Below are positions 1 through 64,000 of a stretch of 64,000 nt of DNA, in pieces. Numbering within the stretch: the stretch's first letter is position 1; every line of letters starts with the position of its first letter. The position numbers and the translations under genes are program-made. The stretch comes from Klebsormidium nitens (taxonomy: Eukaryota > Plantae > Klebsormidiophyceae). The notes below the pieces were generated by a model that was not told the origin of the DNA, made no database searches, and saw only the letters and a list, made by a program, of their open reading frames with translations. The DNA lies in the NCBI GenBank assembly GCA_000708835.1, contig DF237373.1, positions 15,803-79,802 of the forward strand. The letters run 5' to 3'.

Positions 1-2281
1 CAACAATCAAAGAGATTCAGTCACAAATGTGCTTGCCCGAAGATGCTTTTCTTGACGGCGACTTGAAATCTGTTGTCATTTTGTGTGAGGCGTCATGAGA
101 CTAGTGTTTGTGGATTGCTCCTCGACTTTAGCTTTTGTAAGTGGGTGACTTTACATCAACACACTCCAATCGGCCTCCTGTCTTGTAGTCAATCCAGCTA
201 TTGCGGACTGTTCCGGACTGTACTGCACTCAAGCCAACAGGGGATCCTAAATGCGAATTGGAAAGAACGTGGACTCCACAACGCTTTTACTTGACGCTTG
301 CCCCCGTTCGTTACTGACTTGGTCGTGAGGCTGCGCTTTCCAGGTTGGGGGTTACGTCACCAAGTACAAGGGGCTGACGTTTTCGACGGTCCGGGACGCG
401 GGGCACATGGTCCCCTACACGCAGCCCGCGCGCGCGCTGCACCTCTTCAAAACGTTCATCCAAGACGGGCAGCTCTAAACCCGATCACTAACCCGACCAA
501 GGTTTCGAACATTTGCCGACGTCGCGGCTTTCCGCTTGGTGACTTTCTTATCCTTAACTCAGATTTTTAGCGGTTCTAGAGGTTCGTGTCAGTAGAAAGC
601 TAGGCTTGCAATGCGTGCACAGGTGCTCGATGTTGGACTATTCGCGTCTCCGCAACTCGTCCTTGCACGCTTTGTCCGATGTTGAGATTTGGTTCCATTG
701 AGCGGACACTATCACACGCAGCGAATTTATCGGGTGCAAATCTTCCGCTTTACCGGAAGTTGAAAAGTACATCCGCAATGACGGCAGAAGCGACACAGAA
801 CCACCGAGTAGCAGCTGTTTGTTGCCAAAACAATACATCGTCGGATGACCTTGTGGCGATCGCGTCTTGGCGACCAAGTTTGCATATTTCTTTGTTGATG
901 TTTTGCGAGATCACTGAACTAGCTTAAGGCTTATGTGCTCACATTTTCAACCACCAAAGCTAGGCTTCTATGTATGAGCGACGTCCATGTTTCCGACGGT
1001 CGGTTCGGCCAATTTATGTTTGTGCACATGCACTACATGGGTAGTGCGCACACCAGGACCGTACGTCCGTCCAGCATGCACAATAGCGGGGGCACTATAT
1101 ACAATGATGAGCTCCGGCGCCATATACATGTACAATGCCAAATCAGTACGCCAGGCTCATTATCATATAGTGCATCATGCATGACCGTCATGTAAATCTT
1201 CTCCTCGGATGAAATTAGAGTCGGAATTGTGGTTCGAAAATTGTGGTTCTCTGAATGCGAATTAAAGCCAACTGAGTGTGCTCACACTGAGCCGTTATTC
1301 ATGCAGTGTGACTTTGCAGTTGGACATTCACATGCGCGTGTGAATGCCGCCCCTAGCTCTGCGCCAACTGCAGAGCTCTGGCTTTGCAATCAGTGGATCA
1401 CTCAGCACTAGCATGACGCTCGCTAAGAGCTCGGCGCTTCTTTAAGAAGCAACCTATTATGTGCAAGCGCGGCGGCGCCTTCCGTACGAAGTAGCTTGAT
1501 TTGTGTGAAATACTTATATGCAGTTTGCTCGTATCAATGCTCGTGTGATCTGCGCATTGTTCCATTGCCATGCTGATGCTCAGCATGTTAGCAGCCTCAG
1601 GGAATCATACCTCTAATAAAGGTCACTCATGCTAGGCCTGCATATACTGTACGAGATATGGTATGTCCATGAATTGCTCATGGAAGGCATCCTATCTATA
1701 CAAGTTTGCAGACAGACTGAGATGTCATTGATTGGTCGGCATAATCATCAATCATACAAGACAGCGGCGTCAGCACATGCAACCGAGAACAAAGTTATCC
1801 AAAAGTAGTTGCCAACGAACTACGCAATTAGCACAGCGTCCCAAAGACGTGACCCGGAAGGGACGTTAACCAGTCGACCTAGCTAGAAAAACCTGATCCG
1901 TGCTAAACTACAACATTGACTCGGCAATAAGCTCGACGATGTTCCTCCCCCTCGTCTCCTTTGACCTTCACTTGGATTCTTGTTTGTGTAAGGGCGCACC
2001 CCAAAACCATCTATGTATACCAGCAAGGTCTTTATGATTGTTTCTAAACCTCTTCCAAACTCCCACACACAACGAGAAAAAACCTACGGTTTTCCCGTCT
2101 CCAGCCCCCCAAAGTCAAGAGACCTCGGCTTAAGCGTTGCCCTAAGTAATCTCTTGAACTCTAACCTGACGTTAGCGTATCTCTGCGCAGCTTTTCGCGT
2201 CTACCTGCCCGTCCAGAAGCAACCGTAAGAGTGCGCATGCACCGCGTTAGTCCAAAATTCCTACGCTCCAGAAGCGTGCTG

Positions 2282-5200
2282 CTAAGACAATACCATTGCG
2301 GTACGCTGCGGGTTAATCCCGCGCGGTCTACCCCCTTCTAGGCTCTGCTGCGGGGGGTTCGTTATCGGCGGCAGCCGCCACCACTCCACGCCCGCAGACC
2401 TGGCCTCTTCTTTCCAACTGCGTCTCGCCCCTCTCGCCTCATTATGTAACAACGGCGCCTGGTAAGCCGACGACTCCTTCACAATCGCCTGGCTACTGAC
2501 CCCATCTTTCAGCACCCCCCCGGGAGTGCCTATCGTGCATCTCCGCGCGTTCTGCCCCCCTTCGTGCATGTGCGCAAGATCGTACTCGAACCGCGCCCTC
2601 CCTTCCGTCCGGTCCGCAAACAGCGGGTGCTCGCGCGGCCGCAAACCCGCCTTCCTCCGCCTATCATCGACTGCCATCTGGCCGGACGTGGACGGCTCGT
2701 TCCAGTCGTCCCCGCCGTCGGAGTAGTACGCCGCGCCCCGCTGAAACGCCCGCGGGACGCTGTTCACGTCGCCGGAAACAGGGCCTCCGAGGCTGTGCCT
2801 GGCACTGGGTGGGGCGCTGGCGGACACGGGGGCCTTGTTCACGGGCGCGCGAGCGAGCGGCGCGCTTCCGGCGGCCGTCGAGTGGTGCGCTCTCCGGACG
2901 AAGTGGCCCGTCCGGGCAGGAAGATCGCGGGCGCCCTCCGATACGGAGGACACCGCTCTAACGATGGGATGGTGGGAAGTTGTCGTGTCGCTGCAAACCA
3001 AGAGGCGATGAATTTCAGCATATAGTGTAATTCGCGACCTAAAAACCAATTTGAACACTCTTCCTTATGAAAAAGAAGTGACTCAACACGGGTCGTATCG
3101 ATACAAACAGGATTAGACGTGACGTTGACCAATCCAAAAGCGAAGTAACAGCAAGCAAACCATGCAAAGGTTTGCATGAAGGTCGAGCTGTGACAGGGGC
3201 ATCATTTCGCAAGCGAAGTCGAGAAAAATGCGTAACGAATCCCCGCACACTCGCTCAACCAGCGTAGAAGGCAAACGAGAAAGAACATTTTGAAGAGAAA
3301 CAGCCTGCGGACCTTGGCAACGAAGGAAGTGACCAGCCGGCAATGCGCATCACAGAACCTTTGCGTACCTTCCCAGCCCCGCCCCATAGCGTATCCTCTC
3401 CGTCTCCTCCCCCTGCGACACGGCACCCTCCGCCAGACCTCCCTTGCTCGCTCTCGGCGGTCTCTCCAACACACTGCTCCCCCGGCGCTCGCTTGGCTGG
3501 GCCGCCGGCAGCCCTTGCGCCAGCGCGCACTCCCCTTCACTATGGTGCCGCCGGTTTTGCAGCAGAAACTCCCCGGAGGCCTCTTTCAGACTCCGCCCCC
3601 TGGGTCTAACTTGCGCGTACTCGCCAGCGCTCGTCGCGCCCCCAAACGACCCGTCCCTGGTTGCTCGCTCTCTCCGCACGGTCGCCGCCCCTCGCTCGAT
3701 CCTCCGAGCCGTCTCCTCGCGCACCGCCTGCGACACCGCAATGTCGAAATGCTTGCTGCTCATACTGCTGCTCGACCCCGACCCCCCATGAACGGTCTCA
3801 CTGCTCGACGCGCTCCGCGCCTCCGTCGAACTCCCCCCCCCGGATGACCCGTTGCTATCTCTCCCCTGGGAAGATCCGTTCCGGCCCTCGGCCTCCCCTT
3901 CCTCGGGGCTGGTCGAGCGGCCGTCGCTGGCAGGGGGATCCCCCGACCCCTCCGAGCGGCTTCCCGGAGGTGTCGCGTCCGCAGCTGCGTAAGGTCTTGA
4001 CATCCGGACACGTGAGGGTTGGCCGTTCAGGTCATGGGGAGGGGTTGGTTCTCTGGAGGGGGCATTGGCGGGATTCACGGCCCTCCGCGACCGAACAGTG
4101 ACCGCGGGTCGTAGGGACTTTGGCGGGGGCCCGATGGGCGGTGAGGGGCTCTTGTACTGGACCGTGACGCATTCAGGGGTCAGGAGTAAGGCGCTGTCGC
4201 TGACAGGCTGCCTGAGTGGCTTGTGGGGGCTGACAGTGTCCGGTCGCAACGGCAGGGGGGCGGGGCGCATCCCCGCCTTCCCGACATTTTCCAAAGCTCG
4301 ACCCGCTGGCTCGTACGCCTTCCATGAAGAAGCAGCCTGGGGAGGTCGCCGATACACCGAGAACGCACTGGGGGCCTTTCCTTCGGACACATAGGCCGCG
4401 AAAGGCATTGGGCGGGCGCTGGACGTCCGACCGCCGGAGCTCCCGAAGTCAGCGTCCGAAACGGGCCAGATGCCGAACACCTGGTGACCGTCCGAAACGG
4501 ACCCGCGGTGGTGCGTCCGAGTAGCACTGGGGAAGACTGCAGAGCTGCACCCAATCACCTCGTACCCTTCTTCGTTGAGCTCGGGGGACGAACTAGACGC
4601 GTCCACGTGGAACACGTGGACCACTTCCTTGTCTTCGGCCTCGTCGTCACCAAGAATCATGTCGCGGTCGAGCGCCTCGATCAGGCTCGCCTGCTGGGGG
4701 CTCCGCGGCGAGCGCCGCGCGCGGTGCGCCGCCGTGACTTCCCGCCGCTTCACCCGCGCCTCGCGCATCTCCCGCACGCCCCGTGGGTTGCCCAGCCCCT
4801 CGCCGTAATAGTCCATCCCCGTGTTCTCCCAATTCGAGGACCCCTTGGAGTCGACGTTCCACCCGGGCTCGCCGGGCCCATACTGATCTTCCAACGACGA
4901 TCCGCTCCGCGAGAGGTCTTCGCCCGAGGTCACATGGTAGCACGTCGGAGCGGACTCGGCCTTGTACATGGGCGGCCGGTGCAAGAGACTCCAGCCCGGG
5001 GGACCCTTCCGGTTGGGCGGCCCTGGCCCCTCTTCGTACGGCTCTTTTCGATCGTACCGCATATTTGGGGGGCAGAACGGCACTGCCCGGATCGGGATTG
5101 GGCGATACAGCGGCGACGCCCTCGTGGGTGGAGGGTCGGAGAGGACGCTCGGCCGTCCAGAAGGCGGCCGCGGCTCCGGTGGGGGGCTTGGGGACGACCC

Positions 5201-8200
5201 GCCAACGTCCCCGCTTTGGGGAGGCCACTCCGCAAACCGGGGGGTGGCCGGGAAGGGTGCGGGACCCCCCCGCGTGTAAAGATCAGGGGCCTGAGGAGGT
5301 GTCATTTCCGCGGGGTAGCGCCCGCGTGCAGGAGAGCAATCGGAGGAGGTGCTGGTCTCGGTCTCTGTGCCGGACTCCCGGAGCTCGGGAGAGCAGACGA
5401 GGTGCAGGCGGCGCGCCTGATCACGGAGACTGTGGTAAAGGACCACGGGGTTGAAGGCGCGGCCGGCCCCGCGGCGGTGCTGGGGGGGGGCGGCGGTGGC
5501 GTGCGCAGTGATGAAGGCCTTGGCACGGGCCCTGGAGAAAGGGGGTTCACGGTGAGACACTGGCAGACCTTCTGAACCTGACACAAGCGACAGAGCATGG
5601 CTGTCAAGATGAGACTGCTGCCTCCGTGGATTTGGAGATATGCAGTGGGGATGAAAGAAGCGACGTAGACCATGATGGCAAAAGGGCTGTGAAAGCGGAA
5701 TGAGTAGATTCTGTCACAAGCATCATGGTTCACCAAGTGTCGGCAAAGCAATCAACCTTTCCTAGGTCCACCACAACTCGAGCTACAGTTGTCGCGTACG
5801 AAACAAACCGCGCCACCCGAATTGTGAGCATGCTGCGCCAAGTGAGTCTCTGGTGATGACGAGTCGGGAGGTTCGTAAGGACTTCTTACCTCAAGAAAGG
5901 CAGCTCCAAAAGCTCTGAGGCGAGGGGCCGATGCTGCGGGTCGAGCGTGAGCATGCACGCGACGACGTTCCGAATCTCGGCACTATAGCTGGAGGCAAGA
6001 AGGTTTCGAAACAGTCAGCAACAGCGCAGTTAAGGATAGTCGTCCTGTTTGAAGCCGCCAGAAAACCATAACATTCCAAAAACGTAATCCGAGGACTTGG
6101 AGGAGTCAAATAAGCGGCCGTTCAGCTGGTTGGTAATTGCAAGCTTATTTCTGTTTGATTGGGCACGGAGTATACGTTTTCAATTAGCAGCAGAGGAACA
6201 AATATGAAGCAAACCTCCATCTTTCCACTTTTCTCCCCTTGGACCACAGCTTGTATCCTCAAGAAGAGCTTGCAGAGACGATTCTAAGGAGCAGACATCT
6301 GATGTCGTTGAGGATGAGACATCAACAATTGCAGACCACATCTTTTCAAGTGATGGATATGGAAGAACGACCTATGGACGGAAGCCCAAGAAGTCGACGA
6401 TAGGTTTCTACCTTGATTGGATTGGGGGGTAGAGGCCCCTCGTGACCTCTGCCGCAAGGTCCGGAAAGTTTTTCGCTTTGAAGGGTTGCCGTAGGCAGAG
6501 CAACTCGTAGAGAACGCACCCAAGAGCCCAGATATCTGTCAACCACAAGAAGAGTGAGTTAGTAGGTTAGACAGCCCTGCAAAACTCAAAAAAACTTGCC
6601 AATTCAAAGCAAATGTGTCCCCCCAAAAACCGTGCGCAATCATGAAGTCGGCAAACATGTTGTCTGCTGTGAACATAGGAGCGGCCAACAGGAAGGCCTG
6701 CGAGCATTCCCAACCTGTGCAATCAAACGCTGTGCCTTTGCAATCTGGTAGAAAGGCTTCAATGGCTTTTAATCAAGATACCAAATGCATGCACCTCACT
6801 GGAAGGTGTAGATGCATACATAGCTAAGCAGAATGACTTACCAGTTTTGTAATTGTAAGGTCTCCCCTTGAACAACTCGGGGGACATGTAGTATGGCGTC
6901 CCGACGAACGTTGAGGCTAGAGCGTCAGATGAGTCCAACACACGAGCTATGCCAAAGTCCTGTGACATAAACAAAAGAACATTAGGAAGGCCTCACGGCA
7001 GATAGGTAAGGCAGCTGAGGATGTTTCCGCAGAAACAAGCACCTAAAGCAAATGGATTTGAGGGCCAGGAAGTGTCAGGCATATAGCAACAACAGGTTCT
7101 TGTCGCATGCAAGGGTCACGCTGGTTGCAATGAAGGACCTTGCTTGCATGCAAGACGACCTCACCCCCAATTGTGCAGTGATGATCTGAGGCCCCCCACT
7201 GAGAGGTTGATGCAAGAAGATGTTCTCAGACTGCGATACGGAGGAGGCGCAAAAGGTGAGATGAGCGAGGAGTCAAGAGGGGCAAGGGCACACGAATGGG
7301 CGGAATAAAGGTACCTCAAGAGCCAAGAAACTTTCGTAATAGGTATCAAACCTGCTCTTTAGCTAACAATGGCATAAGCAAAAAGGAGAAACAGAGTTGT
7401 CAGAAGCAGCCCTCTGGCCACGTTTAACCTCATATTGGGACTGAGGGGTTCAGAAGAAGCTGGGCATGACCTTGAGGTGACGAAATCAGAACAATCAGAC
7501 CCAATAGTTGGGGGAAGGGGGTTAAATTCGTACCTTGATGTCTCGATGCAGAATCCTCTGCTTATGCAAGTACTCCAGCGCAAGAAGAGTGTGCACCAGC
7601 CAATCAGTGACAAGGTCCTCTGGAAAGCTGCAAGCACAACAACAGTCCAGTCAGCACAGGCCTCTTTTTTAGGAGGGAGCCTTTGAACATCCCCACTCTG
7701 TGTGGGGTTCAGCGATGCACGAGACCAACGCGGAAATCTGTGAAACCCAAGACTGAACGGTGGGGCATGCATTGTACAAATAATCCTGAAGGGCGGGGGG
7801 GAGGGGGGTGGGGTCCTAGTAGAAAAAATAAAGGGGAAATTGTGTTGCATGAACAACCAAGGGGGGGTGGCTTTGGAAACGCTAATCTCCTTCAGCCAGC
7901 ACAAGGGGCTACCTCTGAAGATAACTCAGCTCTTTGCAAAACTGTCTCGATATACACCAATGGACAATTCAGAACCAGCAGGGGGGTCCTTGCAAAGGTC
8001 TTCGTAGGGAATCAATCTGGTCGGGGTTTAACTTCATCCAAGCTCAAAATATCTCCAGATCCTAGACCAGCCCTGCCCGAAATCACACAGAAGTATGGAA
8101 AAGCGATAAACCTCACCTTTGTCCCAACTCTGCCTGCTGCTTGATCCGCGTGCACAAGTCGCCGCCCTTGCAATGCTCCATGACTGGGGAGAAACGAGCA

Positions 8201-9788
8201 AGTCAGGGAATGTCATAAGGCCCAGGGCCGAAACATGCACAGACAGGTCTAAACTTGCACATCGCAACGGGGGTGAGAGGACAAAGAGCAGCTGAAACCC
8301 CCTCCAAAGAGTGCATCTGAGGATTCAGGCCAGGGGGGCTTACCAATACACAGAGTCTGCTGCTCATGCACGAAGCTCTCCTGCAGGAAATAAGGAGAAG
8401 CTAGGGGGTCAGATGGATATCATAGATGAAGGACCAAAGATGCTGACATAGGTTGCGGGTCAATGTTCTGCGTAAACAGCTCCTAAACCCCTGCAAAACT
8501 CTGACCTACGTTCAGCTATGAAATCCCAGCAAGAAGGCGGTCTAGGGACAACATCTCCGAGTTGGCTCTCAGCAGCAGTTGACCTAGCAACAGCTTCCAG
8601 TGTCGAGCAGCGTGTCTCAGAAGCGCAACAGCTGCTCAAGAATCAGAGATCTCTGTGAGGTTGAGTCTGAATGTTGTGAGCCACAACTCTGAGTCTGCGC
8701 CTGTCCCTCCAGCCAGCTTGGTGTAATGCTTCTATTTTAGCAGGTTATGCATGACATGGTGATAGCTGAGAGGGGGCCTTCCACTCTTCCAACGCTGCTC
8801 AACCACATTATGCTGGCCATAGTTCGCTAAGAAGACTACATGATCGTGAAGTCTAGCTTTGCAATGGGGTCTGCTTCCTCACATCCTGCCGATTCAAGGG
8901 GTATCTGCTGCTCAGTCCACATTCTCAAGGGTTTCCAATTCTCTTGCTCTCATGACACTCCCCGCTTTGCAGAGCTCGGCTGCCTACGCTTTCAGAAGCC
9001 AAAGCCCTTCCTTGCTGTGCTAGAAGCTTCAGTGATCCCGCTCCAGACTAAAGGCTAAACTGCCCGCCGGCTTGCTAAAGAGTCTGCTCTAAAAGCTAAC
9101 TCTTGTGGAGCAAACTGCACGGCTGACTGGCAAATGCAACAGTTTCCCGGAGGCAATGCCCGAGTCTGTCTTCATTGCAACAGTCTGTTCAGCTCTTTTC
9201 AAACCTCCACTTCCTTGACTCTGTGCTACAAAGAGGGCTCGCATTGCCTGCCTTACCTACTTGCCAACAAAACACTGAATTGTTGGGGGAAGCATCAGCC
9301 ACAAAAGGAGGCCAGTGGTCGCTTCTTATGACCCCAGCTCTCCTTAAAACAGCTACAAGCTTTGCTTACTACATGAACTAGCAAAGGCATGCCAGCGAGT
9401 GAGTTCTACAGGGCCTGCCGTGAACACAGCCAAACACATCACTTCACATCAGCATTTGCACCCTCAAGCTTGAACAGAACCAAAAAGTTTGTGTCGAACC
9501 CTAAAGCTGATGGCCCACCTTGCATGAAACAACACAAGGATGGTGCAGATACTGCATCGTAGAGCCCTCTCTGATGGCATCCTCATACTGCTGAGGTTGG
9601 GGGAACTTGGAAGGCAGCGAAACCATCTTCATGACCCACTCCTTCTTCCTGCTCCCCGCCCCTGGGCCATCTTCCGGTTTCTCCCTCACCAAAAAGATCC
9701 GCCCTTGAGCACCCTCTCCCATTCTCCTCAAAATCTGATATCCATCCAGCTCGTTGTCCATCTCTCCCTGCTGGACCTGCTCTTCCAT
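2282..9788 (-). CDS. NEK: NIMA-related (NEK) Ser/Thr kinase with a long Pro/Ser/Arg-rich C-terminal tail, about 1277 aa, 11 exons
   Basis: Seen: exons 9788-9519, 8380-8344, 8183-8117, 7627-7534, 7230-7165, 6959-6842, 6535-6412, 5988-5890, 5849-5809 (tentative), 5577-3369, 2990-2282, all GT-AG and phase-consistent. Motifs: [92 protein letters not shown]. Knowledge: these match the NEK family. The subfamily was not resolved. Confidence 0.9.
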
Positions 9789-10774
9789 TCTTTGACACAA
9801 AGTGCCCTCGCTAAACTATATCATACGTCTTCCTCGCCTGTAATGCAGCCCTCTTGCATCTTCCCACGCCTTTGGGCCAACAGTCCTGCGCAAGCCCCTA
9901 CTCTTGGTGGTAAACCTGCTCCCTAGAGCCCAGAAAAGTTCCTGCCCTTCGCAACATTTCTGCGAACAGTCGCCAACCCTCGGAGATATTTTCGTCGCAA
10001 TTATCTTCGCGACGACGCCATGAAACCAGCTTTCCCGAATCACGCCACGGCGGTCTCCTGAGTCACCCCTGTGCGCTCGAAAAGTTGAAACCCCCTCCTG
10101 ACTAGGACGGCAACAGCACGGCAAAAGCGGTTGTCATTTCATGTGCGTCTTCATTCCATCAGATTTTTCTGACCCGCTATGAGAAACTACCCTTGCCAGA
10201 AGTAGGGTATACGAGGCTGGACTTTTATCGTAACCGCTCAAAGTATTCCCCGGTTCAGGTTACTACCGGGCTACTTTACCTTGGTTTCTGAGCCCAAACA
10301 AGCCCGGATCTTCTGCGACGACAGGCGGTTTTGAGGATAAGCACGTCAAATCCCCTGAACGTCCTGCACGTGATCCCGAGATACTCTATAATTGGGTTCC
10401 TACGGTCGGCTTGCCTACGCGAGATATCGAGCCAACCGTATCTGCAGATATTTGAATTTCCACAACTTCGAGGAGTCGACACGGTGCTCGGAGGTTGCGT
10501 CAGATATTTCTAGCTAGGAGTACAGTTGGAGCAGCTCGTGGGTCCAGAAATCTCAGGCCGGTTTGCCAGATTTGATTGGATCGTGACGCACACCACCGTC
10601 ACCGAGCCTGCGGCCGCGGGCCCTTTCCAAGCCTTCTAAGTTAATGAACGATGCAGATCCATCGGCGCGGCTGCTCACCCTTTATCGACGGCAACGATGA
10701 TCCTAGCCACCAGTCGGTATGTTATATTAGTTTAGCACCGTCCGGTCTGCATGGACTGATTCCAAGTTCGGACG

Positions 10775-10830
10775 GTAGACCCCAGATGATTAGTACCTAC
10801 CGGTAACCGCACTAATTATCTGGGGTCTAC
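10775..10830. repeat. 20-bp inverted repeat hairpin with a 16-nt loop
   Basis: Seen: GTAGACCCCAGATGATTAGT (10775-10794) and ACTAATTATCTGGGGTCTAC (10811-10830), 19 of 20 complementary. Confidence 0.85.
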
Positions 10831-10967
10831 GAGTCACGACACGGTGTACCTAACAGCAACCGGTAGATGTCCCCCCGGGGGAACGGGCAGCGGTGCGTAC
10901 GCCGCTCACTTGGACTTGAGCTTTAGTGAGACACGCGTCCGCATATACCACCCAGGGCGACGCCCGG

Positions 10968-11589
10968 ATAAGAACACTGAGGTCAGTGCAGCCTGGGCTT
11001 TAATTTTGAGTCCACCATTCGGAGTGTCCCTCGATGGGACACCCTGAATCCGGCATTCTGATTGGCCGAACCCACGTCAGCAGGTCGGGCGGACTCAGTA
11101 ACGCAAGACCCAAAAGTGATGTCGCGACCGCCGGAGTCTATAGGATGCTCACGACTCAAATTCGACCGGCCGGTATACTAAAGGTATAATTTTCTCGCCG
11201 GAAACGGCGGATTTCGGTGTTTGACAGCTTATGATTTTGACTTGACGGGATAATATGAACTTCAGTGCGCTACTCCGAGCCTCGGAGTGCACTGTGTGCG
11301 GCTCCTTATAGTATCAGGCAGTCGCGTATGTGCTAATTTTCAGGACCAGCCTACCTAGCTAGCTAATACTCCTGCAGTACTGATTCAGTCTGAGCCGCAG
11401 ACTCGGCGTTACAGTCGCGCCGTTGCGGTTAGTACCGACTAGGGTACCAAGGCTTCACAATGCGGACCGGTACCCGCCGATGCAACCAATCAGAGCGCTC
11501 CATTCGATGGGACACTTTCGAGGGACACTCGGTCCGACGCCGTGGTGGACTCAAAATTTAGGCCTGGTTCTGGAGTTTAGTGTCCTTAT
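10968..11589. mobile_element. Degenerate fold-back / MITE-like inverted-repeat element
   Basis: Seen: colinear inverted matches 10968-10978 / 11579-11589 (10 of 11), 11002-11017 / 11543-11558 (16 of 16), 11022-11034 / 11518-11530 (13 of 13), 11057-11065 / 11486-11494 (9 of 9). No transposase ORF or clear target-site duplication was seen. Confidence 0.45.
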
Positions 11590-13218
11590 GGCGGCGGCGG
11601 CGGCGGCCCCGGGTGACATCTGAATTGCGTCTAGACTCCAGAGTCCAGGTCCTGAAGCTCCGAGCATTGAAAGGCCGCGAGCAAGCTCGAATACCCGTAG
11701 GATATCCCAGGTATGTTCTCTTTCGACACTCGTTCTAGATCCACCGATGCCAAGGATTGACCGATCCTATGTCCCATGTGGCTTTGGCGTGTCGAATCAA
11801 TTCAATGTAGACATAGTAGTGACCAAAACAAGCCTCGATCCAGCGCTGGTAAGCCCAATGACATGTGGTTCGTTTAGGCTTGAGATATTGCAATCATCTT
11901 CATGTAAACGAATGTATGAAGAGGCAAATACTAAGCATTATACGGTATCAAGCTACAGTTGGTCAATGGTATATGACGAGGGTCACCAACATTGGAAGAC
12001 TGACTTGAAAGTAGACACATTTCATGCAGGCAGGTAGACGAAGTTCTATTTTACTATACCCGGATAAAATATGAGTTTCGAGCGCGATCACAAAATCTCT
12101 GAACCGAAGTGGGTTGTCAATAAGCTTTCGCAAACCATAAACCTCTTGATTGGTGCCTACCAGCCACGAGACTCCATAAGAAAGCCGGGCATTGCAGTTT
12201 ACAGCAACTGAACACTGTCATGGTACAACTTCACTTGCCAAAAGGGCCATGAAACTTTCAACAAGCATGAGAATGACTAAGAAAAAATGCCTTTGACTGC
12301 AACTTAGGTAACGAGAACAAGGCCGTCTAGCACTCTTACTTGCACGTCCATGCAAGCCTCTCTCAAAACTCGCTGATAAAACTAGCTAGTAACAGAACTC
12401 CATTGCTTGTGTCACTGCAGTTCGTTTGCCCACTTTAAGTAGGCTCTCTCTCCTCCTCCACCGCTCGTCCACTGCATAAAGCATAGGAGCAAATATCGTA
12501 AGATAACTTGGGTGTGTAGCAAAGGAAACATGCGCACACGGAGTCTTGATCAAGAAGAAAGCGGGCGAAAGGAGCCTCTTCTCGAACTTATGCTTGCCCT
12601 AGGAAAATACCCAAGAGACTAACCTTCACTGCACTATGCCGCAGCTTCTCTGAAGCACAGCAGCTATCCTGGTCGCTTTCTGCAGCAGAAACGGGATAGC
12701 CAAATCTGTCAGGCCTGTGGTCTGAACAGGGACAAAAAACATCCGAAGCAGATGCTGACGGCCGTATTGCTTGAGCGCATGCTAGAGTGCAACATAAAAA
12801 CAATCCCAAGAGAGTTGCGAACATCGGTGCCTTCCAGTCAACATCCACAGCAGACGAACCGGGATACTACCGCACATCTCACCAGTTTGTTCCAAGCGAC
12901 AGGGCTCACGACAGCTGCTTCCCGCCAAACCGTCTCTGTATGGCTGGCGTCAGAATCGAAACCACCCCCGCTGCTGCCACCGCGCATCCTAGCTGTACAC
13001 CTAGACTCCTCGACTGACACCGACTCCCCTCCGCTCAATCGCAACTGCACCAGACCCTTCCTACTCTCAGCGTGATTGTCAAGGGCGCTCCCTCTCGATT
13101 CACGGCTACACACCCAAAACCCTCCAGACCCTGCGGCGGCGGTGGCAGCAGCGGGGTGCGGGGGGAATCTTGGCGGCAGCGTGCGTGGCGAGAGGGGAGA
13201 AGGGAGAGATGGCCAATC

Positions 13219-16200
13219 TCAATCCGAGTCCTCGTAGAGGCCGTCGTCATCCTCGGGCTCCTCGAACGCGCCCAGGTCCAGCTGGTAGCGGAGCAGACCT
13301 GCACACGAGAAGAGGTTTGGAACCATAAAACTATTATTCGCAACCAGAGGTTGCGGAGCAGACCTGCACACAAGAAATCAGTTCGAAACCATCACCGCAA
13401 CCAGAGTCTGCGGAGCAAACCCGCACACAGGAACACAGTCCGAAACCTTTTGAGGTTCTTTCTTGACAAGGTGGGAGCCGAAGCATATGCTTTCCGGCAG
13501 GGTTGATTCCTCATCAGCTCAATTTCTGCAAGAGTCTAATGTTACCATAATTGTAGACCGGTGAACTTTCGACATCGGTTGGAGCATCCTTACACGTTCT
13601 TTTCGATATTCTGCAACGGCGAACGAGCGAGAGGCACAGGTCTGAGCTGCTTAGAGAGAATTCAGCATGTATACATTCCTGGAAAAAGGGGTCGAACCCG
13701 AAAGTGACCATCACGGGCCAATTGAAGGAGCGAGGACACGTTCGACAAAACTTCAACCGTGCTTCGAACCGGTGGTCTGGTGCACGAAAGCATCCAGAGG
13801 GTGGCATCCAAATCCAACCAAAAGCACAGCCCAAACAGAACACGGCCTCGCTCATATGCTAGAATCTCAACAGAGTCCTGGCGCTTTTGGACACCCCAGA
13901 GCAACTTCAGCAGTAGGCGACCATCAAACAGAAAACAGGCCCCTCACCGCCGATGCCTCCGAAGCCCCTGCAGAACTGCGACCCCTCCTGCGACTTGTTG
14001 GTGACGAACTCGAGCGTGCAGCCGAACTTGGTGTACTCCTCGGCGAGCCACTCCAGGAGCGACTTCTGCTCAACGACCTCTAGGTCCGTGTTCGTCTCCG
14101 CATCCACAAAGTGCGACCGGTCCTTCTCCTGCTCCTTGGTCAGGATCTTCACCATCGTCTCTGCAAAAAGGGAAGGAACACATCAATATGCGTCCCAGCG
14201 ATAGCTTGACTGCTCCTTGAGCTAAATCTTTACCGTTGTTATGTGCAAGAGGGGAAGGGATGCGACTAACTTGATAATGTTTCCACCATGTCGTGATTTC
14301 GGGACGCTGTCTCTGCAATACTGCGAGGAGATTTCTGCTAACGAAAGGGTAAGTGATCGTCTCAAGGCCGTCCTTCCCTTCTACCTTGAAACCTTGACAA
14401 CAGTCTGTACAGCCAAGACAAAACGCACAACCACCATCATGCAAGAAGTCCTCGGATGAAGCCAATAGGCTGCTCAAGAACATAATCAGCGCAACCGTCT
14501 ACCCGGAGCATGTACTCCAGAACTGACTTCTTCCGAACATAGAAGGGTGACTTGAGTTCCTCTAATCTCCAGTTTCGAAATGCTTGGGCACATTCTAGAC
14601 CAAAACTTGAAAGAGTATATGCAGTAGCGCTCACCTCCGGAAGTGGGATTCTTGAGCGTGTAATGGTTGATGTCCAGGTTCTCCCAGACGAGCAGCGTCT
14701 CCACGGCCCCCGCATCTAGCGCCTTGAGCGTGTCGTCGACGCCATACACGTACTTGCCCGTGTTCTGTGCAATCTCCTCGAAGTACTTGCCGATCAGGCG
14801 CTTCTCCTGGATGAACTTGACGTTCTTCAGGATGTCGGCAGAGAGCTCGATTGCCTGGAGGAAGGAAACGAGAGTGAGAGATGAATACAAAGAGGCACAC
14901 CGAGCATCGAGTCACACAGCAATGAGGGGGGGCAACGCCGATCAACCTGGGTCAGTAGCTGAAAGTCGTCAATCTTGTAACGGGGCCAACATGGATGATG
15001 AGCATATGGATGATTTGAAACAAACCAATCTGATATGTCAAATGAATGAAGCTGAGGATAGACCTCGAGGCGTACTTCGCTCATCTGTTAAGAACTTCCC
15101 CCTGCCTCAGATGTGTCAACCTCGACACAGATCGCGTCAGATTCAAAACAGGAGGATGTTACAAAGACAAAGGGCGAGCTTTTGCTCAGCAGCACTTGCC
15201 TGATTGAAGCCGTTCTCCCCACCATACGACACATCCACCACGTTGATGATCTTCGCCTGGAGCCTGGGATCAAACATGTCCGACTGGCCCAACTCCGTCT
15301 TGAAGTCTGCAGATCCCGCCAGGACAATGCCAGCCACATTCGGCTGCAAAGCAGAAGACAAACCTAATCAGAAGATTCAATTGCACGCCTTGCAAACACG
15401 CAACTTGGGACGCCTAGCCTGGATAGCAACCCAATCGAAAGAGAAGAACTATCCTTCCCAAAGGATTGCAGGTAGGAACTCACAGACTTTGATTTTGTGC
15501 AGGTTGACAGCGCAGGTAGGCAACCACCAGCAAGTCAAAGGGCCACAATATCGCAGAACTGCCTTTTCCAAGACAAGTCACCTTTTGCTAGTTTAACAAG
15601 ATGGCCTTCAAAAAACTCAGAAACACTTCTCATCAACCTTTTGAGCCCTTGCGCAGTTTCTCTTGCTTCCTATTTTTACACTCGCTTCTTCCATTTGTAA
15701 GGATCTGTCATAAGTGATTTCAAATCCCTGCCAGAAACAGAAATCTATTCTGCAAGCTCACCTGGCTCGTGGCAGGGTTGATGAAGAACTGCGTGCTCAG
15801 CTCGGCGACCTTTCTAACGTAGTTGTGACGCTTTTCCACACGCAGACGCGCGAAACGGAGCGCAGACTGCCCTCCTCTGCCGTGCTTCTTTGGCAGGTCG
15901 ACCGACACCTTGTGCAAAATCTCACGGGTGTTTCCGCTCAGGGTGCCAAAGAGGGAGCCATTGCCATCCATCACCTGCAGACCATAGCGCCAAGTTCAAG
16001 GTCTGAACTGCCACCTTAACACTAAAGCTACCCTTCAAAGGCAACTTGCAGGTAAGAATTGTTTGTGCGTCTTATAAACATCGGACAACGGATAAAAACA
16101 CATTTGTATCCACTGGGAGGCAGCAATGCATAATGCTCAAGATGAAGACCAGTCTCCCAATGCTGACCCTACAAAAGTGCCGCAACTTGTGCAAATACAG

Positions 16201-17969
16201 CAAACCCGCAGTGTGAATGCTGCAAATTCAAGATGCAGCTTGAAGACATCCCCTCACGCTGATCTTGCACAAACAATTGCAACTCCTGTGTGTGAACAAA
16301 GTACTACGCAAAGCAAGCCAAACGGGCACTGGGGTAGTGCCTGGAGTGGATGATACTCACAATGAACCCAAACGTGTCGTCTGACTCCAAAAGCTCTTTC
16401 AATGGCTGCAAGACAAGGGACAACGGATCACAATCAGGCCATATGAACAGAATGAATTTGAAGCAGCTAAGATGCTGCAATGACGCATGATGAATATCAT
16501 TTTGCAATCAATGCTTTCTAGCACGAGGCAGCTTGTACAGAACTTTGCTTCGTCATCTAGGCTGTACCCAGTGACCTTTCGGCAGAGGCTCCAGACCTCT
16601 TCTTTCTCAAACAAGTCAACAAAAACTGGACACTCCATTCCTGCCAGCAACTGCTCACCTCCGTATGGAACTTGCTGTCACACAGGTAGAGGGAGATGTT
16701 GATCGGCTTGAAAGGCTCGATTGCCATGCTCATCTTCTTCTCCTTGCCATCGTCTGTCATCACAGTGCCCGTGTAGATGACCAGTCCATTCGCGGGCACC
16801 TGCGTTGGACAAGGCAATGCAGCGCCGTCAGAAGCATAAACTTTCCGGCGTCAAACAGACACCATTCATTTGTCGGCTATGCACTGCGTGAGTGCTGATA
16901 GGGCCTTCATCCAATTGCAATTCTGCTCAATCTTTTCGCTTATGGTTCATATTCGTAATTCAAGTTGCCTTGAAAAAAGCGCAGTGCCACCAGCAAGCAT
17001 CACTGCTGCACGTGGAACAACTCCACTTCAAAAGCCTAGACAAGTTGCTATTATGTAAACCAATATCAACATTTGGACGAGGTGCCTCCATAGCACCCAC
17101 AGGAAAAGGTGTTCAACGCAGCAGCAACCCCAGAACCACAATTTAAGCAAGGTAACCCCACGATTCCAGCGCCACTCACCCTAGTGAAAAGCTTCAGCTT
17201 CTGCTGAGCAGATGTGATAGCCGCAAGGACCGAGAGCCTGTTCACTCTGCTCTTAATGTTGGACGCCGTGCCTGCTTCTTCTGTCAGCATCTTAGCCACC
17301 CGGGAGATCTGGCCGCCCTGGGGCATGATGATGGAAATCATGCTCGTTCCATTGCTGCAACAGGAGACAAAAAATGTGAGCTTAAGCTCCAAAGTGAAGA
17401 TCAATGACAGGTTTTTGATCATGTTGAATCATCACAGAACACACGGCTCAGGCTCAAACCCGAAACCCCACTGAAACCTTGGCAGGCTTGCATGCATGAA
17501 CACTTCATTGCGGCTGAAGGCATACGGCTTTTTAGTTGCAAAACAGCGAATACTTGACAAAAGGGCCCCCTGAGAAAGAATGCATAACTCAGACTAGCAA
17601 CCATTACCACTGACCAGCACTGTCAGAAGAGTAATATTAACAGGCAATGGAACAATAATTCCTTTGTGACAGTCGTACAAGCCAAGAATTGCGTATTCAT
17701 CGCAAATACCCCAGATCGTGGCTACCATGCATCCAATGGAAAAGCTGTACCCTCAGAATTCAAAACACATACGTGCAGCCACAAAACTTCACGTGTCTTC
17801 CTGCTAGGAACAAGAAGCAAAGCAATTGGAAACATGCGGGAGGAAAGGATTCTGCACAGTGCAAACCTTACCCTCGGTATGAATCCAAGGTCTTGATGAG
17901 CCTTTTGATCTTCCAAACCTCTATGTTCTTGTCCCCCTCCGCTTTCCCGTGGTCCGCACGTTCAGACAT
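13219..17969 (-). CDS. eRF1: Eukaryotic peptide chain release factor 1, about 442 aa, 9 exons
   Basis: Seen: exons 17969-17872, 17354-17180, 16799-16659, 16405-16361, 15974-15762, 15343-15200, 14854-14635, 14160-13948, 13298-13219 (TGA). Diagnostic motifs [31 protein letters not shown] (GGQ), [30 protein letters not shown]. Confidence 0.97.
13288..13450. repeat. Three-copy, ~60-bp tandem repeat spanning the last eRF1 3' splice site
   Basis: Seen: GCGGAGCAGACCTGCACAC at 13288 and 13353, and a degenerate GCGGAGCAAACCCGCACAC at 13410. Confidence 0.85.
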
Positions 17970-19041
17970 TGTGCCTCGAGCCTCGTTCTCGATTCCTGAA
18001 AGGGCAAGGAGGCTTGGGCAAGAGCTGAAGCTTACGGGCGCCGAAGGCAAGAGCGGACAGGAGAAAACAAGCCTGCTCAGGGTGGAAACCCGTCAGTTTT
18101 GCACCAGCAGAAACCGACGAAGTGAGCTGGACTTCAGATCCAAGAATTCGAAGTGCACGACACCAGCTGTCACTTGCCAACTAGGGGTGCGGTAAATACG
18201 TGCACTGAGTTCATCCGGTAGCTACAAAAGTTGGCGTCTGAATTGTTGAAGCTTTACCACTTAATAGTAGCCAATCCTAATAGTACTCCAGGTTTGCCAG
18301 CGAACGCATAGTCCTACCCGGCCTGTCTAGAATGATCAACAAGTCCCATGCAACGCGGAATAGAAACAGGCAGACCGAACACGCCTATCCATTCAAATCC
18401 GGTCATGATCCACAGATCCAGTTTGCCATCCATACGATAGCATGTATAGACATGCACAATGTTCTGAAAAAAAGTTCGCCCGAACTCTATGTCCTCTCTA
18501 TGTTTGTACTTCTATTTCTCAACACATATTCCTCACGAAGTCAAATCCTTGCATGGTTTTCTATTAGTCATGGAAAATCGTGCACGAAGCAGCTGCTTGT
18601 CCGAGTCTGATAAGTATACATTAACGCATTACGAAAGAAGACTGAGAGGGCAGAATCTGGTCCTTCCAAGTGGTTCCTTGGAACTGAAAAACTACTGATT
18701 GTAACCAAGGATGCACTTGTGTGAGCTATGTAGGCACCGTCGCATTCGCTAAGGTAGGGCTGTTTCACTTGTCAAAGCAAAGTAGCCATCGGTGCAAACA
18801 TTGATGAGGACAGCCTAGGAAACCGCAAACGTGAAGCACCAAGATAAGCTAGATAACTTAGGTCACGAGGGACTTAGACTTAGAATTGCGATCTCTCACA
18901 ACTCACAACAATAAACGTTCTAGAAGCAACACCAAGCGGGCCAGACACGTTTTGAACTTCAACAACTCTGCTAAGCATGCACGAGTTTGATCACAACACC
19001 AGTAGTTTACGACTTTAGATTACCCGTGTCCCCTGCGGTGG

Positions 19042-22000
19042 TCATGAATCTTCTTCCTCTTCCTCCCCGGACAGCCAGCAATGCGCCGAGTCCCCGCTCA
19101 CTTGTCCGTCCTCCACCCAAACCGGCTTCGGCACACCTTTCACTTTGAGCAGAAACGATACTACACCCTCGGGGGAAACCCGCCGACCCCTCACGAAGTC
19201 GACCGCGCACTGCGTCAACCCGTTATCTTGCGCCTTCCCGATCGCGCGTTTAGACTTCCCCTTCTTCGCAGCAGGCTGCGCCTTGACGGTTTCGGACATG
19301 GAAACCTTGGGCTCCCGTTTTCGCTTCTTTGGGGGGCTGTCAATTGACGGCTCCTTGACTAGTGCTGCGCCCCCCTGGTCCGAGTCGGCGCTCACGGGAA
19401 TGACCTCCTCTTCCCCCTGAAAGAGGACGGACTTGAAGTAAGAGGCTGAAACAAGCATATACGCGCCACTTTGTCGAGGTCCGGCTTGGCTTTCTTCGGA
19501 GCCTTATCCCTACGAAGTCCCAGTGCAAATCAAAATCGGACAACTAACACTGTTGACTAGACCGCAAGGTTGCAGGCGCGGAGGCAGAGGATTCAAAGCA
19601 AAGCAGATCTGACGGCTTACGTCGTCAATCTGGACCTCGTCGCCCTCCCCCTCTTCGCCCTCGAGCGCTGCGGTCCCGTCCCTGTCGGCCCGCACGATGT
19701 GCACCTTCACCCGCCACTTCTCCTGCAGCGGGGCAGGATCCGTCGAACGTGAGCAGTCACATAGAAAGCCTTGGGGGCATTCAACGGTCCGCTCATCGAC
19801 TGCCGTTACGACTCGAGCGGCGACCGGGGTTCCAATCAATTTCGCATTTTCAGGACGATTGTATCGAATTCAGACCGAAGTAGAGCCAGCTACACGTATC
19901 ATAAGAGACCACTTCCCGAAGACTTCAATTGGGTTCTAATAGAGGCACAGGTTGAGCTTACAGGTCGATGAACATGTGGAAAGAACTTTGCTAAGGTTGA
20001 TTGCGAATATGATAGCTTTAGAGCCTTATCAAGGGAGGGCTAGTTCTCAAGAAGCTTGATTTGTGGGAAAGAAAAGTTGCAGTGTTCGAACAGCAAACGC
20101 TTGAGTGGGCAGGCAACATTTTTTGTTTCTGCTCTCCAGGAAAAGAAGGTCTGGATATGAACCAAGGGATTCTCCTCGGGGGATTTCGAAGAGCGGCGAA
20201 AGCGAAGGACTCCTGGGAGAAAGAGCGTGGCGCTTCGTTCAGTTACCCGATTACACGACTGCCGAAAAGAAAAGGACAAACGGAAACTTTTCATTGCCGG
20301 GGAATGCAAGAGAAACATGCACGCAATTCTGTGTCCAGGTGTAAGAGTTAAGTCCAGGACTCCAGCTCAGATTTTTGTCGGTGCTTTCTCTGCGATTTGT
20401 ATGTTTGAGGCCTTCATTTTTTCAATGCACGTCCTCTAAAGGGAAACGGACAAAAAAACAAGAAGCAGAGTGAGGCAGCGCCCAGATTGAGAGCCTCTAC
20501 GAAGACGTTCTGGCCGGCCCTTTGCACCACGGACGATCGGTACAGAAAAGTGAATGTTGATACAGGAAGCTTCATACACCGGAAAGCGAGAAAGGTCAAT
20601 TTGGCGCCTCGTTTCAAGCTCAAGCACGATGCGAATCCTCTCCTCCGACACTTACGTAAGACAGCTACCTCGGTAGCCACCAGCTTTTTCCTGACAACCG
20701 TCGACACTGTGACGACACTTCTTGCACCTAAAGAACCTCGTCAATCTCTGAGCGTCAAAATTCAACGTCTTCCGCAACAAACGTTAGGGTCTGTTGGCCC
20801 AACAAGGCTGCCGCTGCTCCAACAGCTCTCAAATCGCGAACCGACAGCTGTCAGAGAACAAAACCCAACAGCTGTCAAAGCGAAACCGACAGCTGTCAGC
20901 TCTCTCGCGCGCCAGCTGTCACCTCTCCGCGCGGTTCAATCACTTCAAACACGCAGCAGTCCCCGTCCCCCAGGTCGTGGTCTTTCGCGAAACCGCCCCA
21001 CCCCCCGCTCAGGCCCGCACGGCTCGGCTTATACATAACCTCCCAGCTTTCTCCGTGCTCGTCTTCGAGGATAAGCAGGCCGTCGCGGTCCCCTGGGAGG
21101 TGGTGCTGGCAGAAGTGCGCCTGTAGATGCTGCGGGAAGGTCCGGGGAGGGGGGTAAGGGACGGGGCTGCTGGCGGGGGGTGGAGAAAATAAAGGTTGAA
21201 AAGTAAAAGGTAGGAAAAGGGCGGGGAAAGAGTAGAAAAAAGGAGGGGGAAAGGGGCGAGGAAAGGAGAAATGTACCAAATCGAAATGAAAAGGAAAAGG
21301 AAGAGAAAAGAGAAGAAAAGGAAAAGGAAAGGGAGAGGGGAAAAGAGAAGGGGGGAAAGAAGAGAAGGAAAAAGCAGGAAAACGAAGAAAAGGATAAGAA
21401 AAGGGGGGAGAGGGTCGATCCGGGCATTTAGTAATGAAGAGGGTGGTCGTGACAACTGGGGTGTAACTTGGTTGGGAAAGAAAGTCAATTGTTTTGGGTA
21501 TGGAGATTGGCGGCGCGCCCTGAGCCCCCACGCGAGCGCGCGCCCCGACCTTGTCGACGACCTCGAACTTCGCCGCGTCCCCGTCGTCGAGCCCGTGGTC
21601 GATCGCGAACGCGCGCCAGCCGCCCGAGAGCGCGCCCCGCACCGGCTTATAGACCGCCTCCCACTCCCCCCCCGCGGGGCCCTCGAGCAGCACCGCGCGC
21701 TCGTCGGGGGAGAGATGCGCGTCGCAGAACGCCCTGTCCAGATTCTGGGGGGGAGATACATGTTTCAGGAGCGAGTTTAGGGGTTGTGAGTTTGGGGCTG
21801 GGGGTTCTGAGCAGGCCCCGTGATTTGGAGGAGAGTAGAGAGAAAAAGGGGGGTGTTAGTTTGGGGGAGGGTGGGTTTGTCAAATGGGGGGGTGGATTTT
21901 AGTGGGCGCGGAAGGGGGGGGAAGCGTGTCACCTTGTCCAAAACCTCGAACGCGAGTGCGTCCCCGTCGTCGAAGCCCTTATGGATGGAGTAGCCGCGCC

Positions 22001-24942
22001 AGCCGGCGCTTAGACCTTTCTTACCGCCCAGGTACTTGCACTCCCAAGCCTCGCCGTCGGCGTCGAGGAGCGTGACCCACACGTCGTGGCTGGGCATGTG
22101 CACGACGCACCAGTCGTTGGGCCATTGCTGGGGAAACGCGGGGGCCATTATCAAAATTTGCGTTGAAAAGTATGATTGATTGGACTGACGAATCTGGACT
22201 AGGTAGTGAGGTTTTTGTTTTGGGGACCTTCACATCTATGACATTCTCTATGCATATCGTTTGGAGTTTCTGAAGTGCGGGGACCGCAATGAGTTTCTGT
22301 CCGGTATCTTGCAACGACGGCAAAGTGGGACGCGGGGTGAGAAGATGTTTCTGCAGTAGAGTGCAGATTCGAGAAAGGAAGAGGGAACACGGGGGCCCGG
22401 AACAAGTTTTGCCCAGTTTGATGCATATATGAACGGAAAAATTGAGAGGAAGGATGGAGTCGGAGAGGAAAAGAGCAGCGAAAGCGATTCCATTTGCGTG
22501 TCGCACTGGTCGCTGCAGACTGTCTCATGTGTGATTTAAAAAGAAAAGAAAGAAACGGAAGGAAGAGGAGGAGGGAAAGGTGTGGTATCAGGATGTGTGC
22601 TTGATGTGCTGATGAAAAGGGAGGGTGCGTTTAAAGTGACCGCGTACAAGTTCCAACGTTAAAGGTGGGAAATAAACGAGGGGGGCAAGCGTTCAGGGCA
22701 CCAGTGGTCGAAACGTTGCCCGGGGAACGACGCCTGGATGAAACGACTCTGCTCGTCGTCGAAAGCAAAAGCGGAAATGCAACAAACAGGTGTACGGATT
22801 TGATTAACTGGTGGACTACGTGGGGCTGCTAGAAAGAGAAAAATGGGAAACAGAAGAACTTGTATAGGTCAATACGGAAAAAGGAATGATGACGAGGCCG
22901 GAAGACAGATTGATCTGAATGAAAATCGTCATGACCCAAAAAGCATCGCCCCAGTACTAAGTGCCCTGATGAGACGTTCTTAAAGGATGCCAGACAGCGT
23001 TGCATGCTCTTCCGGCTCTTTCTGTGAGCGGTACGATTGAGAAGCAGCCAAACGCAACTAGAAAAGCCTTTGTATCTGGAGAAGCCGTTTTTCACGAAGT
23101 GCCCGCTTGATCATCTTTCAAGCAAAAAAAACTTGTGACAACGTCGATGCAAGCTTCCCTAGTGCTTACAAGCACTATCAAAGGATGCTCGAAACCTTCA
23201 ATCTGAAGCGCATTGTAGACCGGAGTCCTGATAGATCAACCTTCCAGATGCTTTGGGTCGCCCGGAGTCGCCTCAAGGCTCTCTCAAGCTTTGACGGGTG
23301 TCCTTCCGGCTTCCCCGAACCAGGCACGTTTCCAGACGCTTGCAAACCTCATGAGAACAAATGGGCTTCACATAGCCAAAATGCCCGCTAGAAAATCCTT
23401 ACAGAGACTTTCTTGTTCGACAGTCATTTGAGCACATTTCTGCTACTCCGTGTATTTAGAGACTCTCGCCTTCGCAGTCCAAACCCGTCATACATCCTCA
23501 TGAGATAACCATAATAGTTTCCAAAGGGAAATTGGGGAGGGGAACGCATCATCCGAAAAAGGGACGGTGAAGTGTGTAGCAAAAGATCCCTTACCAGCCA
23601 GAAGCCGCCTGAGATCATCGACTGCAACAGTCGCTTCACAAACGCCGGTCCTTCCACCTTGATCGCATTAGCTCTCGCCTCTGCTTCATCCCTGGCTTCG
23701 TCAGAACACGTCGATGTGCCGCTGCGGGGCCGGTAGGGTCCCGCTGATCGACGGCCCGGCCCCCGAGTCAGCCGAAGGTGGTCGTTCCTTTCTTCTAGGT
23801 CCCTGGCAAAAGAAAAGGGCCGGTGAGCAAGACCAGAATCGCGAACAGCGGGACACTTCCATAGGGGAACGCACAAGCTCGTGAAAACAGGGTTACACAC
23901 ATGTGTATCCTGGTCGAACGCATGGCACCCCCATGTTGAGATACAGTAACACTCCATCAACAATTCCAGCCTGTCTGCGTGTCTGCGTATCTTCAACAGT
24001 GGCTCCAGTAAGTCAAGATCTTTGTCACCTCAGGAGGCAACTCTGAGTAGCAAGCTCTGACAAAGGAGGCCCTCCTCAAACACTGGCGACTTCAGCAAAG
24101 CGACGGAAGACAACGGGAGCCCAAAATTGAAAGACATCCTCACTTGTAGGACACAGCTGGCATGTTTTGGACTCGGCCCGACCGTCGGATCTCTACAATC
24201 CCGTCAACGCCGTGGGCTCCCAGGGAAGAGCGTCGCCTAGGGGCCTGCGGTTTTGCTCTGCTGGCTGCCAAAGCGTCTGCTGCGTCCACGATTCCAAAGT
24301 CCTGCCGAGCAAAAAAGAGACTTCCCTCAGGCTTGAAAACGGTGACATCGCGAAGGGGATTCTAGAGTTGTGTGAGGTTTCAAGCCTCACACAGTTCTCA
24401 AAGGCAAGCCCATGCCAAGGAAAGAAAGGAAATAGCTTGGGCTCCCGACAGATTTTCAAGCATCAGCTCTGCAAAATACGGTGAAAAGGGGATGACTTTT
24501 GCTTTGAATCCTTTTTCTGATGTTATTGAGGAATCGTTCTAATGGTGACGCTCTTCAGAGAAAGCCCACTGAGAGTCTGGACACGAAGATGGAGGGCGGT
24601 GGGGTACAGGACCTCTCCAACATTGGCCCCGTGTTTGTTTCATCTCTTATGGAGAACTCGTTCAGATAGCCTACGATTGTGCGAGCTCGTTATGTCAGAA
24701 AGGGGCGCGACAAAGCCGACCACTCCTCTGATGCTTTCCCTACATTGAAGCGGGGACCCCAGGAGACCGCACCAAAAGGCGTCAATCTTGCAGGACACGG
24801 GTTGAATCCCCTGCCCATCATGCCCTTTCCCTGAAAGGAGAAACCAACTGACCTGCAGGTGGCGCTCATTTTCCTTGATTCTCTCCTGGCGTTCTAACTC
24901 GATCTTGGAGAGCTTTGCCATGGAGCTGGCTGGAGCCTGCAT
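19042..24942 (-). CDS. B3-domain DNA-binding protein (REM/At5g42700-like) with three alternative B3-core exons and a C-terminal chromo-like domain, about 375-379 aa if one core exon is used
   Basis: Seen: exons 24942-24853 (MQAP...ELERQERIKENERHLQ), 24301-24144 (RRSGRVQNMPAVSY), 23802-23595 (AFVKRLLQSMISGGFWL), core A 22127-21933, core B 21744-21550, core C 21129-20923, 19722-19621 (EKWRVKVHIVRA), 19416-19042. Knowledge: FVKxxLQSxxxGGFWL, LSxGWxxF, DxxxFEV and KVHIVRA are B3 hallmarks, and an RxxRIxEN / RRSxR..P.Y N-terminus is typical of this subfamily. Confidence 0.88.
20843..20922. repeat. Four-copy ~22-24-bp-period repeat of palindromic (G)ACAGCTGTC
   Basis: Seen: cagctgtc-containing units at 20843, 20867, 20888 and 20912. 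The last copy overlaps the donor of B3 core exon C. Confidence 0.8.
21170..21420. repeat. Polypurine (+) / polypyrimidine (transcript) low-complexity tract
   Basis: Seen: about 250 nt of almost only A/G on the + strand, in the intron between B3 core exons B and C. Confidence 0.9.
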
Positions 24943-26375
24943 GGAGCAAAAGGGAACTGCATTTGGCCCTTGTCAAGGACAGGTTTGGCAAGACTGTTTC
25001 CGTAGAGTATGTATGAGGGACGGTGATAAATTGTAACAGCTTGGACCTGCGGTAACTCTCTAAAGCATTGTGTGGGTACAATTGTGGTCCATCTTTTGAG
25101 CCACTGTTTCTGTAGAAACAAAGTTACCATCCTCTCGTCAGAAATGCTTTCATCAAGAAAGGCCCTTCCTTTCCTACTCTTGACGGTGGGTGCTGACATC
25201 CAATGCTGCAGCTCCAGAAAACTGCGCGGAGAAGCCTTTCATTGTGACAATGTCGTCGCAAGCACAGAGCTATCAGAGAGCCACATTGCATGAGCTTACT
25301 CACTGGGTTCTTACAAAGAACAAGACCAGGGCAAACTGCCTAGTTACAAATATGTCTCATGAGACTGCACCATAGCAGCTTCCAAGCATTCATGATCAAG
25401 AACAAGTGCAAGCTGTTTGGTCATAACGTGTAAGGGAAAGTACCTATAATCCAAACAGTCTCAGAAACAGCTCATGGTGACTAGCATTTAATCCATTCCG
25501 TCAAAGATCCGAGAAAGTCAACCCAATGTTGATAGGTGCCTAATCTAGAGGTGGGCAGCCATGGGCGGACGCTTAGGTCTTGTGAAGTGAACAACAGTGT
25601 GAAATCGTTGCCAAACTTCAGATGGGACCTTGCTTCTAGTCCCCGAGTGAACAAAAATGTCGAGAATCCGCGTATACTAACTGCAAAGCAATGCCGGTTC
25701 CTCTGCCTTCATTTCTGAAGAGAGGACTGAGCAAGATTGAGGCACATCGTCGACGCTGGCAAGTTAGTTGTGCTACAGACCTTGATGTAGAAGTGAAGAG
25801 GTCCTCGGTGTATCCTGAACCAATTTCGTTCAGCTAAAGCAAGCGCTTGGTAATTCCCCTTTCAATAAGTGCTCAGCCTATTCCTCTGACGTCAGCAAAT
25901 TGGGCGCCCGATCACTGCACGCATTGTCTGTCCTAGCGCCGTTGCCACTGCTCCTCCGATTCGGCTCCCTCCCTGCCTATGCTGAGCACAATTTCTGCTG
26001 CAGCAGTAGAGGCAAATTGAGGGTGCTCGTTCTCACGTTGCACTGTCTGATGTTCTCTTCTCATAAGCCCGTACCCATCAAAGGCATGGGGCTGCTACGA
26101 CAGTGTAACCTGTCGTAGGGAGCACTGAGGTGCTCGGGGATTGCACGCAAGATTGACACTATTGGGAACCTGGAGCCTGCACCAAGCAGCGCGACCCCGG
26201 TAGCAGAGACGCTGGCCTCTCGCTCCGGGACACCGGGCGAGACTCAGTGTCAACCTTGCGATTGTTTCCGGGCCAACCTTAATAGCAAAAGTATTCTCGT
26301 TTCCATGAGGTGTGAAAAGGATCAACGGTCACATGTGCTTAGTTGGCACAACGTCGCCCAATCAAAAAGCACAAT

Positions 26376-26383
26376 TTTGGCGC
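26376..26383 (+). promoter_or_regulatory. E2F-like site TTTGGCGC upstream of the B3 gene
   Basis: Seen: TTTGGCGC, with a CCAAT at ~26358 and a GC-rich block at 26420-26470, about 1.4 kb upstream of the B3 ATG. Confidence 0.3.
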
Positions 26384-27170
26384 GCCCTTGAGAAATCTCA
26401 ACCTGTGACGTCATTGAACCCGCCGGTCCGAGCAGGCGCGGCGGCGCGGCGGGTCCGGGCGCCCGGCACGTTTGGCAGGCTGATTAATTGTTTCAAGTTT
26501 TCTTCCACTGTGCATGTGCAAAGGCGGGATTCACACAATTGCACTACGCGATTCAGTTGAGGGAAACTTCACAAAATTGCACACGTCGCAAGGTGCAATA
26601 CCATCGATTGTTGTAGGCGCGTGCATGCGACTTCATTGCGCTTTAGCTACTGGCCGTACACTGATTAAGAGATTTTTGCATCAACCGGCTAGCTATATGG
26701 TATACGAAGCTAGCATAATGAGAGGCCCGCGAGGCGTTTTACATGCTGCCAGCGATTCTGGGCCAAGACGTTCTTGAGAATGCTTTCATAGTCTTCAGCA
26801 CGTGAATATCCTCTGGTTTCGAGAGGTTTAAGACTGAAGCTGTAAGCGTTCCCAAATCAAGTCTTCTGCACGACAACATGCCTCCGCATCTCCAATACGG
26901 CCGCTGCTCTTGCACACCTTTGCACACGATAATAATCACCCCATTCATAAGGCTCCCAATGATCTCTGGATTGGAGCCCTCATTGACATGTTGACAACCC
27001 TCATGCCTGATCCCAAGCGCGCAGGAGATCAGCAATACGAGGACAGCATCCATGGATCGTGCAAACTTTTGCTCAGTTCTTGCTATGCCCTTTGCTGACT
27101 ATGCGGTCGCATGCCTTCGGTACTCAGCGAGTGCGCGGGCTCTACTTCCCTGCTGTTCCCTTTTATATAA

Positions 27171-30100
27171 CTATGGTTGATGGACGAGACCAGATACCAG
27201 CACGTCTTCGACTTCTTCAAGGTGCGCGAGCATGCGCCCAAGAGCGCGCCTGCACACGAGGGACTTGTTGATCAGTGCAATGTTGCACTTTCAGACAAAA
27301 CATGAGGTTCAAACAAGGTAGATCTCTGTTCAAAGCGGAACCGAAAAGGGATTCGGCGAGCAAGCATCTGTACTGATTGCAGTTTGCACTTCGGTGACAA
27401 GATATCATTGAACGCTTAGCTACGAAGTCGGGTCGTGAGGAGAATGCGCCGCACGGCGTCACGACACTCACTTGTTGTCCGCCCTAGTTCGAGCGAGTTC
27501 TCGTGCGCTTGATAGAGCGAGCTTCATCAACCTGCAAACAGCAATGCGTCCTTAAAAAGAGCTCCCGCTGTTCCGCACACGTGAGCAACTTCGAGACCCT
27601 GCACTCGCATCTCAAACAAGCTCGCGTGCAATTGCGGCTGGTCGCTGTAACCGCCTTAATATACCTACTTTTTTGCGGATTGGTGTTCCTTCCTGAACTT
27701 GCGTGTCTACTTTTGCCTCCTCTTCTACGCACGAGGCAACCATACCTAGGAGAAGGGTTACGAAGGAGCCTTTACAAAAGGCCATTAATAGAGCCTCCGC
27801 AGATTACCCAGTTTTTCGCTGAGAAAAAGTAAAGCTCATGTAAAGACGACCCTTAGGAAACAAGCAAACGTGAGTCCAATTCCTCACCTGTCTGTTTCGA
27901 GCGGTGCGGTTGGCCCCGGGTCACCCGTTCCGGCCTTCCCTCTGACGTTCCGTCCGTCTTTGGTGACGGGCGGAATGAGGATGTGAGCGGGCCAGGCCGC
28001 TCGGGCTTCCGGCGGGACAGGAGACCCTGCAAGTAGCAGACGAGAATACTTTATGTGATGACCAACAGGCGTTGCCTCGAAAAGGATCGCTCGCGCGGTA
28101 AAACTGGTAACTGCCATTTCTTTTCTTCCTTGCGCATGCGTGTAAATATATTTCCGACTTGAACAAAGACGCATCTGCAGCTTTATCCACGTTTGATTAA
28201 CGGGAACCTCTAACGCCTTCGAAGCACTTTTTTTCATCCTTGGCTGTCCTTTTAGCCTCCCTATCCCTAAGCTTGAGTGCCCTCTAACGTCTGCGCGTTC
28301 GGACTTCAACGTGCAGAAAGAAGAATTTACTACTTTTAGCATATGCCAACAGCGGCGTTCCGAATCCCGACCAATCCTACAGATAGTGCTGTCTATTAGA
28401 TGAGCTGTCACATTCACACGCTTCTTATTGTTTTGCTCAATTCAAAGAAAACCCACCTCGGTTACAAGTGTCCGCCGCATGCGACGTGCATCCTTCCAGA
28501 AGGGCCCTGACGTCGTCCGGGAGTGACGCTCCGCTGACGTCGTGGGCCCCTGTCAGCAGATGTCGACACGTTCGAGTCTCTTCAGTCCGCGGGAATGGCG
28601 CGAGTAAATCGAGTCAAGAATTGCGAAAGCGAGGCCAGTCCATCAAAGTTGCATTTCTGCTCCAGAAAAGTTGAGTATGACTGCGCTGACACAAGCCAAA
28701 CTGTGGTCCGATTCACGGCGCCAAAAATTCGGCCACCAAGCGTACGAAGCTTTACAACTATGTTGTGAACCGGACCTTGCTCCAGAATTCGACAAAGCTC
28801 TCCTTATTTGACAGCATCCCCATCAGACCAATCACGAACGCGCGCCTCGTTGTAATGCAGATCAGTGGGTGAAATCCAAACTGGAAGTTGCATTGCAAAA
28901 AGCAATGGGACGTGAGGGCAGTCGCAGTCATATCAACTTACCCGAAACCTCCGCGTCTTCTAGTACGCGCTCCAACAGCGCATCGTACGATTCCCACCCT
29001 CTCTCTCGCAGCCACTCTTCGATCTCCTCAATCCGTCGCGCCTCTTCTCCCCCTTCTTCGCCACTATCTGATCCGCATTCTAACACACCCCCCTGTTTGT
29101 GTACCCGCTTCGAGTCTTCTATTCTGAGGTCCAATTCGCTCGTAAGCGCCGCCAAATCCGCTTCAATTGGCAACCGGGAGAATTCTTCGTCCCGGGGGGT
29201 TGGTTTTGAGTGGTGATCCGCCCCCCCGGCCTCGCGTTCGTCCACCACGCTCTCCATCCACTGCCAGAAGAGGGCCTCGTGGCGGGCGCTCTCGGCGGCG
29301 GCGGTGTGAATGGCCTCGTCGACGCTGAGCGCCTTCTCGTGGGCCTGGGCAGGGGGCGCATTCACACACTGTTTGTGCTTTTGTGGTTTCCGACACCTGG
29401 ACATGCAGGGATGCAATGAGATGTGCGGCTGACCGAGAAAGAGTCCGATTTGGGATGTCAAAAACATCGTTTCCTCGATGGAACACGTGGATATGCCATC
29501 GGAGAGTGATATTTGGGGAGGATTGAACACGAAATTCTCTGATAAAGGGACGTAATCCTTGAGCTCTTGAAGCAGGACAATTCCAACGGACAGCGGTTCG
29601 AACTTAGCCGTTGGAACACGTCAAGACTCTGCCAGCTTGCCTCAACTAGAAGAGAAGCGACGGGGGTTAAAGTATTCGTCACCAAGAGGGTAAAGGCGGT
29701 AAGCGGATAACAAACTCATTGGAGCAACCTCCGCAATGGCGACCTGGGAGCGAACTCTTTCTACACACCGCAGTTGTATACCGAGCATCGCTTTCTTTCG
29801 TGTTCGTAAGACGCCTGATCAGAACCCCAACCCACCTCGAGGACTGACCGCTTCCTCAGCAGCTGCAGCTCGTACAGCCCGTACAAAGGCGGCGCCGGGG
29901 GGCAATTCACACCGGCCGCCGCCGCTGCTTCCACAGTCTTCGCCCGGATCTCGAGCTGGGTGTGAATAAGCTCCTGCTTCCGTTTCGCCTGGCAGGCGTC
30001 GAAGGACGCCAGGCTGCCCAGCTCGGAGCGGAGGCGGCCGTACAGGGTTAAGGCCTCGTTAACCAGCGCGTCAGCCTGCAGGGGTTGAACGAGGGTTAAC

Positions 30101-32692
30101 GGAGAGGGTCAGCGCCTCCTTTAAAGAATCCTGGACCCGTTCGAAGCGGATTGAAGCATGGTTGACAAGAGCGTTAGCCTTTGGTTAATCAAGGAGCTGA
30201 GTTGAGGCGATGACTACACTTTGGAATCGTGACAAGATTCTTACCCAAATTGAGCAGTGTAAGCTGGGCACTCGAGCAACAAGGGGAGTGGGTGCAAAAG
30301 GTGTATAACGTTCAAACATGAAGGAAAGGTCATAGGAAGCCCCGGTTGGCTCGAGCATGGGTGAGAGAAGTGGAATAGGAGTCGCAGGGTGGTTCTGACC
30401 GTCTTGTCGTGCACGTTGGGCTCGACCGGAAAAGGCCAAACCTATGCTGCGGTCAAATGCACGAGGATGCGGAGCCCTGATAAAAGATGGCCAGTCGAAC
30501 ACTGCACCAAAGTTGGTGATTCCTTACCTTCGCTCCTCCTTCTAATCCAGTCCCCGCCTCCTTAACCCGGGCAACATGCGCTGAAACTTGAGCATAAGCA
30601 TGGCGAGCAGCATTCTTCGATCTTGGGCAGTCAGTAGTATCCCCCGGGTATGAGGGCAACGGCAGCGGCACGTCCGGCGGGAGACTCTTCCGCAGGCGGG
30701 CCGTGCGGATTTGAAGGCCACGGGAGAAGACATCCGTGTGGGCGATGAGCCAACCGAGGGCTATCAGGAGGTCACTGTAAGAGTAGGGGAAGAGAGGGAA
30801 GTTGACCTGTGTGGTTAAGGTCCCTTTGAAAACGTTTTAACCTGCGTGGTTAAGGTCCGTTTTGAAACGTAAGAAACGGTCAGGGCAGTGGGAATGGAGA
30901 CCACGGGAGAAGGCGTCGGTGTGGGCAATGAGCCAACCGAGGGTTATGAAGAGGTCTCTGTAAAAGTGGGTGAAAAGAGGGAAGTTTACTGGCGTGCTTT
31001 GGAGACAATCCGACTTTCGTATGGTCGGGGCAATAAAGGGTTAAGGAGTCAATGCTGGGTCTGGTGGAGCATTCGGGGGGGGACTGTATAAAAGCTGATC
31101 CAGGGTTACGACCAGAGTAGTGGATGAGAAGCAAGATCCGCAGAGAGAGAACATGTTTGCGAAGGGGCATAGCATCGTCAAGGAAGCCTGGCCCGACAAT
31201 CTTACGGTGCGCTTATAGCAAAGGGGTCTCGCTCTATGAAAGGCAGTTCCGACAGGATCCAGAGACACCGCGAAACGCTCACCGGCTCTGAGTCTTCTCA
31301 AAACTCTCCGCATGAGGTGTCGCTTGGCTGGAACAACCCCAAAGGCGGAGGTAGTACTCGACAAAGGCAGCGACTGCAAGAGAATAATAAAAGAAAGCTT
31401 GTACTTGAGGCTCAGACCGGTGAAAGGTTGGTGGCTTTTTGTACGTCATTATGATTGTAAGGAATTTCAACTCTTCTGCTCTGCCGATTTGGAACAACCC
31501 CTTCGAATAATTATCTCTGGACTAGGACTTGGACTGCGGATTGCAAAGCTAAGACACTACAAAAAGTACCTGTCCACTTCTGGCCCATCAAGGATTTCAA
31601 GCCACCCCCCCTCGCCTCTACTTAGCTATACTTTGCATAACCAACGAAAATGAATATACAAAGTCCAGAACCGGCCAACGCACTTTTCTCATGCTGCCCC
31701 TCCAAGTCCAAGTTTGCCCAGAGTTCGCTCAGGCGATCGCTGATGTCACCCTGGGGGAAGCCAGTCAGCTGGAGAAGCACGAGGCTGTGAAGGACGGGCC
31801 ACAGTTTTCCTGCCTGCACGAACACATGGCGACTGTGTTAGACTGAGCAACTTTATTTCACCGTTAGCCACAGCTTTCTGAGATGACAGATTGTCAGTGA
31901 CAAGCAAAGCGGTTTTTATGCCAGATGCCGTCAAGGCAATTTTGTAAGGTAGCAGATTTCGTGTCAAAAGGAATTCTTGGCCAAGGGAGAATCTCGACCA
32001 CCAAGATACATTGATGCTGCTACATCATCTGGTCAAGCAGGGCTGCTCATGCAGATTGCTCCCAGCACCTAGTTGAAAGTTTTTTTGTAATGGGGGGTTT
32101 ATGAACAGAAGACAGCAATGGACGTTGCACGGTTCGATTGCTGTGTTCCAAGCAATTGATGATGGCAGTATGTTGACTTCCATCTTCTCTTGAATCTCCT
32201 CAAAAGCTGCCAGTGACACAACAATCACAATGAGCACCTTCTTCTGAAAGAACTTCAGAAATCAGAAAGAATGCCAAAAGCTGAAATGCATCTGAACTAC
32301 ACCTTTACAAGCTCAAGCCTGACCGGCTTTTAAGACCCCCTCCTCTAAGATTTCTGGCTCAAGCCAGCTTGAAAGGTAAGCTGAATAAGACAATGCTCAT
32401 ACTCACAGCTTTACAAAAGATCTTATGACAAGTTTCCCAGATTCAATATTGGCTGCTGGTGAGATTCTTCAAGGAAATCTTCGAATTTGAAGATCAGCTC
32501 GAAATGAGCTGCCTAATCATAAATGAGCAAGCCACCAGCTCAATTCGTACGAATGCAGCTTACTGCAGCTGGAGCATTGAATTTGGCCTGCCGCAGGGTC
32601 TCCGGCGTTACAGGGGGAGCACCAAGGGAGGTCAGGAGGTTGCAGACATACTCCACCGATGCTTTTACTCCTTTCTGCACGTCTGTGGCCAT
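27171..32692 (-). CDS. TEDC1: Tubulin epsilon and delta complex protein 1 (TEDC1/C14orf80, DUF4509)-like centriole assembly factor
   Basis: Seen: exons 32692-32564 (MATDV...VTPETLRQAKFNAPAA), 31813-~31670 (AGKLWPVLHSL), ~31375-31283, 30774-30528 (RDLLIALGWLI), ~30075-29850, ~29350-28942 (EALFWQWMESVVD), ~28027-27887, ~27530-27472, ~27250-27171 (TAG). Knowledge, recalled from the vertebrate protein: PEIFRRAKFD, RELLLALxWL and FWxWMxxV are TEDC1 motifs. Some internal boundaries are approximate. Confidence 0.72.
30721..30989. repeat. ~88-bp tandem duplication of a TEDC1 3' splice site and exon start
   Basis: Seen: ~30721-30808 and ~30903-30989 are clearly similar. They encode DLLIALGWLIAHTDVFSR and DLFITLGWLIAHTDAFSR respectively. 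Confidence 0.85.
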
Positions 32693-32787
32693 CTTCCCGC
32701 AACAGTTGCACGGATCAATTGCAGCGCATTTGGCTTGGCTTCGCTTGGCTTGCCCTTGCCTTTCTTGCTGTGGCTGTGCAGATTGGT

Positions 32788-32795
32788 TTTCGCGC
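32788..32795 (+). promoter_or_regulatory. E2F-like site TTTCGCGC in the TEDC1/DDX11 divergent promoter
   Basis: Seen: TTTCGCGC about 95 bp upstream of the TEDC1 ATG. Knowledge: it fits the E2F consensus TTTSSCGC. Function is inferred. Confidence 0.4.
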
Positions 32796-33313
32796 CTTTT
32801 TAACGAGGTTTTCACGTTGATACCTCTTTAAACCCATAGGTTTACGTGTGGTTTCGACTCGGTTTGGAGGGACAGCGGTTATAGAATCCAGCCCAATGCA
32901 TGGACAACGGTCAGGTCGAAAGCTGGCACATGAGAGTTTTGGAAACGGGCTCTCCAGGCCGTTTGAGATCCTTAACCTTCTTTCATACAGCAAGTGGGTC
33001 CAAAGTATGGTTAGTGCTAACCTCGCCATTCAGGCACCACCACCAACGGTGACCACCACCATCTTCCAAGTTCCATGACAGAGTTGAAATTGCTTTCACC
33101 GATTTCAAATGGTCACTTTCTAAGAACAAGCACTGCCGGCTCCAGCAGTATGTTTTGTGTTTGGGAACTCAAAATGCGAGGGCCTCTCATGAACATGAGG
33201 TGCATTGAGCGCTTTGTGGCCTTCAAGCTCCCGCTCGATCAGCGGTGGGCACATTCATGAAAGGTGTCCACGGCCTTTGAAAGGATGCCAAGAAAGAAGA
33301 AATAGGTGGTGCA

Positions 33314-36300
33314 ATGGGGCCAACTGAAAAGGTTTCTGAGATCGCTGACGGTATGAGGATCACTGAAACTGGAGTGACACCACCCCTTTCAGTTCACCGC
33401 ACGCACTTTCCCGCTTTCCCCTTCAAGCCTTATGGCATCCAGAAGGATTTCATGGGTGCGATCTATAAGACGCTTGATCTGAATGGGATTGGCATCTTCG
33501 AGAGTCCAACGGGGACGGGCAAAACGCTAAGCCTGATTTGCAGTTCGCTGCAGTGGTTACAAGACCAGCAGTTGAAAGTGGAGGAAGAAAAGGCTAAGCA
33601 GGATGCATTGGATGATAAGTCAACGGAGCCTGATTGGATGAAAGACTTTGGGACGAAGAAGGATGAGATCAACAAAAAGCAGAAGGATGAGAGGAAGGAG
33701 AAGAGGAGGGCACGCCTGGCAAAAGAGGCCGCAAGGTTGAAAGCTGAAACTCAGAAGGCTGCGGGTTGCGGTACGAAATCAGAAATGGAGGGGTCAATAG
33801 GAGACTCGGATGATGCCTTTGTCCTTGATGAATGGGAGAGCGATACTGAGAAGGCACCGGGGAGCGCAAGGAAAAGGAAGAAGGGCGTGACGGTTGATAG
33901 CAGTGATGAGAGCGAATCTGATGAGGAGACTGAAACAAAAACAAAGGTGGGACCCTGAGACAGTGGGAGCCTCTTATCCTCTAAGGGATTTGAGTGAGTT
34001 CCTTGCCTAGACGTGTTGATTCCATAGAGAACTCTCGAAATCTACCGCATACAATCACTCACGCAAGTACCCAGGTGTTTGAGGTTCTCGCACAAACAAT
34101 TGTAGGCATGATAAGAAGCACTCTTTTTGTTTCACTCTTCTGATGTCTCTTCTGCGGTCTGTATTCGTTGCCATAGTCTCAACGCTCTAATGCGTCAATG
34201 GAAGCACCTAAGTCGCTTGTGATCGATGTTCGAGTGGTGTTGCAGTATCAAGTCATTACAAAATGGATGTTGCAAATAGCAGATATATCACTCAATTTAC
34301 TACTTTTGTTGGCCAGGTCTACTTCTGCAGCAGGACCCACTCTCAGCTCTCTCAGTTCATTGGAGAGCTCAAGAGGACCAGCTTCACCCAATCCGAACTC
34401 CAAACAACCTCCATCGCATCACGAAAGAACCTGTGCATCAATGAAGGTAGAATCCTCACTCTCAACACTGTCCTGCTTTTTCTGCGTGATTCGCTTTTGA
34501 GGGTCTTGCTTTTTGCAGTTGGCTTGATAAAATGAATGTGGTATTCAATGGATGTATTGGGTAGTTCGGGTGGAATACTTTCTCACCGGACTCAGTTTCC
34601 GTTCATGTGCCATCAGTGAAAGCGACCTAGATGAAACGGAAGGTCAACCCGTCATCTTAGGGGTCAACCAAGTCAGGCCTGATCTCCAGATTTAGATTAT
34701 CCCAGATGTTTTTCACAATATTCCGTGGTCCCTGTAGACATCTAATCCCTTCCTTGAAGTAACTAAGTCATCCACGGACTTTCCTCTTTGGCTTCAACAT
34801 CCGACTTGCGACCTTGTCCCAGCTGTGCTCAAGTAACAACCGTTCTCTACTTCGATCACTCGAATCCATCACCAGATCCATCACGAAACCCATTACTAAC
34901 CCCACCGCATCGATCAATCCACCGGGTTGACTAGATTCAACAGTCACCCCTCGAATCAACCACTAACCACTCCCAAAACCCTTTCCAGCTGTGCTCCGCC
35001 TCGGCAGCACCACCCGTATCAACGAGCGCTGCCTCGAGCTCCAAAAGGACAAAGCAAAGTCCTCTTCCGCCAAACTCGCCCAAACCGCATTGGGAGGGAA
35101 GTCTAAAGCTTCCAAAGGGGGCTGCCCTTATCTCGCCCAACCGAAGCTGCAGCGGAGCTTCAAGGACCACGTGCTAGAATTTGAGCCGTTGGATATCGAG
35201 GACCTGGCACGCCTGGGCCGTCGGATCGGGACCTGTCCGTACTACGGGGCGAGGAAAGTGCTGCCGACAGCGGACTTGGTCGCGTTGCCATACCAGTCGA
35301 TACTGCACAAGTGAGGACTTTTTGCATCGACTCACGGACTTGTTTGGACGGTGGTCATGCTACGAAGGTGGAGCCACTCTTAGATACAATTTTTCAACGA
35401 GCATGGTCACGGCTGGTTCGTCCGGTTAAAGGCGGCGATCATCGTTTCCTTCCTTCTCTTTGGGTTGAGGAAGAAAGGGATCATGCGACGTTCTTATAGA
35501 AGAGAAAGTTCAAATGCTCGAACAAGTTGCAGGTGTCGCTGAACGACGAAGCCGACTATCCGGCCACTTCCACTTCAATTCGCTCCTGATTCACTCAATT
35601 TGTGGACTCACGTCTTTCGACCGCCTAGATGAAGATCACCATCTTAGATTTTGTGGGTCCACAAAGTAAGTGTAGGACGTGCATATGGAAGTCCAAGTTG
35701 GTCGTTTCTCGGATCCGGTCCGTCTAGAAAAACCGACTCAACCTCACGGCGTCCATCGTTTTCGAGCTTTGACAGCCGAGGCCTACTTTTTTGAACGGTC
35801 AGTATTTCCACCCTCTCTTCACAATAAGAGGGACCGCATGACGATTTGAACTCCTGCCCAGGCCGACGCGTGAGTCGCTGGGCATCAGCCTGAAGGACAG
35901 CGTGGTCATTGTCGACGAGGCGCACAATCTAGTAGACGCTGTCACCGCCATCCACAGCAGCCTCATCACTGGACAGCAGGTGCGGACTTCTCTTGTTTCT
36001 AAATTGACTAAGGGACTAGTGAAGTAACGGGAGTGACTGAGTGACGGGTAAAGTTGGTCTGGGGTTTTAGGGTGGGTGTAGGTGGATCGTGTCATTGCTA
36101 TGGTTAGATTTTTTTGTTGTTACGCTCGTGTTTGCCCCGAGTACGATCTTTTCTCGACATGAAGTAGAGATATATATTAGGTGGGGCACCATTGTACGTA
36201 CCGTGCTTCGCAGCCGAACGTCCTCCGAAGCCGCCGTTTGAAATTTGGTGCAAGTGCTTTCCCGATGGTTTTTGAAGAAATAGTCAGTATTTTTGGAGTT

Positions 36301-39300
36301 CAGAAGGGAACAGCGTCAGGCCACAGGTTCCTACGGCTTTTCAGCACTTGAGGGTCCGAGAACATCTGAAATTGACGGAGATGCGGAGAGAACACGTGAT
36401 AGTCCTCCTCCCGATTTGTGACTCCGACTTGCCTTTGTGCCCCTGAAAGTAGCCCTCATTGGACAACGCAATGACGTTTCCTTTCGACGGACAGAAGGAA
36501 ATGTTTTGACGGTTACACTAACACGAACGCTTCTCTGTCTTTCACCAAGCTACCACTCGCACCCCCTGTCATTATACAGCTCGCTACCTTGTAAAAGTCA
36601 AGCTGAAGCCCTTGCTTGTGTGTGATATCTCCCAAGTCCGGACGTTGATAATAATTTCCAATTTCTGTTCCTCTTGACCCACTTCTTGCCCTCATTCCAG
36701 CTGGTAACCGTGCACGGTCAGCTCCTCGGTTACCTAACCCGCTTCGCCGACCGCCTCGCGCCCGGCAACCGGCGCTACATCCAGACCCTCCTTACGCTCA
36801 CCGCCGCCTTCCTCCGCCGCCTGCGCCTAGCGAAGGATGGCACCCTCATAACATCATCCTCCACGTCAGCCGCCACGTCACCTGCCGCGTCAGCGACGGG
36901 CGAGGTGTCGACGCTGAACGACTTCCTGTTCTCGCTGGCCATAGACAACGTGAACCTCTTCCGGCTGGAGCGCTACGTCCGAGAGAGCAACGCCGTGCAC
37001 AAGGTGGGGGCGCGTTCGTGCGGACGTCACGCGAGCGGTCCGTTACGTCATGACTGCGTCATGCGGAGTGGTTCCCTGAGTGGCTCGGCTACCGAGGCGA
37101 GGATTCGAAGGCGTAGAGTTGTGCAGAACCGGATCGTGCAATCGGTTTTGCACTCCCGCGTGTTTTTTTCTTCTCGTCCCTTGTCCCTTGTCCCTTGCCC
37201 AAACGTCCCTGCAGTCGTTTTCCGCTTTGTTTCGTTGCTGCTTTCGCAGAGCTATCAAACGCCCAGTCTTTAGAGTCGCGTCGTCGATGGGCGGTGGAAG
37301 AATGCCGTTTACATCACCATCAAAGCAATCACTCTATCATTGATTTATTTTTGACCGCCGACCGGCTATCTCTCATGCGCGGCTGGTGGGCTCTAGGACC
37401 GCGGCTCCGGCAGAAATGTGCGCGGACGACGCCCTCTGTGAAGCCACAGCAATGTCATTTGCGATTCTTTTTCCCCTTTTGATCTTATCGTCGAAAGCTT
37501 GCGGCTCTCTTTACCAGCGGCCTGCTTCGACATGTCGTGCAGATCAGCGGCTATGGCGAGCGGCAGCTGCAGCAGGACCCACTTGAGACAACGGAAGCAG
37601 GTGGGCGTCCATTCTGTCCTTTCTCGGTGGTGCGTTTTGACGGGCGGAGTTCGTTTGTACGATCGCGCAGGAAGACAGAACGACTTCTATCTTAGAGCAC
37701 GCAGAAAATAAAGCAGAAGAGCTGAGTTGATGCCGTCTAATCCTCTTTCTTTGCATTGTCCCATTAGACACCAAAGACGTGTCTGCTCGCGCTCGGAGCT
37801 CACAATCGCATGCTGCAACGGACAGTTTATAGGGCGCCTCGCAATTTTGCCCACACCAATTGCCGGCCACGAAGCAACTGAACAGGCGAAGGAAGTAGTT
37901 CTTGAGTCCCTTACGCCCGTTGCACAATGCGGAGTTTAGCAGAGCAGCTAAGAAGGCTTTGCTCGCCTTCTGCCAATCGTAAGTCTCGGAATCCCAAAGC
38001 CTGTTCGTTCTTGAGTCCTAACAATCCAAATGTCCTCCCGTCGAGCTCTTGCGTGCTCTCTGCTGGCCGACGCTGACGTATAAAGACCCCAAAGCATAGA
38101 TTTGCTGGATCCACTAGCCTTGATGAGCGCATCGCTGACGTCACAAACCCCAAACCCCTCGCAGCCTCGGCCCACAGCAGCGCCATCGGCTCCTTCCAGG
38201 CCGCCGCGGCCTTCATCGTTGCGCTGACGAGCACCGACAGCGACGGGCGCGTCATCGTGACGTCAGCGCGGTCGGGCGGCCAGCCGCACGAGGCGACGCT
38301 CAAGTTCGTCATGCTCAACGCCGCCAAGCACTTCCAACCCGTGAGACATCCTTGACGGAGCTTTGACATAGACTGGGCAACCGTGCTGCTTGCTCCCTTG
38401 CGGTGATTCCATCTTGACATTTTGGGCGCAGTCGCAAGTACGGGTCGAGGATGTAATTACTATCTTGCTCACTTCAAACATGTATGAGGGCTTAAGAGAC
38501 GCTTTCGACGTAGCACACTCGCCTTTGGTTCTGCACTTAAGTACCGCCTCGACGCGTTTCTGCTCTGGTGTTGGGTTTCCTACAACAATACTTGTACGCC
38601 GTCGCTCACAAATTCTCCCAACGATTTCTAATATGCGCTTTTCTAAACTCTACAAGTCTGAAATGACCAGTCTGGATACACTCGTCCCACTAAAGCTTAA
38701 AATCTTGTCTCCTGAAGAACCCAGGATTCGCAGATTTCCAAACCCCTCAACCCCCTCCCCATGCACGCGTAGATTGTCAATGACGCGCGCGCAATTGTCC
38801 TGGCGGGCGGCACCCTCCAGCCGACGTCCGAGCTGCGCGAGCGCCTCTTCCCGCAGGTCAGTGATGAATTTTACTGATGTGATTTTAATGTGGCCGCAGC
38901 CAGCGCAGTAGTGTAGATTCTACGTTGAGTTGCGTCAGTGCCCTAGGTACGGGTGAGGCTGCTTTTGGAAATTAGGGTGGGTACTAGTACGGTGCACTTG
39001 AGCTTCTGAGTTTAGGGTTTTACTTTTTGTGAGCCCTTGGATATGTTCCAACTCAACGTATGCCTCAAACAACGTACTGATAATCGTCATTTCACTTGAG
39101 AATCTACGTACCTGGGTACTCTCTTTCAACACCCTGACCCGAAAATTACGTATTTCACATCCGCACCCACCCTAACCATTCGACCAATTCCACTCATCAC
39201 CCGGACGCCTGACTTAAGTTATCTGCTTCTTCAGTCACATAAGAGCTACCAAAGTTAAGCAAATACACAATCCACCTTTTCTGCAGGTTCCGGACGTCCG

Positions 39301-41581
39301 GCTCCGCTTTTTCTCCTGCGGACACATCGTGCCCCGGGAGAGCGTCCTGCCCATCGCGCTGCGCCAGGGGCCCACCGGGCGCCTCTTCGACTTCCGGTTT
39401 GAGTCTCGGGGTGCGCCGGCCATGGTGAGAGATGGTCTTAGGCCCTTGTTGTCCTTGAAGTTGTTGTTCACAATGTCCGGGAATCCGATTTTTTCAAAGG
39501 CTGCGTACTTATGAATCTCGATGGTGACTAAGGTATACTTCCCGCGACTACCAGCCGCCGAGGCCAAGGGAGGCGTTCCTCAACCACAATTCTGCCCCAA
39601 TTTCTTGAACCTTGTCTTCTACTTCAGGGAGTCGTATCCTTGTTTCTCCAGATCAACCTTTCTTTTAGCAATCGGCCACGTTGTCTTCTCTTATGTTCTA
39701 CCTTTTGGACCCCGTACCGCTGTCTCCCCTGTGCTTTTAAAACCCTCTAAGCCTACTCCAGGCTCGTCGCTACATAACCCAGTGGGATTTTCATCTTTTG
39801 AATCATAGAATTCTGTTGTGCGCTTGTGCCTGCCGCAGCTTTAGCACGCAAGTTTTGCTCTTGGGGCTCCTCCTTCCAACGCTGGTTAACTTCTCTATGA
39901 GACCTTCAACGTGGTCTGTCGACTCATGCTCCCGATCGTCAATCAGTCAAAGCTCCGCATCCCTGGTCTGCGAAGTTCCTCAGAACCGAAGCCTCTCCAA
40001 GCCCTGCAAAAGGGACATGCCCAATTCCTACTCTTCTGCTTCTAACCAAGAGACTCCAGCCCCTACGTCCTGAGCTAGCCACCAGCCCCTAACTCCCAAA
40101 CCTTGACTTCAGCCCTCTTTTCTCGCAACCCACCCCCTGGTTTTCTCTAATTCAGATCGAGGAGCTGGGCCGGCTCCTCTCCAACCTGTGCACCGTCGTG
40201 CCGGGGGGTCTCGTCTGCTTCTTCCCGTCCTTTGCGTACGCAGACCACGTGGCAAAATCCTGGGAGGCCGCAGGCATCCTTGCGTCGATCCGCGCCAAAA
40301 AGGCCGTCTTCACGGAACCACGCACCGCCGCCGAGGTGGAGAGTACGCTCGACCGGTACCGCGCATGCATCGTTGGTTCCGCCGGAATGTCAAGCGCGTT
40401 CTCCGCCGGAACGGGTTCGGGGGGGTCGGGAAAGCTGGGGAAGAAGGGGGGTGCGGTGCTCCTGTCGGTCGTGGGGGGAAAGATGTCGGAGGGGATCAAC
40501 TTCAGCGACGACATGGGGCGGTGCGTGGTTATGGTCGGGTTACCGTACCCGAGCAAAACGGACCCGGAACTGCAAGAGCGGATGCAGTACCTGGAGCGCG
40601 GGTTAGACTTGACCCAGCTGGGGTTAAGTCCTTCTGCCGACGGGTTGGGGCCCGAGACGCCAGGGGGAGAGCGAGTGGGGGCGGCGGTTACTGTGAGGAA
40701 GGGTCGGGGCCACGAGTATTACGAGAACCTGTGCATGAAGGCGGTCAACCAGTCGATCGGTGAGTTTTACTGAGTAGGAGATGCAGATTATAAGGTCCAT
40801 TTACCTGCAAGTGGACAGACTCTCAGTCAATCTGTAAAATTTTTTTCTAAAAAGTCCTTCGCATGATCCAGGCTTCTTTGCCTAATCCAGCCAGACAACG
40901 CCGACTTAGGTCTCCTGGCTATCTTCGAGGTGCCTGATTGGAGATTCCATTCTGTTCTCAATAATAGACTTGTTGAAAGTGTTCGAGTTTTTTGTATCAT
41001 GGCGTTGCTTTTCGCTAGCGACGTTTTGGGCATAAGAACTTATCTATTTTTTTCAGAACATTCCAGGAATCACTGTCCAAGGAGGCAGCCGAGATTGCAT
41101 CTTCGGAAAGAGTCAAGCGGTCTGTTGAGCTTGAATAAATGACATCCCTCTTTTCCCAGAAGAAGGGCTGCTAGGTTCTCCACCGCGGGTAATTCGCTAT
41201 CTTCCTTCGTCGGATCTGCCCGTCTCCAGCTCGTCATTCAATGACGTTTCGTTTCTCTCGGATTGAGTGACCTCTCCCTTGATCCGTCAGCCTCCTGTTC
41301 TCGGCACCTTCACCAACGAGCTCTTGTTCATCAGAACAAATCCGACATTTCTCACCCCTTTCTTTCCGCATACAGGAAGAGCGATCCGGCACGCGGGAGA
41401 CTACGCCTCGATTATCCTAGTGGACCACCGTTACGCCCCAGCCGCAGGCACGCAGCCAGTCTCGGGCCCCGCCAAAAAGCTGCCGGGCTGGATCCAAGAT
41501 AGCCTGGTGACAGCTGGCACCTTCGGCGAGGCCTACAAGAAGTTGCACCAGTTCTTCAAAGCACGCGAGTTGCAAGCGTAG
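33314..41581 (+). CDS. DDX11: DDX11/ChlR1 (Chl1) Fe-S cluster DEAH 5'-3' DNA helicase, multi-exon
   Basis: Seen: FPFKPYGIQ (Q motif), ESPTGTGKT (Walker A), [13 protein letters not shown] (34317-), Fe-S cysteines in LCINE / NERCLELQK / GCPY / [14 protein letters not shown] (~35905-35930), [91 protein letters not shown] at 41579-41581. Confidence 0.95.
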
Positions 41582-43128
41582 ACGAGAAACATTGCGTTAT
41601 CCTGACAGTCACAGGGTGCGGACTCTTCATATTGTGTGGAAAGCTGACGAGAGATCAATGAGTAGCCGATTCTGATGCTTCAAAGCTGTAGACCGTAAGA
41701 GCTCAAAGTAGGACAGGTGTAGATCTAAATGTTGTATGAAAGACGGGCTGTGACTATAGATACATGCTGTAATGCAGACTTGGTGTAGAGGAGACCCATT
41801 ACCTCCGCCACTTACTGAGGGATCTGAATGTTTTCGATTCTACGAACGGTGGCATGGACCTAGATGTGATGATCAATCTGTATAACTCACACAACATGAA
41901 TTAAGGTGCTAGTAGCCTATATGCGGCATCTTAGCAGAATATATCCACGTGCCAATCTAACGCAATTAACAGATTCGTGGATGAAGATATATGACAAGCT
42001 AAAGCTGGGCATGGATGAAGATCTATGACATGCCTACTGGCAAGTGAGCTATAGACAGACTTGGAAGCATGCATGCAACTTAGCTCGATGCACCGGGGAG
42101 TTGATCACGGCAGATTCCGGAAATTAGTCAAGAATTAGGCACGACGGCTGGCACATGCGCAAATCAAGCATGTGCATATAGCCATGTTACTAAGACCGTA
42201 CGTGAATTGTAACGTGGTCGACATCTTACCCTGTGTGTCCCATCATGCATGCACGCCCTGTTAATATAGTGTAACCAGCGCCGCGATCGCAAGAGTCATG
42301 GCCGAATTGCCATGAATGCCCAGTGACATAGGGGCCGGGCCGCACTCAGGTTGCTTGTAATAGCATGCAATTTCAGCGAACTTTTGCATAGCTCAGTGTT
42401 TCAGCGCGTCTTTTCATAGATAGCTGGAGCTTGTGACGATTCAATTCAGTGCACGGCTTACCAGACTGAATTATACTGTTTTACTCGCAACCAACATCGA
42501 ACAGTGAAGGTGAATAAGTTAACTATAATGCAATGCATCGCAAATGCATGTAATGAGCGTTGACATAATAACGACGATTTGGTAACATGGCGTCGTTGAC
42601 GGAAGTCGGTAAAGGTGTCGTATGATTGGAGAGTATAAAATCCATTGATATATAGACGATGAAGCAACATGTTGTGGTTTACAATTGTCCACCATTTCCT
42701 TCGGCGAGCTGTAAGACTCAATATCATGATGGAAAGACCGTGCAGAAGATGTGGAGGAATGAGAACATGGTAATTTTAAGTATTACAATCACATCGATGG
42801 TTTTAGTAAACGTTTGGGAGACTTAACGCGCTTTCGGAAAAACTGCTGAGATTGATTCAGTAATCAATGTTCACCACAACTCCTCAACGAGGAGATAAAT
42901 CTTGACAGTGTCTATTCAATGTCACCCCTTCTTCGTGTGCAGCCACAACAAAACTCGCACTCGCAAAGTCTGCACTGAATTCGCAAATCGGCACTGAGAT
43001 TTGTGCCAAGCAGTGTCACACTAGACGGCCTAGATATGCATCGCCAGCTCAAAAGTCTATCTCCTCGCACATGTACAGCTCAGCACTACCAACTTGCAAA
43101 AAACGCCCAAATATGTCTGTGACATTAT

Positions 43129-46100
43129 CTACCGCAGTGCGTCAGCAGCGTCGTCAGCCGCATGGCCGACGGCTCTCTTCGCATCCTTGGCAGTTCCCTC
43201 AACGGACCTGGCAGCGTCCTTTCCCAAATGCTTGGCGTCGTGCGCTCTGTCCTCGGCCCAGTCTTCGGCGTCTCCAGCGGCGCGCTTCGCCTTGGAGGCC
43301 AGGCCGTCGCCACGGTCCTTCGCTTCGTCGGCCTTGTCCTCAGCCCAGTTCTGCAAAAGGTTTTGGAAACGCCGGGTCAAAGAACAGAAGTAAAGCATAT
43401 TTGTGTATGTCAATCGGTCTCTTCTCACCCATTAGGGACGACATCAGGCAGTTATGCGACCGTAGAAGAGTAAAACAAGGATGTTTGCCTCCAGATAATA
43501 GAGTAAAAGCTTGCTGCCACTCAAAAACAACTCTAAACAAAATCGAGAGTTTCCAATCTCGTTTGGTCAACCGATCGAGAGATTTTGTAACATCACTAGT
43601 GCAAACATCGCCTCGTAGCATGTCAATGTCCATATGGGAGGAACATTACGAACAAAACCACCACAGATTCCTTTCTCGAACGAACCTTTTCCGAAGGAAA
43701 AGGATCGGAGCGACTCTCACCTGAGTGTCTCTGGCCGCACCCTTGGCGTCCTTCTGCGCACCGCGCGCAGACCCCTTCAAGTCGTCCGCCGCATCTTCTG
43801 CCTTATCCCCCAGCCTGCCGGACTCGTGCCTGGCGTCACGTGACGCACTCTTGGCGCTCCCCTCAACGTCGTCAGCAGCGGAGCCCACCGCGCGCTTGGC
43901 ATCATGCGCCTTATCTTCAACCCATTCACCCGCATCACCGGCAGCGCGCTTGGCCTTGGAAGCGAGGCTGTCGCCGCGGTCCTGGGCCTCATCAGCTTTG
44001 TCCTCGGCCCAGTTCTGCAGAGATGGTTTTAAAATCGTTAAGTACAGATCGTGTTTGTTTGCCTTGCAAAGCTTCCAACGACCAACTCCGTTGTACCACA
44101 GTCGACAGAGGACAAATTGCTTACGCTGTGTTGTTTGTAGGATGTATGATACGACCAAACGTACGAAGGCATACAATGCACGAGCCAGCATACTTGCACG
44201 AGCTGGTACGGAAGGCGACACACAAGCGAAGCGAATTTCGGACATGGCAGATTGTCACATATTTTCTTGATGGCTGCCGATTGTTATTATTAATTAGAAA
44301 AATCTTCAATGCATACCAGTGCAAAACAGTTTAACTTTTCAATCGATTCTTACCTGAGTGTCTCTGGCTGCGCCCTTGGCATCCCTCTTCAGGTCCCCCG
44401 CAGCGTCCTCAGCCTTGTCACCCCACCTCCCAGACTCGTGCCTTGCATCGCGGGACGCGCTCTTGGCACTCCCCTCAGCATCGTCAGCAGCAGAGCCCAG
44501 GGCATCCTTAGCATCGTCTGCCTTGTCCTCAATCCACTCGCCCGCGTCACCAGCAGCGCGCTTGGCCTTGGAGACGAGGTTGTCGCCGTGGCCTGAAGCT
44601 TCGTCAGCCTTGTCCTCGGCCCAGTTCTGCAGAGATAGAATCTAATAACATCAGCAAACGTCTTCTGTTTAACGATAAGCATCGGACAACAATTCCGTCT
44701 GCGTCTTTCGTTCTCTTACATTGAAGCGATAGCCAGAAAGGTCACACATAACAAAGCATGGTGCGCACGAGCTGGTACGAAGAGAGATAGGCAAGCGAGG
44801 CACTTTTTATCACATACTTCGTCAGACACTGCTGTGAGGAACAATCTCATCTAACGAAAGCATAGCATGGTCCTGACAAAAGGTAGTGAGGAAGCAACAC
44901 AATGCTGACCATCCAATCTTTTTTACCGAAACTCACTACTTGAGCAGACACTGGAACAGGACATCTGGAAGTTGCAGTATATTGCACCTGTGTGTCCCTG
45001 GCCGCGCCCTTGGCATCCCCCGCTGCGTCCTCTGCCTTGTCACCCAACCTTCCAGACTCGTGCCTGGCATCGCGAGATGCGCTCTTGGCGCTCCCCTCAG
45101 CATCGTCGGCGGCGGAACCGAGTGCGTGCTTGGCATCGTCGGCCTTGTCTTCGATCCACTCTCCCGCATCGCCAGCAGCGCGCTTGGCCTTCGAAATGAG
45201 GTTGTCGCTGTGGCCCGAAGCTTCGTCAGCCTTGTCTTCAGCCCAGTTCTGCAGAGGCATACGGAATGTTGAAAATGCAAAACATTTGATATTTCGCAGC
45301 TCGTCTTGTCAAGATTTTGGCATCTCATATATATCCAGGAGGTGTGGAAGAACGACTACAACTCGGTGTCATGACAGCAACGAAGCTCGAACTTGGACAG
45401 CCAACTAAGCGTTTTATGCTGTTGATTTTGTAGTAGCAAACTGCAACTGAGTTGTATTTAAACTGCTTCATGCGTCTGGACTGGTGCAAAACGAAGGGCA
45501 ACAACAATGACCTGAACGCAGTAGCAGATCACCGAACCAATCCCGAAGTATTTTGAAAGCCAGTACTGCAAAACAAGGAGAGCAGGTCAAATATGAAAAC
45601 ATACCTGAGTGTCCCTGGCAGCACCCTTCGCATCGCTCTTCAGGCTTCCTGCTGCGTCCTCTGCCTTGTCACCCAGTCTCCCAGAGTCGTGCCTGGCGTC
45701 GCGAGATGCGCTCTTGGCACTGCCCTCAATGTCGTCAGCAGCTGACTTCACATTCCTCTCGGCGTCCCTGGTGGCACCCTTGGCGTCGCGGGACAGGTCC
45801 TTGGCGGCCCCCTCAACATTGCGGCCAGCCTTCTTGGCCTGAAGTCAAAACAAGGAGGTCAATGTCAATGAAGAGAATTGAGGATGTATGTGATACAATT
45901 AACATCCCAAAATGTATGCTCCTGAGCCTTCCTTTCTGGCAGTCGTGACTGCATTGAGCACCTTTCACCTAGGTACAAGATTGAGGTTCTATTCAATGCA
46001 GAAGAATCCAGAAACGGGAGTGCAAATATAATAAGCGCTAACAAGCTGGTAATGCGAGCAGTCAAGGAACCCTGTAAACAATGCAGCAGTATCAGTCCAG

Positions 46101-46961
46101 CTGAGCCCACAATGTCTCCCCACAAAAAATTCCTATCTCTGCTTAAGAATGGACACCCTATAAGAAGACACCGAGTAATGCATGCATGCTAACCTCATGC
46201 TTGGCATCGTGAGCAGCTCCGCCAAGGTCGTCGCGCGCATCATCAACCTTGTCCTTGAGTGCGTCAGCAGCATCTGCCACGGCGTTGGCAACCTGCTTGA
46301 GGGGGTTCTGCACAAACCAATGAGATAAGTCAGGCCTCATCCAGCACTGTACGGTTTCAAGACCAATTTGCTGCATTAGCTTGAGAAAAATGTCTATCTT
46401 CACAGCATTTTGGCCAGTATTTGAGCTGGCACACAACCTACTACCGCTGGAACAAATAAAGCTACTTCTCAAGCTTGTTTTCTGTGTTCGACCCAATCGT
46501 AAGAAGTACCTCCACCATCGTCTGCTTCAAAGGACTTCGACAGGTGTTCCTTTCTAGATTGGCCAGTCATTCTTAGTGCTGGTCCTGACGGTTTTATCAG
46601 CTCCAACACCAATCCAGCAAGGAATGCATGCATGGTAATAGCTACCTTTTTCTCCAGTTCAAAGAAACTTGCGGAACAGAAACTGCCTCCAATGGGAGAA
46701 AACACTCAGCATTGTCCTATGAGATGCAGTTTGAATGCAGAGACCATCGAATCCCATCGAAGTAGCAGGGGACCTCAATGAAAGCAGCTTCACCCTTACC
46801 TTGTCAGCCCTAACCACGAAGGTCCTCTGAATAGCCGGCTTCTGCACAGTCGTCAATCTGATTGGCGTCCTAACAATGCTGTTGTGGCTGGAAGCAACAG
46901 ACGAAGCCCCGACCAGAGCGGCCGGGGAGACGGTGCTCCTGAGAAGGGTGGAGGAAGCCAT
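43129..46961 (-). CDS. Plastid-targeted LEA-like (group 3-like) hydrophilic repeat protein, about 519 aa, 7 phase-0 exons
   Basis: Seen: exons 46961-46800 (Ser/Thr/Arg-rich transit peptide ending FVVRA), 46307-46194, 45838-45605, 45248-44988, 44626-44354, 44014-43721, 43350-43129. The last four exons each begin NWAEDKADEA. A/D/K/G-rich, no Cys. The LEA-like call is inferred from composition and amphipathic periodicity. Confidence 0.82.
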
Positions 46962-47513
46962 TGTGTGAATAATTGCAATCGAACTTCTTTGAAGATGGTG
47001 GTGGTAAGTTTAGTAGACTAGGTAGTAGGAAAATGCAAGCTAAGCAATCGTCTTGTTGAGATGAAGGAAAACGTGCTGCCGCAGGGAAGGTAAGTAGGCA
47101 AGATGGAAGTTGAGCAGAACGCTGAACAGAGCAGAACCTGAGGACTTCTCTTTCGCTCCAACTCTTCGCAACCTTCCTTAGTAGCGACTCGTGCAGCTGC
47201 CGGATCCGGAGTGTCATGCAGATCTGGCAGGCCAGGGGTTGGTCAAACAGGGTTTCGATTGACACTTGCTTGCAGAGATTGCTGCCATGACGTTCTGCAC
47301 CAGCTGTCCACTTTCCAAGGCACCTGTCAAAGTTGTCCACCTCGGACTGCGCCCAGTCAGCCTGCCAAGTGGATTGTTTGCATGGCGTGTTTCTCTTTGC
47401 GCTCGACAACCAGCTGCGGGGGGGTTCCGTCACCCTTTTCCGGAACGTCGGCGTAGAAGCACTCTCATAGCCGTCGATCGAGCAACCATTGTTGACACTC
47501 ATCAATCTTGACT

Positions 47514-47886
47514 GACACGTGGAGCCTTATGCTTGCAGCAACGACAAGCCGGGCGGTTTGAATCCAAATTCGCGTGAACTCGTCGCCTATATAGGCCCTT
47601 CTTCACATTCGCCTGTACGGTGTACACTGTACAGTACTGTACGGGCACCCCGCACGGAACACCTCCAGGCTCTGGTCCTCTGGTGCCCCTACTGTACCGT
47701 CTGGACTCTGTAGGTCTACAGGTACTACCTGCCGACCTACCGGTCTGTGCCTCAGGTTCTCAGGTGTCGAAATCAGACTGGTAGTCCTACTCCGGGCACT
47801 CACCGGGGCACGGTCTGCCTGGCCGGTGTGCCTGGGATATGGACGGTGTGCTGCTGCTGTGCTGCCTGCATCATGCATGCCATGCA
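47514..47886. promoter_or_regulatory. ABRE/G-box (GACACGTGG, 47514-47522) and RY-like CATGCATGCCATGCA (47872-47886) in the divergent LEA-like promoter
   Basis: Seen: both motifs lie between the ATGs at 46961 (-) and 48210 (+). Knowledge: ABRE plus RY is typical of land-plant LEA promoters. Confidence 0.45.
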
Positions 47887-48209
47887 GCTCAAGCTTGCTT
47901 AGCTGCTGACGTCCTCCTCGGCCTACGGGCAATGCATCATGACTTGCGCGTTCACAGATGATCGCAATCTGGACTTTGGGGCAGCTGAAGGGCTAGGTAG
48001 GATCAGGTTGCGGGCGCCAGAAAGCAGTTGCAAGGATTTGAGGATCAGAGGAGCTTTAGCCTTTCAGGCGGTGGGCGGTCTTCGACCATAGCGTCAGGTC
48101 CTCCTCAGAGCTAGCGAGCTAGAGGAGCGTGTGCAGGGAAGAGAAGGTTTAATCAGCGGTGGTTGGAGTGATTGCGCGAGATTAACTTAGTTACTTTGGG
48201 CCTGGAAGC

Positions 48210-50235
48210 ATGGACACCTCAGTGGCAGTTGCTTGCAGGACCTTGGGAAGCTCAGGTCTTCTGGCGGGTCACCCGCGCAGTGGATGCTCCAGTAGAACTT
48301 CTAGAGATGCAGATTGGAGCCAAAGGCGTAGTCAAGCTTGTAGCAGTTACTCCATGCATGTCCAACAAATGCCGCTGACTGACGCCGCACGGCGCACCAG
48401 CAGCAGACATACCAGCGTGGGTGGCAGGTTGTCAGAAAGGGGCTGCTTAGAGAAGAAGGCGCCTAGAGGTGCAGTGATCACTTGTTCCTTCAGAAAGCAA
48501 TCAGAAGCTGCGGAAGCTCTTCGCATGACATCACAGGTGAGTTGGCGGGTAACCTGATCCCAGTTGCACATTTCATTGGTAACACCATACTGCGGTATGA
48601 TCTTCTCCCCTTCCTTGATTTCTGTGCATGGCCGATTGGCGGGCCAGTGATTGCGATTCCTGAGTCTCTTCAGTTTTCAGTTTTTGTTTATGTCGAGAAG
48701 AAGAAAGCTTCAAGTCTGGTTGCAGCCTGGCAAGGCATCATGGCAGGCTTATGGGACGGTGTCACAGGTTCCTGCAATCACTGGCCAAGTGATCTTGCAG
48801 GATGAAGGAGCTCATTCAAGTGGGCTTTGCTGGTTGTTTATCATCGTTGACTGTTCAGTGTAGGTCCCCATGTTGTCAACATCCTTAGGTTAAGGTTACA
48901 AGTGGCTCAAAAGCGCTTCTGCTTGAACATCAGCAATTAGGCCCGGTGATGTTCCGACTCTGCTAGATCACAAAAGTATCATATGAAACTCTATTAATGC
49001 TGGCTATTCCGCCTCCAGATACGAGTGTCCGAGAGCAGCCTTTCCGTCTTCTTTGAAGCATCTCATATCTTCGAGACTGTTCAAAGGGGATTATTTGATA
49101 TTGGGCAAAAGTTATTGGCTATAAGGTTCTCGTCTGTAATGCACTGCTCACGTTGTGCAATGTACAAATTACGTATGTGTCTATCTATCTTTTCGGAAGA
49201 GCGTCGGAATCTGCTTTTGGTATGGGTCATTCATCTGGGGACTTACTCCGCACCTTCGAATTACTGTAAATGCAGGCAAGGCAACCCGTTTGCTTGCAAC
49301 CCGTCAAAGAGCTTGTTCAGTGCGTCGACCAGAAGGTGCACGATCCGTCCGAGCCAGCCCGTTCTCACTTACCCCAACGGATTGTCTCCCTGATTCTAAG
49401 TCTAGCGCTGTCCCTCGGACCCCTGAGCACGTTCACACCAGCCCATGCAACGGACAGTCCTCAGGTGGTCGGGGCTGCGGGGCTCCAGGACGGTGTAAAG
49501 ACTCTATTAGACGCCACCAAAGACAGTTCGAACGGTCAGGCGAGTGCCGAGTCGGTAGTCAAGAAAGCTCAGGAGCTCAAAGCGAGTGCGTCCGCAGCCA
49601 TAGAGAGAGCGAAGGAGAAGTCAAACAAAGTTCGGAAGGGGACTGCGACTTTGCTTGAGGCAGCGAAAGACGGCCCCGGGGGGAGAAAGGAAGCGGAGCA
49701 AGTGGCGCAGAAAGCGGACGAGCTCAAGGCTCAAACGTCCGAGGGCGTAAGCGCGACATTGGAAAGGGCTTCCAAGGTGAGGGAAGGGGCGAAGCTGCTC
49801 GCGGAGGCCGCCCAAATCGATTTACCGGGGGGTTCTGCGAGGCCGGTTGAGAGTGCTTCGGAGAGTGCTTCAAACAACCGGGGGAAGGAAAAGGAACCGG
49901 ATAGAGAAAGCGGTTCAGGTTCGGTTTCCGAGTCGAACCGTCAGCAGAGTAAAGGGTCGGGAGATTTTGCTGGCGCGTTCAAGGACAAGATAGACAGCCT
50001 GAAGGAGGGGCTTGCGAAGACCCCCGAAGCGATTTCGAAGGGCTCGAAAGGAGCGGTGAAAGAAGAGGCGCCAGCGGGGGTCGAGAAAGGGGTTCGGGGG
50101 GCGGTTAAAGAGGGGGTTACGGGGAGTGTGAAAGAGGGTTTGAGCGGGGCGGTCACGGGCGGCCTGGGAGGGGGCGTGATGGGGAGCGTGATGGGAGCGG
50201 CGAAAGGAGCAGTGTCCGGGGCGCTCGAGAAGTGA
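48210..50235 (+). CDS. Putative thylakoid-lumen-targeted Ala/Lys/Glu/Ser-rich (LEA-like) protein with a Gly-rich C-terminal repeat
   Basis: Seen: probable exon 1 at 48210-48536 (transit-like, VITCS, donor CAG|GTGAGT) and exon 2 at 49276-50235 (hydrophobic IVSLILSLALSLGPL followed by AHA, then helical A/K/E-rich sequence and GxVKEG 8-mers). Exon 1 is inferred. A small exon near 48725-48766 is possible. Confidence 0.68.
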
Positions 50236-51369
50236 GGACATGTAAGAAATGATGACAAATGCCTTGCAGGTTTGTCAGATATGTACAAGCTAAAGCAGGA
50301 AGCATCACAGTCAAAAAGTTCCTACAGTAGATGCGTCAAAAAGAGAGACGAGTGAGACAATAATATACTGGCCGGTCCCGTGGCCGGTTTGCAAATTAAG
50401 TTCGTAAGCCTGGCTACAGATTTTTTAGGAAGATTTGCTCAAAGCACTGGAACGGCTAACATTGTAAAGATTTCATTTTTGATTTACAACTACTCCTTTT
50501 CCTCTTCCTCTGACAAGTCGCTCTTCACGATCTTGGTGAAGTTTGTGAAATTTTCCGTGTCGCTGATTTTCCGTTGGGTTGAATTCAATGTAGAAAATTG
50601 CCTTCTCATAGTCTGATCTGCGACCTACCTGCTCAAGACGATAACTTGGAGGAGTCTAACCAATCATTTCTGCTAGTCTGCTTCTGCGACCTACTCTCTT
50701 GGACCCAGCTATTCGTTCTTCCTCTGCCTCTTGTCTTCTTGAATCCTCGAGATCGAAAGGATTAAAAAGGCGAACTGTCGAAGCTGGGAGGAAAGCACTT
50801 CGACTCGCCTTCTTGGTGGCAGCATAAGCGCGGCGGTTGGATATCGAACGAACAAATTCTGCCCTATTATAAGGATTTTCTGGTGATGATTTTGTCTGAT
50901 ACTCACCCATCGTCTACGTGCCCTTAATTTCAGTAATTTCGTCTGCTTTATAATCAGTGGCATTTGACTTGATCTCCATATGTTCACATCCAGCAGTTGC
51001 TCACTTCATGCTGTTTTTGTCTGGGACTTGCAAAGGCCGAGGTTCCAAGTATCTTGTGAAAGAGAAACGAGGACCTGCTCCAGAGCCTGTCGTGTTATTG
51101 AAAGACGTCCCGTTACATTGCATACATGAAGTTCTGTGTTCAACAGTGAAAAAGTGAAAACAGTGAAAGTTAGGGTTCTAGTCTATCGTAATCCTAAACG
51201 CCTGTAGAGAATGGATCATCCTATACCGTCGATCCCCTCTACGTACCTTCTCCTGTTTGAACCGTCCGATCGTTGTCAAAATGTCGGCCGGCGTACCGGG
51301 CAACATTGGTTTCCGGGACCGGTATCGTACCGCGTCTCGATCTCTGCATGCAGCCCCTCTGTGCGTTTT

Positions 51370-51446
51370 ACGTGGCGCACTCTGCGCCCGCCTGATGTGG
51401 CTAACGTTTTGCTGATTGGCGGGCGCTGGCGACGAATGCATGCATG
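51370..51446 (+). promoter_or_regulatory. ABRE core ACGTGGC (51370-51376) and RY element CATGCATG (51439-51446)
   Basis: Seen 340-415 bp upstream of the ATG at 51784 of the large LEA-like gene. Confidence 0.45.
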
Positions 51447-51783
51447 ACGGATGCAGCCCCCATTGCCAGCTCATCCTCAGAACAGATGCACTTTGATTCT
51501 CAAAGATCCTCGTCACTGGTTTAGGTATGTTCAGTCGCATTGCAGTTTGCAGCTCTGAGCTCATCTGTTGACTCTTTCATTTGAGAAGAAGAGGAAGAAG
51601 ACTGCTTCAAGATTGCAGAATTCACCAAACATTGCTTCCACCACTAAGATCTTCACCCTCAGCACCTCCCTCCATCTTGCAACCACCAATTCGTACCACC
51701 TTTCACTGAGTCAGCTCAATCTTGTCTGCAATACTGCGCACACATTGCCAATTGTAGAGTCTGATCACTTCGAGCGAATCATC

Positions 51784-54700
51784 ATGGCTTCCACTATCTC
51801 CACTGCATCCATCAACATGGTGGCACCCGCAGGGGTTGCGAGCAGGGTGACCTCCTCAAGCCAGAGCATTTCTAGCACTGCTGCATTGGCACCTTGCACC
51901 AGAACCTTCAAGGCCAGCAGGAGAACTCTCCCTGCGGTAAGCCAGCGGCCTGGTTCAATGAGGTTACAATTCCAAACTCGAAGATGCTCTGCTTGAGATA
52001 AGAAGTGGTGAATTGTGATTGCATTGGACATGTATGTGCAACTTGCGCAGAAAGTGGTTATTGACTTGATAAGCTCTCAAGGATGGCAGTAAACAGATGC
52101 ACTGGGGAAGGAAGTTGTAACGGTCAGTGCAGTGAAGCAGATGGTGGTGGTGGCTTTGAAGGAAGTGAGAGTTGCAATGTAACAGTGGGGATGAAGTTGA
52201 AAGCTTGAAGACAACTGTGGTGATTGGCCAAGCTCTATAACATGATCACATGTACCAGAAATGGTATGTAACATACAGGTTGCATTGATTGATAGATGAT
52301 TGCAGAGTAACTGCATACAGTCTAGTCATCAGCTGTGACGAAGTTGGAGATTGTGGTTGTCCTTTCCACCATTCTCCATTGTCACTTTTCTGTACAGTTT
52401 ACGAAGCGTTACTCTCAAGTTTAGATTAGTAGCCCTTGGATGTCTTGTCTTCTTTTCAAGGGCGTCGGAGCTCTATTCTTGACAGACTGGGCGCCAGTCC
52501 TTTGTAGAGATTTGCAAAGGCCAGTGTAGCATAAAGCTGTGACAAGTCTTGTCCAGGATAATCAGCCCTAGCAGCTCGAGTTCTCACTGAGCCAAAACGA
52601 TGACATCCTGAGCTCAACAATTACATTTAAGCACAAGTCATCCTTATAACAAGGCCATTTTTAGCAAGTCTTTCTAGTTCACAATGTGCTGAGAAAGAAG
52701 AAACCTCACCCCTTGGCAAGGTTCGACTTCAGTACACTGCTGTTTCTGTACTATCTCACAGAGAGTACAGCTCTGCAGCCGGCCCTCCATAAGCTCTGAA
52801 AATGAAGTTCCCCAGTAGCAGCCTGGCAACGTTTGGAGATCCCATTTGCATGCACAGTTTGACTCACCCACTCAGCAAACCAAACCAATCCTTCTCCAGC
52901 TTCCCCGAAGCCATCATTGCAAGAACGACCTTTCACCTTACATTCCCTCATGCCTCATTCCTCTCTCCAATCTACATAGTGCAGCTGACAAACCCAATGC
53001 TCTTCTCGCTTACGGTCTGTCACCAGTATCAGCCCCAATCTTGATACCAATTTAAGTGTATGTCATCCCTCCACTTTTCAGGTCCGCGCCTCTGCCTCCC
53101 AGGAGAAGCGGTCTGGCCCCGCTCAGCTCCTTGCGGGCTTGGGAGCTGCCGCCCTCATTGCCAGCAGCGGAGTGAACCCTGAGGCTGCCAATGCCGCCTG
53201 GGTGCCCCGCCCCTCTATCCAGGAGAAGGTCGAGGACGCGTCTCCCAAGGAGGCTATCAAGGTTGTCAGGGACGTGTTTGGAAATATCAAGGATGACGCC
53301 AGCTCCGCTGCCAAAGATCTGCAGGTGAGTTGTTTGCTGTCACAAAAAGGTTTGATGTTGCTTCCTCTTGTCAAGCAAGTGTCCATCATGAACACGAAAA
53401 GGTGTGAGAATGGAGATGTTGAACTGAGCTTGGAATAGCATTCTGTACTCTCTTATGCCAGCATGAGGATTGCTTAGGTAAATAGAGGAGAAACCAGCGG
53501 TTCTATAAGAAGGCAGAAGGAGGTTCAAGTGCGAAAGCATTCAACCTCCCCGAGATGGGGTATATCCTTGTCTTCGCAGCCATCCTGAGCAAGCTCCTCT
53601 CCTTTTTCCAGGCCCAGGCCCCCTCCCCCTCCTTCAGCTTCCCCAACCCCTTCGCCAGCAACCCCCTCGACCAGGCCAAGGATGCTGCACAGAGCGCTGA
53701 CCGCACAGCCAAGGACACCGCCAAATCCGCCCTCGGTTCCAACCCCCTGAACAAGGCCAAGAACATTGCTCAGAGCGCCGACTCTCAGGCCAAGAGCGCG
53801 GCCAAGGACGCGGACAGGTCTGCCAAGAACATCTTCGGGTTGCCGTCTAACCCCCTTGCGGGTTTGGGGGATAAGGTGCAGGGCAGCGCTGAGCAGGCAA
53901 AGGGCGGGGTCAAGGAGGCGGTTGGGAGCGTAACCGGGTCTAACCCTGTGGCTGGAGGAAAGAACATTCTGGGTCAGGCTGTTGACAAGGTGCAGGGCAA
54001 TGCCGAGCAGGTGAGACACATCTTTCACATTGAACCTTCTTTCAATGATCCTGAGTGATTGACTTGTCTGGTCACCAAAGTGTATTTTCCCAGGCCTTTT
54101 GAGAGTCTCGAACGAAACATGAGATTTACACTTACAAAGAGACAACACGCAGAAGCGCGAGCAGTACAACAAAATTCGGAAAGTTAAGAGGCCATTGCAA
54201 TAGTCGCCTCTGCTGGTATTCGTTCGTCTCAGTCGAGGAAGTAAATTCGTTGGAGCAGCTCGACGTGAGAAGTACCAAGGTTTACTGCACATGGTATGGG
54301 AACCAAGCGGCGCCGGCTGACGTTTCGTGTTCAATTTAAGCTAAAGAACCACCTCGTGAGTTGAGGCAATCAAGTCATTTCGAAAACGGTATGCTGGTCA
54401 CGACTCACCAGGAACGAAACCCTCACCTTAGACCGCAATTCCTGCGCAGACCAAGGGCGAGGCCAAAGGCCTGTTCTCCTCCAACCCCTTCAGCGGTGCC
54501 GCCAACAAGGTCGCCGGTGCAGCCCAGGAGGCCCGCAGTGACGCCACCGGCGCCGTTGCTGACGTCACTGGTGCCAAACCCCTTGACGCCGCCAAGAACT
54601 CCGTTTCTTCCGCCGTGGACAAGCTAACCGGAACGCTCCGGGAGGCGCAGGGCGAGGCCAAGAGCAAGCTGCCCCTGGGGATTGCTGGGTTGAACGACAA

Positions 54701-57700
54701 GGTGACGGGCAGTGTCAAGGAGGCTGGGGCGAACGTCAGGGACGCGGTTAGCAGCGTGACCGGAGCTAACCCGGTTGACGGCGGGAAGAACCTGGTGAAC
54801 CAGGCTGCGGACAAGGCCTCCGGATCCGCTAAGGAGGTGAGCACGTGAGATTTTCTCTGTCAGTTGCACATGCGAATCCTTTCGCAAACATTGCTGGTCG
54901 ACGAGGCTGTGACTTTCTTTCTAGTACTTACTTGTCTTTGAGGATGATATGACATATCTTCTGGGGTCTCGAAGGTCTTCCAAACACGTTTCGATACACA
55001 AGGAAGCTGTGTTCCTAATCGTGAACGTCGTTATACGTTGTTGACGGGCCGCGTTCTCCTTTACAATCTGCTTGGAATTATAAGCTTCACCGTGTTGAAA
55101 GTAGATTGCCTCCTCGTCAAGGTTTGCACCCGCCAGTAAGCATCTTACCCTACTCCGCAGCTTCCCCGAGTTTTTTCTGATCATTGTTATGCACGGTTGC
55201 AGGCCGTCGGTGACTCGAAGGGCCTGTTCAGCAGCAACCCTCTGTCCGGCCTTGGCGACAAGCTGAGCGGCGCGGTCCAGGGCGCTGCTGGCGATGCGCG
55301 CGGCCTGGTGGGCGATGCCACGGGCAGCAACCCCATCGACGCCGCCAAGAACGCCGTTAACTCTACGACCGACCGCTTGAGCGGTGCTGCCAACAAGGCC
55401 CAGGGCGAAATCAAGGCGCAGGGGAGCAAGCTGCCCCTAGGAATTGCCGGGTTGAACGAGAAGGTGACGAGCGCTGCCAAGGAGGCCGGGGTGAACGTCC
55501 GGGACGCCGTTAGCGATGTGACCGGTTCTAACCCGGTTGACGGTGGGAAGAACCTGGTGAACCAGGCTGCGGACAAGGCCTCCGGATCCGCTAAGGAGGT
55601 GAGCACAAGGAAATTTTTCTCTTTGTCGCCCCTGGCAATCCGTCTCCACACCGTTGAAGGAGGTATTTTGTGTCTTTCATCATGCAAGAAAGTCGTGGTT
55701 CCCAAGCTACATTGCCGAGTGTGGGCAGACAACTAATCAACAACTTGAAGATGATACACCCCCGTCGGCGGGTCATCTTTTCAAACCTGCTTGGACGCAC
55801 AGGTCTTTAGAGTCAGAAAGTCCCCGCCCTTTGCATCAGCTTCTCATCAACGCCTGTAGCGCTCAAAAACAACCAAGCTCTGTATCTTTGACCGACTCCG
55901 CAGCTTCGTACTTCGCTGACCGTCACCTCGCACGATTGTAGGCCGTCGGCGAGTCCAAGGGCCTGTTCAGCAGCAACCCTCTGTCCGGTCTGGGTGACAA
56001 ATTGAGCGGCGCGGTCCAGGGCGCTGCCGGCGACGCGCGCGGCCTGGTGGGTGACGCCACGGGCAGCAACCCCATCGACGCCGCTAAGAACGCCGTTGAC
56101 TCTACGACCGACCGCTTGAGCGGTGCCGCCGATAAGGCGCAGGGCGAGATCAAGGCGCAGGGAAGCAAGTTGCCCCTCGGGTTTGCGGGTTTGAACGAGA
56201 AGGTGTCGGGCGCTGCCAAGGACGCCGGGGCGAACGTTAAGGACGCGGTCAGCGACGTTGCGGGGGCTAACCCGGTCGATGGCGGCAAGAACGCGCTGAG
56301 CGGGGCGCTCGACAAGGCTTCCGGGTCGGCTAAGGAGGTGAGGCCAAGATTCTATAGCCGATACATGCTTGAGATGAATCACAAACCCTCGACTTTGAAA
56401 TTATTTCGCGGAATCCGCTCAGTGTGATCAACTTTGCATCTTTTTGTGAATCTTACTTCGACAGCGGTTGCTGTCGGTCCCGGTACGCCCATAGCGAAGG
56501 GAGCGTTGCATATAGATTTGTCCAGTCATCGTTGGCATCTCTCTCTTCGAACTCAGTCGCTCGGGAATGTGCAGGTTGGTGGTCGGTGGTTTTATCTTCC
56601 AATGTGAATGCCCCAATTCGTATCGCTCAAATGACCTTCACAGTGCCTTGGATCCGAAGTTCAGAAATTCCTCGCACCGCGGCGTGCCATACTTGGAATG
56701 AAAGCTTCGGGTTTTTGAATCTTGGTTATCTCCTTCTATGCCCTGGAGAACCAAAGGATTCAAATCGGTACACGAAAATTTCCAATCCAAATCTCGGCAT
56801 TGATACTGCGGACGTCCGTTTTGTGTGCAGACTTTGGGCGAGTCCAAGGGCCTGTTCAGCAGCAACCCTCTGTCCGGCCTGGGGGACAAGGTGAGCGGCG
56901 CGGTCCAGGGCGCGGCCGGTGATGCGCGCAGCCTGGTGGGCGATGTGACCGGCAGCAACCCCATCGACGCTGCCAAGAACGCCGTCGACTCCGCGACCGA
57001 CCGCGCGAGCGGTGCTGCCGACAAGGCTCAGGGCGCAATCAAGGCGCAGGGGAGCAAGCTGCCCCTCGGCTTTGCCGGCTTGAACGAGAAGGTGTCTGGT
57101 GCCGCTAAGGACGCTGGGGCGAACGTTAAGGACGCCGTTAGCGACGTGGCTGGGGCTAACCCCGTCGACGGCGGGAAGAACGCACTGAGCGGTGCGCTCG
57201 ACAAAGTCTCCGGGTCGGCTAAGGAGGTGAGGGCTTCATTTTTGGTGCTTGCTCTTCAAATTGTTCAAGAAAAGCGGGCGACGCCTAGAAATTTTTCTTT
57301 TCCCATGAACGGAACACAACATTCTAAACGTCGCCCGCTTTCCAAGTTGCCTTGTGGTAGAACCTGAATCTCACTTGCTGATGGTAGCGCTTGCACCTGA
57401 TGCTGAGCCTGACATAGTACTATAAATATATGGACTTGTCTTTCCAAAAAGTCCATATGTTTTTAGTGGCGAGGATGTCGGTTCCTTTCGGCTCTGCCTT
57501 TCAGCCGCCTTTGATGGGATCCGTCTCGGATCGCACTTCAAATAGCCGTGTGATCTGTCAACACTTTGAAATAAAAATTTGTGAAATAAAAATTTGTGCA
57601 TCTTGGAGTGTGTCCAAATTACACCTTTCTCCTACTTGGATCTGGACATTTCAATCTTCGTCCGTCCTGCCGACTGCGCTCGGAATGCAAGTAGGCCAAG

Positions 57701-59300
57701 CTTGAAACAATATAGAATTTGTGGGATGCCGAGCAGTAGAGATAAAGGTTGTGCACTTTGGATCCGGCTTTCCTCTCCGCTTTTATCTTCACAATCAATG
57801 CTTCAAAGCTCAATTCCCCGCCTCGTCGTAATTCGCTGGTGTGATAAGCTTTGAAGTACGATAGATTGAAGTGCTGCGCCACTTGTTGATCATTCTCCCA
57901 GTCGCTTTGCAGACTGTCGGCGAGTCCAAGGGCCTGTTCAGCAGCAACCCTCTGTCTGGCCTGGGCGATAAGGTGAGCGGCGCTGTCCAGGGCGCGGCCG
58001 GCGACGTGCGCGGCGCGATTGGTGATGCCACGGGGAGCAACCCCATTGACGCCGCCAAGAACGTCGTTGACTCCGCGACCGACCGCGCGAGCGGCGCTGC
58101 CGACAAGGTTCAGGGCGAGATCAAGGCGCAGGGGAGCAGACTGCCCCTGGGGATTGCCGGGCTTGGGGATAAGGTGTCTGGGACCGCGAAGCAGGCGCAG
58201 GGCGAGGCGCGGGACATCTTGGGAAAGGTGACCGGGCAGAACCCGGTGGCCGGAGGAAAGAACATCCTGGGGCAGGCGGTGGACAAGGGCGTTGGGTCGG
58301 CTAAGCAGGTGAGAGAAAGCGCAGATCTTGGGGGTGAAGTCAATTCGAGCTGCGGGATTTGGAGCTCCGAGCGCGCAGACGTTGCAACGTCTGCGCCCCT
58401 GCAGAATGCTCCGATTCCTTTGTCGCTTGTCGTGTTCCGACACAAAAGCTCATTGCTTCTCTGCAACGCACGGGAAGTTGCGTGGGAGTTTCTTCGCGCC
58501 TCCTAGGAAGAGGCACAGAATCAATTGACCGGCAAATAGCATGAAGCAATTGGCCGATCAGGAGCCGCAGTCCGGCTTTCTGGTCCACAAGGATTGCGTT
58601 GAACAACCGACTCTCCAACCAGTACCGAGCTCTTATCATTTTCTCTACAGACTGTTGGCAAGGCCAAGAACCTGGCCAGCTCCAACCCCCTCGCCGGCGC
58701 GGCCGACCGCGTCGCGGGCGCCGCCCAGGAGACACGTGGCAACGCCAGAGACATCCTAGGAAAGGCCGTCGGCGCAAACCCCATTGACGCTGCCAAGAAC
58801 ACCGTTGCGTCCGCTGCGGACAGGGCAACCGGGACCGCGCAGCGGGCATCCGGAGATGTCAAGGGTGCTCTCGGCGGGTTTGACATTCGGGTAAGAGTCT
58901 CGACGTTTACTGGTCAAGTATGAGATTCGAAGACCTCGTCATGATTCGAAGACGAAGACAGATGGTTTCGGCAGAAGGCCGGTTGGATAAAAAACATTTC
59001 GCTTCGTAGAGCACGAACCTTTCTGTCGACCTGAAAGCGGATTAAAACGTCTTCTTCGGTGAATGTGTCCAAAACTTGGTCTTCAAATTGCGGACTTGAC
59101 GCTTCTGATGTTCTGCGCTGCGCCATCTTCTGAAAATCGATTGTTGTTCCTGATGAGTGGTTTGGACAGTTTTCTCACGATGAGTCCTTCTTTCGCAGGA
59201 CTCCATTGGCGAGGCGCAGAAGAAGGCCGGTGATATTGCCGACGCTGTGACCCCCAACGGGTCGCAAGTTGAGAAGTTTTTCGACGGCAAGAACTTGTAG
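51784..59300 (+). CDS. Large plastid/lumen-targeted LEA-like tandem-repeat protein, about 1035 aa, 10 phase-0 exons
   Basis: Seen: exons 51784-51936, 53082-53324, 53612-54010, 54450-54836, 55203-55598, 55942-56337, 56831-57226, 57913-58308, 58651-58890, 59199-59300 (TAG). Transit peptide, then KR, a hydrophobic stretch LLAGLGAAALIA and AANA. Repeats are delimited by SNP/SKLP. Four exons are exactly 396 nt. Confidence 0.85.
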
Positions 59301-60077
59301 TCTGCTCCATGTGGCTGTCGCATGCGACCATGCGCATAATTTTGGCGTGCAAGTCTAGCTTGTCAAGGTTGGTGTGCTCTTTCAGAGCCGTTGTACTTGC
59401 AAATAAGTATAGACACTGCGTGTATCAATACTGAGTGTTGAGAATAACGTGATATATCTTACTGAGCGAGAACGTCAATAAACAGCAGAGATTTGTGTTG
59501 TGTAATTTCGTGTAACTCTTAAAAATCTAATACGGGTTGTGTTTTTGACAGAAAAAGTTCGACAAATCAACTTCTAACTTCAGCACAATATATGGAATGT
59601 TCTCATCATTAGGCCCTTTGACAGCAATGCACCCAAACGTCCAATTTTAGTATGCCCTGATGATGTAAGTATCAGTGGAGGGATACATATGTTCGCCGAT
59701 ATTGCACAGACATGCAACTCGTTACAGTTGGCTTACATTTGGTCTTGATATGATGGAAAGCAACAAACTTTGCATCGCACTTGACTTACACACAACGATC
59801 ATGACTTATACGACCGACCGTCGGTTTGTGCTGGCATGCAGCACGACGCTAATATCCTGTTTAAGTGGTACGCTTACTAGCTCTTCATAGGTAGTTTTCA
59901 GCTACAGATCGAAATCAATTATGAACAAACTGGCGTAGACCGCGCTCGCAAGTAAAAATGGGATCGAAGTGTTTGCTGTATCAACTAGGCAGCCCAAGCG
60001 AGACACAAGAACTCAAAGATCAAATGTAAACAACCAGGTGCATTCAGAACAGTGACTGTCATTGTCGAGCTGCGCTA

Positions 60078-60113
60078 GTACGTAATACGTAGTACGTACG
60101 TAATACGTAGTAC
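60078..60113. repeat. Perfect 18-bp tandem duplication GTACGTAATACGTAGTAC x2
   Basis: Seen directly at 60078-60095 and 60096-60113, in the convergent spacer between the large LEA-like gene and the BUZ gene. Confidence 0.9.
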
Positions 60114-60690
60114 TTAAGAAGGGGCAGCTGCATCATGCATGTGGACTATGCGCATATACACCCTTCCCAGCATGTAGTGCGCTGGCTCTCATATCAAGAT
60201 CCAGATCACAAAAAGCTAGACTGCTCATTCATTACAACGTACGTCCAGGATAACGTAGTAATGATGCATGCTGAGCTAGTTTAGAGTTCAAAACTTGACT
60301 TACAGAATCCTTCTGAACACCCTCAGTCCGACCGTCAGAACCTGCAAATATTGCCATGATTTGGTAGCATATGACCGGATTTTGAAAGAGCTAAGAAAAT
60401 TTTGGGCTATGACTATATAAGTGTTGCTCGTTTGACTCATATATTCCTTGCCACTCATCGATTCGCACTTCCTCTACGTTTTCGACGACACGGGCCTTCT
60501 TGATCCGGGGCGTCTCTGGACACAATGAACCACCATCCTGCAGGACATTGATTCCGCCTATCATGATCTCAGTCACATTCTTCACTTCCTATTAAAAGTG
60601 TAAACCTATAACAATCTACTCATAGCGACCGTGCTCAGCACAGAGAAAGGCGCCATCCCTTGCGTACTCAGCTTCTATTCTACACATGTA

Positions 60691-63587
60691 CTAACTCTCC
60701 AGTTGCAATTCGAGCCGGCCATCCGGAAGGTGCTCGCCGAACTTTTGTTGGTGGAATGCGTCGAGAATGGGCGTCAGCCGCGGATTGGTCAGGCCGTTGA
60801 GGTACTGCTCGCAGGGGAAGCACCAGAACGACAAATCGCTGCAGGAAAAAAGGCGTCCGTATGACCTCATTCTTCTCCCTTCGTTATTCAGCCTCAGGTC
60901 TGCAACTCGTTGTTTGTCTGTTTTACTCTGTTTCATGTTCTTATGTTGCAAGGGCTACGCGATGAGTACACGATCGTCTCTGCGCTTGACGGTCTTTCCA
61001 ATGTCGTCAGCGCGGCAAATGCTATTGCGTGCCACAATTTTCATGCAACAAAGGTGCTTTCATAAGCGCAGGGAAGCGTGCAGAAAATTGGCGATGCTCA
61101 CGCACAAAGGTGCTTTGAACAGTGCAGGGAGGCATTCGACGCTTTACAATGCTGAAAAAGTGAGTCAAGAAAGAAAATGGACAGAGGGGGTCTCTCCAGC
61201 ACGGTTAGACGGCCCGTTTAGTTGATGATAACTGGCAAAGAGCTTTACGCTGTACAGAGATGAAAAGTGAACGCCGCCTTCAATCCGCGGCTGAAGAAAG
61301 CTGCCGCCCAGATCACCGAACAAGTGAGCAAGGAAACCGCGTCTCGACACGGCGTCGTCTAGAACAGCAGCCGAGCCTCCCGCTCAAAGCCCTCGAGCGT
61401 GCCTGGAATCGAGCAAGCAAACACGATTTTCTGCTTTGAAGGCCGGAGCGGAACGGAAACGCCCGATAGGGACCAAAGAGATTTACAACGCACGTGAAGC
61501 TGGCCGCCACAGGGTGCTGCGTGTCGCCATGGTGTTGCAGCATATGCCCCTGCACGTAGCGGCCGCAGTACACGTGTCCGCACGACAAGCACGCCCAGTT
61601 CTCTGACTCGTCGTCACACCTGCAAAGGATTTCTGAATCTTATTAACGGCTGCCGATTTTCGACGGCTTTTTCGGAAGCAATATTTCAAGGAAACTTGTT
61701 TTGGTTATCAGAAGTCCCTTCAGAGAAAATGATGACAGTTGAAGTGAGATCTGCTGCAACCTGCAACAGGCACCTGTCCAGATATTGCCAAAACTTCGGT
61801 CACTTGAATGCGAAGCTTCTGATAGTACGACAGAATTCCGTCTCAGGCTTTTTTCGTGCGTTCTCGTGAATCATCCGAGAAACAAACGAAGGACCAGAAG
61901 TCTTGATACATGACGACGACTTGAGATCAGAACGTAGCTTCTGGAAGAGCCGCGGTTCAGTTGGGCAGAACAATACAGGTATATTCGGTGCTATCAATTG
62001 CCGTTTTTAGAAGCGTCGCTATTCAAACTGTCGGCTTTTCCCAACTTTTGCAACCGTTGTGTTGATGACTCAGCTTCCTCTTGGAACGGAGCGAATGACA
62101 TCCACGCTTTCTTCTTTCTTTTCCACAACCTCATTGGAGTTGATCATGCCTTGTAAGATTCGGGACCCACAAAGTTTTCGGACTCCGTCGACAGGCGACC
62201 CAATCGAAACAATGCTTCGAACAATACATCTTCATGGCAGAGCAACCATGGTCCCGGTTGCACACCAGAGCCTCACGTTCCTTAAAAGTTCGAAACCCGC
62301 ATGGAGTAACGCTTTTGAACCCCAGAAACGTCTGACTCAAAAGCCAGCAGGCAAGTCTTTCAACCCGCAATTCACAACCATGGGGGGCAGATCTAGTGTT
62401 CCCATAGGCCACATCAAGTCTCCCTGATGTTTTCAGAACCTGAGTAGGCACCGCATGGAGGGCTCACGTTTCGCAGGCGCTTGTGACCCGTGGCAGCTGC
62501 TCATGAGTCACGAGGTCGGTGGCCTGCAAGTGCGCGCAGTTGTCGACCGGTTGGACCCAGGCGATGTTTGCACCCGCCGCATCAGCCTGCAACAGGTGTA
62601 CAGTCGCTGACTTCTTGTCTGGAATGTTCGACAAATGCTGCCAAGCGGGGATCCTCAATTCGACTCTATGTCAGCTAGGACTCTGAAATGGAGTTTTGGT
62701 CATCACGTCTTGTTTGTGGAGCAAGGACCTTCAGCGACCAGACACCAAAATGACTAGACCCCCGACAATCTGTATAACCTGCCTTGGAAGATGTAGGCAG
62801 TTTGATAGAGGAACAATCCTGGTGGCGTGCATCTCAAGACTATTGCAGAGTGGTCTGACAGGAATGTACACAGGGCTTGAGCCTTTTGGGAGTCTGAACA
62901 ATTGCGTCAAAGAGTCCCTGCTTGCAGCCACCCCGGTTGGGACTGCGCCAGAATATCAACATGATCCCCATTGGTGAACAAATGGGCTAAGGACTGGGAC
63001 TGTCCCATCAAAGGTCCCTTTGTAATTGGGTAAGCTCTATGACAGACGAGCAAAGGGCCAATCGAAGGGCGTGAGATATATGAAGAAAATCAGCAGACCT
63101 TTCATGAGTTCCACCTTCTGTAGCAATCAGGCCAAAGTGGTGTGTGTTTACCTTTGTCAGAAATAGAGATTCTGACATCCCTCCTGACGGCCTAAAGATT
63201 GTGCACTCTCGGCGGGGGCTAGAATCACAACAAATGGAAAGAAAGAATGCAGTCAACCGATGTTTGAAGAAATAGAAGAAACGAACCTTCAGAGTAACAC
63301 CACCAATTAACCAGTAATAGAATTGCAAAGCTAACCCCGAACTCATCACCGTGACCCCATTGATAAAGATTGGAGGATTTCTGAACAACAAGTTTTCCCC
63401 ATGGTTAAGTGGGAAGAAAGATGTCAGCAATTGCCTTTCATCAAGATGTCAGCAATTGCCTTTCAAGCAAGTACTAATTCACAGCTCTGGACCTCACCTG
63501 CGGATCATTCGCACTTTCGTTGGCTTCCCGTGCCGCTTCTCCGTTGGAACTCAGCTTTTCTTTTCCTCTGTCCTCAGCACGCCCCAT
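60691..63587 (-). CDS. Stand-alone ZnF-UBP (BUZ, HDAC6-type ubiquitin-binding zinc finger) protein, about 160 aa
   Basis: Seen: exons 63587-63498, 62586-62468, 61619-61494, 60838-60691 encode [11 protein letters not shown]...[33 protein letters not shown]...[21 protein letters not shown]...AFHQQKFGE, the HDAC6 ZnF-UBP pattern. The start codon is uncertain because an acceptor-like TTTTAG lies 7 nt upstream of the ATG. Confidence 0.85.
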
Positions 63588-64000
63588 TGTGAAACTAAAA
63601 GTACTATGCAGCAACCAGAGCAATCAAAATCCTGCAAAGACTTGAGTCCGCTTGTGGTCTAGAGAATGCGGCATTCCTGTATCGAGAATCTAGGCGCCCA
63701 AGCATTGTCCCCATGGGATCGAAGAATGGAGGCCAAGTACATCTGGGGCAGTGCAGAACTGATCCTTGCTCAGCTCAATCGTCGACAGGCTCTGATTAGG
63801 ATATCCAGCAAGAACTTGATCGAACGGTTCAGGGAGCCAAATCAAACTGTATGCTCTACAACGGACGGGTGTAAACGAGCGGAGTAAACAACAAACAGAC
63901 CCCCTAAATTCCGTGTCATGCACAGTCATGCACAAATCGAAGCCCATGTGACGGACCTTCCCAAACATTCTGAGACTGATACACTGGTCACACATGCCGG

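What the first reader, a model, noticed from the sequence alone, without database searches (positions are those of the whole stretch)
19621..23802. B3 transcription factor with an apparent three-way mutually exclusive exon cassette for the DNA-binding core
Seen: the exon ending ...SMISGGFWL (23802-23595, phase 0) supplies the first B3 strand, and the exon starting EKWRVKVHIVRA (19722-19621, phase 0) supplies the last. Between them lie three stop-free AG/GT-bounded homologous exons that start and end at equivalent domain positions. A: 22127-21933 (195 nt, QWPNDWCVVHMP...WECKYLGGKKGLSAGW...FEVLDK). B: 21744-21550 (195 nt, NLDRAFCDAHLS...WEAVYKPVRGALSGGW...FEVVDK). C: 21129-20923 (207 nt, HLQAHFCQHHLP...WEVMYKPSRAGLSGGW...FEVIEPRGE). 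Knowledge: multi-B3 REM proteins repeat the whole domain, the loop after the WxxxY strand is a DNA-contacting specificity element, and mutually exclusive splicing is considered rare in the green lineage. Inference: joining all three gives incomplete folds, while any single exon completes one canonical B3. One gene could therefore make three factors with different recognition loops (LGGKKG / KPVRGA / KPSRAG). The copies are highly diverged yet intact, which suggests selection. Caveats: all are phase 0-0, so tandem inclusion stays in frame, and B has a weaker donor (GTCGGG).
Basis: partly seen in the sequence, partly recalled or inferred. Interest (0 to 1): 0.9.

Follow-up and report, generated by a model that had tools for sequence, protein, structure and literature searches.

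The report
Alternative B3 DNA-binding core exons
A transcription-factor gene of the alga Klebsormidium nitens carries three diverged copies of the exon for the core of its B3 DNA-binding domain; RNA data show copy A or copy B spliced in alone, so one gene makes at least two factors, whereas the public annotation strings all three copies together.

Summary
On the minus strand, three homologous phase-0 exons (A 22127-21933, B 21744-21550, C 21129-20923) each encode B3 profile positions about 20-87. A single upstream exon supplies positions 1-19 and a single downstream exon supplies the last strand.

The gene is Klebsormidium nitens KFL_004240060. Its public 521-aa model joins A+B+C in tandem.

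RNA contigs from four public runs contradict that model. Junctions e3>A, e3>B, A>e7, B>e7 and C>e7 are present. No A>B, B>C or A>C junction appears. One contig reads e1-e2-e3-A-e7.

Exon choice differs by run: three runs use A, one of them also B, and one run uses B with zero coverage of A.

The cassette, in the same order with the same splice sites, is present in two related taxa. A, B and C each form a cross-taxon clade, with dN/dS 0.12-0.28, similar to the constitutive exons.

The weak point is exon C. Its donor is used, but e3>C was not seen, so a two-way switch is shown and the three-way switch is inferred. The mechanism that enforces exclusivity is unknown.

The scan holds other unverified exon-cassette notes for this genome, but none on this locus.

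The parts
25781..25812 (-). 3' end of an upstream (5'UTR) exon spliced to 24936
   Evidence: In three runs the loose ends of the contigs at 24938 match 25783-25812 exactly. A GT follows 25781.
24853..24936 (-). Exon e1. The likely start codon is at 24921 (MAKLSK...).
   Evidence: Junction 24300>24852 is present in all four runs. The reading frame was checked.
24144..24301 (-). Exon e2 (RRSGRV...PAVSY motif)
   Evidence: Junctions lie on both sides in all four runs. It is 90% identical in L002 and 67% in L001.
23595..23802 (-). Constitutive exon e3. It ends ...SMISGGFWL and encodes B3 profile positions 1-19.
21933..22127 (-). Cassette exon A (B3 core, loop LGGKKG)
   Evidence: e3>A and A>e7 junctions are present in runs X1, X7 and X14, and a single contig reads e1-e2-e3-A-e7. 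dN/dS is 0.12 and 0.28.
21898..21911 (-). Conserved branch-point-like element (..CCCACTAAA) 22-35 nt after A's donor
   Evidence: It is conserved in all three taxa (TACTAAC in L002). In L001 it lies inside a 50-nt A-B intron.
21550..21744 (-). Cassette exon B (B3 core, loop KPVRGA), with weak donor GTCGGG
   Evidence: e3>B is present in X1 and X18, and B>e7 in X1. dN/dS is 0.26 and 0.22.
20923..21129 (-). Cassette exon C (B3 core, loop KPSRAG). It gives the best match to the Pfam B3 profile.
   Evidence: C>e7 junction is present in X14 only, and e3>C was not seen. Pfam score is 56 bits. dN/dS is 0.14 and 0.21.
20821..20922 (-). Cluster of palindromic GACAGCTGTC repeats immediately after C's donor
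   Evidence: Four copies lie here and five at the same place in L001, against 0.66 expected there by chance. The repeats align across three taxa while the rest of the intron does not. The RNA folds into stacked hairpins with z -4.2.
19621..19722 (-). Constitutive exon e7 (EKWRVKVHIVRA), the last B3 strand
   Evidence: It is the acceptor for A, B and C donors. Profile coverage reaches position 97.
19042..19416 (-). Last coding exon e8, with a PPKKRKRE basic stretch and a chromo-like C-terminal domain; stop codon at 19042-19044
   Evidence: Junction 19415>19620 is present in all four runs. AlphaFold2 gives pLDDT 84-89 for residues 70-110. Foldseek matches chromodomains at rmsd 1.5-2.0 A.

Best explanation
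The locus is Klebsormidium nitens KFL_004240060. It encodes a nuclear factor with one B3 DNA-binding domain and a chromo-like C-terminal domain. The exon for the B3 core (strands 2-6 and both helices, including the loop after the WxxxY strand) was triplicated in tandem before three Klebsormidium-like taxa diverged. In mature RNA, either A or B is spliced alone between e3 (first strand) and e7 (last strand). Each product is a 368-aa protein with one complete B3 domain and a different core. Which exon is used depends on the sample. Exon C is kept intact by selection and has an active donor. It is most likely a third alternative used in conditions not sampled here; this step is inferred. The cassette-to-e7 intron is removed slowly, so partly spliced RNA is abundant. 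How joining of two cassette exons is prevented is not shown. In one relative the A-B intron is only 50 nt, which would block A>B splicing sterically. In K. nitens the mechanism is unknown.
For: Shown:
- Junctions e3>A (depth 114/49/49 in X1/X7/X14), e3>B (75 in X1, 14.5 in X18), A>e7 (50/49/49), B>e7 (36.8 in X1) and C>e7 (15.8 in X14) are all GT..AG at the predicted bases. No A>B, A>C or B>C junction was found.
- Contigs of 877-879 nt in X7 and X14 read e1-e2-e3-A-e7.
- X18 has zero depth over A while e3>B is present.
- The first intron has zero depth, so the coverage is not DNA contamination.
- Single-cassette products are open reading frames of 368, 368 and 372 aa.
- Domain arithmetic: e3 covers profile positions 1-19, the cassette 20-87, and e7 88 onward.
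- Two related loci (L001 with eRF1 downstream as in the window; L002) carry A, B and C in the same order with the same AG/GT borders.
- A, B and C each form a clade across taxa, with support 100/100, 97/96 and 93/88.
- dN/dS is 0.12-0.28 for the cassette exons and 0.04-0.18 for the constitutive exons.
- Introns are unalignable or about 55-60% identical.
- Reading through from B into C is in frame only in K. nitens. It is frame-shifted in L002 and hits a stop in L001. C can therefore be translated there only through its own acceptor.
Against: - e3>C was not found in four runs. The only C>e7 contig is unspliced upstream through B and into the A-B intron, which would give a premature stop.
- The evidence is assembled contigs, which drop rare variants and carry no strand. 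Absence of A>B or B>C is therefore weak, and e3>B and B>e7 are not phased on one molecule.
- In X18 the B form appears only with its downstream introns retained.
- Tandem inclusion stays in frame, so nonsense-mediated decay cannot enforce exclusivity.
- No docking/selector pairing above shuffled background was found.
- No protein, DNA-binding or structural data exist for the isoforms.
Confidence: 0.75

Rival explanations
1. The annotated tandem model is right. The main product carries A+B+C in series (502-521 aa), and the single-exon junctions are minor by-products.
For: All three exons are phase 0-0, so the tandem form is an open frame, and it is the public model P0001. Purifying selection on all three exons would also fit this reading.
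Against: No A>B or B>C junction appears in any of four runs, while A>e7 and B>e7 are among the deepest junctions. Full contigs read e3-A-e7. The tandem protein would hold three cores but only one first strand and one last strand. In L001 the A-B intron is 50 nt, shorter than the roughly 60-70 nt minimum known for plant introns (background knowledge).
Confidence: 0.04
2. Only A gives a working protein. B and C act mainly as regulatory or decoy exons: using B's acceptor or C's donor yields intron-retaining, premature-stop RNA that lowers output of the factor.
For: A is the only form seen as a complete spliced contig. In X18 the e3>B transcripts retain the B-C intron at depth 11.8 against 14.5 for the junction. 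The C>e7 contig in X14 is unspliced upstream. B's donor is weak and conserved as weak. Unspliced RNA over 19725-21578 sits at 25-60% of exon depth.
Against: B>e7 is present at 36.8 against 50 for A>e7 in X1. B and C have protein-level dN/dS of 0.14-0.26 across taxa and keep every B3 core residue, which a mere decoy would not need. C is the best match to the B3 profile.
Confidence: 0.12
3. It is a two-way A/B switch only. C enters mRNA, if at all, together with another cassette exon (A>C or B>C), giving a two-core protein, and never as the sole core.
For: e3>C was not observed, while C's donor is active. C must be spliced through its acceptor to be translated in L001 and L002, but the partner donor is unknown.
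Against: No A>C or B>C junction was seen either. A two-core protein lacks a first and last strand for one of its cores. C has the same borders, phase and length class as A and B.
Confidence: 0.09

Closest known systems
Clusters of mutually exclusive, tandemly duplicated exons in animals (tropomyosin exons 2/3, ion-channel and Dscam clusters; Kassiopeia catalogue, PMC3923563)
   Same: Neighbouring homologous exons have the same phase and nearly the same length and encode the same piece of one domain. Exactly one is found between fixed flanking exons, and the array is conserved across species.
   Different: This case lies in a streptophyte alga and in a plant-specific DNA-binding domain. [quoted passage not shown] Tandem inclusion would stay in frame, so decay cannot police it. 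No docking/selector pairing was found. The third exon's sole inclusion is not yet seen.
Steric-hindrance exclusion as in alpha-tropomyosin exons 2/3 (branch point too close to the upstream donor; background knowledge)
   Same: In the relative L001 the A-B intron is 50 nt and its only branch-point-like ACTAA lies about 20 nt from A's donor. The element is conserved in all three taxa.
   Different: In K. nitens the intron is 188 nt. It has AG dinucleotides between the element and B's acceptor, and a nearer CTAAAC candidate, so steric exclusion is not evident there. It also cannot explain exclusion between B and C.
Land-plant B3 proteins of the At5g58280 / Os05g0481400 type, and the REM protein VRN1 (PDB 4I1K)
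   Same: These are the best sequence relatives of the cassette, at 43-57% identity. They share the N-terminal ...RRSxR...P.SY motif, and a single-cassette isoform is colinear with them. VRN1 is the closest solved B3 structure.
   Different: The relatives inspected here carry one core per domain or whole repeated domains. The moss relative P0074 is intronless. None shows a triplicated core exon between single first and last strands.
Transcription factors with alternative DNA-binding modules by splicing (for example Drosophila lola, broad and fruitless zinc-finger exons; background knowledge)
   Same: One gene yields factors that share everything except the DNA-contacting module.
   Different: Those genes use alternative 3' exon sets that encode whole domains. 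Here an internal exon replaces the middle of a single fold, and the first and last strands are shared.

Membership tests
Mutually exclusive exon cluster | Adjacent exons are homologous, of similar length, in the same phase and with their own splice sites | tested here: met
   Lengths are 195, 195 and 207 nt, all phase 0-0 with AG/GT borders. Identity is 35-49% at equivalent B3 profile positions.
Mutually exclusive exon cluster | Each alternative exon is joined in RNA to both flanking constitutive exons | tested here: inconclusive
   Exons A and B meet this on both sides. For C only C>e7 was found, and e3>C was not seen in four runs.
Mutually exclusive exon cluster | No mature transcripts carry two cluster exons spliced together | tested here: met
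   No A>B, A>C or B>C junction was found in four runs from four studies. The limit of this test is that assembled contigs drop rare variants.
Mutually exclusive exon cluster | The array is conserved and under selection in related species | tested here: met
   L001 and L002 carry A, B and C in the same order. The exons form clades by type. dN/dS is 0.12-0.28.
B3 DNA-binding domain (PF02362) | Profile match above the curated cut-off of 30.1 bits | tested here: met
   B scores 38.8, C 56.4 and the whole of P0001 115 bits. A alone scores 25.3 and e3+A 29.0, just under the cut-off.
B3 DNA-binding domain (PF02362) | One complete domain results from e3 + one cassette + e7 | tested here: met
   e3+A covers profile positions 1-85 and C+e7 covers 20-97. 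The full spliced isoforms could not be submitted to the profile or folding tools.
B3 DNA-binding domain (PF02362) | Sequence-specific DNA binding | not testable with these tools
   This needs DAP-seq, SELEX or EMSA on the isoforms.
REM-type multi-B3 protein (whole domains repeated) | Each repeat holds all seven strands | tested here: not met
   The first-strand and last-strand segments are single copy. Only profile positions 20-87 are repeated.
Docking/selector (Dscam-type) competing RNA structures | One intronic site is complementary to a site beside every cluster exon | tested here: not met
   In the duplex scan of K. nitens and L002, the best worst-of-three energy was -13 to -19 kcal/mol, no better than locally shuffled controls at -19 to -20. 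The scan was crude, so this is not a proof of absence.
Steric-hindrance exclusion | The donor-to-branch-point distance is too short for splicing of neighbouring exons | tested here: inconclusive
   The sequence of L001 fits this (50-nt A-B intron). It is not evident in K. nitens (188 nt) or L002 (288 nt). Branch points have not been mapped.
Chromodomain (C-terminal domain of e8) | Three-stranded sheet plus helix fold, and a profile match | tested here: inconclusive
   There is no Pfam hit. The AlphaFold2 model has pLDDT 84-89. Foldseek matches CBX7, HP1 and cpSRP43 chromodomains with probability 0.9-1.0 and rmsd 1.5-2.0 A, but E-values are 0.2-1.

The most novel reading that the evidence does not exclude
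A regulated three-way mutually exclusive exon switch swaps the DNA-contacting core of a single B3 domain in a B3 plus chromo-like factor. It has been conserved since before the Klebsormidium-like taxa diverged. It is enforced by a mechanism other than decay, U12 incompatibility or docking/selector pairing, possibly involving the conserved ACTAA element after exon A and the palindromic GACAGCTGTC repeat array after exon C.
Probability: 0.4. Interest if true: 0.78.

Novelty: new member of a known kind. Interest (0 to 1): 0.68.

Why it matters
- Verified clusters of mutually exclusive homologous exons are almost unreported in the green lineage. I found no paper on this gene.
- One gene of a streptophyte alga close to the land-plant stem makes at least two transcription factors that differ only in the core of a plant-specific DNA-binding domain. 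The choice changes between samples.
- This gives a natural system for asking which B3 residues set DNA specificity.
- It also gives a tractable case for how plants and algae enforce one-of-several exon choice when tandem inclusion would stay in frame.
- It corrects a public gene model.

Tried and rejected
- A second run search restricted to libraries labelled RNA-Seq listed nothing.
- Two metagenome scans, with exon-B and exon-A alignments, found no relatives. They did not recover the L001 contig either, so that sample is probably not in the collection.
- A protein search with the N-terminal half found no transcript-derived isoform proteins, only the L001 open reading frame.
- A B-linker-C protein made by retaining the 420-nt B-C intron was considered, because that intron is stop-free and in frame in K. 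nitens and is retained in X18. It was rejected as a conserved product. The intron is frame-shifted in L002 and has a stop in L001, and its open frame follows from its C/T richness.
- A docking/selector RNA pairing scan was no better than shuffled controls. The inverted repeats are weak and of low complexity.
- U12-type incompatibility was rejected, because all donors are U2-type GT.
- An intron-position comparison with a land-plant relative failed, because the moss gene is intronless.
- AlphaFold models of the three spliced isoforms were not made. The tandem model alone was judged not decisive and was not run.

Full report
**What is in the sequence**

A (22127-21933) and B (21744-21550) are 195 nt and C (21129-20923) is 207 nt. 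All three are phase 0-0 and bounded by AG and GT.

Pfam's B3 profile matches A, B and C at equivalent positions: 32-85, 20-86 and 20-87 of 101. The piece e3+A covers positions 1-85, and C+e7 covers 20-97. So the upstream exon supplies the first strand once, the downstream exon supplies the last strand once, and only the core is triplicated.

A six-frame search of the whole window finds no other copy of any of these pieces. A shares 38% and 35% amino-acid identity with B and C, and B and C share 49%.

One correction: exon 23802-23595 is 208 nt and begins with the third base of a split codon. It ends on a codon boundary, so the cassette phases are as stated.

**Identity of the gene**

A protein search returns KFL_004240060 of Klebsormidium nitens, 521 aa. 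That public model is precisely the all-inclusive product e1-e2-e3-A-B-C-e7-e8. I found no paper that mentions the gene.

The best relatives outside Klebsormidium are land-plant B3 proteins named At5g58280-like or Os05g0481400-like. The closest solved B3 structure by sequence is VRN1.

**RNA evidence**

I laid assembled contigs of four runs from four studies on 19000-24960. They are RNA: they hold GT..AG junctions, and the first intron (24373-24770) has zero depth in every run.

Constitutive junctions (24300>24852, 23801>24143, 19415>19620) are present in all four runs. Around the cassette the junctions, with contig depth in each run, are:

| Junction | X1 | X7 | X14 | X18 |
|---|---|---|---|---|
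| e3>A | 114 | 49 | 49 | not seen |
| e3>B | 75 | not seen | not seen | 14.5 |
| A>e7 | 50 | 49 | 49 | not seen |
| B>e7 | 36.8 | not seen | not seen | not seen |
| C>e7 | not seen | not seen | 15.8 | not seen |

- No A>B, A>C or B>C junction is listed in any run.
- In X7 and X14 a single contig of 877-879 nt reads e1-e2-e3-A and 27 nt of e7.
- In X18 exon A has zero depth while e3>B is present, so the choice is sample-dependent and not a fixed ratio.

Joining e3, one cassette exon and e7 gives open frames of 368, 368 and 372 aa.

**Limits of that evidence**

Contigs drop rare variants and have no strand. The junction contigs end about 30 nt past each junction, so e3>B and B>e7 are not phased on one molecule.

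e3>C was not seen. The only C>e7 contig (X14) continues unspliced upstream through the B-C intron, exon B and part of the A-B intron. That RNA would carry a premature stop at 21777.

The region 19725-21578 is covered unspliced at 25-60% of exon depth in all runs, whereas the e3-A intron is mostly low. In X1 the depths add up if the cassette-to-e7 intron is removed slowly:
- e3>A (114) is roughly A>e7 (50) plus the unspliced A-B intron (36).
- e3>B (75) is roughly B>e7 (37) plus about 42 unspliced.

In X18 the B form is seen only with its downstream introns retained.

**Conservation**

A metagenome contig (L001) carries the gene with eRF1 downstream, as in the window. A Logan contig (L002) carries the whole gene. 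A third, short contig (L003) holds only e7 and e8. Both full loci have A, B and C in the same order with AG/GT borders. L002 even keeps B's weak GTCGGG donor.

| Comparison with K. nitens | A | B | C |
|---|---|---|---|
| Amino-acid identity, L002 | 94% | 83% | 90% |
| Amino-acid identity, L001 | 74% | 77% | 58% |
| dN/dS, L002 | 0.12 | 0.26 | 0.14 |
| dN/dS, L001 | 0.28 | 0.22 | 0.21 |

- Identity between exon types is only 35-50% by comparison.
- In a tree, A, B and C each form a clade across the three taxa, with support 100/100, 97/96 and 93/88. The triplication is therefore older than their divergence.
- Constitutive exons have dN/dS of 0.04-0.18.
- Introns do not align with L001 and are 53-61% identical with L002.
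- Against L002, synonymous divergence of the cassette exons (0.27-0.43) is lower than that of e1, e2, e3 and e8 (0.67-1.2) and just below that of e7 (0.47). This fits extra constraint on alternative exons, but the counts are small.

**Exon C**

The 420-nt B-C intron of K. nitens is stop-free and in frame, and it is retained in X18. However, it is 389 nt (frame-shifted) in L002 and has an early stop in L001.

C therefore cannot be translated by read-through in the relatives. Its protein-level constraint implies that its acceptor is used somewhere. Which donor pairs with it is not known. By analogy with A and B the partner is e3. That step is inference.

**Mechanism of exclusivity**

- Tandem inclusion is in frame, so nonsense-mediated decay cannot enforce it.
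- All donors are U2-type.
- A scan for one site complementary to a site beside each cassette exon gave nothing above locally shuffled controls, in either K. nitens or L002.

Two conserved intronic features stand out:
1. A branch-point-like ACTAA (TACTAAC in L002) lies about 20-35 nt after A's donor in all three taxa. In L001 the whole A-B intron is 50 nt, so A>B splicing should be sterically impossible there. In K. nitens the intron is 188 nt with intervening AG dinucleotides, so this does not obviously apply.
2. An array of three to five palindromic GACAGCTGTC units with a period of about 21-24 nt starts at or just after C's donor in all three taxa, while the rest of the intron is unalignable. 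It is predicted to fold into stacked hairpins.

Neither feature's function was tested.

**Rest of the protein**

The last exon has a PPKKRKRE basic stretch and a conserved C-terminal module. That module is modelled with pLDDT 84-89. It superposes on CBX7, HP1 and cpSRP43 chromodomains at 1.5-2.0 A over about 40 residues, though with weak E-values and no Pfam hit. The factor may therefore couple a switchable B3 domain to a chromatin-reading module. This is a lead, not a finding.

**Comparison with what is known**

It works like the animal clusters of mutually exclusive duplicated exons. It meets their defining features for A and B and, for C, all but one. It is not a REM-type multi-domain protein.

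The Kassiopeia paper states that reports of such splicing in Arabidopsis are rare and that none was described in the literature it searched. I found no report for Klebsormidium.

I class it as a new member of a known kind, in a lineage and a protein family where the kind is essentially undocumented.

**Verdict**

- First-stage notes list other exon-cassette candidates elsewhere in this genome. I did not test them, and they concern other loci.

Noticed in passing
window 20821-20922 (minus); L001 10897-11094; L002 8055-8116: An array of palindromic GACAGCTGTC units, with a period of about 21-24 nt, lies directly after exon C's donor. It is conserved in three taxa although the surrounding intron is not, and it is predicted to form stacked hairpins. 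It could be a splicing regulator or an E-box-like DNA element.
   Followed up: partly
window 19042-19250 (minus), C-terminal part of the last exon: A conserved C-terminal module (VWVE..VS.DS.HCWL) is also recognisable in other B3 proteins returned by the protein search (P0024, P0042). AlphaFold2 models it as a small beta fold that Foldseek matches to chromodomains. There is no Pfam hit.
   Followed up: partly
window 19723-21578 (minus): The cassette-to-e7 intron region is covered by unspliced RNA at 25-60% of exon depth in all four runs, whereas other introns of the gene are at 0-10%. It looks like a slowly spliced or detained intron.
   Followed up: partly
window 21130-21549 (minus): The 420-nt B-C intron is about 78% C/T and is a stop-free, in-frame tract linking B to C in K. 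nitens only. In the relatives it is frame-shifted or interrupted.
   Followed up: yes
window 24921 and 25781-25830 (minus): The public model starts with MGWIHRGPLHFYIK... from the upstream exon. In this window that exon reads ...WFRIHRGPLHFYIK with no ATG, so the start is probably MAKLSK at 24921. One run also shows a second, unplaced 5' end.
   Followed up: partly
L002 6639-6712; window 22383-22412: A partial extra copy of the 5' part of exon A with its acceptor lies upstream of exon A in L002 (80% identity). A fainter relic lies in K. nitens. This is a trace of further exon duplication.
   Followed up: no
L001 10166-10215: The A-B intron of this relative is only 50 nt and is not a multiple of three. 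Nearly all of it aligns to the conserved stretch after A's donor in K. nitens.
   Followed up: partly
L005 (Physcomitrium patens GCA_000002425.3, CM009336.2): The moss relative P0074, which has the same N-terminal motifs and one B3 domain, is encoded without introns.
   Followed up: no
same genome, other windows (notes s1-285410, s1-316454, s1-310428): First-stage readers flagged other duplicated-exon cassettes in this genome. If they are real, mutually exclusive splicing may be commoner in K. nitens than assumed.
   Followed up: no
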